From Dehalococcoidia bacterium (GTDB taxonomy: Bacteria > Chloroflexota > Dehalococcoidia > Lucifugimonadales > UBA3495): a stretch of DNA of 64,000 bases. The position numbers were made by a program, and so were the translations under genes. The stretch lies in assembly GCA_965197655.1 (NCBI GenBank), contig OZ240220.1, positions 136,352 through 200,351 of the forward strand, written 5' to 3'. The notes under the pieces were generated by a model. The model was not told where the DNA came from, searched no databases, and saw nothing but the letters and a program-made list of their open reading frames with translations. Below, piece by piece: positions 1 to 64,000 of the stretch (position 1 is its first letter; the number at the start of each line of letters is the position of its first letter).

Positions 1-20
1 GCTGGTTCCTGGCGCATCAT
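1..20 (-). CDS. 5' end of a CDS running off the window (molybdate ABC ATPase is a synteny guess only)
   Basis: ATG at 20..18 (minus) overlaps the modB stop TGA at 19..17 as ATGA. Only 6 codons are visible. Confidence 0.3.
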
Positions 21-829
21 TGGCCGACCTGCCAGCGGCGGCGGGTAATCAGGCCGAGGGCAATTAGTACCAGCAGCGACCCGGCCAGCAGCAGTACCGA
101 CAGCGCAACCGCCGCGTCCAGGCTGGTTTCCAGGGCGCTCATTATCGCCAGCGGCATGGTTTGGGTCCTTCCGGTCAGGTTTCCGGCAAACATAATGGTC
201 GCGCCGAACTCCGAAATTGCCCTGGCCCAGGCCAGCGCAATGCCGGTCAGCAGGGAAGGCGCAGCCAAGGGCAGGGTCAGCCGCCGGAAAGTGCCCCAGG
301 GGGAAACACCCAGGGTCTGGGAAATATCCTCGTACTCCGGGGCCACCGACTGGAATCCCAGCTTGGCAGCCCGGATGTAAAAGGGCGCCGCTACGAATAT
401 CTGTGCAAAGATGACGGCGGCGGCGGTGAACGGCAGGGATATGCCCAAGCCAGTCAGGGCCGGGCCGAGAATCCCCTGCCGCCCGAAGGCCAGCAGCATT
501 GCTACCCCGGAAACTACCGGCGGCAGGACAATGGGCAGCTCAACCAGGTGGTCAACCACGCGAAGCGGGAGAGAATTGCTGCGGGCCAGGATTCGGGCGA
601 AGGGAGTACCCACCACAATCACTATCAGGATGCTGATAACGCTGGTTACCAGGGACAGCCGCAGGGCCAGCAGGACCGTTTCTCCGGTTAGACTGCCCAG
701 GAAGCTATCCTGACCGGCCGCCTTAATCAGCAGGGCCAGGATGGGGATGCCAATAAACAGCGTATAGATAGCAGTTGAGGCAACGCCTACCGGCCCCCAA
801 TAGTCCGATGCGCGGAAGAGGTTACGCAT
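17..829 (-). CDS. modB: molybdate/tungstate ABC transporter permease
   Basis: 270 aa multi-TM protein. Has the ModB/CysTW-type core VELPIVLPPVVSGVAMLLAFGRQGILG and the EAA-like loop ARAISEFGATIMFAGN. Sits next to a ModA-like binding protein. Confidence 0.85.
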   Translation of the reverse strand: MRNLFRASDYWGPVGVASTAIYTLFIGIPILALLIKAAGQDSFLGSLTGETVLLALRLSLVTSVISILIVIVVGTPFARILARSNSLPLRVVDHLVELPIVLPPVVSGVAMLLAFGRQGILGPALTGLGISLPFTAAAVIFAQIFVAAPFYIRAAKLGFQSVAPEYEDISQTLGVSPWGTFRRLTLPLAAPSLLTGIALAWARAISEFGATIMFAGNLTGRTQTMPLAIMSALETSLDAAVALSVLLLAGSLLVLIALGLITRRRWQVGQ

Positions 830-867
830 AACGGGGCTTGCCGTCCCTGGTCCTACTGCTAGCGGGG

Positions 868-1899
868 CTAACGGGTTGGCGCTGAACGGGTTTGACCTGG
901 CCGGGCCGATGCCGGGAGGTTGAGCCGGCTTGCGGACTGGGGTGAGCCGGCTTCTGGAAGTGAGGGCGGGTCAAATCCATATTGCTCCAAAATTGTTCGT
1001 GCTTCTGCCGACTGTACAAAAGCTATAAAGGCTTGGGCCGGTGGCGCCGCTTCCCGCAGTTCGGCGATGGGATAGTGGGCGGTTACATTGAGCGAATCGG
1101 GAATGGTTAGAACCTGGACTCGCTCGGCCACGTAAGGTTCCAGGGCATCGGTGTGGTAGGTTATGCCGGCGTCTGCCTCCCCCAGTGCCACCTTTTGCGT
1201 AACGCTGCGCACGTTGGTTTCCCGGGACACCACGTTAGCCAACAGCCGGTTTCGGTATTCCGGCCCGAAATCCGTTCCCAAAAACGAGCTGTCTCCCATC
1301 CGGTTGAGTATCGTTTGGGAATAGCGGCCCACCGGGGCCTCCGGCACGGCCAGCACTATTTTTACTCCCGGCTTTGCCAGGTCTTTCAGGGTGACCGCCG
1401 GCCGGCTTTGCCCGGTTGCCCCTGAAATTGCCGGGGAGGAACCCGCGCCTGCTGCTCCATCGGTTATTGGGGCAAAGCCTTTATTGACCAGGAACACCAG
1501 CCGGTTGGTGGCGAAATTGGCCGGCTGTCCCTCGATAAGCCCCGCGGCGGCTACCGCCTCCATTTGTTCCCAGTCGGCCGGGGCAAACACATCGGCCCTT
1601 GCCCCGTGTTCCAACTGGGTGCGCAGCCGCTGGCTTCCGTCAAAGTTCACCCTTACCGAAACGCCGGGATGAGCTTGCTCAAAGGCTTCGGCAATCTGCG
1701 TGAAGACTTGAGAGAGAGAGGCGGCAGCGAATACGGTTAACTCTCCCTGGAGTTCGCTTCCCGCGTTGCCCTCCCCAACCGGCGGCTCAATAGCTGCGGC
1801 TCCGGCGCAACCGGGAGCAACGGCCAGAATCATCCCGGCCAGGACAATAATCCCTGCAATGCGAATGCTTCCCCGGGAAAACCCGTAAGCCTGGTTCAC
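868..1899 (-). CDS. modA: molybdate-binding periplasmic lipoprotein with an unusual ~30-aa Pro/Ser/Arg-rich C-terminal tail
   Basis: GTG start. Signal/lipobox-like N-terminus (LAVAPGCAG). ModA-type motifs LTVFAAASL, VNFDGS and DVFAPAD. Confidence 0.85.
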   Translation of the reverse strand: MNQAYGFSRGSIRIAGIIVLAGMILAVAPGCAGAAAIEPPVGEGNAGSELQGELTVFAAASLSQVFTQIAEAFEQAHPGVSVRVNFDGSQRLRTQLEHGARADVFAPADWEQMEAVAAAGLIEGQPANFATNRLVFLVNKGFAPITDGAAGAGSSPAISGATGQSRPAVTLKDLAKPGVKIVLAVPEAPVGRYSQTILNRMGDSSFLGTDFGPEYRNRLLANVVSRETNVRSVTQKVALGEADAGITYHTDALEPYVAERVQVLTIPDSLNVTAHYPIAELREAAPPAQAFIAFVQSAEARTILEQYGFDPPSLPEAGSPQSASRLNLPASARPGQTRSAPTR

Positions 1900-2241
1900 C
1901 GTACCATCGGTATCCTTATGACCTTATTGAATTTCCGGAGCGAACGTCCGTCGAGCAGCGAAAGCCGGCTTTCGCCAGCACCATTGACCTGCCGTTGCTA
2001 CAATCGGTCAGCCGGTCAGCAAATTGTAGGTTCGCTATCCCCTGCTGTCAACGGAACGGGCTGCGCAGTACAGGGCCATGGCATGAGAGATGCAAGCTAT
2101 CCGTCGTTCTTGCCAGAACAGGAACGTACAACATTGCGGTCAGAGCTTTCTGCTTTCGCTGGAACGACGGTGAAGGCCCTTTCCCGGGGCAGACCGATGT
2201 ATCTGGCCCTAGAGGATTACCGAATTAGCGATAGTCCGCGA

Positions 2242-2273
2242 CAAAATCCGGGGGCCTTCAATTGAAGGCCCCC
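2242..2273 (-). terminator. rho-independent terminator after the DUF11 surface-protein gene
   Basis: Perfect 11-bp stem GGGGGCCTTCA/TGAAGGCCCCC at 2250-2273, followed on the minus strand by GGATTTTG. Confidence 0.6.
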
Positions 2274-2344
2274 GTCAAGGTCCTGTCTATGCGGCGACCG
2301 GCGAGTTAGTTCCGCCGGACCGCCTGCTGGTTTGCCGGTAACCT

Positions 2345-5053
2345 TTAACGGCTGATGACAGTCGTGCCTTCCTGGGCGGTGATGGACTGATTGAACTCAG
2401 CGTAGGACATGGTTGCCGAGACAACTACGTCTCCCGCCTGGCTGGCCCTCACTGTAATGGTGAATTCCAGTTCCTGTCCGGCGCCCAGGGACTCAATCGC
2501 CGCGTAGGTTACTCGCGTGTCGCTGATGCTGCCACCCTCGGCGGAGAGGATATCCAACTCGGTGGGGATGACCACTGCGACCTGAACATTGGTAATGGCG
2601 GTGTTGGCGCTCTGGTTGCGGACTGTAATGGTGTACTCGCCTTGGTCGCCAACTCCCATCGGGTCAATGCTGTCAATGATTTGCAGGTGCGCGCCCGCCG
2701 CCGCCAGGATGGATATGTCGAAGGCTGCTTCGGCTTCCGCTTCCTGGTCGGAGGTTACGCTGGCCTCATTGGTGACGTCGCCGGCGGCTTCACCCTTCAG
2801 CCTTACTGAGACGGCCACGGATTCCCCAACGGCCAGGTCGCCGATGTTCCAGGTGACCGTGTTGCCGGTGGCGACGCCCTCGTTATCGCTGCTAACGTAG
2901 GACATTATGCCGGGGAAGGTATCCGTGATAGTTACGCCGGTCAGGTCAGCTTCGCCGCTGTTGACGGCGGTGATGACGTAGTCCCGTTCGCCGTCGATAT
3001 ACATAGCGGAGCCACCCGTCTTGGTCAGACTTATGGCGGGAGTTTGGGCCACTACCGTCGCCTGGGCGCCGACCGCGATGCCACGGTCGGTTACCTCTAC
3101 TACGTTAGTGTGGCTTCCGCTGGTGGTGGCTGTAGTAACGAGTATGAAGGTAGCGGATTCACCGACGGCCAGCGATTCGATTGTCCACGTCGGGCTGCCG
3201 CCTTCGGCTGCTGCCGGTTCGGTGGAAACCAGTTCCAACCCTTCGGGCAAGATGTCGGCCACGGAGACACCGGCGGCATCACCGTCGCCGTTGTTGGTGA
3301 CGGTCACGGTGAAGGTTGCCTGTTCGCCGACGACTATAGTCTCGTTATCAACGGTCTTAGTGACGGAAACGTCGGAGGCGATGACTTGCGTAGTCGCCTC
3401 GGCGCTGGCGGACGCTCCTTCGTCAGAACTTGCCGCCACCGTGTTGGTATGGCTGCCCAGGGCCTGGGCCGTGGCGGAAATCTGGAAGGTCTGGGACACG
3501 CCGGAGTCCAGTTGTCCAATTGTCCACTGGAGCGGTGCCCCGGCGCCTGAACTAGCCGCCGGGGATGCGGAGACCAGAGCCACGCCTTCGGGCAGTGTAT
3601 CGGTCACCGCCACATTGGTAAGAGAGCCTTCGCCGTCGTTGGTAACCGTAATGTTATAGGTGATCCCGTCGCCCAGGTTAACCTGTTCGGGGGCGCTCTT
3701 GGTCAGGGCCAGGGAACCGGGTATTACGTTGGTGGTGGAGTCATCCTGGCCGGTGAATCCTTCGGTAGAAACGGCGGTTGCCTGGTTGACTTGTGTGCCA
3801 ATTGCGCTGGCAGAGAGAACCATAGTGATGGTGACGGAGCCGTCCGGCTCAATGTCGCCAAGGTCCCAGATAACTGTGGCGCCCTCAACGCTGGTTGCCT
3901 CCGGTGAGGAACTTACAAAGCTCAGACCGGGCGGCAGGTCGTCGGACAGCGTTACGCCGGAGGCCACGCTGTTGCCGGTATTAGTGACGTTAACAACATA
4001 TTCCTCCGTCTTACGCAGGCCAAGGCTGGCCGGGCCGTCCTTGGTCACTTCCAGGGACGGGGCGCGCCATTCCTTGGTTATAGTTTGGCTGAACATGGTG
4101 TCGCCGGAATCGTGGATTACTTGAATGGAAACCGTGTTGTCGCCGGTAGCTGGAGAAACCTGGCGCAGAATTGCTTCCGCTACGCCGTCTGCATTGGTGC
4201 GGGTGGAAGCAACATTGTCGGTATTGTTAAGACTGCCGTCCGGGTCGTCGTCCTGAATGCTCCAGAGGACTTGCACGTCGGACAGCGGGACGTCATCGGT
4301 AACCCGGAAAACTCTGACCTGCATCGGGTGGTCGGTTCCCACCAGGTTCACCGCGTCGCCCGGGAACTCCACTTGCATATCCACCCAGTGCTTGACCGCG
4401 AACACCTTGTGGGCGTCGGCGTCGGCAATTTGGGGCGCGTAGGCGGTGACGTCGGTGTCCCCGGCCCGGGTAGCGGTGATGGTCAGGGTGGCTTCGCCGT
4501 TGGCGTCGGTGATGACCCGCCCAAAGGTGTTGTCCACCTTGCGCGGGTTGTCGCCGGCAATAGACACGATGTCGCCCACCGCCTCGCCGAACCGGTTGAG
4601 TATCAATTCCACCTCGACGCCGCCGGCCGGGGCGCCGCCTTCCTCATTTACTTTGATAGTAAAGGTATGCTGGGTTCTGATGGGATTCCAGTCTTCCACC
4701 GGCGCGATGGATATTTCTACCGGCGAGGCTTGACCGGATACTCTCTGCGGAATTGATGTGTTGGAAACCCCGGTTATCGGGTCGCTGCCCACAATGCCCG
4801 CTGCGACGCTTAGGTCAGGCAGCAAACTGGTGGGCGGCGAGAAGGAGTCAACAACCACTGAAGCGGGGACTGCCGACGCCGGAGTCGCTACGTTACTGTC
4901 GGGCAGCGCTGGCGCAACGGACTTGACCACTGCCGGGGCGTCGATCGGTGAATCCGGCGTATTGAGCAATATGCCCGGGATAAGGCCCCCCAGGGCCAGC
5001 ATAGCCGCAATACCTATAATCCAGGGAAGAGTCTTTTTAGTAAACAAACGCAT
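2345..5053 (-). CDS. large secreted/cell-surface protein with repeated DUF11-type (conserved repeat) and Ig-like domains
   Basis: 902 aa with an N-terminal TM/signal anchor (LPWIIGIAAMLALGG). At least 5 repeats of the pattern Y.ItVtN.G...a..V.v.D.LP.Gl..VS. Confidence 0.7.
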   Translation of the reverse strand: MRLFTKKTLPWIIGIAAMLALGGLIPGILLNTPDSPIDAPAVVKSVAPALPDSNVATPASAVPASVVVDSFSPPTSLLPDLSVAAGIVGSDPITGVSNTSIPQRVSGQASPVEISIAPVEDWNPIRTQHTFTIKVNEEGGAPAGGVEVELILNRFGEAVGDIVSIAGDNPRKVDNTFGRVITDANGEATLTITATRAGDTDVTAYAPQIADADAHKVFAVKHWVDMQVEFPGDAVNLVGTDHPMQVRVFRVTDDVPLSDVQVLWSIQDDDPDGSLNNTDNVASTRTNADGVAEAILRQVSPATGDNTVSIQVIHDSGDTMFSQTITKEWRAPSLEVTKDGPASLGLRKTEEYVVNVTNTGNSVASGVTLSDDLPPGLSFVSSSPEATSVEGATVIWDLGDIEPDGSVTITMVLSASAIGTQVNQATAVSTEGFTGQDDSTTNVIPGSLALTKSAPEQVNLGDGITYNITVTNDGEGSLTNVAVTDTLPEGVALVSASPAASSGAGAPLQWTIGQLDSGVSQTFQISATAQALGSHTNTVAASSDEGASASAEATTQVIASDVSVTKTVDNETIVVGEQATFTVTVTNNGDGDAAGVSVADILPEGLELVSTEPAAAEGGSPTWTIESLAVGESATFILVTTATTSGSHTNVVEVTDRGIAVGAQATVVAQTPAISLTKTGGSAMYIDGERDYVITAVNSGEADLTGVTITDTFPGIMSYVSSDNEGVATGNTVTWNIGDLAVGESVAVSVRLKGEAAGDVTNEASVTSDQEAEAEAAFDISILAAAGAHLQIIDSIDPMGVGDQGEYTITVRNQSANTAITNVQVAVVIPTELDILSAEGGSISDTRVTYAAIESLGAGQELEFTITVRASQAGDVVVSATMSYAEFNQSITAQEGTTVISR

Positions 5054-5220
5054 TTGTTTAGTCCTCGCTAAGGTGTAAAAGTTGTTATGGATGGTAGGCT
5101 GAGACGCCGCAAAAAGCGACCTATCCCAGATAGCCGGGACATAGCAAACTAGCTTAACCGGGTGATTGTCACATTGGTTTTATGGAAAGTCAAGAAGGGA
5201 TTTCCCGGCGGTCAGGGCCG

Positions 5221-5344
5221 GTGCAAAGTCCACGCCAATGACAAAATCCGCTCATGGTGAGCTTGTCGAACCACGCTACTTTATTTGGGGTATCCTTCGA
5301 CCGGCTCAGGATGAGCGAAGATGTCAAATCGGGCGACTTTGCAC
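5221..5344. repeat. 124-bp palindromic MITE-like element, copy A (FDKLRMSG-type repeat)
   Basis: Own 10-bp termini GTGCAAAGTC...GACTTTGCAC. Internal inverted halves CGCTCATGGTGAGCTTGTCGAACC / CCTTCGACCGGCTCAGGATGAGCG. About 93% identical to the reverse complement of 5956-6080. Confidence 0.75.
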
Positions 5345-5955
5345 TGGCCCTGCGGAGACACCCAGGGTCTTTCGGTTCTCCAGCCAAGGCAGCCACATAG
5401 GTCTGCTCTTACCGGACAAACCCCGGTCGGATGTAGGGGCAACCCTGGTGGTTGCCTGGGGCAAGGGCATGGGCATAGGAATAGGAATGTAGCCCGGTGG
5501 TCTGCCGGGTTCGTTGGAGGGTTGGTTTGCGGGTTCTTTGGTTGTTTCGCCCGCCCGGGGTTGGCGGGGATGGGGTTGGCGTCGAGGTTCCTGCCTACGC
5601 AGGAACGACGCTTACCCTGCTCCCGGCTTTCCCGGGCGGATTGTTCGGGCTGGGCCCAGGGCGCCTTTGGCGGGTCAGCCAGTGCCGCCAGCGCCGGGGG
5701 CCCAGGCCCGATTGCCTTTACCAATTGCTCAGGTTGCCCTGGCTAGGGCGCCACTTCGAAGTGGGGCTTTCAGCGCCAAGAGTTTCCTCTTCGCTACGAT
5801 GATACACACCCCCAAGGCGCTGGGTGTGGAGCGGGTTCCCCGCGTCCGGGGACAAGCGCGCTACAGGTCGGCTGTACAGAGTTCCTGTATTATTCAGGTT
5901 AGAGAGGTGTTTTACGGGCTGTCAATAGGGTAGAGGGGGGGCTAATCCAGGGCCT

Positions 5956-6080
5956 GTGAAAAGTCGCCCGATTTGACATCTCCGCTCATCCTGAGCTTGT
6001 CGAAGGATACCCCCGAATAAAGTAGCGTGGTTCGACAAGCTCACCATGAGCGGGTTATGTCATTGGCGTGGACTTTGCAC
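5956..6080. repeat. 125-bp palindromic MITE-like element, copy B (inverted relative to copy A)
   Basis: Termini GTGAAAAGTC...GACTTTGCAC. Aligns end to end with copy A in reverse complement. Confidence 0.75.
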
Positions 6081-6107
6081 AGACCCTGAAAATGTGTCCT
6101 AAAACTG

Positions 6108-6135
6108 TTGACAAACTGGGTGACTTCTATATACT
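6108..6135 (+). promoter_or_regulatory. candidate sigma70-type promoter upstream of rpoB
   Basis: TTGACA (6108-6113), 16-nt spacer, TATACT (6130-6135), about 130 nt upstream of the rpoB ATG. Confidence 0.4.
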
Positions 6136-6268
6136 TGTAAGTTACTTATTATGCCTCAAACACCTGTTTTCGCTCATTTTCCGAAGCAACAAACAGACCT
6201 TAGCCCCTCTTTGCCCAAAAAATCCGGGCTGTAGCTCCCATCCTGCATCTGCATAAGGAGATTGGAGT

Positions 6269-9200
6269 ATGACTATTTCTCCCGTCCCCAATGGGTATCA
6301 CGTCAAGAATGGCAATGGCCACACTACCGGACTATCCGAGGTAAAGTCTTATGCCCGGATTCCGCAAGTGTTGGATGTGCCGCATCTTATCCTGAGCCAA
6401 ACCCAGTCTTACGAGTGGTTCCGGGGTGAAGGTCTGGCGGAGGTCTTCAGGAAAGTCTCTCCCATTACCGACTACACCGGCAAGAAGTACGAGCTGCGGT
6501 TCCTGGACCATTATTTCAAAGAACCCAAGCACTCTCCCCTGGAGTGCAAGGAGCGGGAAATAACCTATTCCGAGCCGCTGTACGTCAAGACGCTGTTGGA
6601 GAAGCACGAGACCGAGGAGAAACTGGAACAGGAAATCTTCATGGGAGATATTCCCATGATGACCGAGAACGGCACCTTCATTATTAACGGCGCCGAGCGG
6701 GTGGTGGTCAGCCAGTTGGTTCGCTCTCCGGGCGTCTATTTCAAGCAGGAAAGGTCTTCTACCTCGGACCGCAGCCTGTGTGTTTCCCAGGTGATTCCGG
6801 TACGGGGGGCCTGGCTTGAGTTTGAAACCAGCGCCAAGGACGTTTTGTCGGTAAAGGTTGACCGCAAACGCAAAGTGTCAGTCACCTGCTTTTTGCGCGC
6901 TCTGGGCGTGGCTACCGATGACGATATTCTGGCCCGCTTCAGGGACGTGGATACCGATGTAAATCACCAGTACATCCAGTCCACCATAGAACGGGACCCG
7001 GAGCGGGACGATGCGGCAAAAGAGCGGGATATTCACTACCGGGAAGACGACCTGCGCGCCGTCTGGGAATGGCTCCGTCCCGGCGAGGACTACAGCGTAG
7101 CGCTGGCCCGGCGCATAGTTGCCGCCCAGGTTGAGCTTTACCGCCATCTCCGCCCCGGCGAACCGCCCACCCCGGAGAATTCGCGCAACCTAATCTGGAG
7201 CCACTTCTTTGACCCGCGCCGCTATGACCTGGGTCGGGTGGGCCGCTACAAGCTCAATCGCCGGCTTGACCAGACCGAGCGGGATGAGTTGCGCGTCCTG
7301 GACCTGGCGGACATTATTGAGGTCATCCGCACCGCGGTCCGGGTTAACCGCGGCGACGACCGCCCCGATGATATTGACCATCTGGGCAACCGCCGAGTGC
7401 GCGCCGTTGGCGAACTGGTGCAGAATCAGGTGCGGGTCGGCCTCGACCGGATGGAACGCATGGTCCGGGAAAAGATGACCCTGGTTGACCCGGAAACGGC
7501 GGCGCCCCAGGGGTTGGTCAACATCCGCCCGGTGGTGGCCGCAGTCCGGGAGTTCTTCGGCGGCTCCCAGTTGTCCCAGTTTATGGACCAGACCAACCCG
7601 CTGGCCGAGTTGACGCACAAGCGGCGCCTGTCCGCGCTGGGCCCCGGAGGCCTTTCCCGGGAACGGGCCGGCTTCGATGTCCGGGACGTTCACTTTTCCC
7701 ACTACGGCCGCATTTGCCCGATAGAAACGCCGGAAGGCCCCAACATCGGCCTGCTCAGTTCCCTGTCGTCTTACGCCCGCACCAACCCCTACGGGTTCAT
7801 CGAGTCGCCGTATCGCAAGGTGCTGAAGGCCATCGCCAGTGGCGCTCCCGACCTGGAAGGCCGGGTGGTGACGGAAGATGTGGTGGATGAAGATGGAAAA
7901 ATTCTGGTGCCGCGGGGCCGGAAGATAAGCCGGGCCAAGGCCAAGGCCATTAACGACCTGCCGGCCGGCACGATTCTCTACGTGCGCCCCTACGTCGCCA
8001 GCGGCCCCCAGTTTGTGGAGTATATGTCGGCGGACCGGGAAGAAAATTTCCACATTGCTCAGGCAAACTCGGAACTGGACAGCCTGGGCCAGTTCGTCCA
8101 CGACCGGGTGGAAGTCCGGATTGGCGAGGACTATAGCCAGGAGTCCCCGGATGCCGTGGACTTGATGGATGTGTCGCCGATGCAAATTATGAGCATTTCG
8201 GCGGCCCTGATTCCCTTCCTGGAACACGACGACGCCAACCGCGCCCTGATGGGGTCGAATATGCAGCGCCAAGCGGTCCCCCTGCTGCGTCCGCAGGTTC
8301 CGGTGGTAGGCACCGGCATCGAAGAACGGGTGGCCAGGGACAGCGGCCAGGTAGTGCTTTCCCGCGCCGCCGGCGTGGTTACTTCGGTTTCCGGTCGGGA
8401 TATTGTAATAACCGACGCCGAGGGCGAGGAATACCACCACAACCTGGTCAAGTTCTCCCGGACCAACCAGGGCACCTGCTTTGACCAGCGAACGATTGTC
8501 CAAAAGGGCGACCAGGTGGAATGGGGCGAAACCCTGGCGGACAGTTCCTCCACCGACCAGGGCAAGTTGGCCCTGGGTCAGAACGTGCTGGTGGCCTTTA
8601 TGTCCTGGGAGGGTTACAACTACGAGGATGCCATCATCATCAGCGAGCGGCTGGTCAAGGACGACCAGTTCACGTCAATTCACATCGAAAAGCATGAGAT
8701 GGAGGCCAGGGAAACCAAGTTGGGGCCGGAGGAGATTACTCGCGACATCCCCAACGTGGGCGAGGCCAGCCTGCGGGACCTGGACGAGCGGGGCATAATC
8801 CGCGTCGGCGCCGACGTTGGCCCCGGCGACATTCTGGTGGGCAAGGTAACGCCCAAGGGTGAAACGGAGTTGACCGCCGAGGAAAAGTTGCTCCGGGCCA
8901 TTTTCGGCGAAAAGTCGCGGGACGTAAAGGATACCTCCCTGCGCGTTCCTCACGGGGAACGGGGCAAGGTGATTGACGTAAAGATACTGAACCGGGCCAA
9001 CCGGGACGACCTGCCCCCCGGCGTAAACGAGGCAGTGCGGGTTTGGATTGCCCAGACCCGCAAGATTTCCGTTGGTGACAAAATGGCCGGACGCCACGGC
9101 AACAAGGGCGTGGTAGCCCGTATTCTGTCCGAAGAGGATATGCCTTTCCTGGCCGATGGCACGCCGGTGGATATGATTCTCAACCCCATTGGTGTTCCTT

Positions 9201-10081
9201 CCCGGATGAACTTGGGTCAGGTATTGGAAACTCATTTGGGCTGGGCCGCCCGGGGCCTGAACTTCCGCGCCCTTACCCCGGTGTTTGACGGCGCCACCGA
9301 CGATTCCATCGAGGACTCCCTGGCCCGTCTCTGGTTTGCCGAGCAGTCCAAGGCCATTGACACCGGTCCCACCGACTGGTCTCCCGAAATTGATTACCCG
9401 GTGGTACACAAGTGGCTTCGGGAAAAGGGTTACGACCCGGCGCGAATCTTCAACGACAGCCTGCACGGCGAGGCGCGGGATGCCTGCCTGCGCTTGTGGC
9501 TGGAGGAAGAGGCCAAAGTCAAGACCGACGGGCTTACTTCCGAAGAGATGTACGAACAGGCCCTGAAAGTTCACCGGGAGCAGCAAATCGCCCCGCCCAC
9601 CTTTGGCAAGTTCCAGCTTTACGACGGGCGTACCGGCGACCCCTTCGACCAACTGGTCACCGTCGGCAGCATCTATATGCTGAAACTCATCCACCTGGTT
9701 GAGGACAAGATTCACGCTCGCTCCACCGGGCCCTATTCGATGATTACCCAACAGCCCCTGGGCGGCAAGGCCCAGTTCGGCGGACAGCGGTTCGGCGAAA
9801 TGGAAGTATGGGCGCTGGAGGCTTACAGCGCAGCCTACAACTTGCAGGAGGTGCTCACGGTCAAGTCGGACGATGTGGCTGGCCGGGTCAAGACCTACGA
9901 GGCCATCGTCAAGGGTGAACAGATCGGTCAACCCGGAGTTCCCGAGTCCTTTAACGTCCTGTTGAAGGAATTGCAAAGCCTGGGCCTTGCGGTGGAACTG
10001 CTGAATGAAGAAGACCGGCCCTCGCTGGTTGATGGACTGGGCGAGGACTCCGAGCTATACGAACCTCTGGAGGCGATTTAA
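6269..10081 (+). CDS. rpoB: DNA-directed RNA polymerase subunit beta
   Basis: 1270 aa. Unmistakable RpoB motifs ([54 protein letters not shown]-like [14 protein letters not shown]). RBS AAGGAG. Confidence 0.98.
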
Positions 10082-13000
10082 TGGTCAGAATGCAAGACAG
10101 AACGGAAGTCCAGGCTACCAACTTTAACGCTATCCGCATTTCCGTCGCCTCTCCGGAACAGATTATAAACTGGTCCCACGGCGAGGTGACCAAGCCGGAG
10201 ACGATCAACTACCGGACGCTGCGCCCGGAAAAGGACGGCCTCTTCTGCGAGCGGCTCTTTGGGCCGACCAAGGACTGGGAGTGCTTCTGCGGCAAGTACA
10301 AGCGCATCCGCTATCGGGGTGTGGTGTGTGACCGCTGCGGCGTAGAAGTTACCCGTTCCAAGGTGCGCCGCGAGCGCATGGGTCACATCCGCTTGGCGGC
10401 GCCGGTAGCGCATATCTGGTTCAGCAAGACCACGCCCAGCCGGCTCGGTTTGCTTCTTGACCTCTCCCCGCGCAACCTGGAGCGGGTTCTCTATTTCGCC
10501 CAGCACATCATAACTTCGGTGGACGATGCAAAGCGGACCGAATTCAAGGATGAAGAACGGCTGAAGTCCGACTTGGAAAAGGAGAAGTTGCAACGGGATA
10601 ACGAGGAAAAGCTCGCCGAGTTGCAGCAAAAGTTGGAGGCTCTGGAAGGCTCCGAGGACCCGGAGGCGATACCGGAAGCCGCCGCGGTTCAAGCCGAAAT
10701 CGATGCCTTGAGCGATGAAGCTGAACGGGAAGAAGGACGGTTTCAGGAACGACTGGATGAGATAGAAAGTGAACTGGATGACCTGAAGCCCCTGAAGATT
10801 CTGGCCGAGTCCAAGTACCGGGAGTTGAAGGAGCGTTTCACCGACGTATTCCAGGCTGGTATGGGCGCCGAGGCCATCCTTGAGATTCTCCGCACCCGTG
10901 ACCTGGAAGCCATCCGGGACGGCTTGGTCAGGGAAATGCGCTCCACCTCCGGCCAGCGGCGCAAGAAGGCTATCAAGCGCCTCCAGGTGGTGGAGTCCTT
11001 CCGGCACAGCGGCAACCGGGTAGAGGATATTATCCTGACCGTGCTGCCAGTGCTGCCGCCTGAGTTGCGCCCAATGGTGCAGTTGGACGGAGGCCGCTTT
11101 GCCACCAGTGACCTGAATGACCTGTACCGGCGGGTGATTAACCGGAACAACCGGCTCAAGCGCCTGATGGACCTGGGCGCGCCGGAAATTATCATCCGCA
11201 ACGAAAAGCGGATGCTTCAAGAGTCGGTGGACGCCCTGATTGACAATGGGCGGCGCGGTCGTCCCATCCAGGGCAGCCACAATCACAAGCTCAAGTCCCT
11301 TTCCGACCTGCTCCGGGGCAAGCAGGGACGCTTCCGCCAGAACCTGTTGGGCAAGCGGGTGGACTACAGCGGCCGGTCGGTCATCGTGGTTGGCCCGGAA
11401 CTGAAGATGCACCAGTGCGGTCTGCCCAAGCGGATGGCCCTGGAGCTGTTCAAGCCCTTTGTGATGCACCGGTTGGTGATGCTGGGCATTTCCCCCAACA
11501 TCAAGAGCGCCAAGCGCATGGTGGAGCGGGCCCGGCCCGAGGTCTGGGACATTCTGGAGGACGTGATCAAGGACCGCCCCGTGATGCTGAACCGGGCGCC
11601 TACCCTGCACCGGCTGGGCATCCAGGCATTTATGCCGGTGCTGATTGAAGGCAACGCCATTCAGATTCATCCCCTGGTTTGTTCCGCCTTCAATGCCGAC
11701 TTTGACGGCGACCAGATGGCGGTGCACGTGCCGTTGTCGCGGATGGCGGTGCACGAGTCCCAGGTGGCGATGCTCAGCACTCACAATATGCTGTCCCCGG
11801 CCTCCGGCGACCCGTTGGTGGCGCCGACCCTGGACATGGTGCTGGGCTGCTATTACCTGACCGAAATTACGGCAAGCCCCAAAGAAAAACCCAGCCGGTT
11901 CTATGACTTTGACGAGGCCCGGATCGCCTTCGCCGCCGGTCACATCGGCTTGCGCGAGCAAATTTACGTGCGGAACATCCCCGGTTGCGACGTTGACAGT
12001 GACAGCACGGACGGCTGGGTGGAAACAACGGTTGGCCGGTTGATTTTCAACGAGATTCTGCCCACCGACCGGATTGGTTTCAAGAATGATGTTTTCAACA
12101 GCCGGAAGATTAAGGAACTGACCGGCGAGTTGTATCAGAAGCTGGGCAATGAAGAGACCGCCGAGGCGCTGGACCGGATAAAGGAATTGGGCTTCCGATA
12201 TGCGACAACCTCGGGCATTACCGTAAGCATTAACGACATCCAGATTTCTGGCGAGAAGGCGCAAATCCTGCAGAAAGCCGATGACCTGGTTGCCGGGTAC
12301 CAGGACCAATATGATTCCGGCCTGATGTCGGAAGATGAAAGGTATGACAGTACCATCGACACCTGGACCGATGCGTCCAACGAGGTGGAGAAACTGGTTG
12401 GTGACAATTTGCAGAACTACGGCGGCATCGGCGTGATGGCCCAGTCCGGCGCCAAGGGTAACATCATGCAGATTAAGCAGATGGCCGGAATGCGCGGGTT
12501 GATGACCAAGCCTACCCGCGACCTCGCGCGGCAGACTATCGAGTTGCCGGTCAGGTCCAGCTTCCGGGAAGGTCTCAGCGGCCTTGAGTATTTCATCTCT
12601 ACCCACGGAGCGCGTAAGGGTCTGACCGATACCGCTCTGAACACCGCCAACAGCGGTTATATGACCCGACGGCTGGTTGACATCGCCCAGGAAGTAATCA
12701 TCCGGGAAGAGGATTGCGACACCTACGATGCTTATACGGTTGACTTGACTGGAGACCGAGGCCGGCTCAATTTCACCCTGTTGGGTCGGATGGCGGCGGA
12801 GCGGGTGAAGATTGATGCAGAGATTGACACTTCCACCGGAGAAATCCTGAAGGATGAGGAAATCCTGGTTGACCGTAATCAGGTGATTGACGACGACGTT
12901 GCCCGGAATGTCCTTGAGGCAGGAATAACCCAAATGCCGGTCAGGTCTCCCCTGACTTGCGAGTCCCGGCGGGGGGTCTGCCAGATGTGCTACGGCCAGT

Positions 13001-14352
13001 TGCCGGCCACGAGAAAACCGGCAGAATTGGGCCAGGCGGTAGGCATTATCGCAGCCCAGAGCATCGGCGAGCCGGGAACCCAGCTTACTATGCGTACCTT
13101 CCATACCGGCGGCGTGGCCGGCGCGGACATTACCACCGGCTTGCCTCGGGTCGAGGAGATTTTCGAGGCGCGGACGCCCAAGAGTTCCGCCCTGCTGTCG
13201 GAAATTGACGGCGAGGCTTTCCTGGAAGACGATGAGAACGGCAGGCGGTTGCGGGTAGTCAGCCGGGAGGTGTATCGGGAGGACTATGCGCGGCCGGAAG
13301 GCGTGGAGTTGTTCGTGTTTGAGGGCGATGAAGTTGAGCCGGGGATGCTGATGGCTGCGACGCTACCTCCGTTAGGTTATGAGGAAGATACCGGCGAAGC
13401 GTATGAGCCGCAGCAGAGCAACGAGGTGGTAGCCAACGTAAAGGGCCAGATTGAATTGTCCCCGGACACCATTTCCATCGTATGGGAGGATGAGGATATC
13501 AGGGAATACAACGTTCCTGCATCGGCCTATCTGCTGGTGGAAAACGGCGACCAGATTAAGGCCGGCGCCCCGCTTACCGCCGGGCCGCTGAATCCTCACG
13601 ATATACTGGACATCCAGGGCACCGATGAGCTGCAACGCTATCTGGTGGACGAAGTGCAGAAGGTTTATCGTTCCCAGGGCGTGGACATCCACGACAAGCA
13701 TATCGAGATAATCCTGCGACAGATGCTGCGCCGGGTGCGGGTTAAGTCCATCGGCGACTCCGACTTCATCCCGGACCAGGTGGTGGACAAGGTCAAGTTC
13801 CAGGAGAATTGCGCCAAGGTGCTGGCTGAAGGCGGGGAACCGGCAACGGCGGAACCGGTGCTGCTGGGCGTTACGCGGGCGTCGCTGCGTACCGATAGCT
13901 TCCTGGCCGCTGCGTCCTTCCAGGAAACCACCCGGGTGCTGACCCAGGCAGCGGTCAGCGGCGCCCATGACTGGCTGGAAGGCTTGAAGGAGAACGTCAT
14001 CATCGGGCGGCTCATTCCGGCCCGGGTAGAGTCAACGGCCCTGGTAGAGGAACCGACGCCGGAAGCCCTGCCTGACCTGAGCGAACTGGCCGAGATTAGC
14101 GAGCTGGTCACCGCCGGTTGGCTGGGTGCCGGCCAAGAATCCACAGCCGGAGCAATGACTTTCGGTATGGGTTCGGGGTCTCGGGTGCCGGACGGTTTCT
14201 CCATGGATGTAGAATCGAACTTCCCCGGCGCTGGCGGCGATGATGAACCCGCCGCCGGAAATATCCTGACCCTCGGCGATGAAATCGGAAACGAGAGCAA
14301 CGGCAACGGGTTTGAGGACTTCTCCCTGGGAGACGAGCCGCCGGTCCTGTAA
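10081..14352 (+). CDS. rpoC: DNA-directed RNA polymerase subunit beta prime, with acidic low-complexity C-terminal tail
   Basis: 1423 aa. Zn-finger [21 protein letters not shown], catalytic [12 protein letters not shown], and bridge-helix/trigger-loop regions. Its start overlaps the rpoB stop (TAATG). Confidence 0.98.
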
Positions 14353-14372
14353 CGCTGCTGAAAGGGGGCGCC

Positions 14373-15395
14373 GTGTCAACTATGGAAATGGCAGGAGACG
14401 ATTTTTCGATCTCGGTCTCGGCCAATGGGCTTTCGGTTGACTTGGCGCCCCAACATCCCCGGCATCTGAAACTTTCCAACCCGGTGATGATTGCCTCCGG
14501 CACCTTTGGCTATGACGGCTATGGCCGGGGGTTGACCCCGGAAATGGACCTGAGCCGGTTGGGGGCAGTCATACCGAAGACCGTCACCCGCCAGCCACGG
14601 GAAGGCAACCCCGAACCCCGCTGGTATCCCGACTCCTTTCGGGTAGCTCGTGAAAGCGGCGAGCCGGTCCTCCTCAACGCCATCGGCCTGACTAATCCCG
14701 GCATTGAAGCTGCCCTCAGTGAGCTGGCTCCCCAATGGGCCGAATGGGACGCTACCGTCCTGCTCAGCCTGTCCGCCGACAGCGTTGACCAGTTCGGCGA
14801 GATGGCAAAGATGACCCGGGGGGTTGACGGGTTTGCGGCCATTGAGTTGAACTTGAGCTGCCCTAACGTGGAGCAGGGAGACTTGTTCAGCTACAGCGCC
14901 AAGGCCACGTTTCAAGCGGTCAACGCCGTTAAGGACTATGCTGAAACCCCGGTGCTGGTCAAGCTGGCCCCCAACGTGCCGGACCTAACTCCCATAGCCA
15001 GGGCTGCAGTAGAAGCCGGCGCCGACGCCCTCACCATTTCCAACACCATCCCGGCAATGACCATTGACGTGGAAACCCGCCGGCCAGCGCTGGGCAATGT
15101 TACCGGCGGGCTTTCCGGCCCCGGCCTGCACCCGGTAGCCGTGGCCCTGGTTTACCGCACCGCTCAGGCATTAAAGAAGGAGGGTGTGGGCGTGCCGATT
15201 ATCGGCGTGGGCGGCATTTTCACCGCTAAGGATGCTTTAGAGTTCATCCTGGCCGGCGCCACGGCGGTGCAAGTCGGCAGCGCCAACCTGGCCGACCTTT
15301 GGGCGCCTTTCAATATACTGGAGGAAATGCAGATATACCTGGGTGAACGGGGCGTCACTGACATCCGGGAGCTTATCGGGGCGGTCCAAGTGTAA
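14373..15395 (+). CDS. pyrD: dihydroorotate dehydrogenase, class 1B-like catalytic subunit
   Basis: 340 aa, GTG start after AAAGGGGG. Motifs NPVMIASGTFGY, IELNLSCPN, ISNT and GVGGI. Confidence 0.85.
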   Translation: MSTMEMAGDDFSISVSANGLSVDLAPQHPRHLKLSNPVMIASGTFGYDGYGRGLTPEMDLSRLGAVIPKTVTRQPREGNPEPRWYPDSFRVARESGEPVLLNAIGLTNPGIEAALSELAPQWAEWDATVLLSLSADSVDQFGEMAKMTRGVDGFAAIELNLSCPNVEQGDLFSYSAKATFQAVNAVKDYAETPVLVKLAPNVPDLTPIARAAVEAGADALTISNTIPAMTIDVETRRPALGNVTGGLSGPGLHPVAVALVYRTAQALKKEGVGVPIIGVGGIFTAKDALEFILAGATAVQVGSANLADLWAPFNILEEMQIYLGERGVTDIRELIGAVQV

Positions 15396-15480
15396 ACCGG
15401 GATTCCGGTTAGTCAGCGTAAAAGGTTAGGGGCGGGTTTCAAACCATCTTTTCCAACTAACTCGCCTGCTCAACTGGGAA

Positions 15481-15591
15481 GCAAGTTATCCGTCGTTCCT
15501 GCGAAGGCAGGAACTTCTGGTCTAAAGGTTTTAGGTTCCTGCCTTCGCAGGAACGACGCGAAAGGGCCATTTCTATTCATGTGCGATTGCC
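15481..15591. repeat. palindromic repeat, family 2 (CGTCGTTCCTGCGAAGGCAGGAAC / GTTCCTGCCTTCGCAGGAACGACG, ending TGCGATTGCC)
   Basis: Inverted cores at 15490-15514 and 15535-15558. Same family as 52806-52903, 56713-56975, 59175-59326 and 63762-63893. Confidence 0.8.
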
Positions 15592-15623
15592 TCGGAGATT
15601 CCGGTTAGTCAGCGTAAAAGGTT

Positions 15624-15654
15624 AGGGGCGGGTTTGAAACCCGCCCCTGTTTTT
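15624..15654 (+). terminator. rho-independent terminator (pyrD side; hairpin also usable from the convergent Clp gene)
   Basis: AGGGGCGGGTTT-g-AAACCCGCCCCT, 12-bp arms, followed by GTTTTTG. Confidence 0.6.
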
Positions 15655-15689
15655 GCGCCTTTAGGATTATCGCCAGCGCATTGTTCCGG

Positions 15690-18131
15690 CTAGGCGGCAG
15701 CCGACATTGCCTTGCCCAAGCGCAGCCCCGACTCGCCGGTGTCCACCACCAGATGGTCGCCGGCCCGGAACTCGCCGGACAGAATACCTTTGGACAGCGG
15801 GTTTTCCAGGTGACGTTGGAGGGACCGGCGCAGGGGGCGCGCTCCATACACCGGGTCGAAGCCCTCCTCGGCCAACCAGGCGGCAGCGGCTTCGGTCAAC
15901 TCAAAGGTGATTTCCTGTTCCTGCAACCGCAAGGCCACGTCCTTGATCATCAAGCCCACCACCCGCACAATTTGCTCTCTGGTCAGCGGGTGGAAGATTA
16001 TGGTCTCGTCAATCCGGTTCAGGAACTCGGGCCGGAAGGCTTGCTTCAGGGCGTCGTTGACCGACTTTTCCAGCCGGTCCTTCACGTCTTCCGGCGACGG
16101 TCCGGCCGGGTTAAAGCCGAAGCCCTGCCGGTTCAGGTAGCTCGTGCCCAAGTTGCTGGTCATTATAACCACCGTATTCCGAAAATCGACGGTTCTGCCG
16201 TGACCGTCGGTCAGCCGGCCGTCCTCCAGTATTTGCAGCAGGATGTTGAACACCTCCGGGTGGGCCTTCTCAATTTCATCGAAAAGGATAACCCGGTAGG
16301 GCCGGCGGCGCACCGCCTCGGTCAACTGCCCGCCCTCGTCGTACCCGACGTAGCCCGGTGGCGCACCGACCAGACGGGAGACGGTGTGCTTCTCCATGTA
16401 CTCGGACATATCAATCCGCACCATGTTGCTTTCGTCATCGAAGAGAAACTCGGCCAGGGCTTTGGACAACTCCGTCTTGCCCACTCCGGTCGGCCCCAGG
16501 AAAATGAAACTGCCGATGGGCCGCCGGGGGTTGCTGAGGCCGGAGCGGGAGCGGCGGATGGCCTCGGAAACGGCGGTAACCGCTTCCTCCTGTCCGATTA
16601 GCCGTTCGTGCAGGGTATCTTCCATCTGTACCAGCCGCTGCGCTTCCTGCTCCAGCAGCCGGCCGGTGGGGATGCCGGTCCAACTGGATACCAGGTCGGC
16701 GATGTCCCTTTCGTCCACCACCATGTCAATTTTCCGGTCCTGCTGGAGCCTGGCCCGTTCCGTTTCATACTCCTCTGTCAGCTTGAGCCGCTCGGTCCTG
16801 AGTTGGGCGGCTTGTTCGTATTCCGAGCGTTGGGCCGCGGCCTCTTCCTGGTCGGCTAGCTGACGGATGCGGTTTTCCAGTTCCTGGAAATTGTGAGGCA
16901 AACCCTCGGCGTCAATCCGCAGCTTGCTGGCCGCTTCGTCGATGAAGTCTATGGCCTTATCCGGCAGTTGCCGGGAGGTGATATAGCGGTCGCTAAGGCG
17001 GGCCGCTGCAACCAGGGCCGAATCGTCAATCTTGACCTTGTGGTGCGCTTCGTAGCGGGGGCGCAGGGCCTCTAGGATTAGCACCGTTTCTTCCACGGTT
17101 GGTTCTTCCAGGTAAACCGGCTGGAAGCGGCGTTCCAGGGCCGCGTCCTTCTCGATGTAGCGGCGGTACTCGTCGGCGGTGGTGGCCCCGATGCACTGGA
17201 GTTCGCCCCGGGCCAGGGCCGGTTTCAGCAGGTTGCTGGCGTCAATGCCGCCCTCAGCAGCGCCGGCGCCTACCATGGTGTGAATCTCATCCAGGAAGAG
17301 GATGATTTCTCCCTGGCCTTGCTTTACCTCGTCCATTACGGCCTTGAGCCGTTCCTCGAACTCGCCGCGGAACTTGGAGCCGGCCACCAGCGCGCCCATA
17401 TCCAGGGCCAGCACCCGCCGGCCTTTCAGCGAATCGGGTACGTCGCCGGTGGCAACCCGGGCGGCCAAACCCTCGGCGATGGCGGTCTTGCCCACGCCGG
17501 CTTCGCCGATGATGACCGGGTTGTTCTTCTTGCGCCGGGTCAGGGTTTGCGTCACCCGCCGGATTTCGGCGTCCCGCCCGATGACCGGGTCCAGCTTGCC
17601 TTCCCGGGCCAGCTTGGTCAGGTCGATGCTGTATTTTTCCAACGCCCGGTAGCGGCTCTCCGCCCGGGGGTCGTCAACCCGGTGGCCGCCGCGGATGGTG
17701 GTCAACGCCTGGTAAACTCGTTCCTGGTCCAGGCCGAACTCTTGAACAACGCGGGCCGAGTCGCCCTGGGGTTCCCGCAGGGCGGCGATGAAGAGGTGCT
17801 CGACGCTGATATATTCGTCCTTCAGCCTTTGCGACTCTTCCCGTGCCGTGTCCAGCAGCCGTTGGATGCGGGGTGTGGTGTATATCTGGTTGGCCGGCTG
17901 GGCCAGCTTGGGCGACGCTTCCAGCACTTGCTCCAGCCGGGACTTGACGGCGGCGGTCGAAACCCCCAACTCCGCCAGTATTTTCGCCGGGATGCCCGCT
18001 TCCTCCGCTACCAAGGCGAGGAAAATATGCTCCACGTCCCACTGGCTGTGCCGGTAACGGCGGACCAATTCCTGGGAGTTCTGCAACGCCTGTTGCGCTT
18101 GTTCGGTAAAGTCGTCTGCTCTTAAAGTCAT
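15690..18131 (-). CDS. Clp/Hsp100 AAA+ chaperone, ClpB/ClpC family with a short ClpC-length middle domain
   Basis: 813 aa. Two Clp_N repeats, two Walker A sites ([16 protein letters not shown]), a UVR-like [12 protein letters not shown], and the sensor motif GARPLRR. Confidence 0.9.
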
Positions 18132-18227
18132 TAGTTCATCTCCTGGTTGCCATTAGTAGGACCGGTTCCCGTAGTTATTGGTGGGGAACCTTAGGCTTGC
18201 TTGATTAAATCCGGCAAGGACGATGGG

Positions 18228-18593
18228 CTATGGGCCGGTTCCTGGCCGTCTTCGGTTCGTCGTAGGAGTTGCGCCCCGCTGCCGGCGCAGTTCGTTAACC
18301 GCCTCGGAAAGGGTTTGAACCTCTTGTTCCAACTCGTCGATGCGAGCCATTAGCTTCAGGGCTACCTCCGCCCCGGCCAGGTTCATACCCATATCCTCGG
18401 TAAAGGTCCTGATGCGGCGCAGCCGTTCAATATCGGCTGGCGAATAGAGTCGCTGCCGGCCGATGGTGCGCGAAGGCCAGATGAGGCCCACCCGCTCGTA
18501 ATAGCGCAGGGTCTGGGCGTGGAGGCCCACCATCCGGGCGGCGATGCTGATGACGAAACAGGGTTCGTCTATAGGTTCTCTCTGATAAGCCAT
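18228..18593 (-). CDS. hspR: MerR-family heat-shock repressor (HspR-like)
   Basis: 121 aa. MerR HTH (ISIAARMVGLHAQTLRYYERVGLIWPSR). Sits 2 nt downstream of the J-protein gene, in a heat-shock context. Confidence 0.8.
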   Translation of the reverse strand: MAYQREPIDEPCFVISIAARMVGLHAQTLRYYERVGLIWPSRTIGRQRLYSPADIERLRRIRTFTEDMGMNLAGAEVALKLMARIDELEQEVQTLSEAVNELRRQRGATPTTNRRRPGTGP

Positions 18594-18595
18594 GA

Positions 18596-19549
18596 TTACT
18601 TCCTCCGGCTGCTCCGCAGTTCCTTCAGTTGGCGGAACAGGTCTTCCTCTTCCGGGGTAAGGTCGGTGGGCAGGACTGCCTTGACGGTGGCGAAGAGGCT
18701 GCCCCTGGCGTCGGGCTGGTTAAGTTCGGGCATACCCTGGCCGGACAAACGGAAACGCTGCCCGTTCTGGGTACCGGGCGGGATGGTTAAAGCCACGCGT
18801 CCGCTGAGAGTTGGCACGGTTACTTCCGTACCCAGGGCCAGGTCTTCCAGGTCAATTTCAATTTCGGAGTAAAGGTCTTTCCCCTTGCGCTCGAACCTGG
18901 GATGCGCCATTACGGTCACCGACAGGTAGAAATCCCCGGTTCGACCTCTGCCGGCGGGGACTCCGCCAGCGGGAATGTGGACCCGCGACCCGGTGTCCAC
19001 TCCGGGGGGAATCTTGACCTCCAGGCGGCGCCCGTCGGGGAGGTTTACCAGGCGGGTAGCGCCTTCGGCGGCTTCGGCCAGGGTAATCTCCACCGGATAT
19101 TCCTCTGCCGGCCTGGGGCCGGGTCGGGCTGGCCGCTCCGAACCCAGGTTGTTGAACAGCCGGTCGAAAATGTCATCGGAGCCGATGTCTCCCATGTCAC
19201 CTGTGCCACCCATGCCGCCAATGTCGAACCGGACCGATGCAGGGTCGAAATCCCCCATGTTGTAGAAGTGATAACCGCTCCGCCCCCGGTTGCGGGACTG
19301 AGCTTCCGCCTCTTCAATCCGGTCTGCCTGCATCCAGCGGTCGCCGTACTTGTCGTACTTGCTCCGCTTTTCCGAATCGGACAGGACGCCGTGAGCTTCG
19401 TTAATCTGCTTGAATTTTTCTTCGGCCCCGGAGTCGCCCGGGTTTACGTCCGGGTGATACTGGCGGGCCAGCTTGCGGTAAGCCTGCCGAATCTCCTTGT
19501 CCCCGGCATCGCGGGCTACCCCCAGCACATCGTAATAATTAGCAGCCAT
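18596..19549 (-). CDS. cbpA: J-domain co-chaperone without zinc finger (CbpA-type DnaJ)
   Basis: Start moved to ATG 19549 (MAANYYDVLGV). Has the HPD motif (YHPDVNP) and DnaJ C-terminal domains. No CxxCxGxG repeats. Confidence 0.85.
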   Translation of the reverse strand: MAANYYDVLGVARDAGDKEIRQAYRKLARQYHPDVNPGDSGAEEKFKQINEAHGVLSDSEKRSKYDKYGDRWMQADRIEEAEAQSRNRGRSGYHFYNMGDFDPASVRFDIGGMGGTGDMGDIGSDDIFDRLFNNLGSERPARPGPRPAEEYPVEITLAEAAEGATRLVNLPDGRRLEVKIPPGVDTGSRVHIPAGGVPAGRGRTGDFYLSVTVMAHPRFERKGKDLYSEIEIDLEDLALGTEVTVPTLSGRVALTIPPGTQNGQRFRLSGQGMPELNQPDARGSLFATVKAVLPTDLTPEEEDLFRQLKELRSSRRK

Positions 19550-19593
19550 AAATAAACAAATGCCCCATATAAGATAGGGTAACTGATATGATG

Positions 19594-19622
19594 ATATTAA
19601 GTCGTTTAACACTAAAAGTCAA
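19594..19622 (-). promoter_or_regulatory. candidate promoter of the cbpA-hspR-clp operon
   Basis: Minus strand TTGACT (19622-19617), 17-nt spacer, TAATAT (19599-19594). Confidence 0.45.
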
Positions 19623-19648
19623 TAAAACTGATATATAAAAATAAGATA

Positions 19649-19668
19649 CTTGACAATATATACTCAAG
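19649..19668. promoter_or_regulatory. HAIR-like inverted repeat (candidate HspR operator)
   Basis: CTTGACA-ATATAT-ACTCAAG. On the minus strand this reads CTTGAGT-ATATAT-TGTCAAG, against the HAIR consensus CTTGAGT-N7-ACTCAAG. Confidence 0.55.
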
Positions 19669-19678
19669 TAATTACAAT
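19650..19678 (+). promoter_or_regulatory. candidate hsp20 promoter overlapping the HAIR-like operator
   Basis: TTGACA (19650-19655), 17-nt spacer, TACAAT (19673-19678). Confidence 0.55.
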
Positions 19679-19740
19679 TGGATTTGCCAGATTGATACAG
19701 AGCGCATCAACTTTCCTGGCGAAATTAAAGGAGGACTATT

Positions 19741-20196
19741 ATGCCGTATGGAATCTGTTATCCCTCCAGGGAGCTGAGCCGGTCGCAGCCGGTTAGGAGC
19801 TATTCCCAGTGGGGGGTTGTCCCGGTCAGGGGCGTCGGTCGTAGAGCTGGAGGCTGGTCAATTACACTGGACGTGGTTCAGGAGGAGGATGCGATAATCG
19901 TTGAAGCCTCGCTGCCCGGGGTCAACCCGGATGACATCAAAGTCTCTATCGATAAGGATGTTTTGACCATTCGCGGTGAGACCGGCGGGGAACGGGGGCG
20001 CAATTACCTGGCGCGGGAACGCCGGGTCGGGGCCTTCCACCGCTCCCTGCGCTTGCCCGACACCCTGGACACCGATAATGCCCAGTCTCGCTACGTCAAC
20101 GGTGTGCTGACCATTACCTTCCCCAAGCTGGAGGCTACGCTGCCCCGGCAGCTGGAGGTAACCGTAGGCGACGCCCCGGAGGATGAAAAGTCCTAA
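19741..20196 (+). CDS. small heat-shock protein (Hsp20/alpha-crystallin family)
   Basis: 151 aa, RBS AAAGGAGG. Alpha-crystallin domain motifs (IIVEASLPGVNPDDIKVSI, FHRSLRLP, NGVLTITFPK). Confidence 0.85.
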   Translation: MPYGICYPSRELSRSQPVRSYSQWGVVPVRGVGRRAGGWSITLDVVQEEDAIIVEASLPGVNPDDIKVSIDKDVLTIRGETGGERGRNYLARERRVGAFHRSLRLPDTLDTDNAQSRYVNGVLTITFPKLEATLPRQLEVTVGDAPEDEKS

Positions 20197-20256
20197 ACCC
20201 GAACGGGCCGTAGCCCTGGCATAAACCCCGGTTAATCTCAGGGCCGGTTAATCTCA

Positions 20257-20289
20257 GGGATGGAGAGTCGCGACTCTCCATCCCTTTTT
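20257..20289 (+). terminator. rho-independent terminator after hsp20
   Basis: GGGATGGAGAGTCG/CGACTCTCCATCCC hairpin followed by TTTTTGG. Preceded by a tandem CCGGTTAATCTCAGGG x2. Confidence 0.65.
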
Positions 20290-20427
20290 GGGGGGCCCTT
20301 TTGTGGGGGCCAATAGTTATCTGGGGGCTGTCGGAATCGGTTGAAGGGCCGTTTGCCTGGGCCGGTTCTCAATCCCTTCCGGGAAAACGGGAAACCACCG
20401 GCAGTTTGATGGATACTGCAATTGCGC

Positions 20428-20456
20428 TTGAGAGTTTGCCCGGAAAGTGCTAGAAT
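20428..20456 (+). promoter_or_regulatory. candidate promoter for tRNA-Asn
   Basis: TTGAGA, 17-nt spacer, TAGAAT, about 58 nt upstream of the tRNA. Confidence 0.35.
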
Positions 20457-20514
20457 TCCTATTGCTGTTTACTTCCCGCCGTCCACTCCAGCGGCGCCTC
20501 TACAGCATCTGCGT

Positions 20515-20589
20515 TCCCCAGTAGCTCAGCGGTAGAGCGGGCGGCTGTTAACCGCTAGGTCGCAGGTTCGAATCCTGCCTGGGGAGCCA
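20515..20589 (+). tRNA. tRNA-Asn (anticodon GTT), CCA encoded
   Basis: Cloverleaf folded by hand. Acceptor TCCCCAG/CTGGGGA, D stem GCTC/GAGC, anticodon loop CTGTTAA, T arm GCAGG-TTCGAAT-CCTGC, then G-CCA. Confidence 0.95.
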
Positions 20590-20632
20590 AATCCCTTTCC
20601 CTCTTTTGCTTCTTGAACCTCTTTAGTTCCGC

Positions 20633-21859
20633 TTATCCTGCCGGGGTTTCGGTCGCCGGCGGTCTCGGCATACGGCTGGCTACGATAGCAAGGATTATGC
20701 CCGCCACGAGGACGAGCCAAAAGCCCAAATCGGCGCCCCAGAATACCACATAGTCACCCCAGAAGAACGTCACTGTGGTCAAAAAAATCGTGCCGAGTCC
20801 GGCGCCCAGATAGCCTCCAACCGAGATGCCCAGCGCCATCTTCGCGAAGTGACGCGGGGGTAACAGTTCTGCCATCAACACCCAGGGCAGGCTGATGAGG
20901 CCGCCGCTTATGAGTAAGAAGGCCAGGTATTCGACGGCCGATGCGGGATAGCCGAAGAAGGTCCAGAAGGCCGCAAGTACGGCCAATATCAGGAGCGCGG
21001 CCAGGAGGAACAGCCGGCGTGTCGGGTAGAAATCGCTGGCAACGCCCCAGAGCAGAGCGCCGATACCGCTGAAGATGGAAATGGCCTGGAACGGCAACGT
21101 AATATCTTCAACGCCCGAGGCGGACCTCGCAATGAAGAACGGGATGTAGCCGGATGCCTTGACCAGGGCGGCAATGAAGAACGCGGCGGTTATCCAGGCG
21201 GCGGCCCGGCGGACGCTCGGCATCGAAAGCGTTTCCCGGAGTGTTGGGCCTGGTTCATACGAACCGGCGAACACCCGCGGCAGCAGCAGGAACAGGACTG
21301 CTGCCCCGGCCAAGGTTAAAGCGCCGCTGACTGCCAACAGCAGCATTGGTGAATCGAACAGCCAATCGCCTACGTCCCCCACTCCCAAGGACATCGTGAA
21401 GACCAGGCCCAGCGCCCCGATCAAGGTGCCCCGGTACCGCGTGGCGCCCTTCGCCGCGATGGCGTAGAACACCAGGGAACTGACCGCCGAGCCGCCGACG
21501 CCGGCAACGAACATACCCAGTGCGGATGCCGGGAAGCTGTTGGAGAGGCCGACAATGGTGAGGCCGAGGACGGCTACCACAGCGCCGCCCGCCATCAAGG
21601 TGTGAGGAGGCCGTCGGTCCACCAAGATGGCCGCGCCGACCACCGCCAGCCCGCCGATGCCGCCAGCCAGCAGATGCCAGCCGAAGGACTCCGATACAAT
21701 ATTTAATCGCTGAGCCGCCACGAATGCCAAGAGTACGTTGGAGTTGGCGAACTTCAGGAGCGCCGCCGCCGCTACCAGCACGAGGCCGAGCTTCAGGTCG
21801 GGGTGTATGTTTTGTAACGGCATAGCGACCAGTATGCGGTTGGCGGGACCGATAAGCAA
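20633..21859 (-). CDS. MFS-type membrane transporter
   Basis: 408 aa with about 12 hydrophobic segments in a two-halves layout. No substrate assignment is possible. Confidence 0.7.
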   Translation of the reverse strand: MLIGPANRILVAMPLQNIHPDLKLGLVLVAAAALLKFANSNVLLAFVAAQRLNIVSESFGWHLLAGGIGGLAVVGAAILVDRRPPHTLMAGGAVVAVLGLTIVGLSNSFPASALGMFVAGVGGSAVSSLVFYAIAAKGATRYRGTLIGALGLVFTMSLGVGDVGDWLFDSPMLLLAVSGALTLAGAAVLFLLLPRVFAGSYEPGPTLRETLSMPSVRRAAAWITAAFFIAALVKASGYIPFFIARSASGVEDITLPFQAISIFSGIGALLWGVASDFYPTRRLFLLAALLILAVLAAFWTFFGYPASAVEYLAFLLISGGLISLPWVLMAELLPPRHFAKMALGISVGGYLGAGLGTIFLTTVTFFWGDYVVFWGADLGFWLVLVAGIILAIVASRMPRPPATETPAG

Positions 21860-21884
21860 CCTGCCGCCGGCGCTTCCACGTCAG

Positions 21885-23681
21885 CTACCAGCCCAGCATC
21901 ACCGACTCTTTTCGCGGGTCGGCGCCGCCGTGGTAAACCCCGGTCTCCGGGTTGACCAGAATGGGGGCGAAGCCGTTGAGGACTCCCCAGGGGCCGATGA
22001 CGTTGACCAGGTGGCCCTTGTCGCTGAGGGCATCTACCAACTCCTGGGAGACCCGGCCTTCAATTTCCAGCACGTTGGGATATTCCCGGTGGGGCCAGGG
22101 CGATTGAGGGAAGCTGTACCCGCAGAACCGGGGGGCCTCCACCGCCTCCTGCACGTTCATCCCGAAGTCTATGATGTTGTTCAGTGTTTGCAGGTTGCTC
22201 TGGGGCTGGCTGTCGGTGCCGGGGGTGCCCAGGGTCATAAAGGGCTGGCCGTCCTTCAGGATTATGAAGGTGCACGGCGTGGTGCGGGGACGCTTGTGCG
22301 GGGCAATGGAGTTGGGGTTGTCCTCGTCCAGCCAGAAGTAGCTGCCTCGGCAGTTCATCAGAATGCCGGTATCTCCCAACACCATCCCCTGGGACAGGGC
22401 GGCGAAGCTGCTAGGCGTGGCCGAGACCATGTTGCCCCGGGCATCGACGGTAGCCAGGTAGGTGGTGCCGTCGAAGTCGCTGGCTACCGGCTGGGGAGCC
22501 GCATCGACCGCAGCCGGTTGATACCCCGGGGCGACGGCCTGCATCCCGCGCGGGTCGCCCGGTGGGTACTGGGCCTGGGCCCGGTTGGGGTCGATGAGGC
22601 CCCGCCGCAGCGCCGCATACTCCGGGGACAGCAGGCCCTGGAGCGGCACGTCCACGAAGTCCGGGTCCCCCACGTAGCGCTCCCGGTCAGCGAAGGCCAG
22701 TTTCAATGCCTCTACCTGTAGGTGGATGGCCGGCGGGCTGTTGTGGCCCAATGCGGCCAGGTCGAAACCTTCTACGATGTTCAGGGCTTGCAGCAGGGTG
22801 ATGCCCTGGGTCCAGGAGTGGTTGGTAAAGACCTGGTAGCCCCGGTAGGTGGTGGAAATCGGCTCCTCCAGGGGAGATTCGTACTCGGCGAAATCCTCGT
22901 AGGCATATAACCCGCCCAGGTTTTGCAGGGCCTGAACCATGCGCCGGGCCACGTCGCCCTTGTAGAAAACATCCCGCGCCGCCTGGATGGCGTCCTCCCG
23001 GGACTGCCCCCGGCCCAGGGATTGCTCCTCGGCCTTGGTCATCAGCGACAAGGTGCGGCCCAAGTCTTTCTGAACGAACCGGCTGCCCAGTTGCGGCGGG
23101 CGGCCGTCGGGCAGGAAAATCCTTGCCGATTCCGGGTACTTGTGCAGGTTGTCGAGACGCTCGGCGCTGCCGATGGCCCGGTTGAGGAGTTGGTAGGTGG
23201 GAAAGCCGTTGCGCGCAAAGTCCAGGGCGCTTTCCGCTACTTGGTTGAAGGACATCGTGCCGTAGTGGGCCAGCATAGTCAGCAGCGCCGACAGTACGCC
23301 GGGGACGGTGGTGCTGAGCGCGCCGGGCGGTATTTCGCCCCAATTGTCCCGGTAGTGGCCTACGGTGGCCTGCCGGGGCGCCCAGCCCTGACCGACCACC
23401 GACCGGACGGCTCTGCTGGCCCGGTCGTAGAACAGGAAGGCCACCTCACCGCCCAGGGTGTAGTGGGCGGTGGGTTCCATAACCCCGGCGGCCAGGGCCG
23501 AAGCCACGGCGGCGTCAACGGCGTTACCCCCCTGCCACAGAATACGCATACCGGTCTGGGCGGTCAGTTGGGTGCCGCCGCCCACCATGCCCCGGGTGCC
23601 CCAGACGATGGGCCGGTGGGAAAACTCGCCCTGGCTACCCTGGGTGTGGGCGCGGGTGTGGCTGTTAGTCAGCGCCGTCAT
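21885..23681 (-). CDS. ggt: gamma-glutamyltranspeptidase family protein
   Basis: 598 aa. Autoprocessing/nucleophile site DGTTYLATVD and the C-terminal GGADPR motif. Confidence 0.9.
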   Translation of the reverse strand: MTALTNSHTRAHTQGSQGEFSHRPIVWGTRGMVGGGTQLTAQTGMRILWQGGNAVDAAVASALAAGVMEPTAHYTLGGEVAFLFYDRASRAVRSVVGQGWAPRQATVGHYRDNWGEIPPGALSTTVPGVLSALLTMLAHYGTMSFNQVAESALDFARNGFPTYQLLNRAIGSAERLDNLHKYPESARIFLPDGRPPQLGSRFVQKDLGRTLSLMTKAEEQSLGRGQSREDAIQAARDVFYKGDVARRMVQALQNLGGLYAYEDFAEYESPLEEPISTTYRGYQVFTNHSWTQGITLLQALNIVEGFDLAALGHNSPPAIHLQVEALKLAFADRERYVGDPDFVDVPLQGLLSPEYAALRRGLIDPNRAQAQYPPGDPRGMQAVAPGYQPAAVDAAPQPVASDFDGTTYLATVDARGNMVSATPSSFAALSQGMVLGDTGILMNCRGSYFWLDEDNPNSIAPHKRPRTTPCTFIILKDGQPFMTLGTPGTDSQPQSNLQTLNNIIDFGMNVQEAVEAPRFCGYSFPQSPWPHREYPNVLEIEGRVSQELVDALSDKGHLVNVIGPWGVLNGFAPILVNPETGVYHGGADPRKESVMLGW

Positions 23682-23960
23682 GGGTTGGCCTCCTTTGGCT
23701 CTTTGCGATAGCTTGCCTGGTGAAAGTCCGATAGTTAATGTTGCGTCACTTTACGCTTCTTGCATTTGACCCCATTCTAGTCCCGCACCTCTGTTATTGG
23801 AACAGCTTATAGAAGCTATTTCAGATGTCCGGTAAACTGGTCACGGGATAGAGGATAGACCCTGAGGTTGCACGGGGTTAAGCTATGGGGCAAGGCTTGA
23901 GCTATGCTTAGTGAGAGATTAGCTGCCGGTTGACACACAAAACTTTTTTGAGGAGAGTGT

Positions 23961-24995
23961 ATGCCAATCACAAGGGAAGTCATTCAGACCGTCGTCGGTA
24001 ACGGGGAAGAAGGTTTCTACGGTGATGGCGGCCCAGCTATTCAGGCGGCCTGCGAAATGCCGTATATGTGCGCCTTCGATACCCACGGCAATATGTTTGT
24101 TTGCATGGGTCGCACCCATCTGGTCAGGCGGGTGGATGCCAGGACCGGCATCATCACGCGGGTAGCTGGCAACTGCAAGGACGACTACGCTGGCGACGGC
24201 GGGCCAGCCCTTGAGGCCAGCTTCAATATGCCCTATGCCGTAACCGTGGATACCAATGGAGATATCTACCTGGCAGAACGGTTTAACTTCGTCGTCCGAA
24301 AGATAGACGGTGAAACGGGCATTGTGTCCACCGTCGCCGGCAACGGGGAAGAGGGATACGGCGGTGATGGCGGCCCCGGCATCCAGGCGATGCTGCGAGA
24401 ACCCAACGATGTGTTCTTGGATGGCAAGGGTAGGTTGCTGATTGCCGATATTCGGGACCAACGCATCCGCCGGGTGGACTTGAGTACCGGCATCATTACT
24501 ACCTTTGCCGGCACCGGCGAAAAGTCCCGGGAAGGGGATGGCAAGCGAGGCACCGAAGCCAGCCTCATGGGCCTCAGGGCAGTTTGCATGGACCGGCTGG
24601 GCAATACCTACGTCTGCGAGCGGGAAGGCAACGGGGTGCGAAAGATTGACCCGGAGGGAATACTGACCACCGTGGCCGGGGCGGAGTCGGTGGCCGGGTA
24701 TTCGGGTGACGGTGGACCCGCTTTAGCCGCCACCTGGGGGGCGCCGAAAGCCATCCGCTGCGACCTGCAGAACAACATAATCGTGTTGGATACGGAGAAT
24801 AACGCGGTGCGGCGCATTGATGCCCAAACCGGCATGGTCAATACTATCGCCGGCGGCCACGAGGGTGGCGATGGCGACGGCAGGCCCGCTACCGAGGCGG
24901 GGCTGGGCCGGCCCCACGGCTGCGGCATGGACGCCGCCGGGAACCTCTATATTGCCGACACCCACAACAATCGGGTGCGTGTGGTGGGGCTGTAG
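23961..24995 (+). CDS. NHL-repeat beta-propeller protein
   Basis: 344 aa with six repeats of G.G..GysGDGGPA..A.l..P..v..D..GN.yi.D..N..vR.id. Confidence 0.75.
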   Translation: MPITREVIQTVVGNGEEGFYGDGGPAIQAACEMPYMCAFDTHGNMFVCMGRTHLVRRVDARTGIITRVAGNCKDDYAGDGGPALEASFNMPYAVTVDTNGDIYLAERFNFVVRKIDGETGIVSTVAGNGEEGYGGDGGPGIQAMLREPNDVFLDGKGRLLIADIRDQRIRRVDLSTGIITTFAGTGEKSREGDGKRGTEASLMGLRAVCMDRLGNTYVCEREGNGVRKIDPEGILTTVAGAESVAGYSGDGGPALAATWGAPKAIRCDLQNNIIVLDTENNAVRRIDAQTGMVNTIAGGHEGGDGDGRPATEAGLGRPHGCGMDAAGNLYIADTHNNRVRVVGL

Positions 24996-25250
24996 AGTTC
25001 GGGTCAACTTAAAGGTGTCTTCAATCTCGAAACTCCTTTGCCGGTTAGGGCCGGTTAGGATGCTCCGGCTAATTGTGGCTATGCTGCCCAATGCTGTCGC
25101 ATCCATTATGCTAAACCTGAGCGTCAATTGCGATTGACGCCGTTCCCTAGTGTTTGTATCATCGTTCTCATTAACAAACGCGCACTCTCTCGACCTTTCC
25201 CGTGGGAATCGGGAAGTCTTGGGAAATATCGCTGCTTTGGGAGGTCTATT

Positions 25251-27251
25251 ATGCAGGACACCCAGCGAACCAGCCTGGTCGTTGCCAAGTCGGGAATCAG
25301 GAGCATCGTCATTGACCCTGACCGGTCTCAGTCCCCTACCTTTGGCGGATTGTCCTTCGGCTCGGTGGGCCAGTACGAAAAACTTCGCGGCACCGCCTAT
25401 GGCGAACTCGACCCAGCGGACCTGCGCAATGCGGTAATCACCGGTATTGAACTGGCTCCGGTGAACGAACGCGGCATGGTCGAGTACTCAATGGACATCT
25501 TCATCCTCAAGCCCATCAACCTGGCTGCGGGCAACCATCGGCTGTTCTTTGACTTTAACAATCGCGGCCAAATGCGGGTGGGTCTGCTCAACAGCGCTGC
25601 CCCTACCAACAACCCCACTACGGCCAAAGACGCTGGCACCGGGCTTATAATGAAGCAGGGCTACACCGTGGTATCGAACGGCTGGGATTGTAGCGCGAGC
25701 GGCTTCGATTCGATGACGATTAACCTCCCCGTTGCCAGCAATGGCGGGGAGACCATCACTGGCCCTTCCTACGAATACATTGCCTTCGATAACAACACCA
25801 CCCTGACCAGCGAACTGGCCTACTCCGCCGCCACTTTGGACAAGTCCCAGGCGCAACTTACGGTGCGGGCGCACCTGGATGACGCGCCAACCACCATCCC
25901 GGCAAGCGGCTGGGACTACACCTCAACCGACGGCAGGGCAATCCGCTTGCTGCCGGAGGGAACGCCCTTCCAGCAGAGCCACATCTACGAGTTTACCTAC
26001 ACCGCGAAAGACCCCCTAGTGTGCGGAATCGGCCTGGCGGCTACCCGCGATTTCGTGTCATTTTTGCGGAACGCTGCCAGCGACCAGGACAATCCCCTCG
26101 CCGGCGACGTGCAGTACACCTACAGCTACTCGATTTCCCAGCCCACCCGAACCTTGAACGACTTTCAGGAACTGGGTTTCAACGAGGGCGAAAACGGCCA
26201 GCGGGTCTTTGACGGAATACTGGGCCATACCGGCGGGGGCAGCGGAGACCAGATTAACTACCGGTTCGGGCAGACCGACCGGACCGAGCGCAACCGCCAG
26301 AATCACCTGTACCCGGAAGGAATCTTCCCCTTTGCCCACCAGGTTTTGACCGACCACCTGGGGGGCAAAACTGCCGGGCGCAGCGAGCGCGCTATGGCGA
26401 GCAACACCGCTCCCAAACGCTTCGAGGTCAATACCGCCAACGAATACTGGTGCAAGGCCTGTTCCCTGCTGCACACCGATACGCAGGGCAACGACCTTCC
26501 CGACCCGGAAAATGTGCGGTTCTACCTGCTCTCCGGCTTGTCCCACGGCGTGGGGGATGCAACTGACCGGAAGAAGAACCAACAGTTTACCAACGGAGTA
26601 AGTCCCTATGCCGCCCATCGCGCCCTACTGGTCGCTCTGGACGAATGGGTTAGTCAGGGCATTGCGCCGCCGGACAGCCGGGTGCCGCGCCGCGCTGACG
26701 CCGCCGCCTTTGCCGTGCCCCGGCCCGGCGCCCAGACCGGCTCCGTGCCGCAAGCGGAATTGGGCTGGCCCGACATTCCGGGCGTAACTTATAACGGGCT
26801 GGTAACCACCCGATACCTGTTGGACTTCGGGCCGGATTTCAATGACGGTATTCTGTCCAACTACCCGCCCTCGGTCGCTGACCGTCCTGCCTATCCGGTG
26901 TTTGTGTCCAAGGTGGATGCCGACGGCAATGAGGTGGCGGGTGTCCGCCTGCCGGGAGTGGCGGCGCCGGTTGCGACCACCACCGGCTGGGCCTTGCGCC
27001 GGGCCGGCTACGGCGAGAACGAAGGCGGCGAATCGGACGGCCAGCACATTCCCTTCAAGGCCACCAAAGCGGAACGTCTGGCCGCCGGCGACCCGCGCCT
27101 TTCGTTGGAGGAACGATACCAGGACCATGCCGGGTACGTGCGGGCAGTCGCGGAGGCAGCCAGGCAACTCGAAAAGCAGCGGTTCCTGCTGCCGGCTGAT
27201 GTGCAGGGATATATTGAGGCGGCTGAGGCAAGCGACGTGCTGTTGTCGTAA
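25251..27251 (+). CDS. conserved hypothetical protein (possibly alpha/beta-hydrolase-like; tentative)
   Basis: Start moved to ATG 25251 after GGGAGG. 666 aa with clean codon usage. No catalytic motif recognised with certainty. Confidence 0.55.
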   Translation: MQDTQRTSLVVAKSGIRSIVIDPDRSQSPTFGGLSFGSVGQYEKLRGTAYGELDPADLRNAVITGIELAPVNERGMVEYSMDIFILKPINLAAGNHRLFFDFNNRGQMRVGLLNSAAPTNNPTTAKDAGTGLIMKQGYTVVSNGWDCSASGFDSMTINLPVASNGGETITGPSYEYIAFDNNTTLTSELAYSAATLDKSQAQLTVRAHLDDAPTTIPASGWDYTSTDGRAIRLLPEGTPFQQSHIYEFTYTAKDPLVCGIGLAATRDFVSFLRNAASDQDNPLAGDVQYTYSYSISQPTRTLNDFQELGFNEGENGQRVFDGILGHTGGGSGDQINYRFGQTDRTERNRQNHLYPEGIFPFAHQVLTDHLGGKTAGRSERAMASNTAPKRFEVNTANEYWCKACSLLHTDTQGNDLPDPENVRFYLLSGLSHGVGDATDRKKNQQFTNGVSPYAAHRALLVALDEWVSQGIAPPDSRVPRRADAAAFAVPRPGAQTGSVPQAELGWPDIPGVTYNGLVTTRYLLDFGPDFNDGILSNYPPSVADRPAYPVFVSKVDADGNEVAGVRLPGVAAPVATTTGWALRRAGYGENEGGESDGQHIPFKATKAERLAAGDPRLSLEERYQDHAGYVRAVAEAARQLEKQRFLLPADVQGYIEAAEASDVLLS

Positions 27252-27286
27252 GCGCCGCCTTTGCCCGTTCGATTGGGTTCACGTAC

Positions 27287-27383
27287 CCGTCATTCCGGCG
27301 CAGGCCGGAATCCAGAAGCATAGCCTCCGGCTAGGTTCCTTCTCCGCAGCATTTCTGGATTCCGGCGAAAGCCGGAATGACGG
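27287..27383. repeat. palindromic repeat, family 1 (CGTCATTCCGGCGCAGGCCGGAATCCAG / CTGGATTCCGGCGAAAGCCGGAATGACGG)
   Basis: Inverted cores at 27287-27315 and 27355-27383. Same cores occur at 53843-53941 and inside the MITEs at 55017, 58231 and 59336. Confidence 0.8.
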
Positions 27384-27450
27384 GGAATGCGGGAGCATCC
27401 CGCTTTAGCCAGTAATTTCAGCGGAAGAAACCACGCAAAGGAGATCATCA

Positions 27451-28563
27451 ATGGCGGCAAGGGGAATACCACTGGCGAGGGAACTGGACCGGGTGCCATC
27501 CAGCCGGGTCCCTCTGGACCGCGATCAGGAACTGCGCTACCAGCGTCTGGCGGAAGAGGCCCCAATGGTAGATGTCCACCAACACCCCATGACTATGCCG
27601 GAGGACATCGGCCGGCTTACCGAGTACCTGCGCAGTAACAGCTACGCCTGGGGGTATGCGGCGGTAAAGCAGGGCGGGTGGACGGCGGTGGCTACGGCGA
27701 ATATGTTCCGGGGGCTGATTAACCACCCGGATATGTCCTTCGTCGAGTTTGATGACGTGCTGACCGAAGTGGGTTTGATGCTGGCCGACGTGGGCCGGCA
27801 GGAGGATGTGGTCAAGGTCACCAACGCCGCCGAGATTGAGTCGGCCCAGCAGCAGGGCAAGGTGGGCTTTTTCCCGACCTTGGAACACCTGGCTATCGGC
27901 AACGACCTTACTCGGCTGGACCTGCTCTACAGCGTGGGGGTGCGGCTGGCTGGCCTGACCTATAACCGCAAGAACTACATCGGCGATGGCCAGTTGGAGC
28001 GCAATGCCGGCGGCCTTAGCGAGTTTGGCCTGGAAGTGGTGCGGAGGATGAACCAGTTGGGCATAGCAGTAGATGTATCCCACGCTTCCGTTCCAACCGC
28101 AATGGACGCCATTGCGCTGTCCGAAGCGCCGGTGACCTTCAGCCATAACGCCTCCTACACCCTGCGGCCCACCACGCGTACCCGCACCGACGAAGAGTTG
28201 CTGGCCTGCGCTCAAAAAGGCGGCCTTATTGCCATTACCGCCGTACCCAATTCGCTGAGCGACGACCCGAAGCAGGATATAGAGTGCGTACTGGACCATT
28301 ACGACTATATGGCGCAGTTGGTGGGGGTGGACCACGTGGGCATTGGAACCGACACCAACGTCGGCGACCACGTGGATTTTCACCGCAAAGTTCTGGGCCG
28401 CACCGACGACCAGTTGCCCGCCCCTTACCTGGACGGCCTGGAATCCCCGGCGGATGGCAAAAACATCATCCGAGGGCTGATTAGCCGGGGCCACTCCGAC
28501 GATGACGTCAGGAAAATCCTGGGCGGCAACGCCCTGGCCTACTTCCGACGGGTCATCGGTTAG
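27451..28563 (+). CDS. membrane dipeptidase (peptidase M19, renal dipeptidase family)
   Basis: 370 aa. VDVHQHP metal site, GLTYNRKN and DVSHAS motifs. RBS AAAGGAG. Confidence 0.85.
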   Translation: MAARGIPLARELDRVPSSRVPLDRDQELRYQRLAEEAPMVDVHQHPMTMPEDIGRLTEYLRSNSYAWGYAAVKQGGWTAVATANMFRGLINHPDMSFVEFDDVLTEVGLMLADVGRQEDVVKVTNAAEIESAQQQGKVGFFPTLEHLAIGNDLTRLDLLYSVGVRLAGLTYNRKNYIGDGQLERNAGGLSEFGLEVVRRMNQLGIAVDVSHASVPTAMDAIALSEAPVTFSHNASYTLRPTTRTRTDEELLACAQKGGLIAITAVPNSLSDDPKQDIECVLDHYDYMAQLVGVDHVGIGTDTNVGDHVDFHRKVLGRTDDQLPAPYLDGLESPADGKNIIRGLISRGHSDDDVRKILGGNALAYFRRVIG

Positions 28564-28710
28564 CAGCGCTGGAAATCGGAGGACGCCCAGGCGTTGCGGG
28601 AAAGGTTAGCGGGTTATTGGATTCCGGTACGGACTTTGATGCCCTGTTACGACTCCTTATAGACTCAGGCTTACAGATTTCCAGGTTTAGCACCTGACCG
28701 GAGCTGTTGA

Positions 28711-30987
28711 ATGGTTACTATTACCCTGGATTCCGGCGCAACATTGCAGGTCGCGGATCTGTTGTTCGACTTTATGCGAGACGAGGCCCTGCCCGGTTCG
28801 GATTGGACACCGGAGGAGGTATTCCGGTTGCTGGGTCGCTTGGTGGAAGAGTTTGAACCTCGGAACCGGGAACTTTTGGCCCAGCGGGATGCAGTACAAC
28901 GGCAGATTGACGATTACTACATTGCCAAGCGGGCGGGCGGGTGGCGCCCGACTCAAGCGACTGCCGCCGCGGATGCCCTGGACTTGGAAAAGTTCCTGGT
29001 AGAAATCGGCTACCTGGAAACCAGGCAAGATAACGGCTTCACTATGACCACTCCGCAACTAGACCCGGAAATGGACCAGAATGGCCCGGAGTTGGTTACT
29101 CCGGTGACCAACGCCAGCATGGCCGTGGGCGGAGCCAACGCCCGGTGGGGCAGTCTGTATGACGCCTACTATCTGAGTGACATACATCCGGAGATAGACC
29201 GGCAAACCCAACAGCCCGCTCGCCTCAGGATGGTGGTAACCGAAACCAACCGCTTCCTGGACCAATACGTCGCCCAGTGGGACAACGGCGCAGTCTTTGA
29301 CGACCTCCGCTCTTACAAAGTAGCTCAGGACAGCCAGGGAAAATACGAGTTAAGGGGCTTGACATCTGCTGAAGGGGAAGTCGGTCTGCGGGAACCCGCG
29401 AAATTTATTGGGTTTAACTGGGACGAGAACCGGCAACTGACCGAGTTTCTGCTGGAAAATAATGGCCTGAAGATTTTATTCCAGCTATACGAAGGCGGAG
29501 GAATCCACCCGGAAATCGGCCAATTCAGGGACTTGATTGTCGAGTCCGCCATCACCAATATCGTGGACTTCGAGGATGCGGTCGCTATCGTCGATGCCGA
29601 GGATATGGTCGTCGGCCTGCGCAATTATCTGGGGTTGATCCGGGGAGACCTGTATGCCTACGGTTCCCGGGGAAATCCAAAGACCATCAATTCGGACAAG
29701 ACTTGCCTGGACGCATTTGGCAGTCCGCAAACCTTTAAGGGCACTAGCTTGATGTCGGTGCGAAACGTCTCACTGCATATGTACACCGACATGGCGCTGC
29801 TGGACGGACGGGAGATTCCGGAGCGGATTCTGGGCGTATTTCTGACTACCTTGATTGCGTCCCTTTACGATAACGGTTCCAGCGGAGAGGAACGAGCGGC
29901 TGGGCAGGGGGAGGGCCGGCTGCCGGTGCGCGGCCCGAACAGCGGCAAGGGCTACATTTACCAGGTGACGCCAAAACTGCAAGCCCGGGAAGAGGTGGCG
30001 GAGCAGGTAAGGTTCTTTGAGGCCGTCGAAACTGCGTTGGGCCTACCTGGCGGCAGCATCCTCATCGGAATTATGAATGAAGAACTTGGAATGACGCTTC
30101 AGCTTGCCGAGTCCCTGCGGGCGGCGCAGAGCCGCGTCTTTTTCATCAACACCGGGTTTCTGGACCGGACCGGCTCCCAAATTCGGGTGCAGATGCAGGC
30201 GGGGCCGGTTGACCTCCGGGACGACCTCACCCAGCACACTTACAATACCAGCTATGAGCTGCACAACGTGGACGTGGGGATTCAGACCGGCGTCCATAAG
30301 AGCGGCAAGATAGGCAAGGGAATGCAGGTCAGGAACCGGGCGATGGCCGAGATGCTGGAGCGGAAGATTGACCAACCCCGGGGCGGCGGCAACACCGCCT
30401 GGGTTCCCGCGCCCTATCCCAGCGATATTCATTCGATGCACTACCACATGGTGGACGTTGACCAGGTGCAGCGAACCATGGAAGACTCGCCGGCGCGTGA
30501 CATTTCCAGGCAGGCGCTGCTCACCTTTCCGGCGCTGGACCGGGCCAAGCTGGACACGGACGGGGCCAGGCGTAATTACCTGTTGCGCTACGTCCACAGC
30601 ATGATGGCTTACGTGGCGCCCTGGGTGCATCAGGGGATCGGCTGCACCGGAGTGCCAAACTTTGACCAGATTGAGGAGATGAAAGACCGGGCCACGGAAA
30701 GAATCGACAGCGCCATCATCGCTAACTGGAAGCTCCACGATGTAATCACCCAAGAGGACATCGAGGGCGCGGTCAGGGAGACGGCCCGGATTGTGGACGA
30801 GCAGAACGCAGAAAATCCGGCGCACCGGCCTATGACCGACACCGAGGAGAAGCGGAACAATCTGTTGAACGACCCGGCGGTGCTGGCGGTCTTGCAGATT
30901 ATTGGAGAAGCCTTGTCCTCGGCCAGCGCCTACGTTGAACCGGCCCTCTTTCGGAACCGCAAGACAGTTAAGAGGGGCGCCCCATAG
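28711..30987 (+). CDS. glcB: malate synthase G-like
   Basis: 758 aa. N-terminal LFDFMRDEALPG and RNRELLAQRDAVQRQIDDYY, typical size, and mid-region RFFEAVE...GIMNEELG motifs. Confidence 0.8.
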   Translation: MVTITLDSGATLQVADLLFDFMRDEALPGSDWTPEEVFRLLGRLVEEFEPRNRELLAQRDAVQRQIDDYYIAKRAGGWRPTQATAAADALDLEKFLVEIGYLETRQDNGFTMTTPQLDPEMDQNGPELVTPVTNASMAVGGANARWGSLYDAYYLSDIHPEIDRQTQQPARLRMVVTETNRFLDQYVAQWDNGAVFDDLRSYKVAQDSQGKYELRGLTSAEGEVGLREPAKFIGFNWDENRQLTEFLLENNGLKILFQLYEGGGIHPEIGQFRDLIVESAITNIVDFEDAVAIVDAEDMVVGLRNYLGLIRGDLYAYGSRGNPKTINSDKTCLDAFGSPQTFKGTSLMSVRNVSLHMYTDMALLDGREIPERILGVFLTTLIASLYDNGSSGEERAAGQGEGRLPVRGPNSGKGYIYQVTPKLQAREEVAEQVRFFEAVETALGLPGGSILIGIMNEELGMTLQLAESLRAAQSRVFFINTGFLDRTGSQIRVQMQAGPVDLRDDLTQHTYNTSYELHNVDVGIQTGVHKSGKIGKGMQVRNRAMAEMLERKIDQPRGGGNTAWVPAPYPSDIHSMHYHMVDVDQVQRTMEDSPARDISRQALLTFPALDRAKLDTDGARRNYLLRYVHSMMAYVAPWVHQGIGCTGVPNFDQIEEMKDRATERIDSAIIANWKLHDVITQEDIEGAVRETARIVDEQNAENPAHRPMTDTEEKRNNLLNDPAVLAVLQIIGEALSSASAYVEPALFRNRKTVKRGAP

Positions 30988-31021
30988 GGAGCGACATATC
31001 TCGATTAAGGCAGCGTCAGCG

Positions 31022-31058
31022 AAAACCGGCTGTTGGGTGAGTCCCAACAGCCGGTTTT
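31022..31058. terminator. bidirectional rho-independent terminator between convergent glcB and LLM genes
   Basis: AAAACCGGCTGTTGGG-tgagt-CCCAACAGCCGGTTTT, with A/T runs on both sides. Confidence 0.6.
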
Positions 31059-31079
31059 GTCTTTCCGGGTTAGGGGTGG

Positions 31080-32345
31080 TTAGTCGTCGCCGGCCACCGG
31101 CTCCGGGGTCTTGACCTCGGCATCCTCGGAGATGGGCTGGCCGGTTTTGGGGTCAACCTCGAAGGGACTCTTCAGGTCCAGCTCCTTGGCCATTTCCCGG
31201 ACTGCCGGGATGACCTCCTGGCCCATCAGGCGCAGGCTGCGCATCTGGTCATCGTGGCTCATTGCCCCGTCGCCGTCCCAGAAGAAGACGCTGCCGGGTC
31301 GCAGGTATTCCAGGACGTGGCGAATCTTGGGCAGCACTGTCTTGGGCGTGCCGGAGATGATGCTGTAGTCGGCGGCCTGGTCCTCGTAGGGCCGGCGGTT
31401 GGCGCCGAAGCGGCCGGTCGGACCGAAGGAGGTCGCGGACAGCCGCCGCGAGTTGCGCGAGGTGTGTCCCGGCAGGTTCATAATCGCCGGGTTGACCTGG
31501 CCCTCATTCCCCGAGAGGAAGGGGTTGCTGACGCCGGACAGGTACTTGCGGCCCACCTCTTCAGCCTTCTCCTCGGTCTCGTCCACGTGCACCTTCCACA
31601 GGTAGGCGACGTTCTGTGTTCCCGACTTGTGGCCGAACTCGGCGGCGGTGTCGTGGTAAAGCTGGAAAGCCTCTTTGGTCGGCTCCAGCTTGGTGGCCAG
31701 CAGCACCAGCGGGTAGCCCTTCTCGGCGGTCCACTTGACCGTCTCGACGCTGACGGTGGACGGAATCCAGATGGGCGGGTGCGGCTGCTGCAAGGGCCGC
31801 GCCCAGGGGTTGACGTAGCGGTAATGGTAGTGCTTGCCCTCCCAGCGCCAGGGGCCGGGGGTGGTCCAGGCCTTGATGAGGAAGTCGTGGGCCTCCTCGA
31901 ACCGCTCCCGGTTGAAGTGAGGCGGAGCGTTGTGAGAATAACTCTCCCGTCCGCCGCCCCGGACAAAGCCGGACACCAAGCGGCCATTGGAAATCATGTC
32001 AATCATCGCCAACTGCTCGGCCAGCCAGAGGGGGTCGTCCCAGATGGGCAGGACGTTGCCCAGGATGATTATTTTGGCCTTGTTGGTGATGCGGGCCAGG
32101 ATAGAGGCGCCGACGTTGGTGACGCCCTGCATACAGAAGGGGGTGCTGTGGTGCTCGTTGAGCATCAGGGCGTCGAAGCCCATCTCCTCGGCATAGACCT
32201 TTTCATCCAGGTAACGGTTGTAAAGCTGCGACCCCACGCTGGGGTTGTAGTGCTCGTTGCTGATGCTCAGGTCGGTGGACTGAGTCCCCATCAACCCGGA
32301 ACTGTCGTCCTGCCAGGGCTGTTCGGTAAAGTGGCCGATTAGCAT
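31080..32345 (-). CDS. LLM-class (luciferase-like) flavin-dependent oxidoreductase
   Basis: 421 aa. MLNEHH, GRLVSGFVRG and typical TIM-barrel LLM motifs. Confidence 0.8.
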   Translation of the reverse strand: MLIGHFTEQPWQDDSSGLMGTQSTDLSISNEHYNPSVGSQLYNRYLDEKVYAEEMGFDALMLNEHHSTPFCMQGVTNVGASILARITNKAKIIILGNVLPIWDDPLWLAEQLAMIDMISNGRLVSGFVRGGGRESYSHNAPPHFNRERFEEAHDFLIKAWTTPGPWRWEGKHYHYRYVNPWARPLQQPHPPIWIPSTVSVETVKWTAEKGYPLVLLATKLEPTKEAFQLYHDTAAEFGHKSGTQNVAYLWKVHVDETEEKAEEVGRKYLSGVSNPFLSGNEGQVNPAIMNLPGHTSRNSRRLSATSFGPTGRFGANRRPYEDQAADYSIISGTPKTVLPKIRHVLEYLRPGSVFFWDGDGAMSHDDQMRSLRLMGQEVIPAVREMAKELDLKSPFEVDPKTGQPISEDAEVKTPEPVAGDD

Positions 32346-32612
32346 ATCAACACCTCAAGGGAAGGTAGCGTTAGGGCCGGGGGATTGCGGGCAGTTTAGC
32401 ATTGGGGGGTGGAGGTTGGCAAGGTTGGGAATTTTTATTTTCCGTACCATTTTGACCCATTTCCTATCTGCCACCGAGCGGCGGGAGAAGCGCGGGGTTG
32501 GAAAGGGTTACAGGATTATGGTAGGTGGGGGCTATGCGGGTTGGCAAGGGGTGGGTGTCTGATGAGTTATAACCTGCATATGATGCAGCAACACAGTGAC
32601 CTGTGTAGGCAA

Positions 32613-34352
32613 TTACGTATGCTCCTCCATTTCACGCATCTGGTCAATTAGAGCTGCGGTAAACGCCGCTATCTGACCTGGGGTTCCTTTATTCACTACC
32701 CGTCTAAGCGATGCACCAATGACTTTGTCATCGGCCTTATGTTTTTCAATGTGCTCCAAAGCAGCTTGGAGGTCCAACTGGAATTTTCCGAGCGAGGGTA
32801 CTTTCTCATCAAAATTATGCGGCGATGGTGAATCATATTGGACCGATTCGTCTGGCTGGGCTAGGCCACGCACATATTTGCTGAAATCGTCGGTATTAGA
32901 TACAAATTGATCTGCGGGTAAAGCTGCAACTGAATGACTGGGAAGCTCCTTGACTTGCTCAAGTTCCGCACGGCGTTTGATTAAAAGCGTTTGTCCTGTT
33001 TCCAGCGTCACCCACTGCCACATAAAGCCCCGCTGCGAAGATGGAGTAGGCTCCAATTTGGCCCTGGCGGGGCCCATGCCCAGAACGTACAGGTCGCCAA
33101 TTTCATTGCAGACCAATGCATCAGAGCGAGTTTTGGGGGCCGACCAGTGCAACAGATCAGGATATTGATGGCTAGGTGGCTTACCGCCCTGGGCAATTGC
33201 CACCAGCCGGTCAGCTTCAGACCTGAATAAGTCCGCATCTAAAACTTCAACCACCGGTTCGGAATCTGCATTTACACCTAGAATAGCACCGGCCATAGTC
33301 GCAATTGTGTCCGTGTCAGTATCGAGTTCATTGGCAGCGATACTTAGGGCACTCTCTGGTTGATCTTCGCACCAAATCAGACCTAGGGCAGCTACAGCGG
33401 TCAAAATCCCACTACCCCGCAGGCTCGGCTTTCGTATGCCCAAACAATCTGCAATGGCCTTGTAACGCTCGGCGCCGCTTTTAGATGTATCAACCTTTGC
33501 AACCCTGCTGACAGCCTGGTGGACCTCCGACACAGCTTTAGCCCAAGCTTTATCAAAGGGATCCAACTCTCTTTCAAAGATTGAGCGCCAATAAGCTTCC
33601 AACTCTACGTTTCCATGAATTAACTCAGGAAGAGTGCCAGCAACCTCTATAGCTGCTAACGAATCCTCCGGCATGGGGTAATGGCCTGTGGAAAATGTAT
33701 GTGCTAAAGACAGGGCGTGGAACACCGCTCCCATCAAGCCTGTTGGATGTGAATGGGTGCAAACCGCGTTGCGCATGACATCCAACAGGAAGGCATCCGG
33801 GTTGCCAGGATCATGTGCCGACCATACGTGAGGCTGAATCCGCATGGCAGCACCATTGCCGCCAGACTCAGCCCATCTGTTATAGTTGTTGGCAAACCAA
33901 TGGACTTTGGGTTTGGCTAGGTTCTCTGATGCGGCGGTTGTGGACTTTCCTCCACCGAGGGCGTAGCTTAACCATACTGGAAGTTCCACCTTGGAGAATG
34001 CTTCCACGTCGAAGCCGTCGGGACGAATAGCCCGGCCCGTAGCGAGACGCAACTGTGAGTCGTCCGAGTAGCAACCCCGAGGCAACGATGCAACTATACC
34101 CCCACGGCCTCCAATTCGGCGGTTCCACTGTACAGGACGGGACAAGGATTCACCGCCGGTACGTCTAAGGACTCCTTTCTCGTCGGTTAATTCGCTAATC
34201 CATCCCAGCGCATCACCGTAGGCAGCCCAAAGGGCTGACTTCCGTGTCTTGTCTCGACGGCCTATCGGTTCCATCGTATTTTCCCGTGCCGTACTGTGTT
34301 TGCCATCACCATTAGGAATGGGGTCTTCAGGAATCAACATCGGGTTAATCAT
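32613..34352 (-). CDS. ADP-ribosylglycohydrolase (ARH/DraG family) with ~200-aa C-terminal extension; candidate antitoxin/reversal enzyme
   Basis: ARH metal-site motifs AAYGDALGWISE (N-terminal) and DTDTDTIATMAGAILG (C-terminal). Start taken at ATG 34352, which forms ATGA with the upstream gene's stop. Low GC. Confidence 0.8.
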   Translation of the reverse strand: MINPMLIPEDPIPNGDGKHSTARENTMEPIGRRDKTRKSALWAAYGDALGWISELTDEKGVLRRTGGESLSRPVQWNRRIGGRGGIVASLPRGCYSDDSQLRLATGRAIRPDGFDVEAFSKVELPVWLSYALGGGKSTTAASENLAKPKVHWFANNYNRWAESGGNGAAMRIQPHVWSAHDPGNPDAFLLDVMRNAVCTHSHPTGLMGAVFHALSLAHTFSTGHYPMPEDSLAAIEVAGTLPELIHGNVELEAYWRSIFERELDPFDKAWAKAVSEVHQAVSRVAKVDTSKSGAERYKAIADCLGIRKPSLRGSGILTAVAALGLIWCEDQPESALSIAANELDTDTDTIATMAGAILGVNADSEPVVEVLDADLFRSEADRLVAIAQGGKPPSHQYPDLLHWSAPKTRSDALVCNEIGDLYVLGMGPARAKLEPTPSSQRGFMWQWVTLETGQTLLIKRRAELEQVKELPSHSVAALPADQFVSNTDDFSKYVRGLAQPDESVQYDSPSPHNFDEKVPSLGKFQLDLQAALEHIEKHKADDKVIGASLRRVVNKGTPGQIAAFTAALIDQMREMEEHT

Positions 34353-35053
34353 GGGAAAACCTCTGGTGCGCAACGAACGGGCACACTTAAATTGAGACCA
34401 GCCAGAACTCCATGAATCGAGTCAATGGTTTCCTCGAACTGCACATCTATTCGCTTCAAATACTCGCGAGACAGCTCCCCGGGATATAAGACCTCCGCCT
34501 GTCTGTCAGTTGGCCATGCGGAATACTTATCGGTGCGGTTGTGCAATACGTTACACCTGCGACGGGGATCCCATCCATACACTGAATCTGCGAACATTTG
34601 GGAGAATCCTGCTAACCCTTCTGCACGCCTGCAATTGTGGTAGATGTTGTTCGTCGTCGTGAAGACCACGCCTGGATGCTCCAGGATCTGTGGGTCGAAG
34701 CATAACACCACCCACGAATTGCCTTCACTGGAATGCCATCGCGTAGATGTGTCAAACATCCAGTCGTTGATGCGCTCGACAGAGAGATTAATGTAATCTA
34801 GCCAAACCGTATCTTTGCGGATGTTAGCATTGGGTTGGTAAACATACTCCAAGTATTCGTCCTTGGGTAGGCGGTGTCGGCTCTTCACCACCCCGGAAGC
34901 TAGCACTCCCACGGCGCCTCGGAAGGTTGTGAAGTGGACCACGCTTGTAATTCCCCGCTCCTGGGCCGCGGCTAGGACATCGGGGCAGTCAGGAAGAAGA
35001 GCAACCTCTTCTTCCGTTCTTGGATGGGCTTCAGTTGGATTTCCGGCTGGCAT
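34349..35053 (-). CDS. DarT-like (DUF4433-type) ADP-ribosyltransferase, candidate toxin/effector
   Basis: Motif pattern parallels DarT: VVHFTTFRGAVGVL (vs YHITHIDNL), DYINLSV (vs DYVPFYF), VVFTTTNN (vs FVFTDRH), TDRQAEVLYPGEL (vs KQAEFLV catalytic Glu). Start at ATG 35053 after GGAGG, 4 nt past the helicase stop. The track start at 35101 is less likely. Confidence 0.6.
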   Translation of the reverse strand: MPAGNPTEAHPRTEEEVALLPDCPDVLAAAQERGITSVVHFTTFRGAVGVLASGVVKSRHRLPKDEYLEYVYQPNANIRKDTVWLDYINLSVERINDWMFDTSTRWHSSEGNSWVVLCFDPQILEHPGVVFTTTNNIYHNCRRAEGLAGFSQMFADSVYGWDPRRRCNVLHNRTDKYSAWPTDRQAEVLYPGELSREYLKRIDVQFEETIDSIHGVLAGLNLSVPVRCAPEVFP

Positions 35054-35057
35054 CGGT

Positions 35058-36464
35058 TCAAGCCTCCACCAAATCGTATATTGCGGGGTCAAGCAAGTCA
35101 ATCAGCGTGGATTGTTCTCCGGGCTTATATCCCAGAGTAACGGTTTGGCGGGCACGTCCGATACCCATAGCTAACAAGCGGCGTAAGGAGTCCAAGGTGC
35201 CATCGCCGTCCTCGTCGCCATGGGATGTCACTTCCTGGCTTAAGCCAGGCAGAAGCACATGGTCGAATTCTAACCCCTTTGCCGAATGAATCGTAGATAG
35301 TGCTACAAGTTCCGATCCCGTTGGCCAATCGCGATTTCGAGTCATCTCGCAATAGGAAATGCCGCGCTCTTGGAGTGTCTTTCTTGCCCAACTGAACCAC
35401 TGGCCGCCTTTGGGTTGGAGAATTGCAATAGTCTCGCCAGCCTCAAGAAACGGTTGCATACGGTTCAACATATAATCGAGCTGTGCGCTGTAAATCCCAG
35501 CAACGACCTGCGGACGTTGACCGGATTGTTGACACCCATTTTCATCCGGAAGCATTCCATCTTCTTCAAGCGGCAGGTCTTGAATAAGCGAGGAAGCAAA
35601 TCGGGCTATTTCCACAGTATTTCGATGGTTCCGACCCAGATTAAAGACCATTTGCGGCCGCATTTCTATACCGATTTCCCGCCATTGAAAACCCTGAGGA
35701 TAGATTCGCTGCGCCGCATCGATGATGAAAGTCGTCACGTGATCTTCTCTCAAATGTGCCAAGATGGCGCGCACTTGATTAGCTGAAAGGTCTTGTGTCT
35801 CGTCCACCACTACGACGTCATAGCCCCGGCTTGAAGAGGCTGCCGCTGCCAGGGCCAAATCATTCCAGTCGGTCTGGCTATTCTTGGACTTCCAGGCTTC
35901 ATACGGATCGATTACTTCAGCCAAGAGGCTAGTGCGAAGCTGCTGTGTAACTGCTGGGGCTCTTCCGCGTCCGGTACGCAATGCTTGGATATACTGTTCC
36001 CGTTGGTCTGGTGTGAAGCGGCTTAAGATATACTCCACTTCGTCGATGAAGTACTCCAGATTTGCGTAAGGGACTTCAATATTCCGGAGCAACCCGCTTA
36101 TCCGCGCTCTTCTATTTTGGTCGTCAAGTATGGGTCTCTCCCCAACCAAGCCTAAAGCCCAATGCCCGAATGTATCGATAGTTAGCAGAAGGTCATCCGA
36201 AGTTTCGACCTGCTCTTTAGCAAGCTGTGTGATGTATCCCCGCAACGTCCGGTTAAAGGTGAGTACCAAAACTCGGACAGGTTCTCCAAGTCCGAGACGC
36301 GCCTTCCGAGCTAACCGAGTCGCGCATAACTGTCGGAGTCGCATTAGCGCGGTGGTGGTCTTACCACTGCCCGCTGCGCCGCGAATTAAACGGAATCCGA
36401 TTTCATCATCAGCTAAGATTGGCAGTTGCTCAGCAGTCGGAGTGATGTTCTGTAGCGTATGCAT
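35058..36464 (-). CDS. compact SF1 UvrD/Rep-like helicase
   Basis: 468 aa. Walker A GAAGSGKTT, motif II VVVDETQD, GRNHRNT, TIHSAKGLEFDHVLL, and motif VI LLAMGIGRARQ. Confidence 0.8.
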   Translation of the reverse strand: MHTLQNITPTAEQLPILADDEIGFRLIRGAAGSGKTTTALMRLRQLCATRLARKARLGLGEPVRVLVLTFNRTLRGYITQLAKEQVETSDDLLLTIDTFGHWALGLVGERPILDDQNRRARISGLLRNIEVPYANLEYFIDEVEYILSRFTPDQREQYIQALRTGRGRAPAVTQQLRTSLLAEVIDPYEAWKSKNSQTDWNDLALAAAASSSRGYDVVVVDETQDLSANQVRAILAHLREDHVTTFIIDAAQRIYPQGFQWREIGIEMRPQMVFNLGRNHRNTVEIARFASSLIQDLPLEEDGMLPDENGCQQSGQRPQVVAGIYSAQLDYMLNRMQPFLEAGETIAILQPKGGQWFSWARKTLQERGISYCEMTRNRDWPTGSELVALSTIHSAKGLEFDHVLLPGLSQEVTSHGDEDGDGTLDSLRRLLAMGIGRARQTVTLGYKPGEQSTLIDLLDPAIYDLVEA

Positions 36465-36507
36465 CTCTTTCCTTAGTTTATCCTACTTTACTAGGGACTG
36501 GCGCCCC

Positions 36508-37308
36508 CTACCCCCGCAAAAACCCCTCAACAACCTCAATAAACCGCCCCGTCTGTTCCACCTCCGGGCGGTGGCCGCAGTTGTCTATTATTTCCAGGCG
36601 GGAGTTGGGGATGGAGTCGTGGTAGAGTTGGCCGGCGCTGAGGGGGACGATGGGGTCTTCCCGGCCCCAGACCAGGAGGGTAGGCAGGCGCTTGAGGCGG
36701 GGTAGCAGGTTGGGCAGGGCCGGGTAGTGCATATAGGGACGCCAGCTCAGCCGGCAGGAACCCTCCAGCGACGTTTCCCAGTTTTCCTGCTGCTCCGGCG
36801 TGGGCTCGTCGGGGCAGATGGCCTGGAACTCCTCTACCGATGCCGGGTCCAGCAGGCAGCGGTTGATGTAAGCCTTGGCTACCACCTGGAAGATGTCGAA
36901 GATTTCGCCAGTGGGGGGCCGGACGCCGGCGGCGCCTACCAGGGCCAGCCGCTTGAACTGCTGGGGGCACATCACCGCCATTTCCGCGGCCAGCCAGCCG
37001 CCCAGGGAAAAGCCCAGCAGGTCCACGCCCTCCAGTCCCAGGTCGTCCAGCGCGCCGAGGTACCAGATGGCCAGGTCGTGCAGGTTCATCACCCAGTCCA
37101 ACTCCGCCGACTCGCCAAAGCCCGGGTGCCAGGGGATGTACAGGGTGTGGTTCTGGGCCAGGGCCTCGTGCCAGCGGAGCCAGCCGGGGTGGCCCATTTC
37201 GTCGTGCAGAATCAGCAGCGGGTCGCCGGTGCCGCCCTTGACCAGCTTAATCCGGCTGCCGGCCACCTCTACCATCTCTTCAGTCCAGGTTACGGAACTG
37301 GTAGTCAT
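36508..37308 (-). CDS. alpha/beta-fold hydrolase (MhpC/BphD-like)
   Basis: Start moved to ATG 37308 after GAAGGAG. Nucleophile elbow GFSLGG and C-terminal CGH. High GC, like the host genes. Confidence 0.8.
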   Translation of the reverse strand: MTTSSVTWTEEMVEVAGSRIKLVKGGTGDPLLILHDEMGHPGWLRWHEALAQNHTLYIPWHPGFGESAELDWVMNLHDLAIWYLGALDDLGLEGVDLLGFSLGGWLAAEMAVMCPQQFKRLALVGAAGVRPPTGEIFDIFQVVAKAYINRCLLDPASVEEFQAICPDEPTPEQQENWETSLEGSCRLSWRPYMHYPALPNLLPRLKRLPTLLVWGREDPIVPLSAGQLYHDSIPNSRLEIIDNCGHRPEVEQTGRFIEVVEGFLRG

Positions 37309-37405
37309 GAAAACTCCTTCTGACCGGCGAATTGCGCCGGCGGATAATTGCAAAAGTGTTGGGTTGCGAGGGACTAACTGATTGTCAGAGAGGGAAGGGC
37401 GGTTG

Positions 37406-38191
37406 TCAAGGTTGGGGGATGGAGGGATGGGCCGCCGGAGGGTTGCGCCAGCGATTGAACTCGGGCGGCAGGATTTCCGTAAGCTGCACGGCGGTCATTC
37501 CGTAAACGTCGTAGGTCATATATAGTTGGTTCAGAACATCGAACAGGCGGACGACTCCACCAGTTGGGCGTTGATTCTGACCGCCGGCCAGGACGCCTGA
37601 CTTCAGTTGGCGAGTATGAGGGTCGGCGTAAAGACGGTGGGCCAGGTCCACGATTCCCACTGATCGAAACATCTCGGGCGCGCCGGCCAGTCGGTCAGCA
37701 AGGTGCCCCATGGAGTTTACTGGCTCATCCAGCAGGTACCACGCCGTTTCGCCGTGCCGGGCATAAACCTCCCACGACAACATTAGCCGGTGGGCGAAGT
37801 AGCGGCGGCTGCCCCGCCCCGTTTCTTCCGGGTCGATGACGTAAGCCACGTCGGGGTTGCGGCCCAAGCGGGGGTTGCCCTGTTGATCCGAGTTTATTAC
37901 TTCCATAAAATAGAACATTCCCAACCACGACCATAGGCCGGCGTTATCGGCGATTCTTGACAGACCTAGCAGGGCTAATTGTTGGCTCAGGTACTCACCG
38001 GCTTCCCGGCGGTTGGTGAAGGGCCGCCGCTGCACGTAAACCGCCGGAGTGATGGGCCGGGCGTAGGGCGATTCATCCAATATCAAATAGGGGAATGGCG
38101 GGTTTTCACCGGCCCGCAACGCCGCTAGATACTCCCTGGCTTGGCGGATTCCCTCCTGGGTCAACTCGGCGATGCGGTGGGGTTGTTCCAT
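37406..38191 (-). CDS. hypothetical protein, third gene of the GHKL cassette
   Basis: 261 aa with no recognisable motif. Its ATG overlaps the upstream stop (TGATG at 38193-38189). Confidence 0.6.
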   Translation of the reverse strand: MEQPHRIAELTQEGIRQAREYLAALRAGENPPFPYLILDESPYARPITPAVYVQRRPFTNRREAGEYLSQQLALLGLSRIADNAGLWSWLGMFYFMEVINSDQQGNPRLGRNPDVAYVIDPEETGRGSRRYFAHRLMLSWEVYARHGETAWYLLDEPVNSMGHLADRLAGAPEMFRSVGIVDLAHRLYADPHTRQLKSGVLAGGQNQRPTGGVVRLFDVLNQLYMTYDVYGMTAVQLTEILPPEFNRWRNPPAAHPSIPQP

Positions 38192-38976
38192 CAGTTCCTC
38201 CGGGAGGCGACGAACCTGTCGCTGGCTGGGAAGCGTTCCCGAGTGAAGGCGGCGACTGCGGCCTCAATCCAATTGGACACCGACGTCCGATCCCGATTGC
38301 CGTCAACGTCGATTTCAGGGTAGTCCGCAGCGTAGAACCTGCGGGTAAACCCCATCCACCTGCCCCAAGAAGTCTGAGTGTCCGGCTCGGTAGGGTCTAT
38401 ATCTTCGACGAGCAGGGCGCGGGCGAGGATGGAGCGCAGAATCTCCGGCACCAGGGGCGCCAGAAATACGTCGTCCCGGCTGGCCAAGTTGCTGATTTCC
38501 GGGATGTTCCGGTTAACTTGCAAGGTTGGATTTGAGCCGTCGCTGTCGGGAAAATCGAGTCGCCAAACCTCCTGGCCCAAGTCTTTTTCTTCCAGCCAGA
38601 GCAGCGACTCTCGCCGGTTGGCGCGGGTGGGGTAAATCTGGTCAGCCAGAGCCAACAGCTTGCCGGAACCGTCCGGAGCCAGTGCCGTCAACCGAAAGTG
38701 TGGATTGACCGGGACATCCACCAACCGGCGGTCCTCCGGCGGGGTCGGGGCACCAGCAGTTCCCCAAGGGAAACGCATGGCGATGCGGTCACGCTGGGCG
38801 ATAATAACTAACGGGGCATCCGGTGGCAGGTCCACCTCCGACAAGTCCAATTCGACAGTGAAGGTTGGCGTGCCGCCGTCTTGCGGTTCCTGCAACTCAA
38901 TGGACACTCGCTGAAGTTCTATACGGCGGCGTCCAGTGTAATTAAACCTGCGTACCGGCATCGTCCCCCTCTGCAT
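38191..38976 (-). CDS. hypothetical protein, second gene of the GHKL cassette
   Basis: 261 aa from ATG 38976, or 256 aa from ATG 38961. No recognisable motif. Overlaps the 3' end of the ATPase gene by 20-35 nt. Confidence 0.6.
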   Translation of the reverse strand: MQRGTMPVRRFNYTGRRRIELQRVSIELQEPQDGGTPTFTVELDLSEVDLPPDAPLVIIAQRDRIAMRFPWGTAGAPTPPEDRRLVDVPVNPHFRLTALAPDGSGKLLALADQIYPTRANRRESLLWLEEKDLGQEVWRLDFPDSDGSNPTLQVNRNIPEISNLASRDDVFLAPLVPEILRSILARALLVEDIDPTEPDTQTSWGRWMGFTRRFYAADYPEIDVDGNRDRTSVSNWIEAAVAAFTRERFPASDRFVASRRN

Positions 38977-40945
38977 TGTCCGCTACCGCCTCTACCCGCA
39001 CATGAAGGTCGCGCAGCGGGTCAAAGCCGGTAACTGTGAACTCAAACTCATCCGGGTTGTCGATTTCAAGGAATACTGCGTTGCCTTCGCGGCCCGGCCG
39101 GACCTGACAACCGCCAAAATGGATAGTTAGTGTCTCTCCCCGTCCGTGCAATCGAAAGTCTTCGGGATGATAGTTTTTCAAGGGGTTGCCCCGGGGAACT
39201 TCATAGCCCACTTGTAACTGGGCGCGGGAGGGCGGCTCTTCCACTCCTTCGGCCAAAGTGACCCGAAAACCGGAGTTCATTCGGGAAACAGTAAAGTCGC
39301 GGCGGCGGCGCAATGGAGGGTCAATCCGTTTCCTGTTGTAAATCAGTGACCTCTCCCTAGCCCGGCCCCGGTCCGGAGGTGCGATCGCGTCGCCGTCCCA
39401 AAAGAAAATATCGGAAAATGCGTCCTTCTGTAAGCCCTCTTGTGGTGTTTCCAGAATGGACAACATTGTGGCCGGAGCGTGTCTGACGTCATCTATCCGG
39501 CGGCGGGGCGCGACCCAGCGGTCCTGAACCCGGCGGGTTTGTGGTCGCCAGGAAGTGTGGGCTGCCGGCTCGGAATCGCGCAGCATCGCCGCCAGCGGAT
39601 CCCGTTCATCCACTCTCAGTAATGCCCAAGACCGGTACCGGCGGATGTGGTCCATGTCGGAAATAGACAACGTGCCTCTCACGTAGTAATCATGCCCGTG
39701 GGGTAACAAGTCATCTCGCTGTAAGTACAGCCGGAACTCGGTGGGCTTCCGGGCTTCTTTCTTGCGTTGCGCGTACCCACCGATGCGGAAAGCTAGTAAC
39801 TCCCCGGAGTTGTAACGGTCCCGCAAGCCAACCACCGTTGCATAGTCGGCGTCGGTAGGATCATTGCTAGGTAATTCGGCCAAGGTAGTATAAGCAGCGT
39901 CAGGTATGGTAATGCACTCCCGGCACATTTCAAACAGTTTGGCATAGCTCTGTTCGCTAAGTTCTCCGGCGTCCTGTAGGTCCAGGCTTTTAATGACGTT
40001 GTCGATGGTGTTTGTGGTCAGGTCCACGGGCGGCGAGCCGTCACCTTCATCAACGGTAATTTCCAGCCGGCCGTCAATTATCGGGTAGAAGTAGTTGCGG
40101 ACTATGGCAACCAACAAGCCGGAAGCACTGATGTTTTCCTCGTCTTCCGCATTGATTCGGGGAAATGGGATAATTACGGACAGACCGGGTTCACCGCGGA
40201 GCCGGAGGCCAAAGTCGGCAATGCACCGCTCAACGAAAGTCTGCTGGTCGGGGTCAGACATTACCAAAGGTAATTGCAGTCCGTTATCCCCTGCAATGCC
40301 TAAGAAACCGTAGGGCTCGTATCGCTCGTCTCCAATGGTGTGCTTGGTGAGAATAGACTGCCCCATGAGGAGAGTTTTGTCATCCAAACTGCGCTTGGTA
40401 ACGGCGATGTAGGCGCTGACCCGCGAAACGTCAGGGAAAACCCACTTGCCCAATCCCCACGACCCGTTGTCCGAGTCTCCCTTGCCGGAACGTCCGATAT
40501 TGCGGAAAAACCAGAAGAAATGATTTTGATTCCCGGTTTGTTGGTCGGAGTCGTTGAATTGCCACCAATCTCCGTTCAATCCCTGTGTACTGGCGTCCTC
40601 AATTACTAAAAACGGAACTCCACCCGCGGCCAGGTTGTTGTTCAAGACTCGCTCAGCAATATCATCGTCCAGATGCTCCGGGTTGATATGCCCCAGATGC
40701 TCGATAAGCCCGGACAAGTAAGGCGCCGCTCTTTCTGCTGGTAAAGGAGAATGTATTCCAGCCAGTGAAAAACGCATCCTGATGGGGTCTCGCTTGGATT
40801 TGTCGGCAACGGCGTCCAAAGAGTTTTGGATAGACTCGCGGGCCAACCTGGTGTTGATGCCTTCGTTGCCGAATAACTCTCGCTCCATGGGGTCAAAGTT
40901 CATTTCGCCGGGAGCCATAGCGCGAAAACGCCAACGTACTTCCAT
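38942..40945 (-). CDS. GHKL (Bergerat-fold, MORC/Hsp90-like) ATPase with ~400-aa uncharacterised C-terminal region
   Basis: 667 aa. N-box RESIQNSLDA, G1-like FLVIEDASTQGLNG, G2-like GSWGLGKWVF. Lower GC than the flanks. Confidence 0.65.
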   Translation of the reverse strand: MEVRWRFRAMAPGEMNFDPMERELFGNEGINTRLARESIQNSLDAVADKSKRDPIRMRFSLAGIHSPLPAERAAPYLSGLIEHLGHINPEHLDDDIAERVLNNNLAAGGVPFLVIEDASTQGLNGDWWQFNDSDQQTGNQNHFFWFFRNIGRSGKGDSDNGSWGLGKWVFPDVSRVSAYIAVTKRSLDDKTLLMGQSILTKHTIGDERYEPYGFLGIAGDNGLQLPLVMSDPDQQTFVERCIADFGLRLRGEPGLSVIIPFPRINAEDEENISASGLLVAIVRNYFYPIIDGRLEITVDEGDGSPPVDLTTNTIDNVIKSLDLQDAGELSEQSYAKLFEMCRECITIPDAAYTTLAELPSNDPTDADYATVVGLRDRYNSGELLAFRIGGYAQRKKEARKPTEFRLYLQRDDLLPHGHDYYVRGTLSISDMDHIRRYRSWALLRVDERDPLAAMLRDSEPAAHTSWRPQTRRVQDRWVAPRRRIDDVRHAPATMLSILETPQEGLQKDAFSDIFFWDGDAIAPPDRGRARERSLIYNRKRIDPPLRRRRDFTVSRMNSGFRVTLAEGVEEPPSRAQLQVGYEVPRGNPLKNYHPEDFRLHGRGETLTIHFGGCQVRPGREGNAVFLEIDNPDEFEFTVTGFDPLRDLHVRVEAVADNAEGDDAGTQV

Positions 40946-41183
40946 ATCAATACTCCGAAGACATCGTTTCTGCCACTGATATTGCTGATTGCGCGGATAC
41001 TAGCATCGCGCCGGCGCGGTGTCCAGTAGCGGCCAGTTGACCCAATCCCACCACCCGACCGGTTTGACGTAGCAACCCCGCGGGATTAGACTTCTGTTGA
41101 CCCCAACACATCGGACGTACTCTCCGTACTGTCCGTGTACCCTTCCTTGCCGGCTTCCTATCTTCCTTCAGGAGCTATGACCG

Positions 41184-42125
41184 ATGGCGCTACCACCCGA
41201 CCGGATAGACTACCTGCCCATAATTGACCGGCCCGTTATCAAGTGGCCCAATGACGCCCGGGTTGCTCTCTGGATTTCTCCCAACGTGGAGCATTACGAG
41301 TACCTGCCGGAAAACGCCGGGGTGCGTAACCCGTGGCCCCGTACGCCCTACCCGGACGTGCAGCAATACTCCTACCGGGACTATGGCAACCGGGTCGGTT
41401 TCTGGCGGATGCTGGAGCCGCTGGACAAGCACGGGATCCGCTGCTGCGTGTCGTTGAACCTGGCGGTGCTGGAGCATTTTCCCGAGATTGCCGCGGCGAT
41501 GATCGAGCGGGACTGGGACTATATGAGCCACGGCATCTACAACACCCGCTACCTGTACACCTATACCGAGGACGAAGAGCGGGAGTTTTACCGGGACTGT
41601 ATAGATACGCTGAAGCGGCACACCGGCAAGCAGTTGAAGGGAATGCTGGGGCCGGCGATTTCGGGAAGCGTCAGCACTCCCGACTTGATGGCCGAGGCCG
41701 GGCTAATCTATCATACCGACTGGTTTCACGATGACCAGCCCACTCCCATCAAGATCAAGTCCGGCAAGGTCAACTCCGGCAAGGTCAACTCCGGCAAGCT
41801 GGTTTCAGTGCCTTACTCCATTGAGTTGAATGATTCCTCAGTGCTGCGGGACAACCATTACGGGCCTGACTACTTCGCCGAGATTTGCAAGGCGCAGTTT
41901 GACCAGCTTTACCTGGAGGGCGCCGAGAGCGGCCGGGTAATGTGCATCGCGCTGCATCCCTTCCTGATTGGCCAGCCCCACCGGGTCAAGTACCTGGACG
42001 ACATCCTGGGCTACATAATGTCCCACGATGGGGTCTGGCAGACCACCGCCGACGAAATCGCCGATTACTACATCGCCAACTACTACGACCAGGCGGTGGC
42101 GCACGCACAGCAACTTGCAGGGTGA
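41184..42125 (+). CDS. polysaccharide deacetylase-family hydrolase (PuuE/allantoinase-like)
   Basis: 313 aa. WPNDARVALWISPNVEHYEY, HGIYNT and ALHPFLIGQPHR. Contains the in-frame tandem repeat SGKVN x2.7. Confidence 0.8.
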   Translation: MALPPDRIDYLPIIDRPVIKWPNDARVALWISPNVEHYEYLPENAGVRNPWPRTPYPDVQQYSYRDYGNRVGFWRMLEPLDKHGIRCCVSLNLAVLEHFPEIAAAMIERDWDYMSHGIYNTRYLYTYTEDEEREFYRDCIDTLKRHTGKQLKGMLGPAISGSVSTPDLMAEAGLIYHTDWFHDDQPTPIKIKSGKVNSGKVNSGKLVSVPYSIELNDSSVLRDNHYGPDYFAEICKAQFDQLYLEGAESGRVMCIALHPFLIGQPHRVKYLDDILGYIMSHDGVWQTTADEIADYYIANYYDQAVAHAQQLAG

Positions 42126-42176
42126 AGGGACAGTTGATTCGGTTGAACTCATAGATTAACTGGGAGCGCTACCATT

Positions 42177-43088
42177 ATGCCCGCACAACGAACCTTCGGA
42201 ATGGACCACCCACACCACGAGTGGTCGCCAATAGTCACCCGCCCGCCCTTGCGCTGGCCCAATGACGCACCGGTCGCCCTCTGCGTCATCCTGGGGCTGG
42301 ATCAGATGGAGTGGCAGGTTCCGGCGGGGAGTTTTCAATCCGCCCGACTGGCCGGCGGCTCCGCGCCCCGGGACTTTCCCGACTATGCCCGGCTGTCCCA
42401 CCGGGAATACGGCCATAGGGTCGGCATTTTTCGGCTGCTCGACGTGCTGGAGAAACACGGGGTTAAGGCCACCATCGCTATGGATGCGCTGACCGCCGAA
42501 AACTACCCGTATCTGGTGCGGCATTGCCTGGACCGGGGCTGCGAAATCATCGGCCATGGAATCTCCGTCAGCCGGATGATTACCAGCAATATGGCGGAGG
42601 CGGAGGAGCGGGAGTATATCCAGACCTCCATAGACGCATTGACCCGGGCCACCGGCGCGGCCCCGCAAGGCTGGCTTGGGCCGGAATACGGCGAATCCCA
42701 CCGGACCCCGCAGCTGTTGGCCGAAGCCGGTCTGCGCTATGTTTGTGATTGGGCCAACGACGAGCAGCCCTATCCAATGACCGCCGGCTCAGCTCCCTTC
42801 TTTGCCCTGCCCATCCTCTACGAATTGGACGACGTGGCGGCCCTGTGCGACCGGAAGGTCACCGTTGCCGGCTACCAAAGGATGCTTACCGAGAGCTTTG
42901 ATACCTTGCGCCAGGATGGTGCGGCCAATGGCCGGGTCATGACGCTGAACTGGCATCCCTGGCTGGTCGGCCAGCCCTTCCGCGTCGGCAGCGTTGACCG
43001 GGCTTTGGACCACATAATGGAGCAGGGCGGGGTGTGGGCGGCCACCGGGTCTGAAATTATTGATTGGTATCAGTCCCAAAGCGGTTAG
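42177..43088 (+). CDS. polysaccharide deacetylase-family hydrolase, paralog of the preceding gene
   Basis: 303 aa. WPNDAPVALCVILGLDQMEW, HGIS and NWHPWLVGQPFR. Confidence 0.8.
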   Translation: MPAQRTFGMDHPHHEWSPIVTRPPLRWPNDAPVALCVILGLDQMEWQVPAGSFQSARLAGGSAPRDFPDYARLSHREYGHRVGIFRLLDVLEKHGVKATIAMDALTAENYPYLVRHCLDRGCEIIGHGISVSRMITSNMAEAEEREYIQTSIDALTRATGAAPQGWLGPEYGESHRTPQLLAEAGLRYVCDWANDEQPYPMTAGSAPFFALPILYELDDVAALCDRKVTVAGYQRMLTESFDTLRQDGAANGRVMTLNWHPWLVGQPFRVGSVDRALDHIMEQGGVWAATGSEIIDWYQSQSG

Positions 43089-43113
43089 GGGCGGACTATG
43101 CGGTAGTCCTTAT

Positions 43114-43182
43114 CCGCTCGTGGTGAGTCTGTCGAACCACCTGCCGGGCCGGTGCATCCTTCGACAGGCTCAGGATGAGCGG
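43114..43182. repeat. short copy of the FDKLRMSG-type palindromic repeat
   Basis: CCGCTCGTGGTGAGTCTGTCGAACC ... CCTTCGACAGGCTCAGGATGAGCGG, related to the cores of 5221-5344. Confidence 0.7.
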
Positions 43183-43237
43183 GCCAGGCGCCTTAAGTGG
43201 CTACGCGTTCTCCCAAACTGGTTAATGGAGTGAACCT

Positions 43238-44788
43238 ATGGCTTCCTCATTGATTCGCGGCAAGCACCTGCTCAGCCCGGCCAGTTCGGGTGACACCGCC
43301 GTTCTCTACGATGCGGCGGTATATCAGGAGGACGGCGTTATCAAGGACGTTGGCCCCTACCAGTCCCTCAAGGAGCAGTACCGGCCGGATGCTGAACTGG
43401 GCGGCTTGAATTACGCCATCATTCCCGGGCTGGTCAACTCGCACCACCACGGTAGGGGCGTTACTACGCTCCAGATGGGCACCTGTGACGACTGCCTGGA
43501 AATGTGGATTTTGGCCGGTTGGGGGCGCCGGCCCTACGACCACTACCTGATGACCCTCTATACCGCTATCAACATGATGGAATCCGGCACCACCACGGTG
43601 ATGTACAACCATCCACAGACCGCGACGGCCACTCTGAAAGAGGACGTGGATGCCGTGCTGCGCGGGTTCCGGGACGCCGGTATGCGGGTGGCCTTCTCCA
43701 GCTACTTCCGTAACCAGAACCGGGTGGTCTATGCTGACGACCGGGAGTTCCTGTCCGGCCTGCCGGCCGATTTGGCGGAGGGCGTGAGCCGCCACCTGGC
43801 CGTGTCCGATATGACCGATGCTGAATACTTTTCTTTCTTCGCCGAGGTCCACCGCCAATACCACGCTGACCCGTCGGGCAAAGTCCGGGTTCTGCTGAGT
43901 CCCAGCAATGTGCAGTGGAACTCCGATGAGTTCTTGCAGCGCGCCAAGGAGCAGGCGGCCCGCTACCGGACCGGCATCCACATGCACCTGGTGGAGAGCA
44001 GCTATCAGAAGGACTACGGCGTCCGCACCTGGGGCAAGACGCCAGTGGAACACCTGCAAGACCTGGAGTTTCTGGGGCCGGAGCTTTCCTGCGCCCATGC
44101 CGTCTGGCTCACCGACCGGGACATTGAGCTTTTGGCCGGCGCCGGCGCGACGGTTTGTCACAACGCCAGTTCCAACCTGCGGCTCAAGAACGGCATCGCC
44201 CCGGTCAACCCCATGCTGGCCGGCGGCGTCAACGTAGCGATGGGCACCGACAGCACCGGCATCAACGACGATGACGACCTGCTGCAGGAAATGCGGCTGG
44301 TCAGCAAGCTGCACCGGCAGCCGGGTATTGGCGCCCCCGCCATCACCGCAGAGCAGGTCTTGGCTATGGCTACGGCCAACGCCGCTGCTCCCACCGGATT
44401 CGGCGGGGAAATTGGCGTGCTGGAGCCGGGACGTCGGGCGGATATGGTTTTGATTCGGCTGGACGGACTGGAAAGCCCGTACCTGGAACCCGATACTCCT
44501 TCACTAGAGGTAGTCTTGGGGCGGGCCAAAACTCGGGACATTGCCGCCATCATTATTGACGGTGAAGTCCTGTTGCAAGACGGGGCGCACCGGAGGGTTA
44601 ACAAAGAGGATGTGGGGCGGGAGCTGCGAGAGCAACTCTCCCGCCCGTTGGATAGCGGGACGCTGGAGACCCGACGAATGGCGGCGCGGCTGTCGCCTTA
44701 CGTTGAAGAGTTCTACCGGAGCCGGTCAACCGAGAACGGCGCGCCGCCGGTGGGAACTCCTCACTACGTCTATAACAGCCGGACGTGA
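43238..44788 (+). CDS. amidohydrolase-superfamily protein (aminohydrolase/deaminase-like)
   Basis: 516 aa. Metal motif LVNSHHHG, later HLVES, HAVW and GTDS. Confidence 0.8.
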   Translation: MASSLIRGKHLLSPASSGDTAVLYDAAVYQEDGVIKDVGPYQSLKEQYRPDAELGGLNYAIIPGLVNSHHHGRGVTTLQMGTCDDCLEMWILAGWGRRPYDHYLMTLYTAINMMESGTTTVMYNHPQTATATLKEDVDAVLRGFRDAGMRVAFSSYFRNQNRVVYADDREFLSGLPADLAEGVSRHLAVSDMTDAEYFSFFAEVHRQYHADPSGKVRVLLSPSNVQWNSDEFLQRAKEQAARYRTGIHMHLVESSYQKDYGVRTWGKTPVEHLQDLEFLGPELSCAHAVWLTDRDIELLAGAGATVCHNASSNLRLKNGIAPVNPMLAGGVNVAMGTDSTGINDDDDLLQEMRLVSKLHRQPGIGAPAITAEQVLAMATANAAAPTGFGGEIGVLEPGRRADMVLIRLDGLESPYLEPDTPSLEVVLGRAKTRDIAAIIIDGEVLLQDGAHRRVNKEDVGRELREQLSRPLDSGTLETRRMAARLSPYVEEFYRSRSTENGAPPVGTPHYVYNSRT

Positions 44789-44810
44789 TTCAGGGCCGCC
44801 GGCTCACTTC

Positions 44811-45806
44811 CTACTCCCAGGTGGCGAACCCCATAGCGCAGCCGGTGCCGGCCGGGGAGCGATAGCACGGAACGTAGTCCACCAGGTTCATATCCAGGTG
44901 CTCGGTGGCGCCGGTTACCACAATCCAGTTGCGTATTTCGGAGCTGCCGGAGTTTATCTTCTCCCGGGGCAGAGCGGACAGCTTTTCCACACTCTTGGCC
45001 TGCATACCCGCCAGCGCCGCTTGGTCCAGTTCCTCGTCCACCACGAAGTGGCTCAGGCCGCCGGAGGCCAGGATTCCTACCCGGATGTCTTTCGGCCAGG
45101 ATTCAATGGAGGACTTCAGGGCTTGGCCCAGGTTGTAGCACCGCTTGGGCGTGGGCTGGTTGGGCGGGTAGTAGGTGTTGAGCATAATGGGCACGGTGGG
45201 AATCGTGTCGCCGGTCATCAGACGGTTGTAAACGTAGCCAAAGGCGTGGCCGATGCCGCCCTTGGCCCGCCCGCCGCGGTGCGGGTCCAGAAAGCTGGAC
45301 CGGCCCACGTCAAACTCGGCCTCCATCAACCCCTCAATGATGTGGCGGCCGAGGGCGGAGTCGGTGGGCGCCTGCTTGTCTGCGGTGTTGTAGCCGATCA
45401 GCGGCTGCCCGCCGGTGGTTGGGCCGGCCTCGTGGCCGGCAACCTTCACCTCCTTGCCCCAAAAGACGCAGAAAGCGGGCATATTGTCGTCCAGCAGGTA
45501 TTCCTGCTGGTCATCGCCGACCATTACCAGCACATCCAGTCTGGCGTCGTACAGCTTTTGGGACAGGTGGGCGATGGCCTGCTGGTTCTGCTGGTGGCGC
45601 TGCTCAAACCTGGCCGGGGTTATCTCTTTGGCGATACGGGCGGTGTCGGTACGGGCCAGCAAGTCCTCAAAGTTGGAGACGATGCCGTCGGCGCCAATCA
45701 GTTCAATATGGCCCTTGTCCCGCTCGCCCCGGCCGGCCCAACCCTCCGGCGGGGTGCTGAGTTGGGGGCTGTGGGAGGATGCCAAACCCAATACTAGCTC
45801 TGCCAT
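44811..45806 (-). CDS. class III extradiol ring-cleavage dioxygenase (LigB family)
   Basis: 331 aa. N-terminal LGLASSHSP, VMVGDDQ and GGLSHF motifs. Confidence 0.7.
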   Translation of the reverse strand: MAELVLGLASSHSPQLSTPPEGWAGRGERDKGHIELIGADGIVSNFEDLLARTDTARIAKEITPARFEQRHQQNQQAIAHLSQKLYDARLDVLVMVGDDQQEYLLDDNMPAFCVFWGKEVKVAGHEAGPTTGGQPLIGYNTADKQAPTDSALGRHIIEGLMEAEFDVGRSSFLDPHRGGRAKGGIGHAFGYVYNRLMTGDTIPTVPIMLNTYYPPNQPTPKRCYNLGQALKSSIESWPKDIRVGILASGGLSHFVVDEELDQAALAGMQAKSVEKLSALPREKINSGSSEIRNWIVVTGATEHLDMNLVDYVPCYRSPAGTGCAMGFATWE

Positions 45807-45925
45807 TGCCTAACTCCTTTTGGCCGCTGACCTTTCCGCCGAGGTGCAGCGTTGGGGTTCCTGCGAAAATAGCTGGGGCAGATACAATATAGCATATAAC
45901 GGCATTGTCCGGGATTCGGCGGCGT

Positions 45926-46300
45926 TTAACTGCCGGTTTTCAGGTCCTCACTTTCCAAGAGAGCCAACTCTTCTTCTCTTAATTTTGCCAACTTTTCAAC
46001 TGGCGGGTAGCGTTCAACGCTGACCTCGTCCCAACGGGCGCGCATCTGCACGGCGTCGTACCACGCCTGTATCCGTAAAAGCAAGTCCATTTTGAGAGCA
46101 AATCCCTTCTCCAGGCGCAGCGCCAGATCCGGCGACAACCCGATTTTGCAGTCCACCAAGTTGGCAAGGGTCTCCGGGCATACTCCCAGGATTTCCGCCG
46201 CATCAGTTACGCTCAACTTAAACTCCTCCAGTACGTCATAGCGGACGAAGTCGCCGGGGTGGGCCGGAGTCATATTTACTTTAATGCCTTTACGTGCCAT
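45926..46300 (-). CDS. higA: HigA-type XRE-family antitoxin-like HTH protein, no partner toxin gene
   Basis: 124 aa. HPGDFVRYDVLEEFKLSVTDAAEILGVCPETLANLVDCKIGLSPDLALRLEKGF is the HigA/VapI pattern. Confidence 0.7.
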   Translation of the reverse strand: MARKGIKVNMTPAHPGDFVRYDVLEEFKLSVTDAAEILGVCPETLANLVDCKIGLSPDLALRLEKGFALKMDLLLRIQAWYDAVQMRARWDEVSVERYPPVEKLAKLREEELALLESEDLKTGS

Positions 46301-46323
46301 CAGTGGTAATCCTCCAATGTAGT

Positions 46324-46340
46324 GTACGGATTAACCGTAC
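46324..46340. promoter_or_regulatory. palindrome upstream of higA (candidate autoregulatory operator)
   Basis: GTACGG-ATTAA-CCGTAC, 24 nt upstream of the higA start codon. Confidence 0.3.
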
Positions 46341-46420
46341 GATTATGCAATAGCAATCTGCTCTTTCAATCAGCCCGTCATCTTGCTATCCTCTCTACCA
46401 GCAAATCCCCCGGAGTTATA

Positions 46421-46795
46421 ATGCGGGCCTTGAGTATTCGCCAGCCCTGGGCCTGGTTGATTGTTAATGGCTACAAGGATATTGAGAACCGGACTTGGGC
46501 CACCCAATTCCGGGGTCGGGTGTACGTCCATGCCGGACAGCGCATAATCCGGGATGATTTCCCGGAGCAGCGGGCTTACCTGCGGGAGTCGGGCATTGTG
46601 GTTCCGGCAGATTTGCCCCGGGGCGCTATTGTCGGGGAGATAACTATTTCCGATTGCGTTGATTGGTCGGAAAGCCCCTGGTTTTGCGGCCCCTATGGTT
46701 TTACCCTGGCGGCGCCGGTGGCTTATGCCGCTCCGATTCCCCATCGCGGACAGTTGGGCTTCTTTCGGGTGGATGATAGCCGGATTAAAGGGTAG
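46421..46795 (+). CDS. ASCH (PUA-like) domain protein
   Basis: Start moved to ATG 46421 after GGAG. MRALSIRQPWAWLIVNGYKDIENR is the ASCH signature. Confidence 0.7.
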   Translation: MRALSIRQPWAWLIVNGYKDIENRTWATQFRGRVYVHAGQRIIRDDFPEQRAYLRESGIVVPADLPRGAIVGEITISDCVDWSESPWFCGPYGFTLAAPVAYAAPIPHRGQLGFFRVDDSRIKG

Positions 46796-46843
46796 AATAG
46801 GGAACAGAAACCAGCCCCGGCCAACCCTCATAAGGAATCAATC

Positions 46844-47458
46844 GTGCAATACGCAGCTTCCCCGCAAACAAAGCCAATGATGACCATTCAGGACTCGGTA
46901 AAACAGTGCCTGCGAAAGTACGCCGATTTCAGTGGCCGGGCCACCCGCGCCGAGTACTGGTGGTGGTTGCTGGCGACTACCATTGCCAGTATGGCTTTCA
47001 GCGCCGTTGACACCTTTATCAGCGCGTTTGCAGGCGGATATTCTTTTAGTCCGCTGGGAACGATATTTGGCTTGGCGGTATTACTCCCATCTCTGGCGGT
47101 TACCTCACGCCGGCTGCACGACATCGGCAGGACCGGCTGGTGGCAGTTGGCATGGTACATCATCGCCGTTATCGGCTGGATAGCGTTGGCCGTTGGCCTG
47201 GTCATCGTAATAATTGGCTTGGCGCTCGGTGGTTACTTCGAGGTTGACAGCGTTGAGCAGTTCTTCGGTAATCTGCCTTTCGAAATCTGGGTTCCGCTGC
47301 TCATCGGCGGCCTGATTGTGCTGGCGATTAACCTGGCCGTCTTTATCTGGGCCATACTTTGGCTGGTCCGGCAGGGACAGACCGGCCCCAACCGTTTTGG
47401 GCCGGACCCACGAGCGTTGGATGAGCCGGTTCATCCGGCAACCGACGCCATAGAATAA
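46844..47458 (+). CDS. DUF805-family inner-membrane protein
   Basis: YADFSGRATRAEYWWWLL and SRRLHDIGRTGWW motifs, with 4-5 TM segments. Confidence 0.75.
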   Translation: MQYAASPQTKPMMTIQDSVKQCLRKYADFSGRATRAEYWWWLLATTIASMAFSAVDTFISAFAGGYSFSPLGTIFGLAVLLPSLAVTSRRLHDIGRTGWWQLAWYIIAVIGWIALAVGLVIVIIGLALGGYFEVDSVEQFFGNLPFEIWVPLLIGGLIVLAINLAVFIWAILWLVRQGQTGPNRFGPDPRALDEPVHPATDAIE

Positions 47459-47496
47459 TCTCGCGCCCCGGAATGAAATGTAAACGGAGAGATAAT

Positions 47497-47907
47497 ATGC
47501 CCAAGGTAATCCCGGTTCCCGATGCACTGAACCAACCCTTTTGGGATGCGGTGAACGAGCGGCGGCTGATACTCCAGAACTGTACCGCCTGCGACAAGCT
47601 CCAGTACCCGCCCCAAGCGGCCTGCCAGGTCTGCGGTTCCGCCGACGGCCTGGAATGGAAAGAGGTAGCGGGCAAGGGCCACGTCGCCACCTATATTGTT
47701 ATTGAGGACGGACGGCTGAACCGGCGGATGCCCGACCAGCCCTACAATCTGGCCCTGGTAACGCTGGACGCCGATACGTCGGTTAACTTCTACTCCAACC
47801 TGCCTGGTGTCCCTCCGTATGAAGTGCCGGTGGGCGCCGCCGTTGAGATTATGTTTGAAGAAGTGGCCCCGGGGCAGTTGATTCACGAATGGCGGGTGGT
47901 GGGGTAA
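47497..47907 (+). CDS. Zn-ribbon/OB-fold protein (DUF35 family), partner of the thiolase-like protein
   Basis: Start moved to ATG 47497 after GGAGA. CTACDKLQYPPQAACQVCGS zinc ribbon. Confidence 0.75.
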   Translation: MPKVIPVPDALNQPFWDAVNERRLILQNCTACDKLQYPPQAACQVCGSADGLEWKEVAGKGHVATYIVIEDGRLNRRMPDQPYNLALVTLDADTSVNFYSNLPGVPPYEVPVGAAVEIMFEEVAPGQLIHEWRVVG

Positions 47908-48059
47908 TCTCCTGAGATTGCCTGGAACCAGGGCAACCACAAGGGTTGCCCCTACAGTCGACGGCCTATTCCCGGTGGGGGCGCCCCTTGGGGTGCTCTG
48001 CCCGGACAAGACGGGGAGCGCCTTGTCCGGCACCTATCCAAATGTCGAAAGGATAACAA

Positions 48060-49376
48060 ATGACTAACAGCAATCAGTTTCAATGGCGCAGGGACAAGGA
48101 CGGCCTGGGGGTGTGGGAACACCGGGGCCAGGTGGCTATCGCCGGCTACGGTCATTCCCCGGTGGACCGGCGTTGGGATGAGGTGTCAATGGACCAGACC
48201 GTGGGCGCCTACTCCATCCTGGCCTGCCAGCGGGCGATGGAAGACGCCGGGGTCACCCCGGACCAGATAGACGGGGTAATCTGCTGCGACAGCCACATCG
48301 CCGGCGGTAGTGGCGGCTCAGCCTCCAATTGGGCGCCCCGGCCCTACTTTGACCCGCCCTACGACTCGGAGTATGGCCTTACCCTGGTCAACGCCGAGTG
48401 GCTGGTCAAGACGATGGGCCTGACCAACGTTAAATTTGCCCCCACCGGGGTGCCTACCATCGGTGAGATGGTCGGCATGGCAGCCCAGGCGGTGGGCGAT
48501 GGCGTTTGCAATAACTGCCTGGTCATCTACCCCACCGGCAACCTGGAGGGCCGCTACCGCCGGGGCGGCGAGAACGCCGACGACTACGCCCGGGGAGTGC
48601 GCCAGTGGACGGTGCCCTGGGGCAATCACGGCGGCAACGACTTTATCAACATCTTCCCCCACAACCAGTACTGCCTGCGCTACGGCGGCCAACACGACGA
48701 CCTGGCGCCTTTCGTCATCAACCAGCACAAGAACGGTATGCTGATGCCCTGGGGTTTCAACGTCAACCACGGTATCGAACCCATCACTGTGGAGGACTAC
48801 GTTAACTCCCGCTACATCCTCAATCCCCTGCGTATCTGGGACTGCGACCGGCCGGTTAACGCCTCGGGGGCCTACCTGTTCACCACCGCCGAGCGGGCGC
48901 GGGATATGAAATCAACGCCGGTCTATGTTCTGAACCATTCCCAGCACAACTTCCGGTTCCGCACCACCCAACCGGACCTGGATGAGGTTGAGCTGTGGAC
49001 TGACCGGGCCGCGGCGCGGATGTATGAGGGCGCCGGCCTCGGCCCGGCCGACGTGGATATCTTCAACCCCTATGACGGCTATGCCATAATGACCCAGTTT
49101 TTCCTGGAGGGCTTCCAGTGGCACGGGGTCAAGCGAGGCGATGCCTTTGCCTTTTACGCCGGCGACATCAGCGTGAAAGGCCCGCATCCTTTCAGTTCCA
49201 GCGGCGGCAACCTGGGCAACGGGCGCACCCGCACCGCGATGTACACCGACAGCATTGAGCAGCTGCGGGGAGCCGCGGGCCCCCGGCAGGTCACGGTGCG
49301 GGCCGAAACCGCCCTGTGTGCCTTTACCACCCCCAGCAGCGGCGGCTGGCTGATGCTGGGCAAGTACCCCAGCTAG
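48060..49376 (+). CDS. thiolase-like / SCP-x-type lipid-transfer protein
   Basis: 438 aa with a thiolase-fold pattern. Typical genomic pairing with DUF35. Confidence 0.75.
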   Translation: MTNSNQFQWRRDKDGLGVWEHRGQVAIAGYGHSPVDRRWDEVSMDQTVGAYSILACQRAMEDAGVTPDQIDGVICCDSHIAGGSGGSASNWAPRPYFDPPYDSEYGLTLVNAEWLVKTMGLTNVKFAPTGVPTIGEMVGMAAQAVGDGVCNNCLVIYPTGNLEGRYRRGGENADDYARGVRQWTVPWGNHGGNDFINIFPHNQYCLRYGGQHDDLAPFVINQHKNGMLMPWGFNVNHGIEPITVEDYVNSRYILNPLRIWDCDRPVNASGAYLFTTAERARDMKSTPVYVLNHSQHNFRFRTTQPDLDEVELWTDRAAARMYEGAGLGPADVDIFNPYDGYAIMTQFFLEGFQWHGVKRGDAFAFYAGDISVKGPHPFSSSGGNLGNGRTRTAMYTDSIEQLRGAAGPRQVTVRAETALCAFTTPSSGGWLMLGKYPS

Positions 49377-49435
49377 TTTATCCACGAAGGGACACGAAGA
49401 TACACGAAAGGAAACCAAACCGGGAGGACAGCCCT

Positions 49436-49783
49436 TTGGCGAAACTAATCAGCTTTGACATCGACGGCACCCTGGAGGTAGGCGAACCGCCCGGCTGCAT
49501 CACCCTGGACATGGTGCGCCAGGCCAAGGCAAGAGGCTGCATCATCGGCAGTTGCTCCGACCGCACGGTGAGCAACCAGCAGCGTATCTGGCAGGACAAC
49601 GCGATTGAAATGGAGTTCACGGTGCTGAAGCACCAACTGGACTCGGTAAAGGCGGAGTTCGAGGCGGAGGACTACTATCACATCGGCGATACCGAAATGG
49701 ACCGTCAGTACGCCGAGCGGAACGGCTTTCATTTTCTTTGGCCCGACGTAGAGGTTGTCCAGCTATGGGATGCGGCGGAATAG
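49436..49783 (+). CDS. small HAD-superfamily hydrolase
   Basis: TTG start 7 nt after GGGAGGA. Motif I FDIDGT, motif II SCSDR, and a C-terminal GD..MD. Confidence 0.55.
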   Translation: MAKLISFDIDGTLEVGEPPGCITLDMVRQAKARGCIIGSCSDRTVSNQQRIWQDNAIEMEFTVLKHQLDSVKAEFEAEDYYHIGDTEMDRQYAERNGFHFLWPDVEVVQLWDAAE

Positions 49784-50576
49784 CGACTCCCTGAATTACC
49801 AAGCCACGAATTACCAGGCCACCATAGACCGGTTTCGCCGGGCCCGCAGCGATCCGTCCCTGGCGACGCTGGAGGGTTTTCACGCCCTGAAACACGCCCT
49901 CCGTTTCGCCGCCGCCGTGCTGGAAACGGTTACAGTCGCCCCGGAACAACTCATCCGCCTGACCGACTCGCTGGCCCCCGAGCTTTCCGGCATACTTGGG
50001 AAGGACGCCGCTGTCGTCCCGGACCAGGTTTTCCGACAGCTTTCCCCCGTTCCTCCAGCGACCGGCGTAATCGCCATTGCCCAACGACCTCACCGATACT
50101 TGCCGAAAATGTTTAACGACCCAATGCCGGCGCCGCTGGTTCTCCTGGAAAACCCGCGCAGCCACGGCAACATCGGCGCGGCCATCCGGGTTGCGGCGGC
50201 GGCCGGCGCTGCCGGAGTAGTCACGACCGGAGAGCATGACCCTTGGCACCCCTCGGCGCTGGTTGGCTCTGCCGGCCTGCACTTTGCCCTGCCGGTGGCG
50301 CGGGCCGATACATTGTCGTTGGAGAATAAGTCGGAACGCTCCCGGTTCCTCGGCGGGCGGACTTTGGTGGCGGTTGACCCCGGCGGCGAGCCGCTGCGGC
50401 CCGGATTGATACCGGAGCGGGCAGCGCTGGCCTTTGGCTCGGAGCGGGACGGGGCAAGCGCAGAATTGCTGGCCGCCGCCGATTGCTGTATAGCAATACC
50501 GATGGAGCCGGGGGTGTCGAGCCTTAACCTGGCAACGGCGGTGGCGGTGGTTTTGTACGCCTGGCGGCTGGGTTAG
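49755..50576 (+). CDS. SpoU/TrmH-family RNA 2'-O-methyltransferase
   Basis: NPRSHGNIGAAIR, FGSERDG and SSLNLATAVAVVLY motifs. The exact start is uncertain. Confidence 0.75.
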   Translation: MSSYGMRRNSDSLNYQATNYQATIDRFRRARSDPSLATLEGFHALKHALRFAAAVLETVTVAPEQLIRLTDSLAPELSGILGKDAAVVPDQVFRQLSPVPPATGVIAIAQRPHRYLPKMFNDPMPAPLVLLENPRSHGNIGAAIRVAAAAGAAGVVTTGEHDPWHPSALVGSAGLHFALPVARADTLSLENKSERSRFLGGRTLVAVDPGGEPLRPGLIPERAALAFGSERDGASAELLAAADCCIAIPMEPGVSSLNLATAVAVVLYAWRLG

Positions 50577-50601
50577 ACCTCACCCCAGCCTCTTCTAGCT
50601 G

Positions 50602-50680
50602 CCCTCACCCCGGCCCTCTCCCTCTGGGAGAGGGAGCTTTATCACTCCTCGCCCTTTGGGAGAGGGGCCGGGGGTGAGGG
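50602..50680. repeat. palindromic repeat, family 3 (CTCACCCCGGCCCTCTCCC...GGGAGAGGGGCCGGGGGTGAGGG)
   Basis: Inverted halves 50602-50636 and 50648-50680. Other copies at 56101-56181 and 63711-63760. Confidence 0.8.
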
Positions 50681-50686
50681 TGAACT

Positions 50687-51802
50687 CTACGCCAACCGCA
50701 CCGGTTCCAGGGCCGGAAAGTCAAACTGTACGCCATGCCCCGGGTCTTCCAGCGGCGTGAACTTGCCACCTTTGGGCAGCACCGGGTTGAGGATATAGCC
50801 GGTGTTGTTCAGGTTAAGGGTGGGCAGGTGTTCTACCAGGAAGCCGTTGGACGCGCCGCAGCACAGGTGGACGGATAGCTCCTCCACCAGGTGCGGAGCC
50901 ATGGGCAGGTGGTAGGCGTCGGCCAGGCGGGCAATCCGCATCCAGGAGGTTACCCCGCCAACCCGGCAAACATCGGCCTGCACGAACTGGATAGCGCCCC
51001 GCTGGAACAGGTCGAGGAACTGCTCCGGCTGGCATTCGCCCTCGCCGGCGGCCAGGGCCACGTTGACCGTGCGACCCAGCCGCTCGTAGCCGGCGTGGTC
51101 TTCGGCCAGTATGGGTTCTTCCAGCCAGAACAGGTTGAACTCCTCCATCGCCCGCGCCCGGGTGATGGCCTCGCCCACCGTCCAGCGCTGGTTGGCGTCC
51201 ACCATCAAGGGGGTATAGGGGCCGATGGTCTGGCGCACGGCCCGCAGCCGTTCAATGTCTTCGTCCAGCCGGTCCCGGCCAATCTTGATTTTGACGCCCC
51301 AATAGTCCTGGCCGATAAAGTTTCCCACTTCGTCCAGCAGGTCTTCTGTGGAGTAAGCCAGGTCAAGGCCGCTGCCGTAGGCGGGAACGCTGTCCCGGTA
51401 GCCGCCCAGCAATCGGAAGAGGGGTTTGCCGGCGGCCTTGCCGGCCAGGTCCCAGAGGGCAATGTCCAGGGGAGCCAAAACTACGGCGGTAAGGCCGGCC
51501 ATAGTGATATTGGGAAAGATGCTGTGCCATATCCGGTCATACAGCCGCTCAATGTAGGAGGGGTCTTCGCCAACCAGCCGGGGGGCCAGCAAGGTGTCAA
51601 TGGCCTCTTTCATCCCTCGCCCGCTGCTGCCGTGGCTGTAAGTCCAGCCGATACCTTCCTGCCCGTCGTCGGCGATGACGTGGGCCAGCAACAGGCTGGT
51701 AGATTCAATCTGTGAACTGGAGTTGGACAACCCCGGCTGGCGCTGAATCTGGTATAGGGCCGTTTCCACCTTTTCGATTAGCAATGGCGTTTCTCCCGGC
51801 AA
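50687..51802 (-). CDS. enolase-superfamily enzyme (mandelate racemase/muconate lactonizing family)
   Basis: 371 aa, TTG start. KIKIG, MVDANQRW, LFWLEEP metal-ligand pattern and a C-terminal MAPH. Confidence 0.85.
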   Translation of the reverse strand: MPGETPLLIEKVETALYQIQRQPGLSNSSSQIESTSLLLAHVIADDGQEGIGWTYSHGSSGRGMKEAIDTLLAPRLVGEDPSYIERLYDRIWHSIFPNITMAGLTAVVLAPLDIALWDLAGKAAGKPLFRLLGGYRDSVPAYGSGLDLAYSTEDLLDEVGNFIGQDYWGVKIKIGRDRLDEDIERLRAVRQTIGPYTPLMVDANQRWTVGEAITRARAMEEFNLFWLEEPILAEDHAGYERLGRTVNVALAAGEGECQPEQFLDLFQRGAIQFVQADVCRVGGVTSWMRIARLADAYHLPMAPHLVEELSVHLCCGASNGFLVEHLPTLNLNNTGYILNPVLPKGGKFTPLEDPGHGVQFDFPALEPVRLA

Positions 51803-51905
51803 TCTAATAAGCCGCTGCTGACGCTGCGTCTCTGGGCGCAGAGGCCCTAGCCATCAAGGGTTTTTCACAGAGAGACGCAGCGTCACAGAGTTTCCCGGAG
51901 ACTGT

Positions 51906-52766
51906 TTAGGCCGGCGCGCCAGCCGGGGTCAGGCAGCGGGCGACAAAGGCTTTCATCAGCCCAATGGCCTGGTCGGACTCCGGCCCGGGCATATTGCCAA
52001 AACCGTGGGGCATATCGGTGAAGAACTCCACCTGAATGTCGCCGCCGGCCCCGCGGAAGGCAGTTTCAAAGCGCTGGGGGATGGCCAGGGGGACGTTGTC
52101 GTCTTTGGTGCCCTGGATTAGCAGGGTAGGCGGAAGTTCCACCTTTTCGCCTCGCTCCAGGATGTGCTGGGGGTTGCCTTCCTGCATCGTATCCTGGCTG
52201 AGGAAATAGGCTTCGCTGGAGGCGGCCAGCCGCGCATTGTTCGATTCCTGGGCATACAGGTAGCGGGCATAGGGGTCAAGCACCGGCCAGCAGCAAATGG
52301 TGTAGGCCAGGGAAGCGTCAACGCCGTCCGCGCCAGATAGTTCCAGGACTGAGTAGCGCGGGTCGTTGGGCCGCATGGCGCTGAGCATCAGGGTATGGCC
52401 GCCGCTGGAGGAGCCAATGCCCCCGACCTGCTCGGCGGTGGCGTTGAAGTCGGCGGCGTGGGCCTTGAGCCAACGGGTGGCGTAGTTAACGTCAATAACC
52501 TGGGCGGGATAGGGATGCGCCGGGGCCAGCCGGAAATCAATGGCGGCTACCACCATGCCGCTGGCGGCCAGGGCGTGATTCATCACCGCGTCGTTGCTGC
52601 GCTCCCCCCGGTTCCACGCGCCACCGTGAACGTCCAGCAGCGCCGGAAAGGGGCCGGTTCCCTGGGGCTGATAGATGCGTACAATCCAGGACTCGTTGCC
52701 GTCGGTTCGGTATTCCTGCTCGTGGACTTCGACTTCAAAACTTTGCGTCGGGCTATAAGCAACCAT
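51906..52766 (-). CDS. alpha/beta hydrolase, HSL-type esterase/lipase
   Basis: 286 aa. Oxyanion HGGAW, nucleophile elbow GSSSGGH, and a C-terminal His (MPHGF). Confidence 0.8.
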   Translation of the reverse strand: MVAYSPTQSFEVEVHEQEYRTDGNESWIVRIYQPQGTGPFPALLDVHGGAWNRGERSNDAVMNHALAASGMVVAAIDFRLAPAHPYPAQVIDVNYATRWLKAHAADFNATAEQVGGIGSSSGGHTLMLSAMRPNDPRYSVLELSGADGVDASLAYTICCWPVLDPYARYLYAQESNNARLAASSEAYFLSQDTMQEGNPQHILERGEKVELPPTLLIQGTKDDNVPLAIPQRFETAFRGAGGDIQVEFFTDMPHGFGNMPGPESDQAIGLMKAFVARCLTPAGAPA

Positions 52767-52805
52767 GTCTTTCTCCTTCTCTTATGTGTTTCCCTGGTGC
52801 GTTAG

Positions 52806-52903
52806 GCGAAATCGCATTCAGGGATACAAGCTATCCGTCGTTCCTGCGCAGGCAGGACCTCGGCTCTTGAACTTTTAGGTTCCTGCCTTCGCAGGAACGA
52901 CGG
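52806..52903. repeat. palindromic repeat, family 2
   Basis: GCGAAATCGCA ... CCGTCGTTCCTGCGCAGGCAGGAC ... GTTCCTGCCTTCGCAGGAACGACGG. Confidence 0.8.
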
Positions 52904-52957
52904 ACGGGGCGGCCAGCCGCGCCAAGCTATGCCCGACGAGATGTCTCATTCAAAACC

Positions 52958-53716
52958 TTAAATCAGGGCTGCCGGCGTGAATATGCCTTCCATATCTTCG
53001 GTGGTGGCCGGGTTTACCGGGGTCGTCCCCAACTCGGTCTCCATAAACCAGTAAACCTGCTTCAAGTGGTGGGTACTGTGGCTGAGGATGATGTTCAGCA
53101 GCTCCACCACTGTTACCTCTCCGCCGTAGTGGGCCGGTACTACCCGGTCAAAAGCTTCCGTGTTATCGCTGTTCAGGAAATCTACGATATTCTGAATGAC
53201 ACCCTCACCGTACTCGGCAATGGCTTCGGCGGCGTTAACGCTGGTCAGTCTGGCCCGGCAGGCTTGCATATCGTCGGTGGTCATACTACCGGTCTTGTGG
53301 CTGAGCCAAGCCAGTTCAGGGAAAGACATAATGTGGACGATGGTGTCGCGCAGGGTTTCGGGCCGCCAGGACACGTCTCGCTGCAACTGCTCCGGGGCAA
53401 GCTGAAGGGTCACCCGAATAGTGGCGTGCAGGATTTTGTCGTATTTTTCGGCCAGCCAGCCGGTCCTGCCGGACAGGTCAACCTGGGTGTCGAGCTTGAG
53501 GGTGGCAATCAGCTTTTTGGGGAAGTAGCCGATGATAATTTCATCGTCCACCACCGTGACCGGCGCCGACTTGACGCCCCGGCTGTTGAGGAAAGCTTGG
53601 GCTTCCGGTTCGCTGGCAATGTCGTGGTGCTCATACTGAACACCGTTGGACGTCAGGAACTCTTCCAACGTCCGGCAACTGAATCAACCAGGGTTGGTGT
53701 AAACGTGAACGTTCAT
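52958..53716 (-). CDS. candidate selenoprotein: glutaredoxin-like domain (U-F-S-C motif) fused to a DinB/YfiT-like domain
   Basis: ATG 53716 (RBS GGAGAG) reads MNVHVYTNPG[TGA]FSCRTLEEFLTSNGV..., continuous with track ORF 52958..53668. The TGA at 53686-53684 sits where the first Cys of a Grx CxxC would be. The C-terminal SHSTHHLKQVYWF suggests DinB-like (tentative). Confidence 0.6.
53648..53673 (-). other. candidate bacterial SECIS hairpin
   Basis: GGACGT-t-GGAA-gag-TTCC-tg-ACGTCC, starting 10 nt after the in-frame TGA. Confidence 0.4.
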
Positions 53717-53842
53717 ATCTATTTCTCTCCGGCAGCGCTATGGGTATGGTGTTGCCAGAATAGCGGAAACGGGGGTGCTTATCAAGGGCGGCCGGACGGC
53801 ATTCAGAGTCTTTCGGTTCTCAATTTGGGATACTTGGGGCAT

Positions 53843-53941
53843 CGTCATTCCGGCGCAGGCCGGAATCCAGGAAATGCCCGGAGTAGGTCAATGTTCTATG
53901 TGGCGAGGGACTCTGGATTCCGGCTTTCGCCGGAATGACGG
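53843..53941. repeat. palindromic repeat, family 1
   Basis: CGTCATTCCGGCGCAGGCCGGAATCCAG (53843-53870) and CTGGATTCCGGCTTTCGCCGGAATGACGG (53913-53941). Confidence 0.8.
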
Positions 53942-54031
53942 GTTAAGACGCGATTGCCGTGGACTTGTAACTTACGGGGCGGCGGGCCGGGTTGCCCGTG
54001 TTGTATAATAGGCTGGGAGAAGGGGGTAAAT

Positions 54032-54982
54032 ATGACCAGCGAATTGTTGATTCTCGATGAAAACACGACTGCCCGGTATTTGTTGGCCGGCTGGAGAAAG
54101 CAATGGTCGGATGGCGGGAGCATTTCCAGCGGCCTTCCTCAATACCTGATTGACCAGTTGGGAGCCAGGAAGATCGGTAAGATGGGGCCGGAAGTTGAGC
54201 GAATGTGCTATCCCTTTCAGGTAGCCGGCACTCACGGCGCCTTTCGTCCTGCCTGTGCCTTCGAGGAGGGCTTGCCCACGGTAGCAATGCACTGGGACAA
54301 TGATTTCTATGACGCCGGCAACGGACTGATTATATTTATGGGTGAGGAACCCTGGTTTGACCTGGACTTGTACGGGACAGCCTTCTTTCAGGCGGTCAAG
54401 GAGTTGGGAGTCGAGCAGACCGTAACGATCGAGGGCTACAATGGCCCCTGTCCACCGGACCAGGAGCGGCGGGTCGGCTGCGTTTATAGCCGGGCCGATA
54501 TGAAGGAAACCCTGGAAAAGTACGGTATCCAGTTTTCCAACTATGGCAGCGGCGCGCGGCAAGGCCCGACGGTGGGCATGGCCCTGGTCAGTATCGCCCA
54601 CTATCTCCACCCGGAGTTGTCGGTGTTCCGGCTGGGGGCTATGGCGCCGATGTACCCCTTTACCACCTCGGGCAACCAGCAGGTAGGCATCGTCACCGAT
54701 TATCGCTCCTTCTTTGATATATTGCGCCGGGTGAAGGCCATGTTCGGGTTGGACCTGGACTTATCGGATCTGGAGACGCGCGGCGCTGCCGAGTCGTCCC
54801 GCCTTCAGGAGACCCTGGAGCGCATCGGCCGTTCCAATCCCAATGCTAAGGACATCATTGACCGGGTGCGCGCCGAATACCGCTTTACTCCCTTCGAGGA
54901 GCAGGTGAAGCTTGACCCGCAACTGGACCGGACGCTGGAGGATATTCTCCAGAATATGCCGGAACCACCGGAGGAGACGTAA
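54032..54982 (+). CDS. PAC2 (proteasome assembly chaperone 2-like) family protein
   Basis: Start moved to ATG 54032. The pattern LLAGWRKQWSDGGSISSGLPQYLIDQL...IGKM resembles PAC2-family N-termini. Moderate certainty. Confidence 0.6.
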   Translation: MTSELLILDENTTARYLLAGWRKQWSDGGSISSGLPQYLIDQLGARKIGKMGPEVERMCYPFQVAGTHGAFRPACAFEEGLPTVAMHWDNDFYDAGNGLIIFMGEEPWFDLDLYGTAFFQAVKELGVEQTVTIEGYNGPCPPDQERRVGCVYSRADMKETLEKYGIQFSNYGSGARQGPTVGMALVSIAHYLHPELSVFRLGAMAPMYPFTTSGNQQVGIVTDYRSFFDILRRVKAMFGLDLDLSDLETRGAAESSRLQETLERIGRSNPNAKDIIDRVRAEYRFTPFEEQVKLDPQLDRTLEDILQNMPEPPEET

Positions 54983-55016
54983 AGAATTTGTCCATTGCGC
55001 TGACTTGGGTGACTCG

Positions 55017-55214
55017 GGTAACTGTTCAGTTTTGAGGAGTTGTTCCCACCTTAAACCGTCATTCCGGCGCAGGTCGGAATCCAGCGACGCCAAGTAGGAA
55101 TTGGCGTTCCAGAGGGCAAGGATTCCTGGATTCCGGCTTTCGCCGGAATGACGGTATAGGGGCGAAAATGACGGTGTAGGGGCGTAGATGGTCCATCACA
55201 TCGGAACAGTTACC
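55017..55214. mobile_element. MITE, 198 bp, TIR GGTAACTGTTCAG, flanked by 6-bp direct repeat GACTCG
   Basis: TIRs at 55017-55029 and 55202-55214 (1 mismatch). GACTCG occurs at 55011-55016 and 55215-55220. Carries a family-1 palindromic core. Confidence 0.8.
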
Positions 55215-55309
55215 GACTCGGCCCAGTCGTTGACAACCCCAAAAGGCAGGAATAGACTACCGCCCATTCCACATTTCAGCATTCATTGGTGGAAACAGGA
55301 GGAAACACG

Positions 55310-56092
55310 GTGCGTTTGGCAGGAAAAACCGTCCTGATTACCGGCGCCAGCCGGAACATCGGCAGGGAAACGGCGTTAACTTTTGCCCGGGAAGGGGCCG
55401 ACCTGGCGCTCAGCTCCCTGCAAAGTCAGGAAGAACTTGACGAGGTGGCCGCCGAGTGTCGCGAGCTGGGCGTCAAGACCTTTACCGCCACGGCGGATAT
55501 AGCCGACTCGGCCCAATGCCAAAGGTTGGTGGCCGATGGGCTGGATGCCCTGGGCAAGATTGATGTGCTGGTCAGCAATGCCGCCATCCGGCCCCATCAC
55601 CCGCTCCTAACGGTTACCGATGAGGACTGGCACCGGGTCTTTGGGATTAACCTGCATTCCAGCTTTTACCTGTGCAAAGCTGTCTTGCCCGGTATGATGG
55701 AGCGGGAGACGGGCAGCATCATAGCCATCGGCGGCATGGCTTCCATCACCGGCCGGCCCGACACTTCCGCCGTTACCGCCGCCAAGACCGGGCTTTGGGG
55801 GTTTGTAAGAGCGGTGGCCGCCGAGTTCGCTCCCTACAACATCCGGGCCAATATGGTCAACCCCGGCACCATCGACACCAGCCGGCGCAACCCGGAATGG
55901 TTCGCCCGGGAGTCCCGGAGGCCCGACGGTAACTCCGAGCAGTTGCGCCGCATACCTTTGGGCCGTCAGGGCACCATTTACGACATTGCCAACGCCTGCC
56001 TCTTCCTGGCCTCCGACGAGTCCTCCTACATTACCGGAGACCAGCTTAACGTAGTGGGTGGGCGGTACATGGTAGCCGCCGCTACCGACTGA
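55310..56092 (+). CDS. short-chain dehydrogenase/reductase (SDR)
   Basis: GTG start after AGGAGGA. TGASRNIG cofactor motif, NAA, and a catalytic S...Y..AK. Confidence 0.85.
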   Translation: MRLAGKTVLITGASRNIGRETALTFAREGADLALSSLQSQEELDEVAAECRELGVKTFTATADIADSAQCQRLVADGLDALGKIDVLVSNAAIRPHHPLLTVTDEDWHRVFGINLHSSFYLCKAVLPGMMERETGSIIAIGGMASITGRPDTSAVTAAKTGLWGFVRAVAAEFAPYNIRANMVNPGTIDTSRRNPEWFARESRRPDGNSEQLRRIPLGRQGTIYDIANACLFLASDESSYITGDQLNVVGGRYMVAAATD

Positions 56093-56100
56093 TTCAACCA

Positions 56101-56181
56101 GCCCTCACCCCCGGCCCCTCTCCCTCAGGGAGAGGGGTGAAACTTCTCCCTCTCTTTTGGGGAGAGGGCCGGGGTGAGGGG
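56101..56181. repeat. palindromic repeat, family 3
   Basis: GCCCTCACCCCCGGCCCCTCTCCCTCAGGGAGAGGGG ... GGGGAGAGGGCCGGGGTGAGGG. Confidence 0.8.
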
Positions 56182-56256
56182 TTACCTCGGGGATTCACAA
56201 CTAACGGGAGAGCCGGGAGTTGAGGCGCGATTGCCCGGTAACCAGGGAGGTAAAAG

Positions 56257-56673
56257 ATGCCACCGACGCAGCGACAGGTAGTCAACACGGAAAACGCTCC
56301 CCAACCTCTCGGCGCTTACTCCCAGGCCATCAGGGTCAGGCCCGGCGAACTGCTGTATGTTGCCGGCCAGGTGGGAATAGACAACGACGGCAACCTGGCC
56401 GGGGATGGCGGCATTGCGGCCCAGACCCGGCAGACCTACGAGAATATCGGGCGGATTCTGGAAGCCGCCGGCGCATCCTTCAGCGACGTAGTGGAGTTTA
56501 CTACTTACCTGGTAGGCCGGGACGCCATTCAACCCTTCATTGAGGCCCGGGTCGAGCTTTTCTCCACCATTTTCCCAGACGGCGACTATCCGCCCAACAC
56601 CCTGTTGGTGATTGAGGGCCTGGTGCGGGAGGAGTTTCTGGTGGAAATCAAGGCGGTGGCCGCCCTGCCCTGA
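56257..56673 (+). CDS. ridA: RidA/YjgF-family reactive-intermediate deaminase
   Basis: 138 aa. APQPLGAYSQA, YVAGQVG and a C-terminal VEIKAVA. Confidence 0.85.
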   Translation: MPPTQRQVVNTENAPQPLGAYSQAIRVRPGELLYVAGQVGIDNDGNLAGDGGIAAQTRQTYENIGRILEAAGASFSDVVEFTTYLVGRDAIQPFIEARVELFSTIFPDGDYPPNTLLVIEGLVREEFLVEIKAVAALP

Positions 56674-56712
56674 TTCAACAGTGGGAAGCGCGAAAATAGG
56701 TAATGGGGAACA

Positions 56713-56975
56713 GGGCTATCGCATTTGGATTCCAGGCTAACCGTCGTACCTGCGAAAGCAGGAACCTAAGGAACCTCTGAACAAGCGCCAGCCGGCGCCG
56801 CCCAAGTCGTCATTCCGGCGGAAGCCGGAATCCAGGAAATCCCTGATAGATACAAACTGGGCTGTTGTAAAGCTCCTCTGGATTCCGGCTCAAGGCCGGA
56901 ACGACGGTTATTCAGAGGTTCCTGCGAAGGCAGGAACGACGGGAAGGGGACGTTTGTCGTTAGGTGCGATAGCCC
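56713..56975. repeat. 263-bp composite nested palindrome: family-2 element with a family-1 unit inside
   Basis: Perfect 11-bp termini GGGCTATCGCA / TGCGATAGCCC. Family-2 halves at ~56741-56768 and ~56917-56942 enclose family-1 cores at ~56806-56905. Confidence 0.8.
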
Positions 56976-56994
56976 GGAAAGGGGAAGAACTTGC

Positions 56995-57324
56995 ATGGAA
57001 GATTCCGGCGCGGAGACGGCGGCAAGGTTGGAGGAAATACACGGCCTGTTTCAGGACGCAGTTGCCGATAACCCGTCCCTTTCCCTGTTGCGGGGCTTCA
57101 AGGTGGACTTCTCCGGCAACCAGGACTTTCACAAAATCTATCTGGCCGCTCGCTGCGATTGCGGAACCGCCGCCCTGCTTAGCGTAGAAGTGGCGATGGC
57201 CAAGACCTTGCCCGAAGTCCGGGAAGCTATGCCCAGCCTCATGGAAAACCTGGGAATGAAGGCCAGGCAATTCTCTAATATGTCCTGCGAAATGCACGCC
57301 CGAATGCGTCAAGGTGGGTTATAA
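56995..57324 (+). CDS. hypothetical small protein (109 aa)
   Basis: ORF begins right after the repeat, with a weak RBS AAAGGGGA. Has an RCDCG motif. No family recognised. Confidence 0.4.
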   Translation: MEDSGAETAARLEEIHGLFQDAVADNPSLSLLRGFKVDFSGNQDFHKIYLAARCDCGTAALLSVEVAMAKTLPEVREAMPSLMENLGMKARQFSNMSCEMHARMRQGGL

Positions 57325-57374
57325 TGGCTCCACAGATGACCGATTAAAGGGAACTGGAATCAGGAGAAACAGGT

Positions 57375-57830
57375 TTGCAGCGCAAGTTGACCATTGACCA
57401 GGCAATCCAGGGCACCAAGACCTTTTCCGAAAAGTACGTGGAGCGCGGCCCCTACGAGTTCTTCCCCGAGGCGGAGGTGGTGGAGTTAGTGCAGCAAGGG
57501 CTGGCGGAAAATCAAGTCAACCAGGGCTACCGCTACTGTCCTTGAATGCCCCTCAGCGGCGATCCCGTAGAGGACCGCAAGAAGATTTGCCCCTGTGACC
57601 GTCACCACGAGGACATCCAGCGTGACGGGTTCTGCATTTGAATGTTCTTCGTAAGCGAAGAGTTTCTTCGCAAGTATGAAGCGGGCGAGGACTTTGTCCA
57701 GACCATAGATGAGGCGGTAAAGCCCGGCGAGGGGCTTTTCGACCAGGCTTACCAGTCAAAGGCCGACTTCAAGGGCCAGCAGCGTTCAACGGAACCGGCC
57801 CAGGAGTCAGGCACGGAATCTACCCCGTAG
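57375..57830 (+). CDS. candidate selenoprotein: ferredoxin:thioredoxin reductase catalytic-subunit-like protein with two in-frame TGA codons
   Basis: TTG start 7 nt after AGGAGA. Translation ...FSEKYVERG...GYRYCP[TGA]MPLSGDPVEDRKKICPCDRHHEDIQRDGFCI[TGA]MFFVSEEF..., TGAs at 57543-57545 and 57639-57641. The track shows only the last fragment, 57642..57830. Confidence 0.65.
57556..57578 (+). other. candidate SECIS hairpin for TGA-1 of the FTR-like gene (imperfect)
   Basis: GCGG-cga-TCC-cgtaga-GGA-CCGC, starting 10 nt after the TGA. Confidence 0.3.
57655..57671 (+). other. candidate SECIS hairpin for TGA-2 of the FTR-like gene
   Basis: Perfect 7-bp stem GCGAAGA-gtt-TCTTCGC, starting 13 nt after the TGA. 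Confidence 0.5.
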
Positions 57831-57904
57831 CTGACAGCGGAACAAAGTTAGTTAACGATAGCGGTATCTTCGTCAAATGCACCAGAAGAAGGAGGCGTCT
57901 GAAT

Positions 57905-58141
57905 ATGGACATAACCGTATTTACCTCGGCGGGTTGAGGCCCCTGTCACATGGTGAAAGCGTATCTTTCACGAAAGGGAATTGCCTTTACCGAGCGGAAC
58001 GTATCCGAAGATGACGATGCCCGGGAGTCCCTCATGGCCATGGGCCTGCGAAGCACGCCGGTTACCGTCATCGGCGACCAGAACGTGGTGGGCTACAGTC
58101 CCCCCAAGCTGGAAGCCGCGCTGAAGGCCGCCGGCGCCTGA
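57905..58141 (+). CDS. candidate selenoprotein: small glutaredoxin/NrdH-like redoxin with U-G-P-C motif
   Basis: ATG 57905 after GAAGGAGG reads MDITVFTSAG[TGA]GPCHMVKAYLSRKGIAFTERNV..., continuous with track ORF 57950..58141. TGA at 57935-57937. Confidence 0.7.
57953..57971 (+). other. candidate SECIS hairpin for the UGPC redoxin
   Basis: Perfect 7-bp stem GTGAAAG-cgtat-CTTTCAC, starting 15 nt after the TGA. Confidence 0.5.
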
Positions 58142-58230
58142 CCGAGCATCAATCGGGATTACATGGGGGCCACCGACTACTGCGGTGGCCTCTTTTCTGT
58201 CGTTCCTGCATTTGCAAGCGGGGTAATTTT

Positions 58231-58408
58231 GGTAACTGTTCAGTCTCGAGGGGTTGTGCCGCGCTTGAACCGTCATTCCGGCGCAGGCCGGAATCCAGAA
58301 ACACCAAGCACGAGTTGGTGTTCAAGAGGGCAAGGACTCCTGGATTCCGGCTTTCGCCGGAACGACGGTATAAGGGCAGAGACAGCTCATTAACTCTGAA
58401 CAGTTACC
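58231..58408. mobile_element. MITE, 178 bp, TIR GGTAACTGTTCAG, flanked by 6-bp direct repeat AATTTT
   Basis: Perfect TIRs at 58231-58243 and 58396-58408. AATTTT occurs at 58225-58230 and 58409-58414. Confidence 0.8.
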
Positions 58409-58437
58409 AATTTTGTTCTAATCGAGACAATAGTTTG

Positions 58438-59136
58438 TCATACGGCGCAGCAAGCAGCTTTGCAATCACGGAGTCCGAACAGGCAGGCGCGGCAGGAACA
58501 TAGGCGCAGGTCGTCTTCGTCTTCCTCACCGCGTATGCCCTCCAGGCCCTCACGGAGGAGCCAGGGGACGAGCAGCAAGGCCGTTACGGCGTCCAGCCAC
58601 CACCAGCCCAGCGCGGCGTTCGCAACCAGGCCGGCGAGCAGGGTAAGGGAGAGGGCCGAACAAGCGACCGTTTCCTTGGCCTCACTGGCAATGGAGCGCA
58701 GGTTGCCTTTCGCCGCGATTCGGAGTTTCCAAAAGGCAACCACCGGCATGAAGGTCACAGAGGCTATCGCCAGTCCGATGCCTACCAGCGACTCCTCGGC
58801 GCCGCTCCGCTGTACGATTGCCCATGTCGATTGAAAGACTATGGCCGCCGACAGGACCAGAAAAGTCCAGCCAATGAAGCGTACAACTCGCTGCTCCACG
58901 ACCTCCGCGTACTCGCTGTCCGCGATTCCGAGTCTCCACAACACGACGGAAGCTGCGGCCACCTCAATGTAGCTGTCGGTGCCGAACGCGACCAGCGCTA
59001 TACTGCTTGCGCTGATACCCGACCACAGCGCGATAACCCCCTCGACAAAGTTGTAGAGAATCGTGAGCCAGAGCAATAACTTCGCGATTTTCAGCAAGGA
59101 GGCCTCCTTCAGGAGCGATAGACCGGTTAGTAACAC
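58438..59136 (-). CDS. cation-efflux (CDF-like) membrane protein with Cys-rich C-terminus
   Basis: About 6 TM segments. The N-terminus resembles the CDF TM domain. The tail is CSCRACLFGLRDCKAACC. An alternative TTG start at 59097 follows GAAGGAGG. Confidence 0.55.
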   Translation of the reverse strand: MLLTGLSLLKEASLLKIAKLLLWLTILYNFVEGVIALWSGISASSIALVAFGTDSYIEVAAASVVLWRLGIADSEYAEVVEQRVVRFIGWTFLVLSAAIVFQSTWAIVQRSGAEESLVGIGLAIASVTFMPVVAFWKLRIAAKGNLRSIASEAKETVACSALSLTLLAGLVANAALGWWWLDAVTALLLVPWLLREGLEGIRGEEDEDDLRLCSCRACLFGLRDCKAACCAV

Positions 59137-59174
59137 AATGGTACCAGGGGGTCAAGTGTTACAACGCCCAGGTC

Positions 59175-59326
59175 AGGGCTATTGCGTTAAACCGAAGAAC
59201 GAAAACTCGTCGTTCCTGCGAAAGCGGGAATCCAGTGACGTCAGGGGCAGAGGTTCCTGCTTTCGCAGGAACGACGGGTAGGGCGCAGGAACGACGGATT
59301 CCCCCCGATTCCAAATGCGATTGCCC
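59175..59326. repeat. palindromic repeat, family 2 (hybrid core)
   Basis: GGGCTATTGCG ... CGTCGTTCCTGCGAAAGCGGGAATCCAG ... GGTTCCTGCTTTCGCAGGAACGACGG ... TGCGATTGCCC. Confidence 0.75.
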
Positions 59327-59335
59327 TGACGCCCG

Positions 59336-59464
59336 GGTAACTGTTCAGATGTGATGAGCCGTCTGCGCCCCTATACCGTCATTCCGGCGGAGGCCGGAAG
59401 GTGGATTCCCGCGCCGGAATGACGGTTTAAGGTGGGAACAACTCCTCAAGACTGAACAGTTACA
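59336..59464. mobile_element. MITE, 129-bp shortened copy in inverted orientation
   Basis: GGTAACTGTTCAG at 59336-59348 and CTGAACAGTTACa at 59452-59464. Its internal sequence matches the reverse complement of the 55017 copy. No clean target-site duplication. Confidence 0.7.
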
Positions 59465-59592
59465 CACCCACGGTAGCTTTCCGTTTTTGTGCTGTCCTAG
59501 TCCCGGTGGAGCCGCCAGCATCAGGCCGGAGCAGGGCAATGTCATTAATAACAGCGACTATCACTACCGGCATAAGTAGTGCGACTGTAGCG

Positions 59593-60024
59593 CTAGTAAT
59601 ACCCCTGCCGCTGGAACTGCTCTATCACCGGCTGCACCATCCCGTTGTAAATCTGCTTGCGGTCCTTGAACCGGAAAAACAACGATTTGAACAGGGCTGG
59701 CGCTCCCCGCGACTTCAGTTCCCAAGTCAGCGTCCACCGCGTCCCTTCGTCCGACGTCTCAAAAGTATCGATCCGGTCTGACCAATTGGATTCTAACGCT
59801 TCCATAACCCGACGGTGCGGTGGTTCAAAGGTGCACCGCCACTTGTTCGCCGCCTCAGTATTATCCTGGAAAACGTAGTAACCCTCCTCTTGTGACAGCA
59901 ACCGCCCATACTTCTCTTCCAGGAGCCTATTGTCCGGTAAACTTCCGGCGGGGAAGGCCGTTACATGGCTGAAAACCTGGGCCGGGCTGGCTGGCACGTA
60001 AGCCTCTATCTGGAGAATGGGCAT
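59593..60024 (-). CDS. SRPBCC (START/polyketide-cyclase-like) family protein
   Basis: 143 aa. The N-terminal IEAYVPASPAQVFSHV pattern is typical of the SRPBCC fold. Confidence 0.6.
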   Translation of the reverse strand: MPILQIEAYVPASPAQVFSHVTAFPAGSLPDNRLLEEKYGRLLSQEEGYYVFQDNTEAANKWRCTFEPPHRRVMEALESNWSDRIDTFETSDEGTRWTLTWELKSRGAPALFKSLFFRFKDRKQIYNGMVQPVIEQFQRQGYY

Positions 60025-60153
60025 GGTTTCCTCAAAGATGTTTTGTCAATTTCGTTCCAGGGTAACCACAAGGGTTGCCCCTACATTGGGTTGATACGCC
60101 GGTAGGAGCAACCCTTGTGGTCGCCCTGCTTTCGCGGAAATGCGGCGGGGCGG

Positions 60154-61110
60154 TCACCCACGGAAGTAGGGTATTACCTGCTTGGCGACTATTTCCATTT
60201 GCCGGTACATCCCGGCGGCGTCGGCGGACAGGAAACCAAACATAAAGTCCCGTACCCCGGCGTCTATTCGGTCTTCGATGGCCTTAATGCAGTCCTCCGC
60301 CGTGCCGGTAATGCACAGGGCTTGGGCGATGTCTTCGGCGCTCCGCTCCGGCGTCACGTAGCGGTGGCCCACATGGGCTACGGCGGTAGCCAGGGCCTCG
60401 GCCCGGTCTTCGGCAATGGCGGTGGGTTGGTTCAGGCCCCAATGGAAGCCGGTCAAATCCCGCCCGGCGTCGGTCGCCATCTGCCGGACGGTGTCGTTGG
60501 TGGCCTTCAGGCGGCGCACCGTAAAGAGGTAGGGATACCAGCCGTCACCGTGGAGGGCGGCCCGCTGCATCGCCGCATCGCTGCGCCCGGCCACCCATAT
60601 CGGAGGGTAGGGCTGCTGCTGCGGCTTGGGCAGCAGAGTCACGTCCTCAAAGTGGAAGAACCGCCCCTGGTGGGTTACGTGTTCCTCGGTCCACAGCCGC
60701 TTCATCACTTCCAGCATCTCATCGGTGCGCCGGCCCCGGGTCTGCACCGGAATACCCAGGGCGTCAAACTCGACCCGCGTCCCTCGCTGGCCGCTGACGC
60801 CGATGCCGAAATCCAGCCGGCCCTTGGCTACAATGTCAAGGGAAGTTACCAGCTTCGCCAGCATAACCGGGTGGTAAAGGGGCGCAATGACAATTCCGGT
60901 CATCACCTGGAGGGTCCTGGTGGCCCCGGCTGCCGCCGCCATCAGCGGAATGTTCAGCAGCGTTGGGCGGGGCGGGTTGCCGTCCATTATATGCTCGCCG
61001 GTGGTGATGCGGTCGAAGCCCAACTCCTCGGCTTTCTGGGCGAACTCTACCACGTCCCAGTATTCCTCGACGGAGAAGTTGCAGCCAAAGGTAATGCGTG
61101 GTGTGGTCAT
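60154..61110 (-). CDS. LLM-class, probably F420-dependent, oxidoreductase
   Basis: 318 aa. GFDRITTGEH, GRLDFGIGV and a TIM-barrel LLM pattern. Confidence 0.8.
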   Translation of the reverse strand: MTTPRITFGCNFSVEEYWDVVEFAQKAEELGFDRITTGEHIMDGNPPRPTLLNIPLMAAAAGATRTLQVMTGIVIAPLYHPVMLAKLVTSLDIVAKGRLDFGIGVSGQRGTRVEFDALGIPVQTRGRRTDEMLEVMKRLWTEEHVTHQGRFFHFEDVTLLPKPQQQPYPPIWVAGRSDAAMQRAALHGDGWYPYLFTVRRLKATNDTVRQMATDAGRDLTGFHWGLNQPTAIAEDRAEALATAVAHVGHRYVTPERSAEDIAQALCITGTAEDCIKAIEDRIDAGVRDFMFGFLSADAAGMYRQMEIVAKQVIPYFRG

Positions 61111-61414
61111 AGTAACTCCTTAATCGGCAGGTATCCCGGTTGGGGACCGGAAGAGGAATAACATCAGGTATTGTAGAGGCGCAGGTTTACCCTGGCAATG
61201 ACCGGGTGCCCACTCCCCAGGGCAGACATATAGGTCTGCCCCTACGCGACTACCGAATCGTAGGGGCGCACACAGGTGCGCCCAGGGTACGGGGTAAAGG
61301 CATTCCCGATTTCATGGGAAAAGGTTAAACAGCAGGGTTGATGCAAAGTCTATGTCAACAACGAGTTCCGCTCATGGTGATCCTATCGGACCACGAACCC
61401 ACCCGGCAACCGAG

Positions 61415-62833
61415 TTAGGGCGCTCCTTGCACCACTTCCGTGTCGGGGCGGAAGGCGGCCCAGGCAAACCAGAAGTGGTTGGCGTGAACGATAGGAGTCA
61501 ACTGCTTGCCGGCGGAGGGGCCGGTTATCGCCTGACCCAGGATGTTCCACCGGCTGCCCGTTTCCGCATCGATGAACCCGTCCAGCGCATCCTCCGCGGC
61601 GCGGAAAGTTAGCCGCTGCCCATCTAACTCCCTGGCGAAGATGCCCGTTGCTCCGACCTCTTTGGAGTCTGCGATGGAAGGCCCGTCCAGCGCAGAGCGG
61701 GCGCCGGGCTTGAAAAAGACTACCAGGTCTTGCCCGCCTACCGTGTGGTGGACTACGCCTTTGGCCTCCAACAGGGAGAAGGGAAAGGCGGCGGATGCCT
61801 CACCCACGGTCAGGGCCGCCACCCGCTCCATCGCGAGCAGCCGGTCGTCATCCTTGCCAAAGAAGAGGAAGGGCGAGCGGTCCACCCGGTCGTAGCCGAC
61901 GTAGGGGTTGCGGCCATAATCCCGGGGAAACCCGGTCTCCCGGGACAGCACGGCGGAGTCGGGATAGGTGGCCTTGAAATCCTCCCAGGCGATGATGGTG
62001 GCAGGGAGGAGGGCCAACTGTTTGCCGGTCAGTTCCCCCACTATTCCCTCGCCGGTTAGCTGCTGCCACCAGGACTCGGTTTGCCGGTCCCACATTATCA
62101 GGTCGCTGTTTCGCAGATTGCCGGACACGCCGAAGTCATAAACCTCTCCGTCCAGCCGCCGGTCAAAGACAATCGCCGAGTTGCAGAGGGGGCAGAAGGT
62201 GGCAACCACCGGAACGCCGCCCACTGTGTCATTGACGATTTCATGCCAAGTGAGAATCTGGAGCGGGTACGCCTTGGTATCCCCGTTTAACTCAAAGGCA
62301 ATGACCGGCTCCCGAGCCTCCAGCCAGTCGTCGGCCTGCGCTACGGTGGTGAAACTGGGAAAGTCCAGGGGCGGAATCCCGTCCCGGGGTACGCCGCCGG
62401 AGAATATCTCGTTGTAGGGGATGCTGTGTTTGCTGAAGTCGGTTTTCCAATCACCGCGGTAAACCCCGGCAGTCCGCCTCTCCCGCTCCCAATCAGTCAG
62501 GGGTGTAGTTGGCGTGGGGGTTGGGCGGGCGGTGGGTTCCGGTGCGGATGTGAGGTTTGCGGCACTTTCGGCGGCAGCAGGTGCGCTCGGCAGGGTAGTT
62601 GGGGATAGAGGGACAGGCGTTGGGGAATTGGCGGCAACCGGCTCGCCCGTTGCTGACGGCGGCGTTTCCACTCTGTCTGCTGCTGTTGCCGTCGGGTTGC
62701 CGGTTGTCACTTCGTTAACCGGGGCCGCGCCGGAGCCGCAGGCCAGGCCAGTGATTATTGTCACGATTAGAACCGCGCCGGTTAAGCCGGCCCGCAGGTT
62801 TCGCCTGAATCCGATTATCAATTTTAACTCCAC
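61415..62833 (-). CDS. DUF3179-domain secreted protein with Pro/Thr/Ala-rich linker
   Basis: 472 aa with an N-terminal TM and lipobox-like LACGS. PRDGIPPLDFPSF and FCPLCNSA are DUF3179 motifs. Confidence 0.75.
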   Translation of the reverse strand: MELKLIIGFRRNLRAGLTGAVLIVTIITGLACGSGAAPVNEVTTGNPTATAADRVETPPSATGEPVAANSPTPVPLSPTTLPSAPAAAESAANLTSAPEPTARPTPTPTTPLTDWERERRTAGVYRGDWKTDFSKHSIPYNEIFSGGVPRDGIPPLDFPSFTTVAQADDWLEAREPVIAFELNGDTKAYPLQILTWHEIVNDTVGGVPVVATFCPLCNSAIVFDRRLDGEVYDFGVSGNLRNSDLIMWDRQTESWWQQLTGEGIVGELTGKQLALLPATIIAWEDFKATYPDSAVLSRETGFPRDYGRNPYVGYDRVDRSPFLFFGKDDDRLLAMERVAALTVGEASAAFPFSLLEAKGVVHHTVGGQDLVVFFKPGARSALDGPSIADSKEVGATGIFARELDGQRLTFRAAEDALDGFIDAETGSRWNILGQAITGPSAGKQLTPIVHANHFWFAWAAFRPDTEVVQGAP

Positions 62834-63082
62834 TAGGGGGACGATTAGCTTTTGGCTCTCAGAGTTGCCTAATCTTACGGAAGCGGTGCGCCGCCGGATT
62901 GACGGCCAATTTCGAGGATACTGCCGGGTAGCCTACGTTGACCGCCGGTTTCCGTCAAGCCTGGCCTGATGTATCGCCTCTGCCCGATTCCGGGTAGAAT
63001 AGACCGCAAAATTGGCGCAGCATAGCCGTCCGGCACCTTCTTATTGAGCAGTAATGGGCCGGAACGGCATTGGGAGGGATAT

Positions 63083-63703
63083 ATGGTTAGAGAAAACCAG
63101 GACACTTTGTTGGTGGATGAAGCGGTGGTGCTCCGCACGGTAGCGGCGTTGAAGGCCCGCAATGTCGAGGCGGTGGTCGCCGAGAACGGTGACCACGCCA
63201 GACAGATATTGATTGATATGATTCCCGACCGGGCGGAGGTGTTCAAGAGCACTTCGGAAACCCTGGATACCATCGGCTACTCCGACTACTTTAACCAGAC
63301 CGACCGTTACAAGAACCTGAACGCGAAAATTGCGGCGGAACCCGACCGGGAGCGGCAGCGGGAACTGCGGCGGCTGGCTTCCGTAGCCGAGTACTACATC
63401 GGCAGCGTCCACGCCATTGCCGAGACCGGAGAGGTACTAATTGCCAGCGGTTCGGGCAGTCAGTTGGGGGCCTACGTTTACGGGGCGAAACAGGTTATCT
63501 GGGTGGCCGGCGTCCAGAAGATTTGCCCCACCCTTGCCGACGCAGTTGCACGAATCCGAGGCTTTTCCGTAGAACGTCACCACCAGTGGGCCGAGGCGCA
63601 GGGCAGGACCGCCGGGCCGATGGGCAAGTTGCTAATCTACGAGAATGAACAAGCGCAAGACCGGGTGCGGATGGTGTTGATTAAAGAGTCGGTGGGGTGG
63701 TAG
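63083..63703 (+). CDS. LUD-domain (lactate-utilisation LutC-like, DUF162) protein
   Basis: Start moved to ATG 63083 after GGGAGGG. The pattern of GSGSQL and a C-terminal LIKE is consistent with the LUD domain. Confidence 0.6.
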   Translation: MVRENQDTLLVDEAVVLRTVAALKARNVEAVVAENGDHARQILIDMIPDRAEVFKSTSETLDTIGYSDYFNQTDRYKNLNAKIAAEPDRERQRELRRLASVAEYYIGSVHAIAETGEVLIASGSGSQLGAYVYGAKQVIWVAGVQKICPTLADAVARIRGFSVERHHQWAEAQGRTAGPMGKLLIYENEQAQDRVRMVLIKESVGW

Positions 63704-63761
63704 GCGCTTTCCCATCACCCCCGGCCCCTGTCAGCCAGGGAGAGGGGTGGCGTGAGGGCCA

Positions 63762-63893
63762 GGGCTATCGCACTTGACGGCAGGCTCCCTTTCCCGTCGT
63801 TCCTGCGCAGGCAGGAACCTAAAACCTTGAGAACAGAGGTTCCTGCCTGCGCAGGAACGACGGATATATGAATGTGCGGCTAATGCGATAACC
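63762..63893. repeat. palindromic repeat, family 2
   Basis: GGGCTATCGCA ... CCGTCGTTCCTGCGCAGGCAGGAAC ... GTTCCTGCCTGCGCAGGAACGACGG ... TGCGATAACC. Confidence 0.8.
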
Positions 63894-63982
63894 TTGGGGT
63901 GAGGGTCGGCGTAACAGTAAGTTGACCGCCCCCGTTGGTTCATTTACCATAGCCCTAATTCAGCCGGGTAAGGAGTTTACAA

Positions 63983-64000
63983 ATGGCTACGATTCAGAGC
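63983..64000 (+). CDS. 5' end of an unidentified CDS running off the window
   Basis: ATG 63983 lies 7 nt after AAGGAG. Only 6 codons (MATIQS) are visible. Confidence 0.25.

What the first reader, a model, noticed from the sequence alone, without database searches (positions are those of the whole stretch)
52958..53716. Third candidate selenoprotein: glutaredoxin-like U-F-S-C domain fused to a DinB-like domain
On the minus strand, ATG 53716 reads MNVHVYTNPG[TGA]FSCRTLEEFLTSNGVQYEHHDIASEPEAQAFLNSRGVKSAPVTVVDDEIIIGYFPKKL... This is a paralog of the 57905 redoxin, again with TGA (53686-53684) at the first position of the CxxC motif. A bulged hairpin (53673-53648) starts 10 nt downstream. The ORF track starts the gene at a TTG just past the TGA, which would delete the redox motif. 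The C-terminal ~160 aa looks DinB/YfiT-like (SHSTHHLKQVYWF). That fold is often tied to thiol-dependent chemistry, which makes a Grx-DinB fusion plausible. Together with 57375-58141 this gives four putative Sec codons within 5 kb.
Basis: partly seen in the sequence, partly recalled or inferred. Interest (0 to 1): 0.6.

Follow-up and report, generated by a model that had tools for sequence, protein, structure and literature searches.

The report
Unannotated selenocysteine glutaredoxin–DinB fusion gene
A gene that every database cuts short at a TGA "stop" most likely reads that TGA as selenocysteine, giving a two-domain enzyme (a glutaredoxin-like head with a selenium active site fused to a metal-binding DinB domain) that is common in marine and sponge-associated Chloroflexota and absent from the selenoprotein lists I could check.

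Summary
On the minus strand, ATG 53716 opens a 252-codon frame with one in-frame TGA (53686-53684) at the first position of a CxxC-type motif (U-F-S-C).

- **Domains:** the product is a Pfam Glutaredoxin domain plus a DinB/DinB_2 domain. A confident AlphaFold model matches both folds.
- **TGA conservation:** 41 of 42 distinct orthologues from Dehalococcoidia/SAR202 genomes keep the TGA. So do five divergent family members (about 26-44% identical). Each has an ATG, a Shine-Dalgarno site and a conserved N-terminal peptide upstream.
- **Cys forms:** distant full-length Grx-DinB homologues, abundant in soil and freshwater and present in Burkholderiales isolates, carry Cys at this column.
- **SECIS:** published bacterial SECIS criteria are met downstream of the codon in 30 of 39 Sec forms, against 3 of 73 Cys-form controls.
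- **Sec decoding:** a curated FtrB double-selenoprotein lies 4 kb away. A published SAR202 genome carrying an orthologue has SelA, SelB and SelD.
- **Annotation:** public gene calls start at the TTG after the TGA and delete the redox motif.
- **Open points:** the function is inferred, not shown. The sel genes of this particular genome were not seen.

It is a new architectural variant of the known Sec-glutaredoxin kind.

The parts
52958..53716 (-). Full coding sequence of the Grx-DinB selenoprotein: 252 codons, Sec at codon 11, TAA stop at 52960-52958.
   Evidence: sequence and translation; Pfam; orthologues read through the TGA.
53714..53716 (-). True start codon ATG.
   Evidence: an ATG lies 10-11 codons upstream of the TGA in every locus. 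Sequences diverge upstream of it and are conserved downstream.
53727..53730 (-). Shine-Dalgarno-like GGAG, 10 nt before the ATG.
   Evidence: GGAG or GGAGG sits at the equivalent place in all orthologous loci.
53757..53785 (-). Sigma-70-like promoter, TTGATA-17 nt-TATTCT. The -10 hexamer lies in a CCGCTATTCTGGCA motif conserved upstream in many orthologous loci.
   Evidence: consensus scan: 1 found, 0.5 expected; conserved motif. This is a consensus match only.
53684..53686 (-). In-frame TGA read as selenocysteine, the first position of the U-F-S-C redox motif.
   Evidence: 41 of 42 orthologues have TGA. (Cys in distant homologues). (TGA in five divergent sub-clades).
53642..53676 (-). Bacterial SECIS-like hairpin. 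The core is 53648-53673, the apical loop GAG is at 53660-53662, and 21 nt separate the UGA from the loop.
   Evidence: fold. (meets published bSECIS criteria, hairpin energy -12.1 kcal/mol). (pair conservation). (reduced synonymous diversity).
53666..53668 (-). TTG used as the start by public gene calls. It is a mis-annotated start; the codon encodes Leu17.
   Evidence: ORF 52958..53668; P0001 and nearly all of the 120 listed database entries begin MEEFL....
53534..53710 (-). Glutaredoxin/NrdH-like thioredoxin-fold domain (Pfam match, residues 3-61; the fold extends to about residue 75).
   Evidence: (beta1-[UxxC]-alpha1 topology). (cGrx1, BC3987 and NrdH; target-normalised TM 0.85-0.96).
53009..53416 (-). 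DinB/YfiT-like four-helix-bundle domain (Pfam DinB match, residues 101-236).
   Evidence: (YfiT, DR0053, YjoA, MST). (family profile against PDB: YfiT 5e-7).
53333..53335 (-). His128, the first ligand of the predicted metal-binding His triad.
   Evidence: at least 90% conserved over 73 family members. (aligns with the corresponding His of YizA, 2qe9).
53066..53080 (-). His213-x3-His217 in SHSTHHLKQ, the second and third ligands of the predicted His triad.

Best explanation
This is a genuine selenoprotein gene that has been mis-annotated.

**Shown or strongly supported.** Translation starts at ATG 53716. The UGA at codon 11 is recoded to selenocysteine with the help of a bacterial SECIS hairpin that starts 7-10 nt downstream inside the coding sequence. 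The 252-residue product has two domains. The first is an NrdH/YruB-like glutaredoxin domain whose attacking residue is Sec (U-F-S-C at the N-terminus of helix alpha1). The second is a DinB/YfiT-type four-helix bundle that keeps the metal-binding His triad (H128, H213, H217).

**Inferred (about 35% for the specific chemistry).** The DinB domain binds a divalent metal and an electrophilic or oxidised substrate, as in bacillithiol and mycothiol S-transferases. The tethered redoxin domain supplies the selenol/thiol pair in cis. It either acts as the nucleophile at the metal site or resolves the mixed (seleno)sulfide formed there.

The oxidised U-x-x-C would then be re-reduced by a cellular reductase. 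One candidate is the FtrB-type double selenoprotein encoded 4 kb away, beside a paralogous Sec-redoxin. Sec in place of Cys would raise nucleophilicity and resistance to over-oxidation.
For: **Reading frame and start**
- TGA is invariant in 41 of 42 distinct orthologues from Dehalococcoidia/SAR202/Chloroflexota genomes and metagenome contigs.
- The peptide [VI]-H-V-Y-T-N-P-G before the TGA is conserved with synonymous codon changes.
- Sequence conservation ends at an ATG preceded by GGAG. A promoter-like site lies 40 nt upstream of it.

**Sec/Cys pair**
- 16 full-length representatives from distant clades carry PGC[ST]SC, with Cys in the TGA column.
- Cys forms are abundant: at least 573 metagenome matches, plus Burkholderiales isolates.

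**Independent Sec lineages**
- Five further sub-clades, about 26-44% identical in the, 38 alignments, also have TGA in this column. These are L053, L054, L135, L136 and L137.

**SECIS**
- Published bSECIS criteria (PMC13188914) are met by 30 of 39 Sec forms against 3 of 73 Cys controls.
- The mean folding z-score is -1.29 for Sec forms and -0.18 for Cys forms.
- Divergent Sec forms have different hairpin sequences at the same distance from the UGA.
- Synonymous diversity is about halved across the first 30 codons or so.
- 88.7% of cells pair, against 33-51% in slid controls.

**Sec decoding in the lineage**
- The window encodes an NF041072 FtrB double-selenoprotein (226 bits against a 160 cut-off) with both TGAs at CxU positions.
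- The window also encodes a Sec-redoxin paralogue.
- L046 is SAR202 bin22, for which Slaby et al. list SelA, SelB and SelD.
- BSepDB ranks Dehalococcoidia genomes among the ten most selenoprotein-rich bacteria.
- TGA also serves as an ordinary stop in the window: 24 of 74 ORFs of 200 aa or more.

**Domains**
- Pfam matches are above the gathering scores.
- The AlphaFold2 model has pLDDT 92.8 and pTM 0.86.
- Foldseek matches both folds.
- The His triad is at least 90% conserved.
Against: - No selA, selB, selD or tRNA-Sec was found in the window or in about 0.8 Mb of related flanks. The machinery of this exact genome is therefore not shown.
- Rfam gives no SECIS hit. This is uninformative, because bacterial SECIS elements have no general model there.
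- The window's hairpin is not unusually stable on its own (z = -0.5 to -0.9).
- Only one base pair shows compensatory changes within the close orthologues.
- 9 of 39 Sec forms, including L054, L030 and L007, have hairpins without a G in the first two loop positions.
- One orthologue (L006) has CGA instead of TGA. It comes from a 2x-coverage contig whose other genes are split.
- There is no experimental evidence of selenium incorporation.
- There is no conserved operon partner, and no biochemical data exist for any family member. The enzymatic mechanism is inference only.
Confidence: 0.85

Rival explanations
1. The database annotation is right. The gene starts at TTG 53668 and encodes a DinB protein with a vestigial, motif-less Grx remnant. 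The upstream ATG...TGA is a chance or leader mini-ORF, or the gene is a pseudogene.
For: Gene callers give this 236-240 aa product for nearly all of the 120 listed database entries (988 hits in all). The hairpin's energy is unremarkable in the single sequence.
Against: - The 10 codons before the TGA and the 5 codons between the TGA and the TTG are conserved at the amino-acid level, with synonymous changes, across 42 genes. They align to the beta1 strand and CxxC motif of Cys-form homologues.
- A product starting at residue 17 would lack beta1 and the active site of the thioredoxin fold.
- A nonsense mutation would not be kept as TGA in 41 of 42 orthologues and in five sub-clades of about 26-44% identity.
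Confidence: 0.03
2. The TGA is read through, but not as selenocysteine. It would instead be read by genome-wide or local reassignment (Trp or Gly, as in codes 4 and 25) or by near-cognate suppression.
For: Some public entries translate the codon as W (P0049, P0060, P0138).
Against: - Those W residues are gene-calling artefacts. The DNA has TGA and does not translate to the entry under table 11.
- TGA ends about a third of the long ORFs in the window.
- Homologues have Cys at this column, not Trp or Gly.
- A SECIS-like hairpin accompanies the TGA but not the Cys codons.
- A curated double-selenoprotein is encoded in the same window.
- SelA, SelB and SelD are reported for a genome that holds an orthologue.
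Confidence: 0.03
3. It is a real selenoprotein, but the two domains do not share one active site. The Sec-redoxin domain is an ordinary disulfide reductase or electron-entry module, re-reduced for example by the nearby FtrB selenoprotein. It serves a DinB metalloenzyme that uses a free low-molecular-weight thiol, or it regulates that enzyme.
For: - The Grx domain is closest to stand-alone redoxins: cGrx1, BC3987 and NrdH.
- A stand-alone Sec paralogue sits next to FtrB.
- From background knowledge, redoxin plus DinB-type S-transferase partnerships exist as separate proteins in the mycothiol and bacillithiol systems.
Against: - The fusion is kept over very large divergence (21-28% identity between Cys and Sec forms).
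- The model predicts a fixed inter-domain packing (pTM 0.86). This fits a joint site equally well.
- No data discriminate between the two readings.
Confidence: 0.35

Closest known systems
Selenocysteine-containing glutaredoxins (Pfam PF00462, UxxC motif; for example Clostridium/Alkaliphilus oremlandii Grx1, PDB 7c10 and 7c12)
   Same: - Thioredoxin fold with Sec at the N-terminal, attacking position of the CxxC motif.
- 38% identity and target-normalised TM 0.92-0.96 to cGrx1.
- Listed as an experimentally verified selenoprotein family.
- The SECIS hairpin lies just after the UGA, inside the coding sequence.
   Different: Known Sec-glutaredoxins are single-domain proteins of 75-90 aa. Here the domain is fused to a DinB domain of about 170 aa. 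The motif is U-F-S-C. The host lineage is Chloroflexota rather than Clostridia or Deltaproteobacteria.
NrdH / YruB-family glutaredoxin-like redoxins (TIGR02194, TIGR02196)
   Same: They are the best NCBIfam matches of the N-terminal domain (E = 8e-16 and 6e-12). Structural matches include NrdH and BC3987.
   Different: Scores of 58 and 46 bits are far below the curated cut-offs of 88.55 and 85.75, so the protein is not a member. There is no nrd gene context. It has Sec instead of Cys and carries a fused DinB domain.
DinB/YfiT-superfamily thiol S-transferases (B. subtilis YfiT/BstA 1rxq; M. tuberculosis mycothiol S-transferase Rv0443 8f5v; DR0053 6iz2)
   Same: Four-helix-bundle fold (target-normalised TM 0.60-0.83). 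Pfam DinB and DinB_2 are above the gathering scores. The H...H-x3-H metal triad is conserved.
   Different: - Sequence identity is only 11-19%.
- NCBIfam equivalog scores are far below the cut-offs: 21.8 against 170 for MST, and 23.7 against 160 for YfiT in P0128.
- Those enzymes use a free low-molecular-weight thiol and have no fused redoxin domain.
Cys-form Grx-DinB fusion proteins of Burkholderiales and soil or freshwater metagenomes, annotated 'DinB family protein', 'glutaredoxin domain-containing protein' or 'NrdH-redoxin'
   Same: Same two-domain architecture and length (250-276 aa), same His triad, and a CxxC motif in the column of the TGA.
   Different: They have Cys (C-[ST]-S-C) instead of Sec (U-F-[ST]-C) and are only 21-25% identical. 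They lack the SECIS-like hairpin. They are uncharacterised, with no dedicated NCBIfam model.
Glutathione S-transferases and Grx2-type proteins (thioredoxin-fold N-domain plus helical C-domain)
   Same: The overall logic is the same: an N-terminal thioredoxin-fold thiol module packed on an all-helical C-terminal substrate domain. Weak Foldseek hits were found.
   Different: There is no real superposition (rmsd 12-17 A, TM 0.25-0.35). The helical domain is a DinB bundle, not a GST_C domain. This is an analogy only.
UXX-star and HUGP/GUXX-star glutaredoxin-like selenoproteins (NF041212, NF041211, NF045501)
   Same: The Grx-like fold gives weak matches (39 bits and below). This group includes a precedent for a Grx-like Sec domain fused to another domain.
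   Different: Scores are below the cut-offs (39 against 66; 23.7 against 325). In those families Sec lies three residues from the C-terminus. Here it is at residue 11, in the classical CxxC position.

Membership tests
Bacterial selenoprotein gene (Sec-UGA recoding) | In-frame UGA conserved in orthologues, with coding conservation on both sides | tested here: met
   41 of 42 distinct orthologues have TGA, and five more sub-clades do too. The flanking codons vary only synonymously.
Bacterial selenoprotein gene (Sec-UGA recoding) | Homologues with Cys aligned to the UGA (a Sec/Cys pair) | tested here: met
   16 full-length representatives carry PGC[ST]SC at the column.
Bacterial selenoprotein gene (Sec-UGA recoding) | bSECIS hairpin: 3-9 nt loop, at least 4 bp upper stem, G in loop positions 1-2, 16-37 nt from the UGA, energy of -7.5 kcal/mol or lower | tested here: met
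   Window: loop GAG, 4 bp upper stem, 21 nt spacing, -12.1 kcal/mol. 30 of 39 Sec forms pass, against 3 of 73 Cys controls.
Bacterial selenoprotein gene (Sec-UGA recoding) | selA, selB, selC and selD present in the same genome | tested here: inconclusive
   None were found in the window or in about 0.8 Mb of related flanks. Indirect support: an FtrB double-selenoprotein in the window, SelA, SelB and SelD reported for SAR202 bin22, which holds orthologue L046, and selenoprotein-rich Dehalococcoidia genomes in BSepDB.
Bacterial selenoprotein gene (Sec-UGA recoding) | Selenium demonstrably incorporated at the UGA position | not testable with these tools
   This needs 75Se labelling or mass spectrometry.
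Glutaredoxin (Pfam PF00462) thioredoxin-fold redoxin | Profile match above the gathering score | tested here: met
   37.8 bits against 22.9, residues 3-61 covering profile positions 1-60 of 60.
Glutaredoxin (Pfam PF00462) thioredoxin-fold redoxin | beta1-[CxxC]-alpha1 thioredoxin fold with the motif at the N-terminus of the helix | tested here: met
   The AlphaFold2 model has strand 3-7 and helix 12-23. Target-normalised TM is 0.92-0.96 to cGrx1.
NrdH-redoxin / YruB equivalogs (TIGR02194, TIGR02196) | Score above NCBIfam's curated cut-off | tested here: not met
   45.7 against 85.75, and 58.3 against 88.55.
DinB/YfiT superfamily (PF05163, PF12867) | Profile match above the gathering score | tested here: met
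   DinB scores 29.5 against 23. DinB_2 scores 25.0 against 24.8, which is marginal. The family profile against PDB gives YfiT 5e-7.
DinB/YfiT superfamily (PF05163, PF12867) | Four-helix-bundle fold | tested here: met
   Foldseek probability 1.00 and target-normalised TM 0.67-0.83 to 1rxq, 6iz2, 3dka and 2p1a.
DinB/YfiT superfamily (PF05163, PF12867) | Metal-binding His triad (H ... H-x3-H) | tested here: met
   H128, H213 and H217 are at least 90% conserved in 73 members and align to the His residues of YizA. Metal binding itself was not tested.
Bacillithiol / mycothiol S-transferase equivalogs (NF009807, NF047843) | Score above the curated cut-off; thiol-transferase activity | tested here: not met
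   MST_Rv0443 scores 21.8 against 170. YfiT scores 23.7 against 160 for the relative P0128. Activity is not testable here.
UXX-star glutaredoxin-like selenoproteins (NF041212 and relatives) | Score above the cut-off and Sec three residues from the C-terminus | tested here: not met
   39 against 66 bits. Sec is at residue 11 of 252.
Glutathione S-transferase | GST_N plus GST_C domains that superpose on GST structures | tested here: not met
   GST_N_3 scores 18.1 against 22, and GST_N scores 13.4 against 20.9. Foldseek gives rmsd 12-17 A.

The most novel reading that the evidence does not exclude
The Grx-DinB fusion is a self-contained metallo-selenoenzyme. The tethered Sec (or Cys in other lineages) enters the DinB His-triad metal site and is itself the activated nucleophile. 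The enzyme would then perform S-/Se-transferase or reductase chemistry without a free low-molecular-weight thiol. It would be the first selenoenzyme of the DinB superfamily. In this family most of the sequence diversity appears to be Sec forms (43 of 59 full-size cluster representatives are N-terminally truncated calls), hidden by systematic mis-annotation.
Probability: 0.2. Interest if true: 0.65.

Novelty: new variant of a known kind. Interest (0 to 1): 0.5.

Why it matters
**Annotation.** Nearly all of the 120 listed public entries of this family (988 hits in all) are called 16 residues short, or with a spurious Trp. That removes the catalytic U-x-x-C motif, so the family looks like a plain "DinB family protein".

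**Selenoproteome.** The family adds a domain architecture (Sec-redoxin fused to a DinB metal domain) that is absent from a 2026 inventory of 119 prokaryotic selenoprotein families. It comes from SAR202/Dehalococcoidia, a lineage already noted as unusually selenoprotein-rich and ecologically important in the deep ocean and in sponges.

**Enzymology.** DinB-type thiol transferases normally depend on bacillithiol or mycothiol. A version with a built-in selenol/thiol pair suggests how organisms without those cofactors might do the same chemistry. The Cys forms in culturable Burkholderiales make this directly testable.

Tried and rejected
- **Rfam scans.** I scanned the whole window at gathering threshold and the local 300 nt at E up to 10. 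Only a tRNA-Asn and two chance hits came back. Rfam has no general bacterial SECIS model, so this is uninformative.
- **Search for Sec machinery.** ARAGORN on 39 loci, and tblastn with E. coli SelA, SelB and SelD against the window plus about 0.8 Mb of flanks, found nothing. The rest of the genome cannot be reached with these tools.
- **Exhaustive search with the U-to-C sequence.** I used the full-length relative P0059 instead.
- **Metagenome scan with the mixed alignment A2.** It failed because no stretch was conserved enough. I repeated it with an alignment of Cys forms only.
- **AFDB50 fold search.** The library was not available.
- **Model coordinates.** They were not exposed, so I could not measure the distance from Sec to the His triad.
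- **Conserved neighbours.** Among SAR202 loci there is only clade-level synteny. Among 80 Cys-form loci there is no conserved partner, only shadow ORFs and Bug/TctC-type binding proteins. An operon-based functional inference was therefore dropped.
- **Literature.** No held paper combines selenoprotein with DinB in a relevant way. BSepDB supplements are not held, so I cannot exclude that this protein is filed there under "Grx".
- **Readings rejected.** I rejected the pseudogene or uORF reading, code-4/25 reassignment, NrdH membership, UXX-star membership and GST membership. The reasons are in the rival explanations and membership tests.
Full report
**1. The observation**

On the minus strand, ATG 53716-53714 opens the frame MNVHVYTNPG-TGA-FSCRTLEEFLTSNGVQYEHH... 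The frame runs to TAA 52960-52958, 252 codons in all, with a single in-frame TGA at 53686-53684. The mechanical ORF list starts the gene at TTG 53668 (236 aa), just past the TGA. The coordinates, the peptide, the hairpin position (53673-53648, 10 nt after the TGA) and the remark about the ORF track are all correct.

**2. The domains**

I replaced the TGA with Cys for the profile searches.
- Pfam Glutaredoxin matches residues 3-61 (37.8 bits against a gathering score of 22.9).
- Pfam DinB matches residues 101-236 (29.5 against 23).
- Pfam DinB_2 matches residues 99-221 (25.0 against 24.8).
- NCBIfam gives only sub-threshold matches: YruB and NrdH redoxins, UXX-star selenoproteins and mycothiol transferase. 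No curated family covers this protein.

An AlphaFold2 model of the full-length relative P0059, built with a 73-sequence alignment, is confident (pLDDT 92.8, pTM 0.86). It shows strand 3-7 followed by helix 12-23, which is the classical thioredoxin-fold position of a CxxC motif.

Foldseek against the PDB matches both halves:
- The N-terminal part matches Clostridium oremlandii Grx1, B. cereus BC3987 and NrdH (target-normalised TM 0.85-0.96).
- The C-terminal part matches YfiT, DR0053, YjoA, BCE_2162 and M. tuberculosis mycothiol S-transferase (target-normalised TM 0.60-0.83).

Three histidines are at least 90% conserved over 73 family members. In the window protein they are H128 and H213-x3-H217. 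They align with the corresponding histidines of the DinB-family structure YizA. From background knowledge, this H...H-x3-H triad is the metal site of YfiT-type enzymes.

**3. Is the TGA a coding codon?**

*Public gene calls.* A search of 5.8 billion proteins returned 988 relatives. Nearly all of the 120 listed are called at 236-240 aa and begin MEEFL..., that is, at the codon after the motif. Three "full-length" entries have W or R at the column. For the two W entries the DNA has TGA, so they are code-4 gene-calling artefacts. The R entry has CGA, on a 2x-coverage contig whose neighbouring genes are split.

*Orthologues.* A scan of one genome per species found 39 loci in Dehalococcoidia, SAR202 and Chloroflexota genomes. 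Together with the metagenome contigs these give 42 distinct genes, and 41 have TGA at the column.
- The eight residues before the TGA are conserved with synonymous changes, for example GTN, CAY, TAY and CCN.
- Every locus has an ATG 10-11 codons upstream, preceded by GGAG(G). Similarity ends upstream of that ATG.
- A sigma-70-like promoter match (TTGATA-17-TATTCT, 53785-53757) lies about 40 nt upstream. It overlaps a motif conserved in many orthologous loci.

*Cys forms.* An exhaustive search of 1.84 billion cluster representatives found only 198 relatives. Sixteen full-size ones are full length and carry PGC[ST]SC, with Cys in the TGA column. Such Cys forms are abundant in soil, sediment and freshwater metagenomes (at least 573 matches). 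They also occur in Burkholderiales isolates under generic names.

*Other Sec lineages.* Forty-three other full-size representatives are called from inside the Grx domain. I fetched DNA for five of them, about 26-44% identical in the, 38 alignments. All five have an in-frame TGA at the same column, with an ATG and a Shine-Dalgarno site upstream. One of them (L136) has the variant motif C-A-U-F-H-S.

This is the classical Sec/Cys signature, repeated in several independent lineages.

**4. The SECIS element**

The window's segment folds into a bulged hairpin. Its apical loop is GAG, 21 nt after the UGA, and the hairpin energy is -12.1 kcal/mol. Taken alone it is not unusually stable (z = -0.5 to -0.9). 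The comparative evidence is what counts.
- **Published criteria.** The criteria are a 3-9 nt loop, an upper stem of at least 4 bp, a G in loop positions 1-2, a spacing of 16-37 nt and an energy of -7.5 kcal/mol or lower (PMC13188914). In the minimum-free-energy structure, 30 of 39 distinct Sec-form sequences meet them, against 3 of 73 Cys-form sequences at the homologous position. Allowing structures within 2 kcal/mol of the optimum gives 33 of 39 against 6 of 73.
- **Stability.** Mean folding z-scores are -1.29 for Sec forms and -0.18 for Cys forms, although the Cys forms have the higher GC content.
- **Divergent sequences, same position.** Divergent Sec forms have different hairpin sequences at the same distance from the UGA. 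Their loops are GUU, AGUUG, GUU and GCUU.
- **Synonymous constraint.** Synonymous-site diversity is about half the gene-wide level over the first 30 codons or so (0.35-0.45 against a median of 0.69).
- **Pairing within close orthologues.** 88.7% of cells pair, against 33-51% when the partners are slid. Only one pair (U-A, C-G or G-U) shows compensatory change.

Two caveats apply. The Sec forms are phylogenetically correlated, so the real sample is about six lineages. Nine of the 39 lack the loop G.

**5. Does the organism decode Sec?**

No sel gene or tRNA-Sec lies in the window or in about 0.8 Mb of related flanks. Several indirect lines support Sec decoding all the same.
- The gene at 57375-57830 (+) scores 226 bits (cut-off 160) against NF041072, "FtrB family double-selenoprotein". 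Its TGAs are at 57543-57545 and 57639-57641, in CxU motifs.
- A stand-alone redoxin at 57905-58141 has its TGA (57935-57937) in the same column. It is 34% identical to the fusion's Grx domain and has its own bSECIS-type hairpin.
- Locus L046 (83% identical orthologue, with TGA) is contig MPMM01000001 of SAR202 bin22. Slaby et al. 2017 list SelA, SelB and SelD for that bin and for all five of their SAR202 bins (PMC5649159, Table S4).
- BSepDB lists two Dehalococcoidia genomes among the ten bacteria with the most selenoprotein genes (PMC13326102).
- TGA is also used as an ordinary stop in the window, in 24 of 74 ORFs of 200 aa or more. This excludes genome-wide reassignment.

**6. The likely mechanism**

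*Shown or strongly supported:* UGA-11 is recoded to Sec through a hairpin inside the coding sequence. The product is a redoxin domain with Sec at the attacking position of UxxC, fused to a DinB-type domain that keeps its His triad.

*Inferred:* the DinB domain binds a metal and a substrate, as the bacillithiol and mycothiol S-transferases do. The tethered selenol/thiol pair acts in cis, either as the nucleophile or to resolve a mixed (seleno)sulfide. The motif is then re-reduced by a cellular reductase.

The FtrB(U,U) and Grx(U) pair lies 3-5 kb away in 17 of 39 related genomes. This makes an FtrB-type reductase a candidate, but the co-location is clade-level synteny, not a conserved operon. 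No conserved partner gene was found.

I put about 0.85-0.9 on "real selenoprotein of this architecture" and about 0.35 on the shared-active-site chemistry.

**7. Comparison with what is known, and novelty**

Sec-containing glutaredoxins with a UxxC motif are an experimentally verified family. The 2026 inventory of 119 prokaryotic selenoprotein families lists them. It also lists ferredoxin-thioredoxin reductase and DUF3179, which both occur in this window. That inventory contains no DinB, YfiT or mycothiol-type entry. No held paper links selenoproteins with DinB in a relevant way. NCBIfam has no model for either the Sec form or the Cys form.

The thing is therefore best filed as a new architectural variant of a known kind. 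I cannot exclude that homology-based resources such as BSepDB already count these genes under "Grx".

**8. Verdict**

It is a solid candidate for a new selenoprotein subfamily, and it is mis-annotated throughout the public entries I examined. Interest is moderate: valuable for selenoproteome and DinB-enzyme specialists, but not a conceptual surprise.

Noticed in passing
window 57375-57830 (+): This is an FtrB-family double-selenoprotein (NF041072, 226 bits against a 160 cut-off). Its in-frame TGAs are at 57543-57545 (C-P-U) and 57639-57641 (C-I-U). Public gene calls split it into fragments of 56 and 62 aa. It is conserved, with both TGAs, in 17 of 39 related loci.
   Followed up: partly
window 57905-58141 (+): This is a stand-alone NrdH/YruB-like redoxin, MDITVFTSAG-U-GPC, with its TGA at 57935-57937. 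It has a bSECIS-type hairpin (loop CGUAU, 22 nt spacing, -16.6 kcal/mol). It sits directly downstream of the FtrB gene and is a likely reductase-redoxin pair. It is called as a 63-aa fragment in databases.
   Followed up: partly
window 52834-52904 and 53843-53940; 22 copies in all, clustered at 52.8-59.4 kb, with others at 2152, 5593, 15492, 27289 and 63796: A dispersed REP-like palindromic element (core GTCRTTCCKGCGMAGGC, usually as inverted pairs with 24-28 nt arms) flanks this gene and other genes. There are 22 matches, against 0.11 expected by chance.
   Followed up: partly
window 61415-62833 (-): A DUF3179 (PF11376) protein of about 470 aa. This family is listed among predicted selenoprotein families (UxxC/T). 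Here it appears as an uninterrupted ORF, presumably a Cys form.
   Followed up: no
L005, L007 (P0049, P0060, P0138): Public protein entries show Trp at the Sec column because short contigs were called with genetic code 4. One such cluster has 116 member sequences. These artefacts could mislead Sec/Cys-pair searches.
   Followed up: yes
L006 4089-4091: This is the only orthologue without TGA at the column. It has CGA (Arg), on a 2x-coverage long-read contig with many split genes. A sequencing error is likely, but a real substitution is not excluded.
   Followed up: partly
L136 372-374: A divergent family member has the motif C-A-U-F-H-S. Sec is kept, the resolving Cys is replaced by Ser, and an extra Cys lies two residues upstream. 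This suggests a CxU-type or monothiol-like variant.
   Followed up: no
family-wide (representatives P0121-P0269): Of 59 full-size cluster representatives that carry the DinB His motif, 43 are called from inside the Grx domain and only 16 are full-length Cys forms. All five divergent truncated ones tested, plus the SAR202 group itself, have the TGA. Sec forms may therefore make up most of the family's diversity.
   Followed up: partly
window 53757-53775 and the upstream regions of L014-L028 and L046: A non-coding motif, CCGCTATTCTGGCA, is conserved about 30-45 nt upstream of the ATG in many orthologous loci. It contains the -10-like TATTCT of the predicted promoter.
   Followed up: partly
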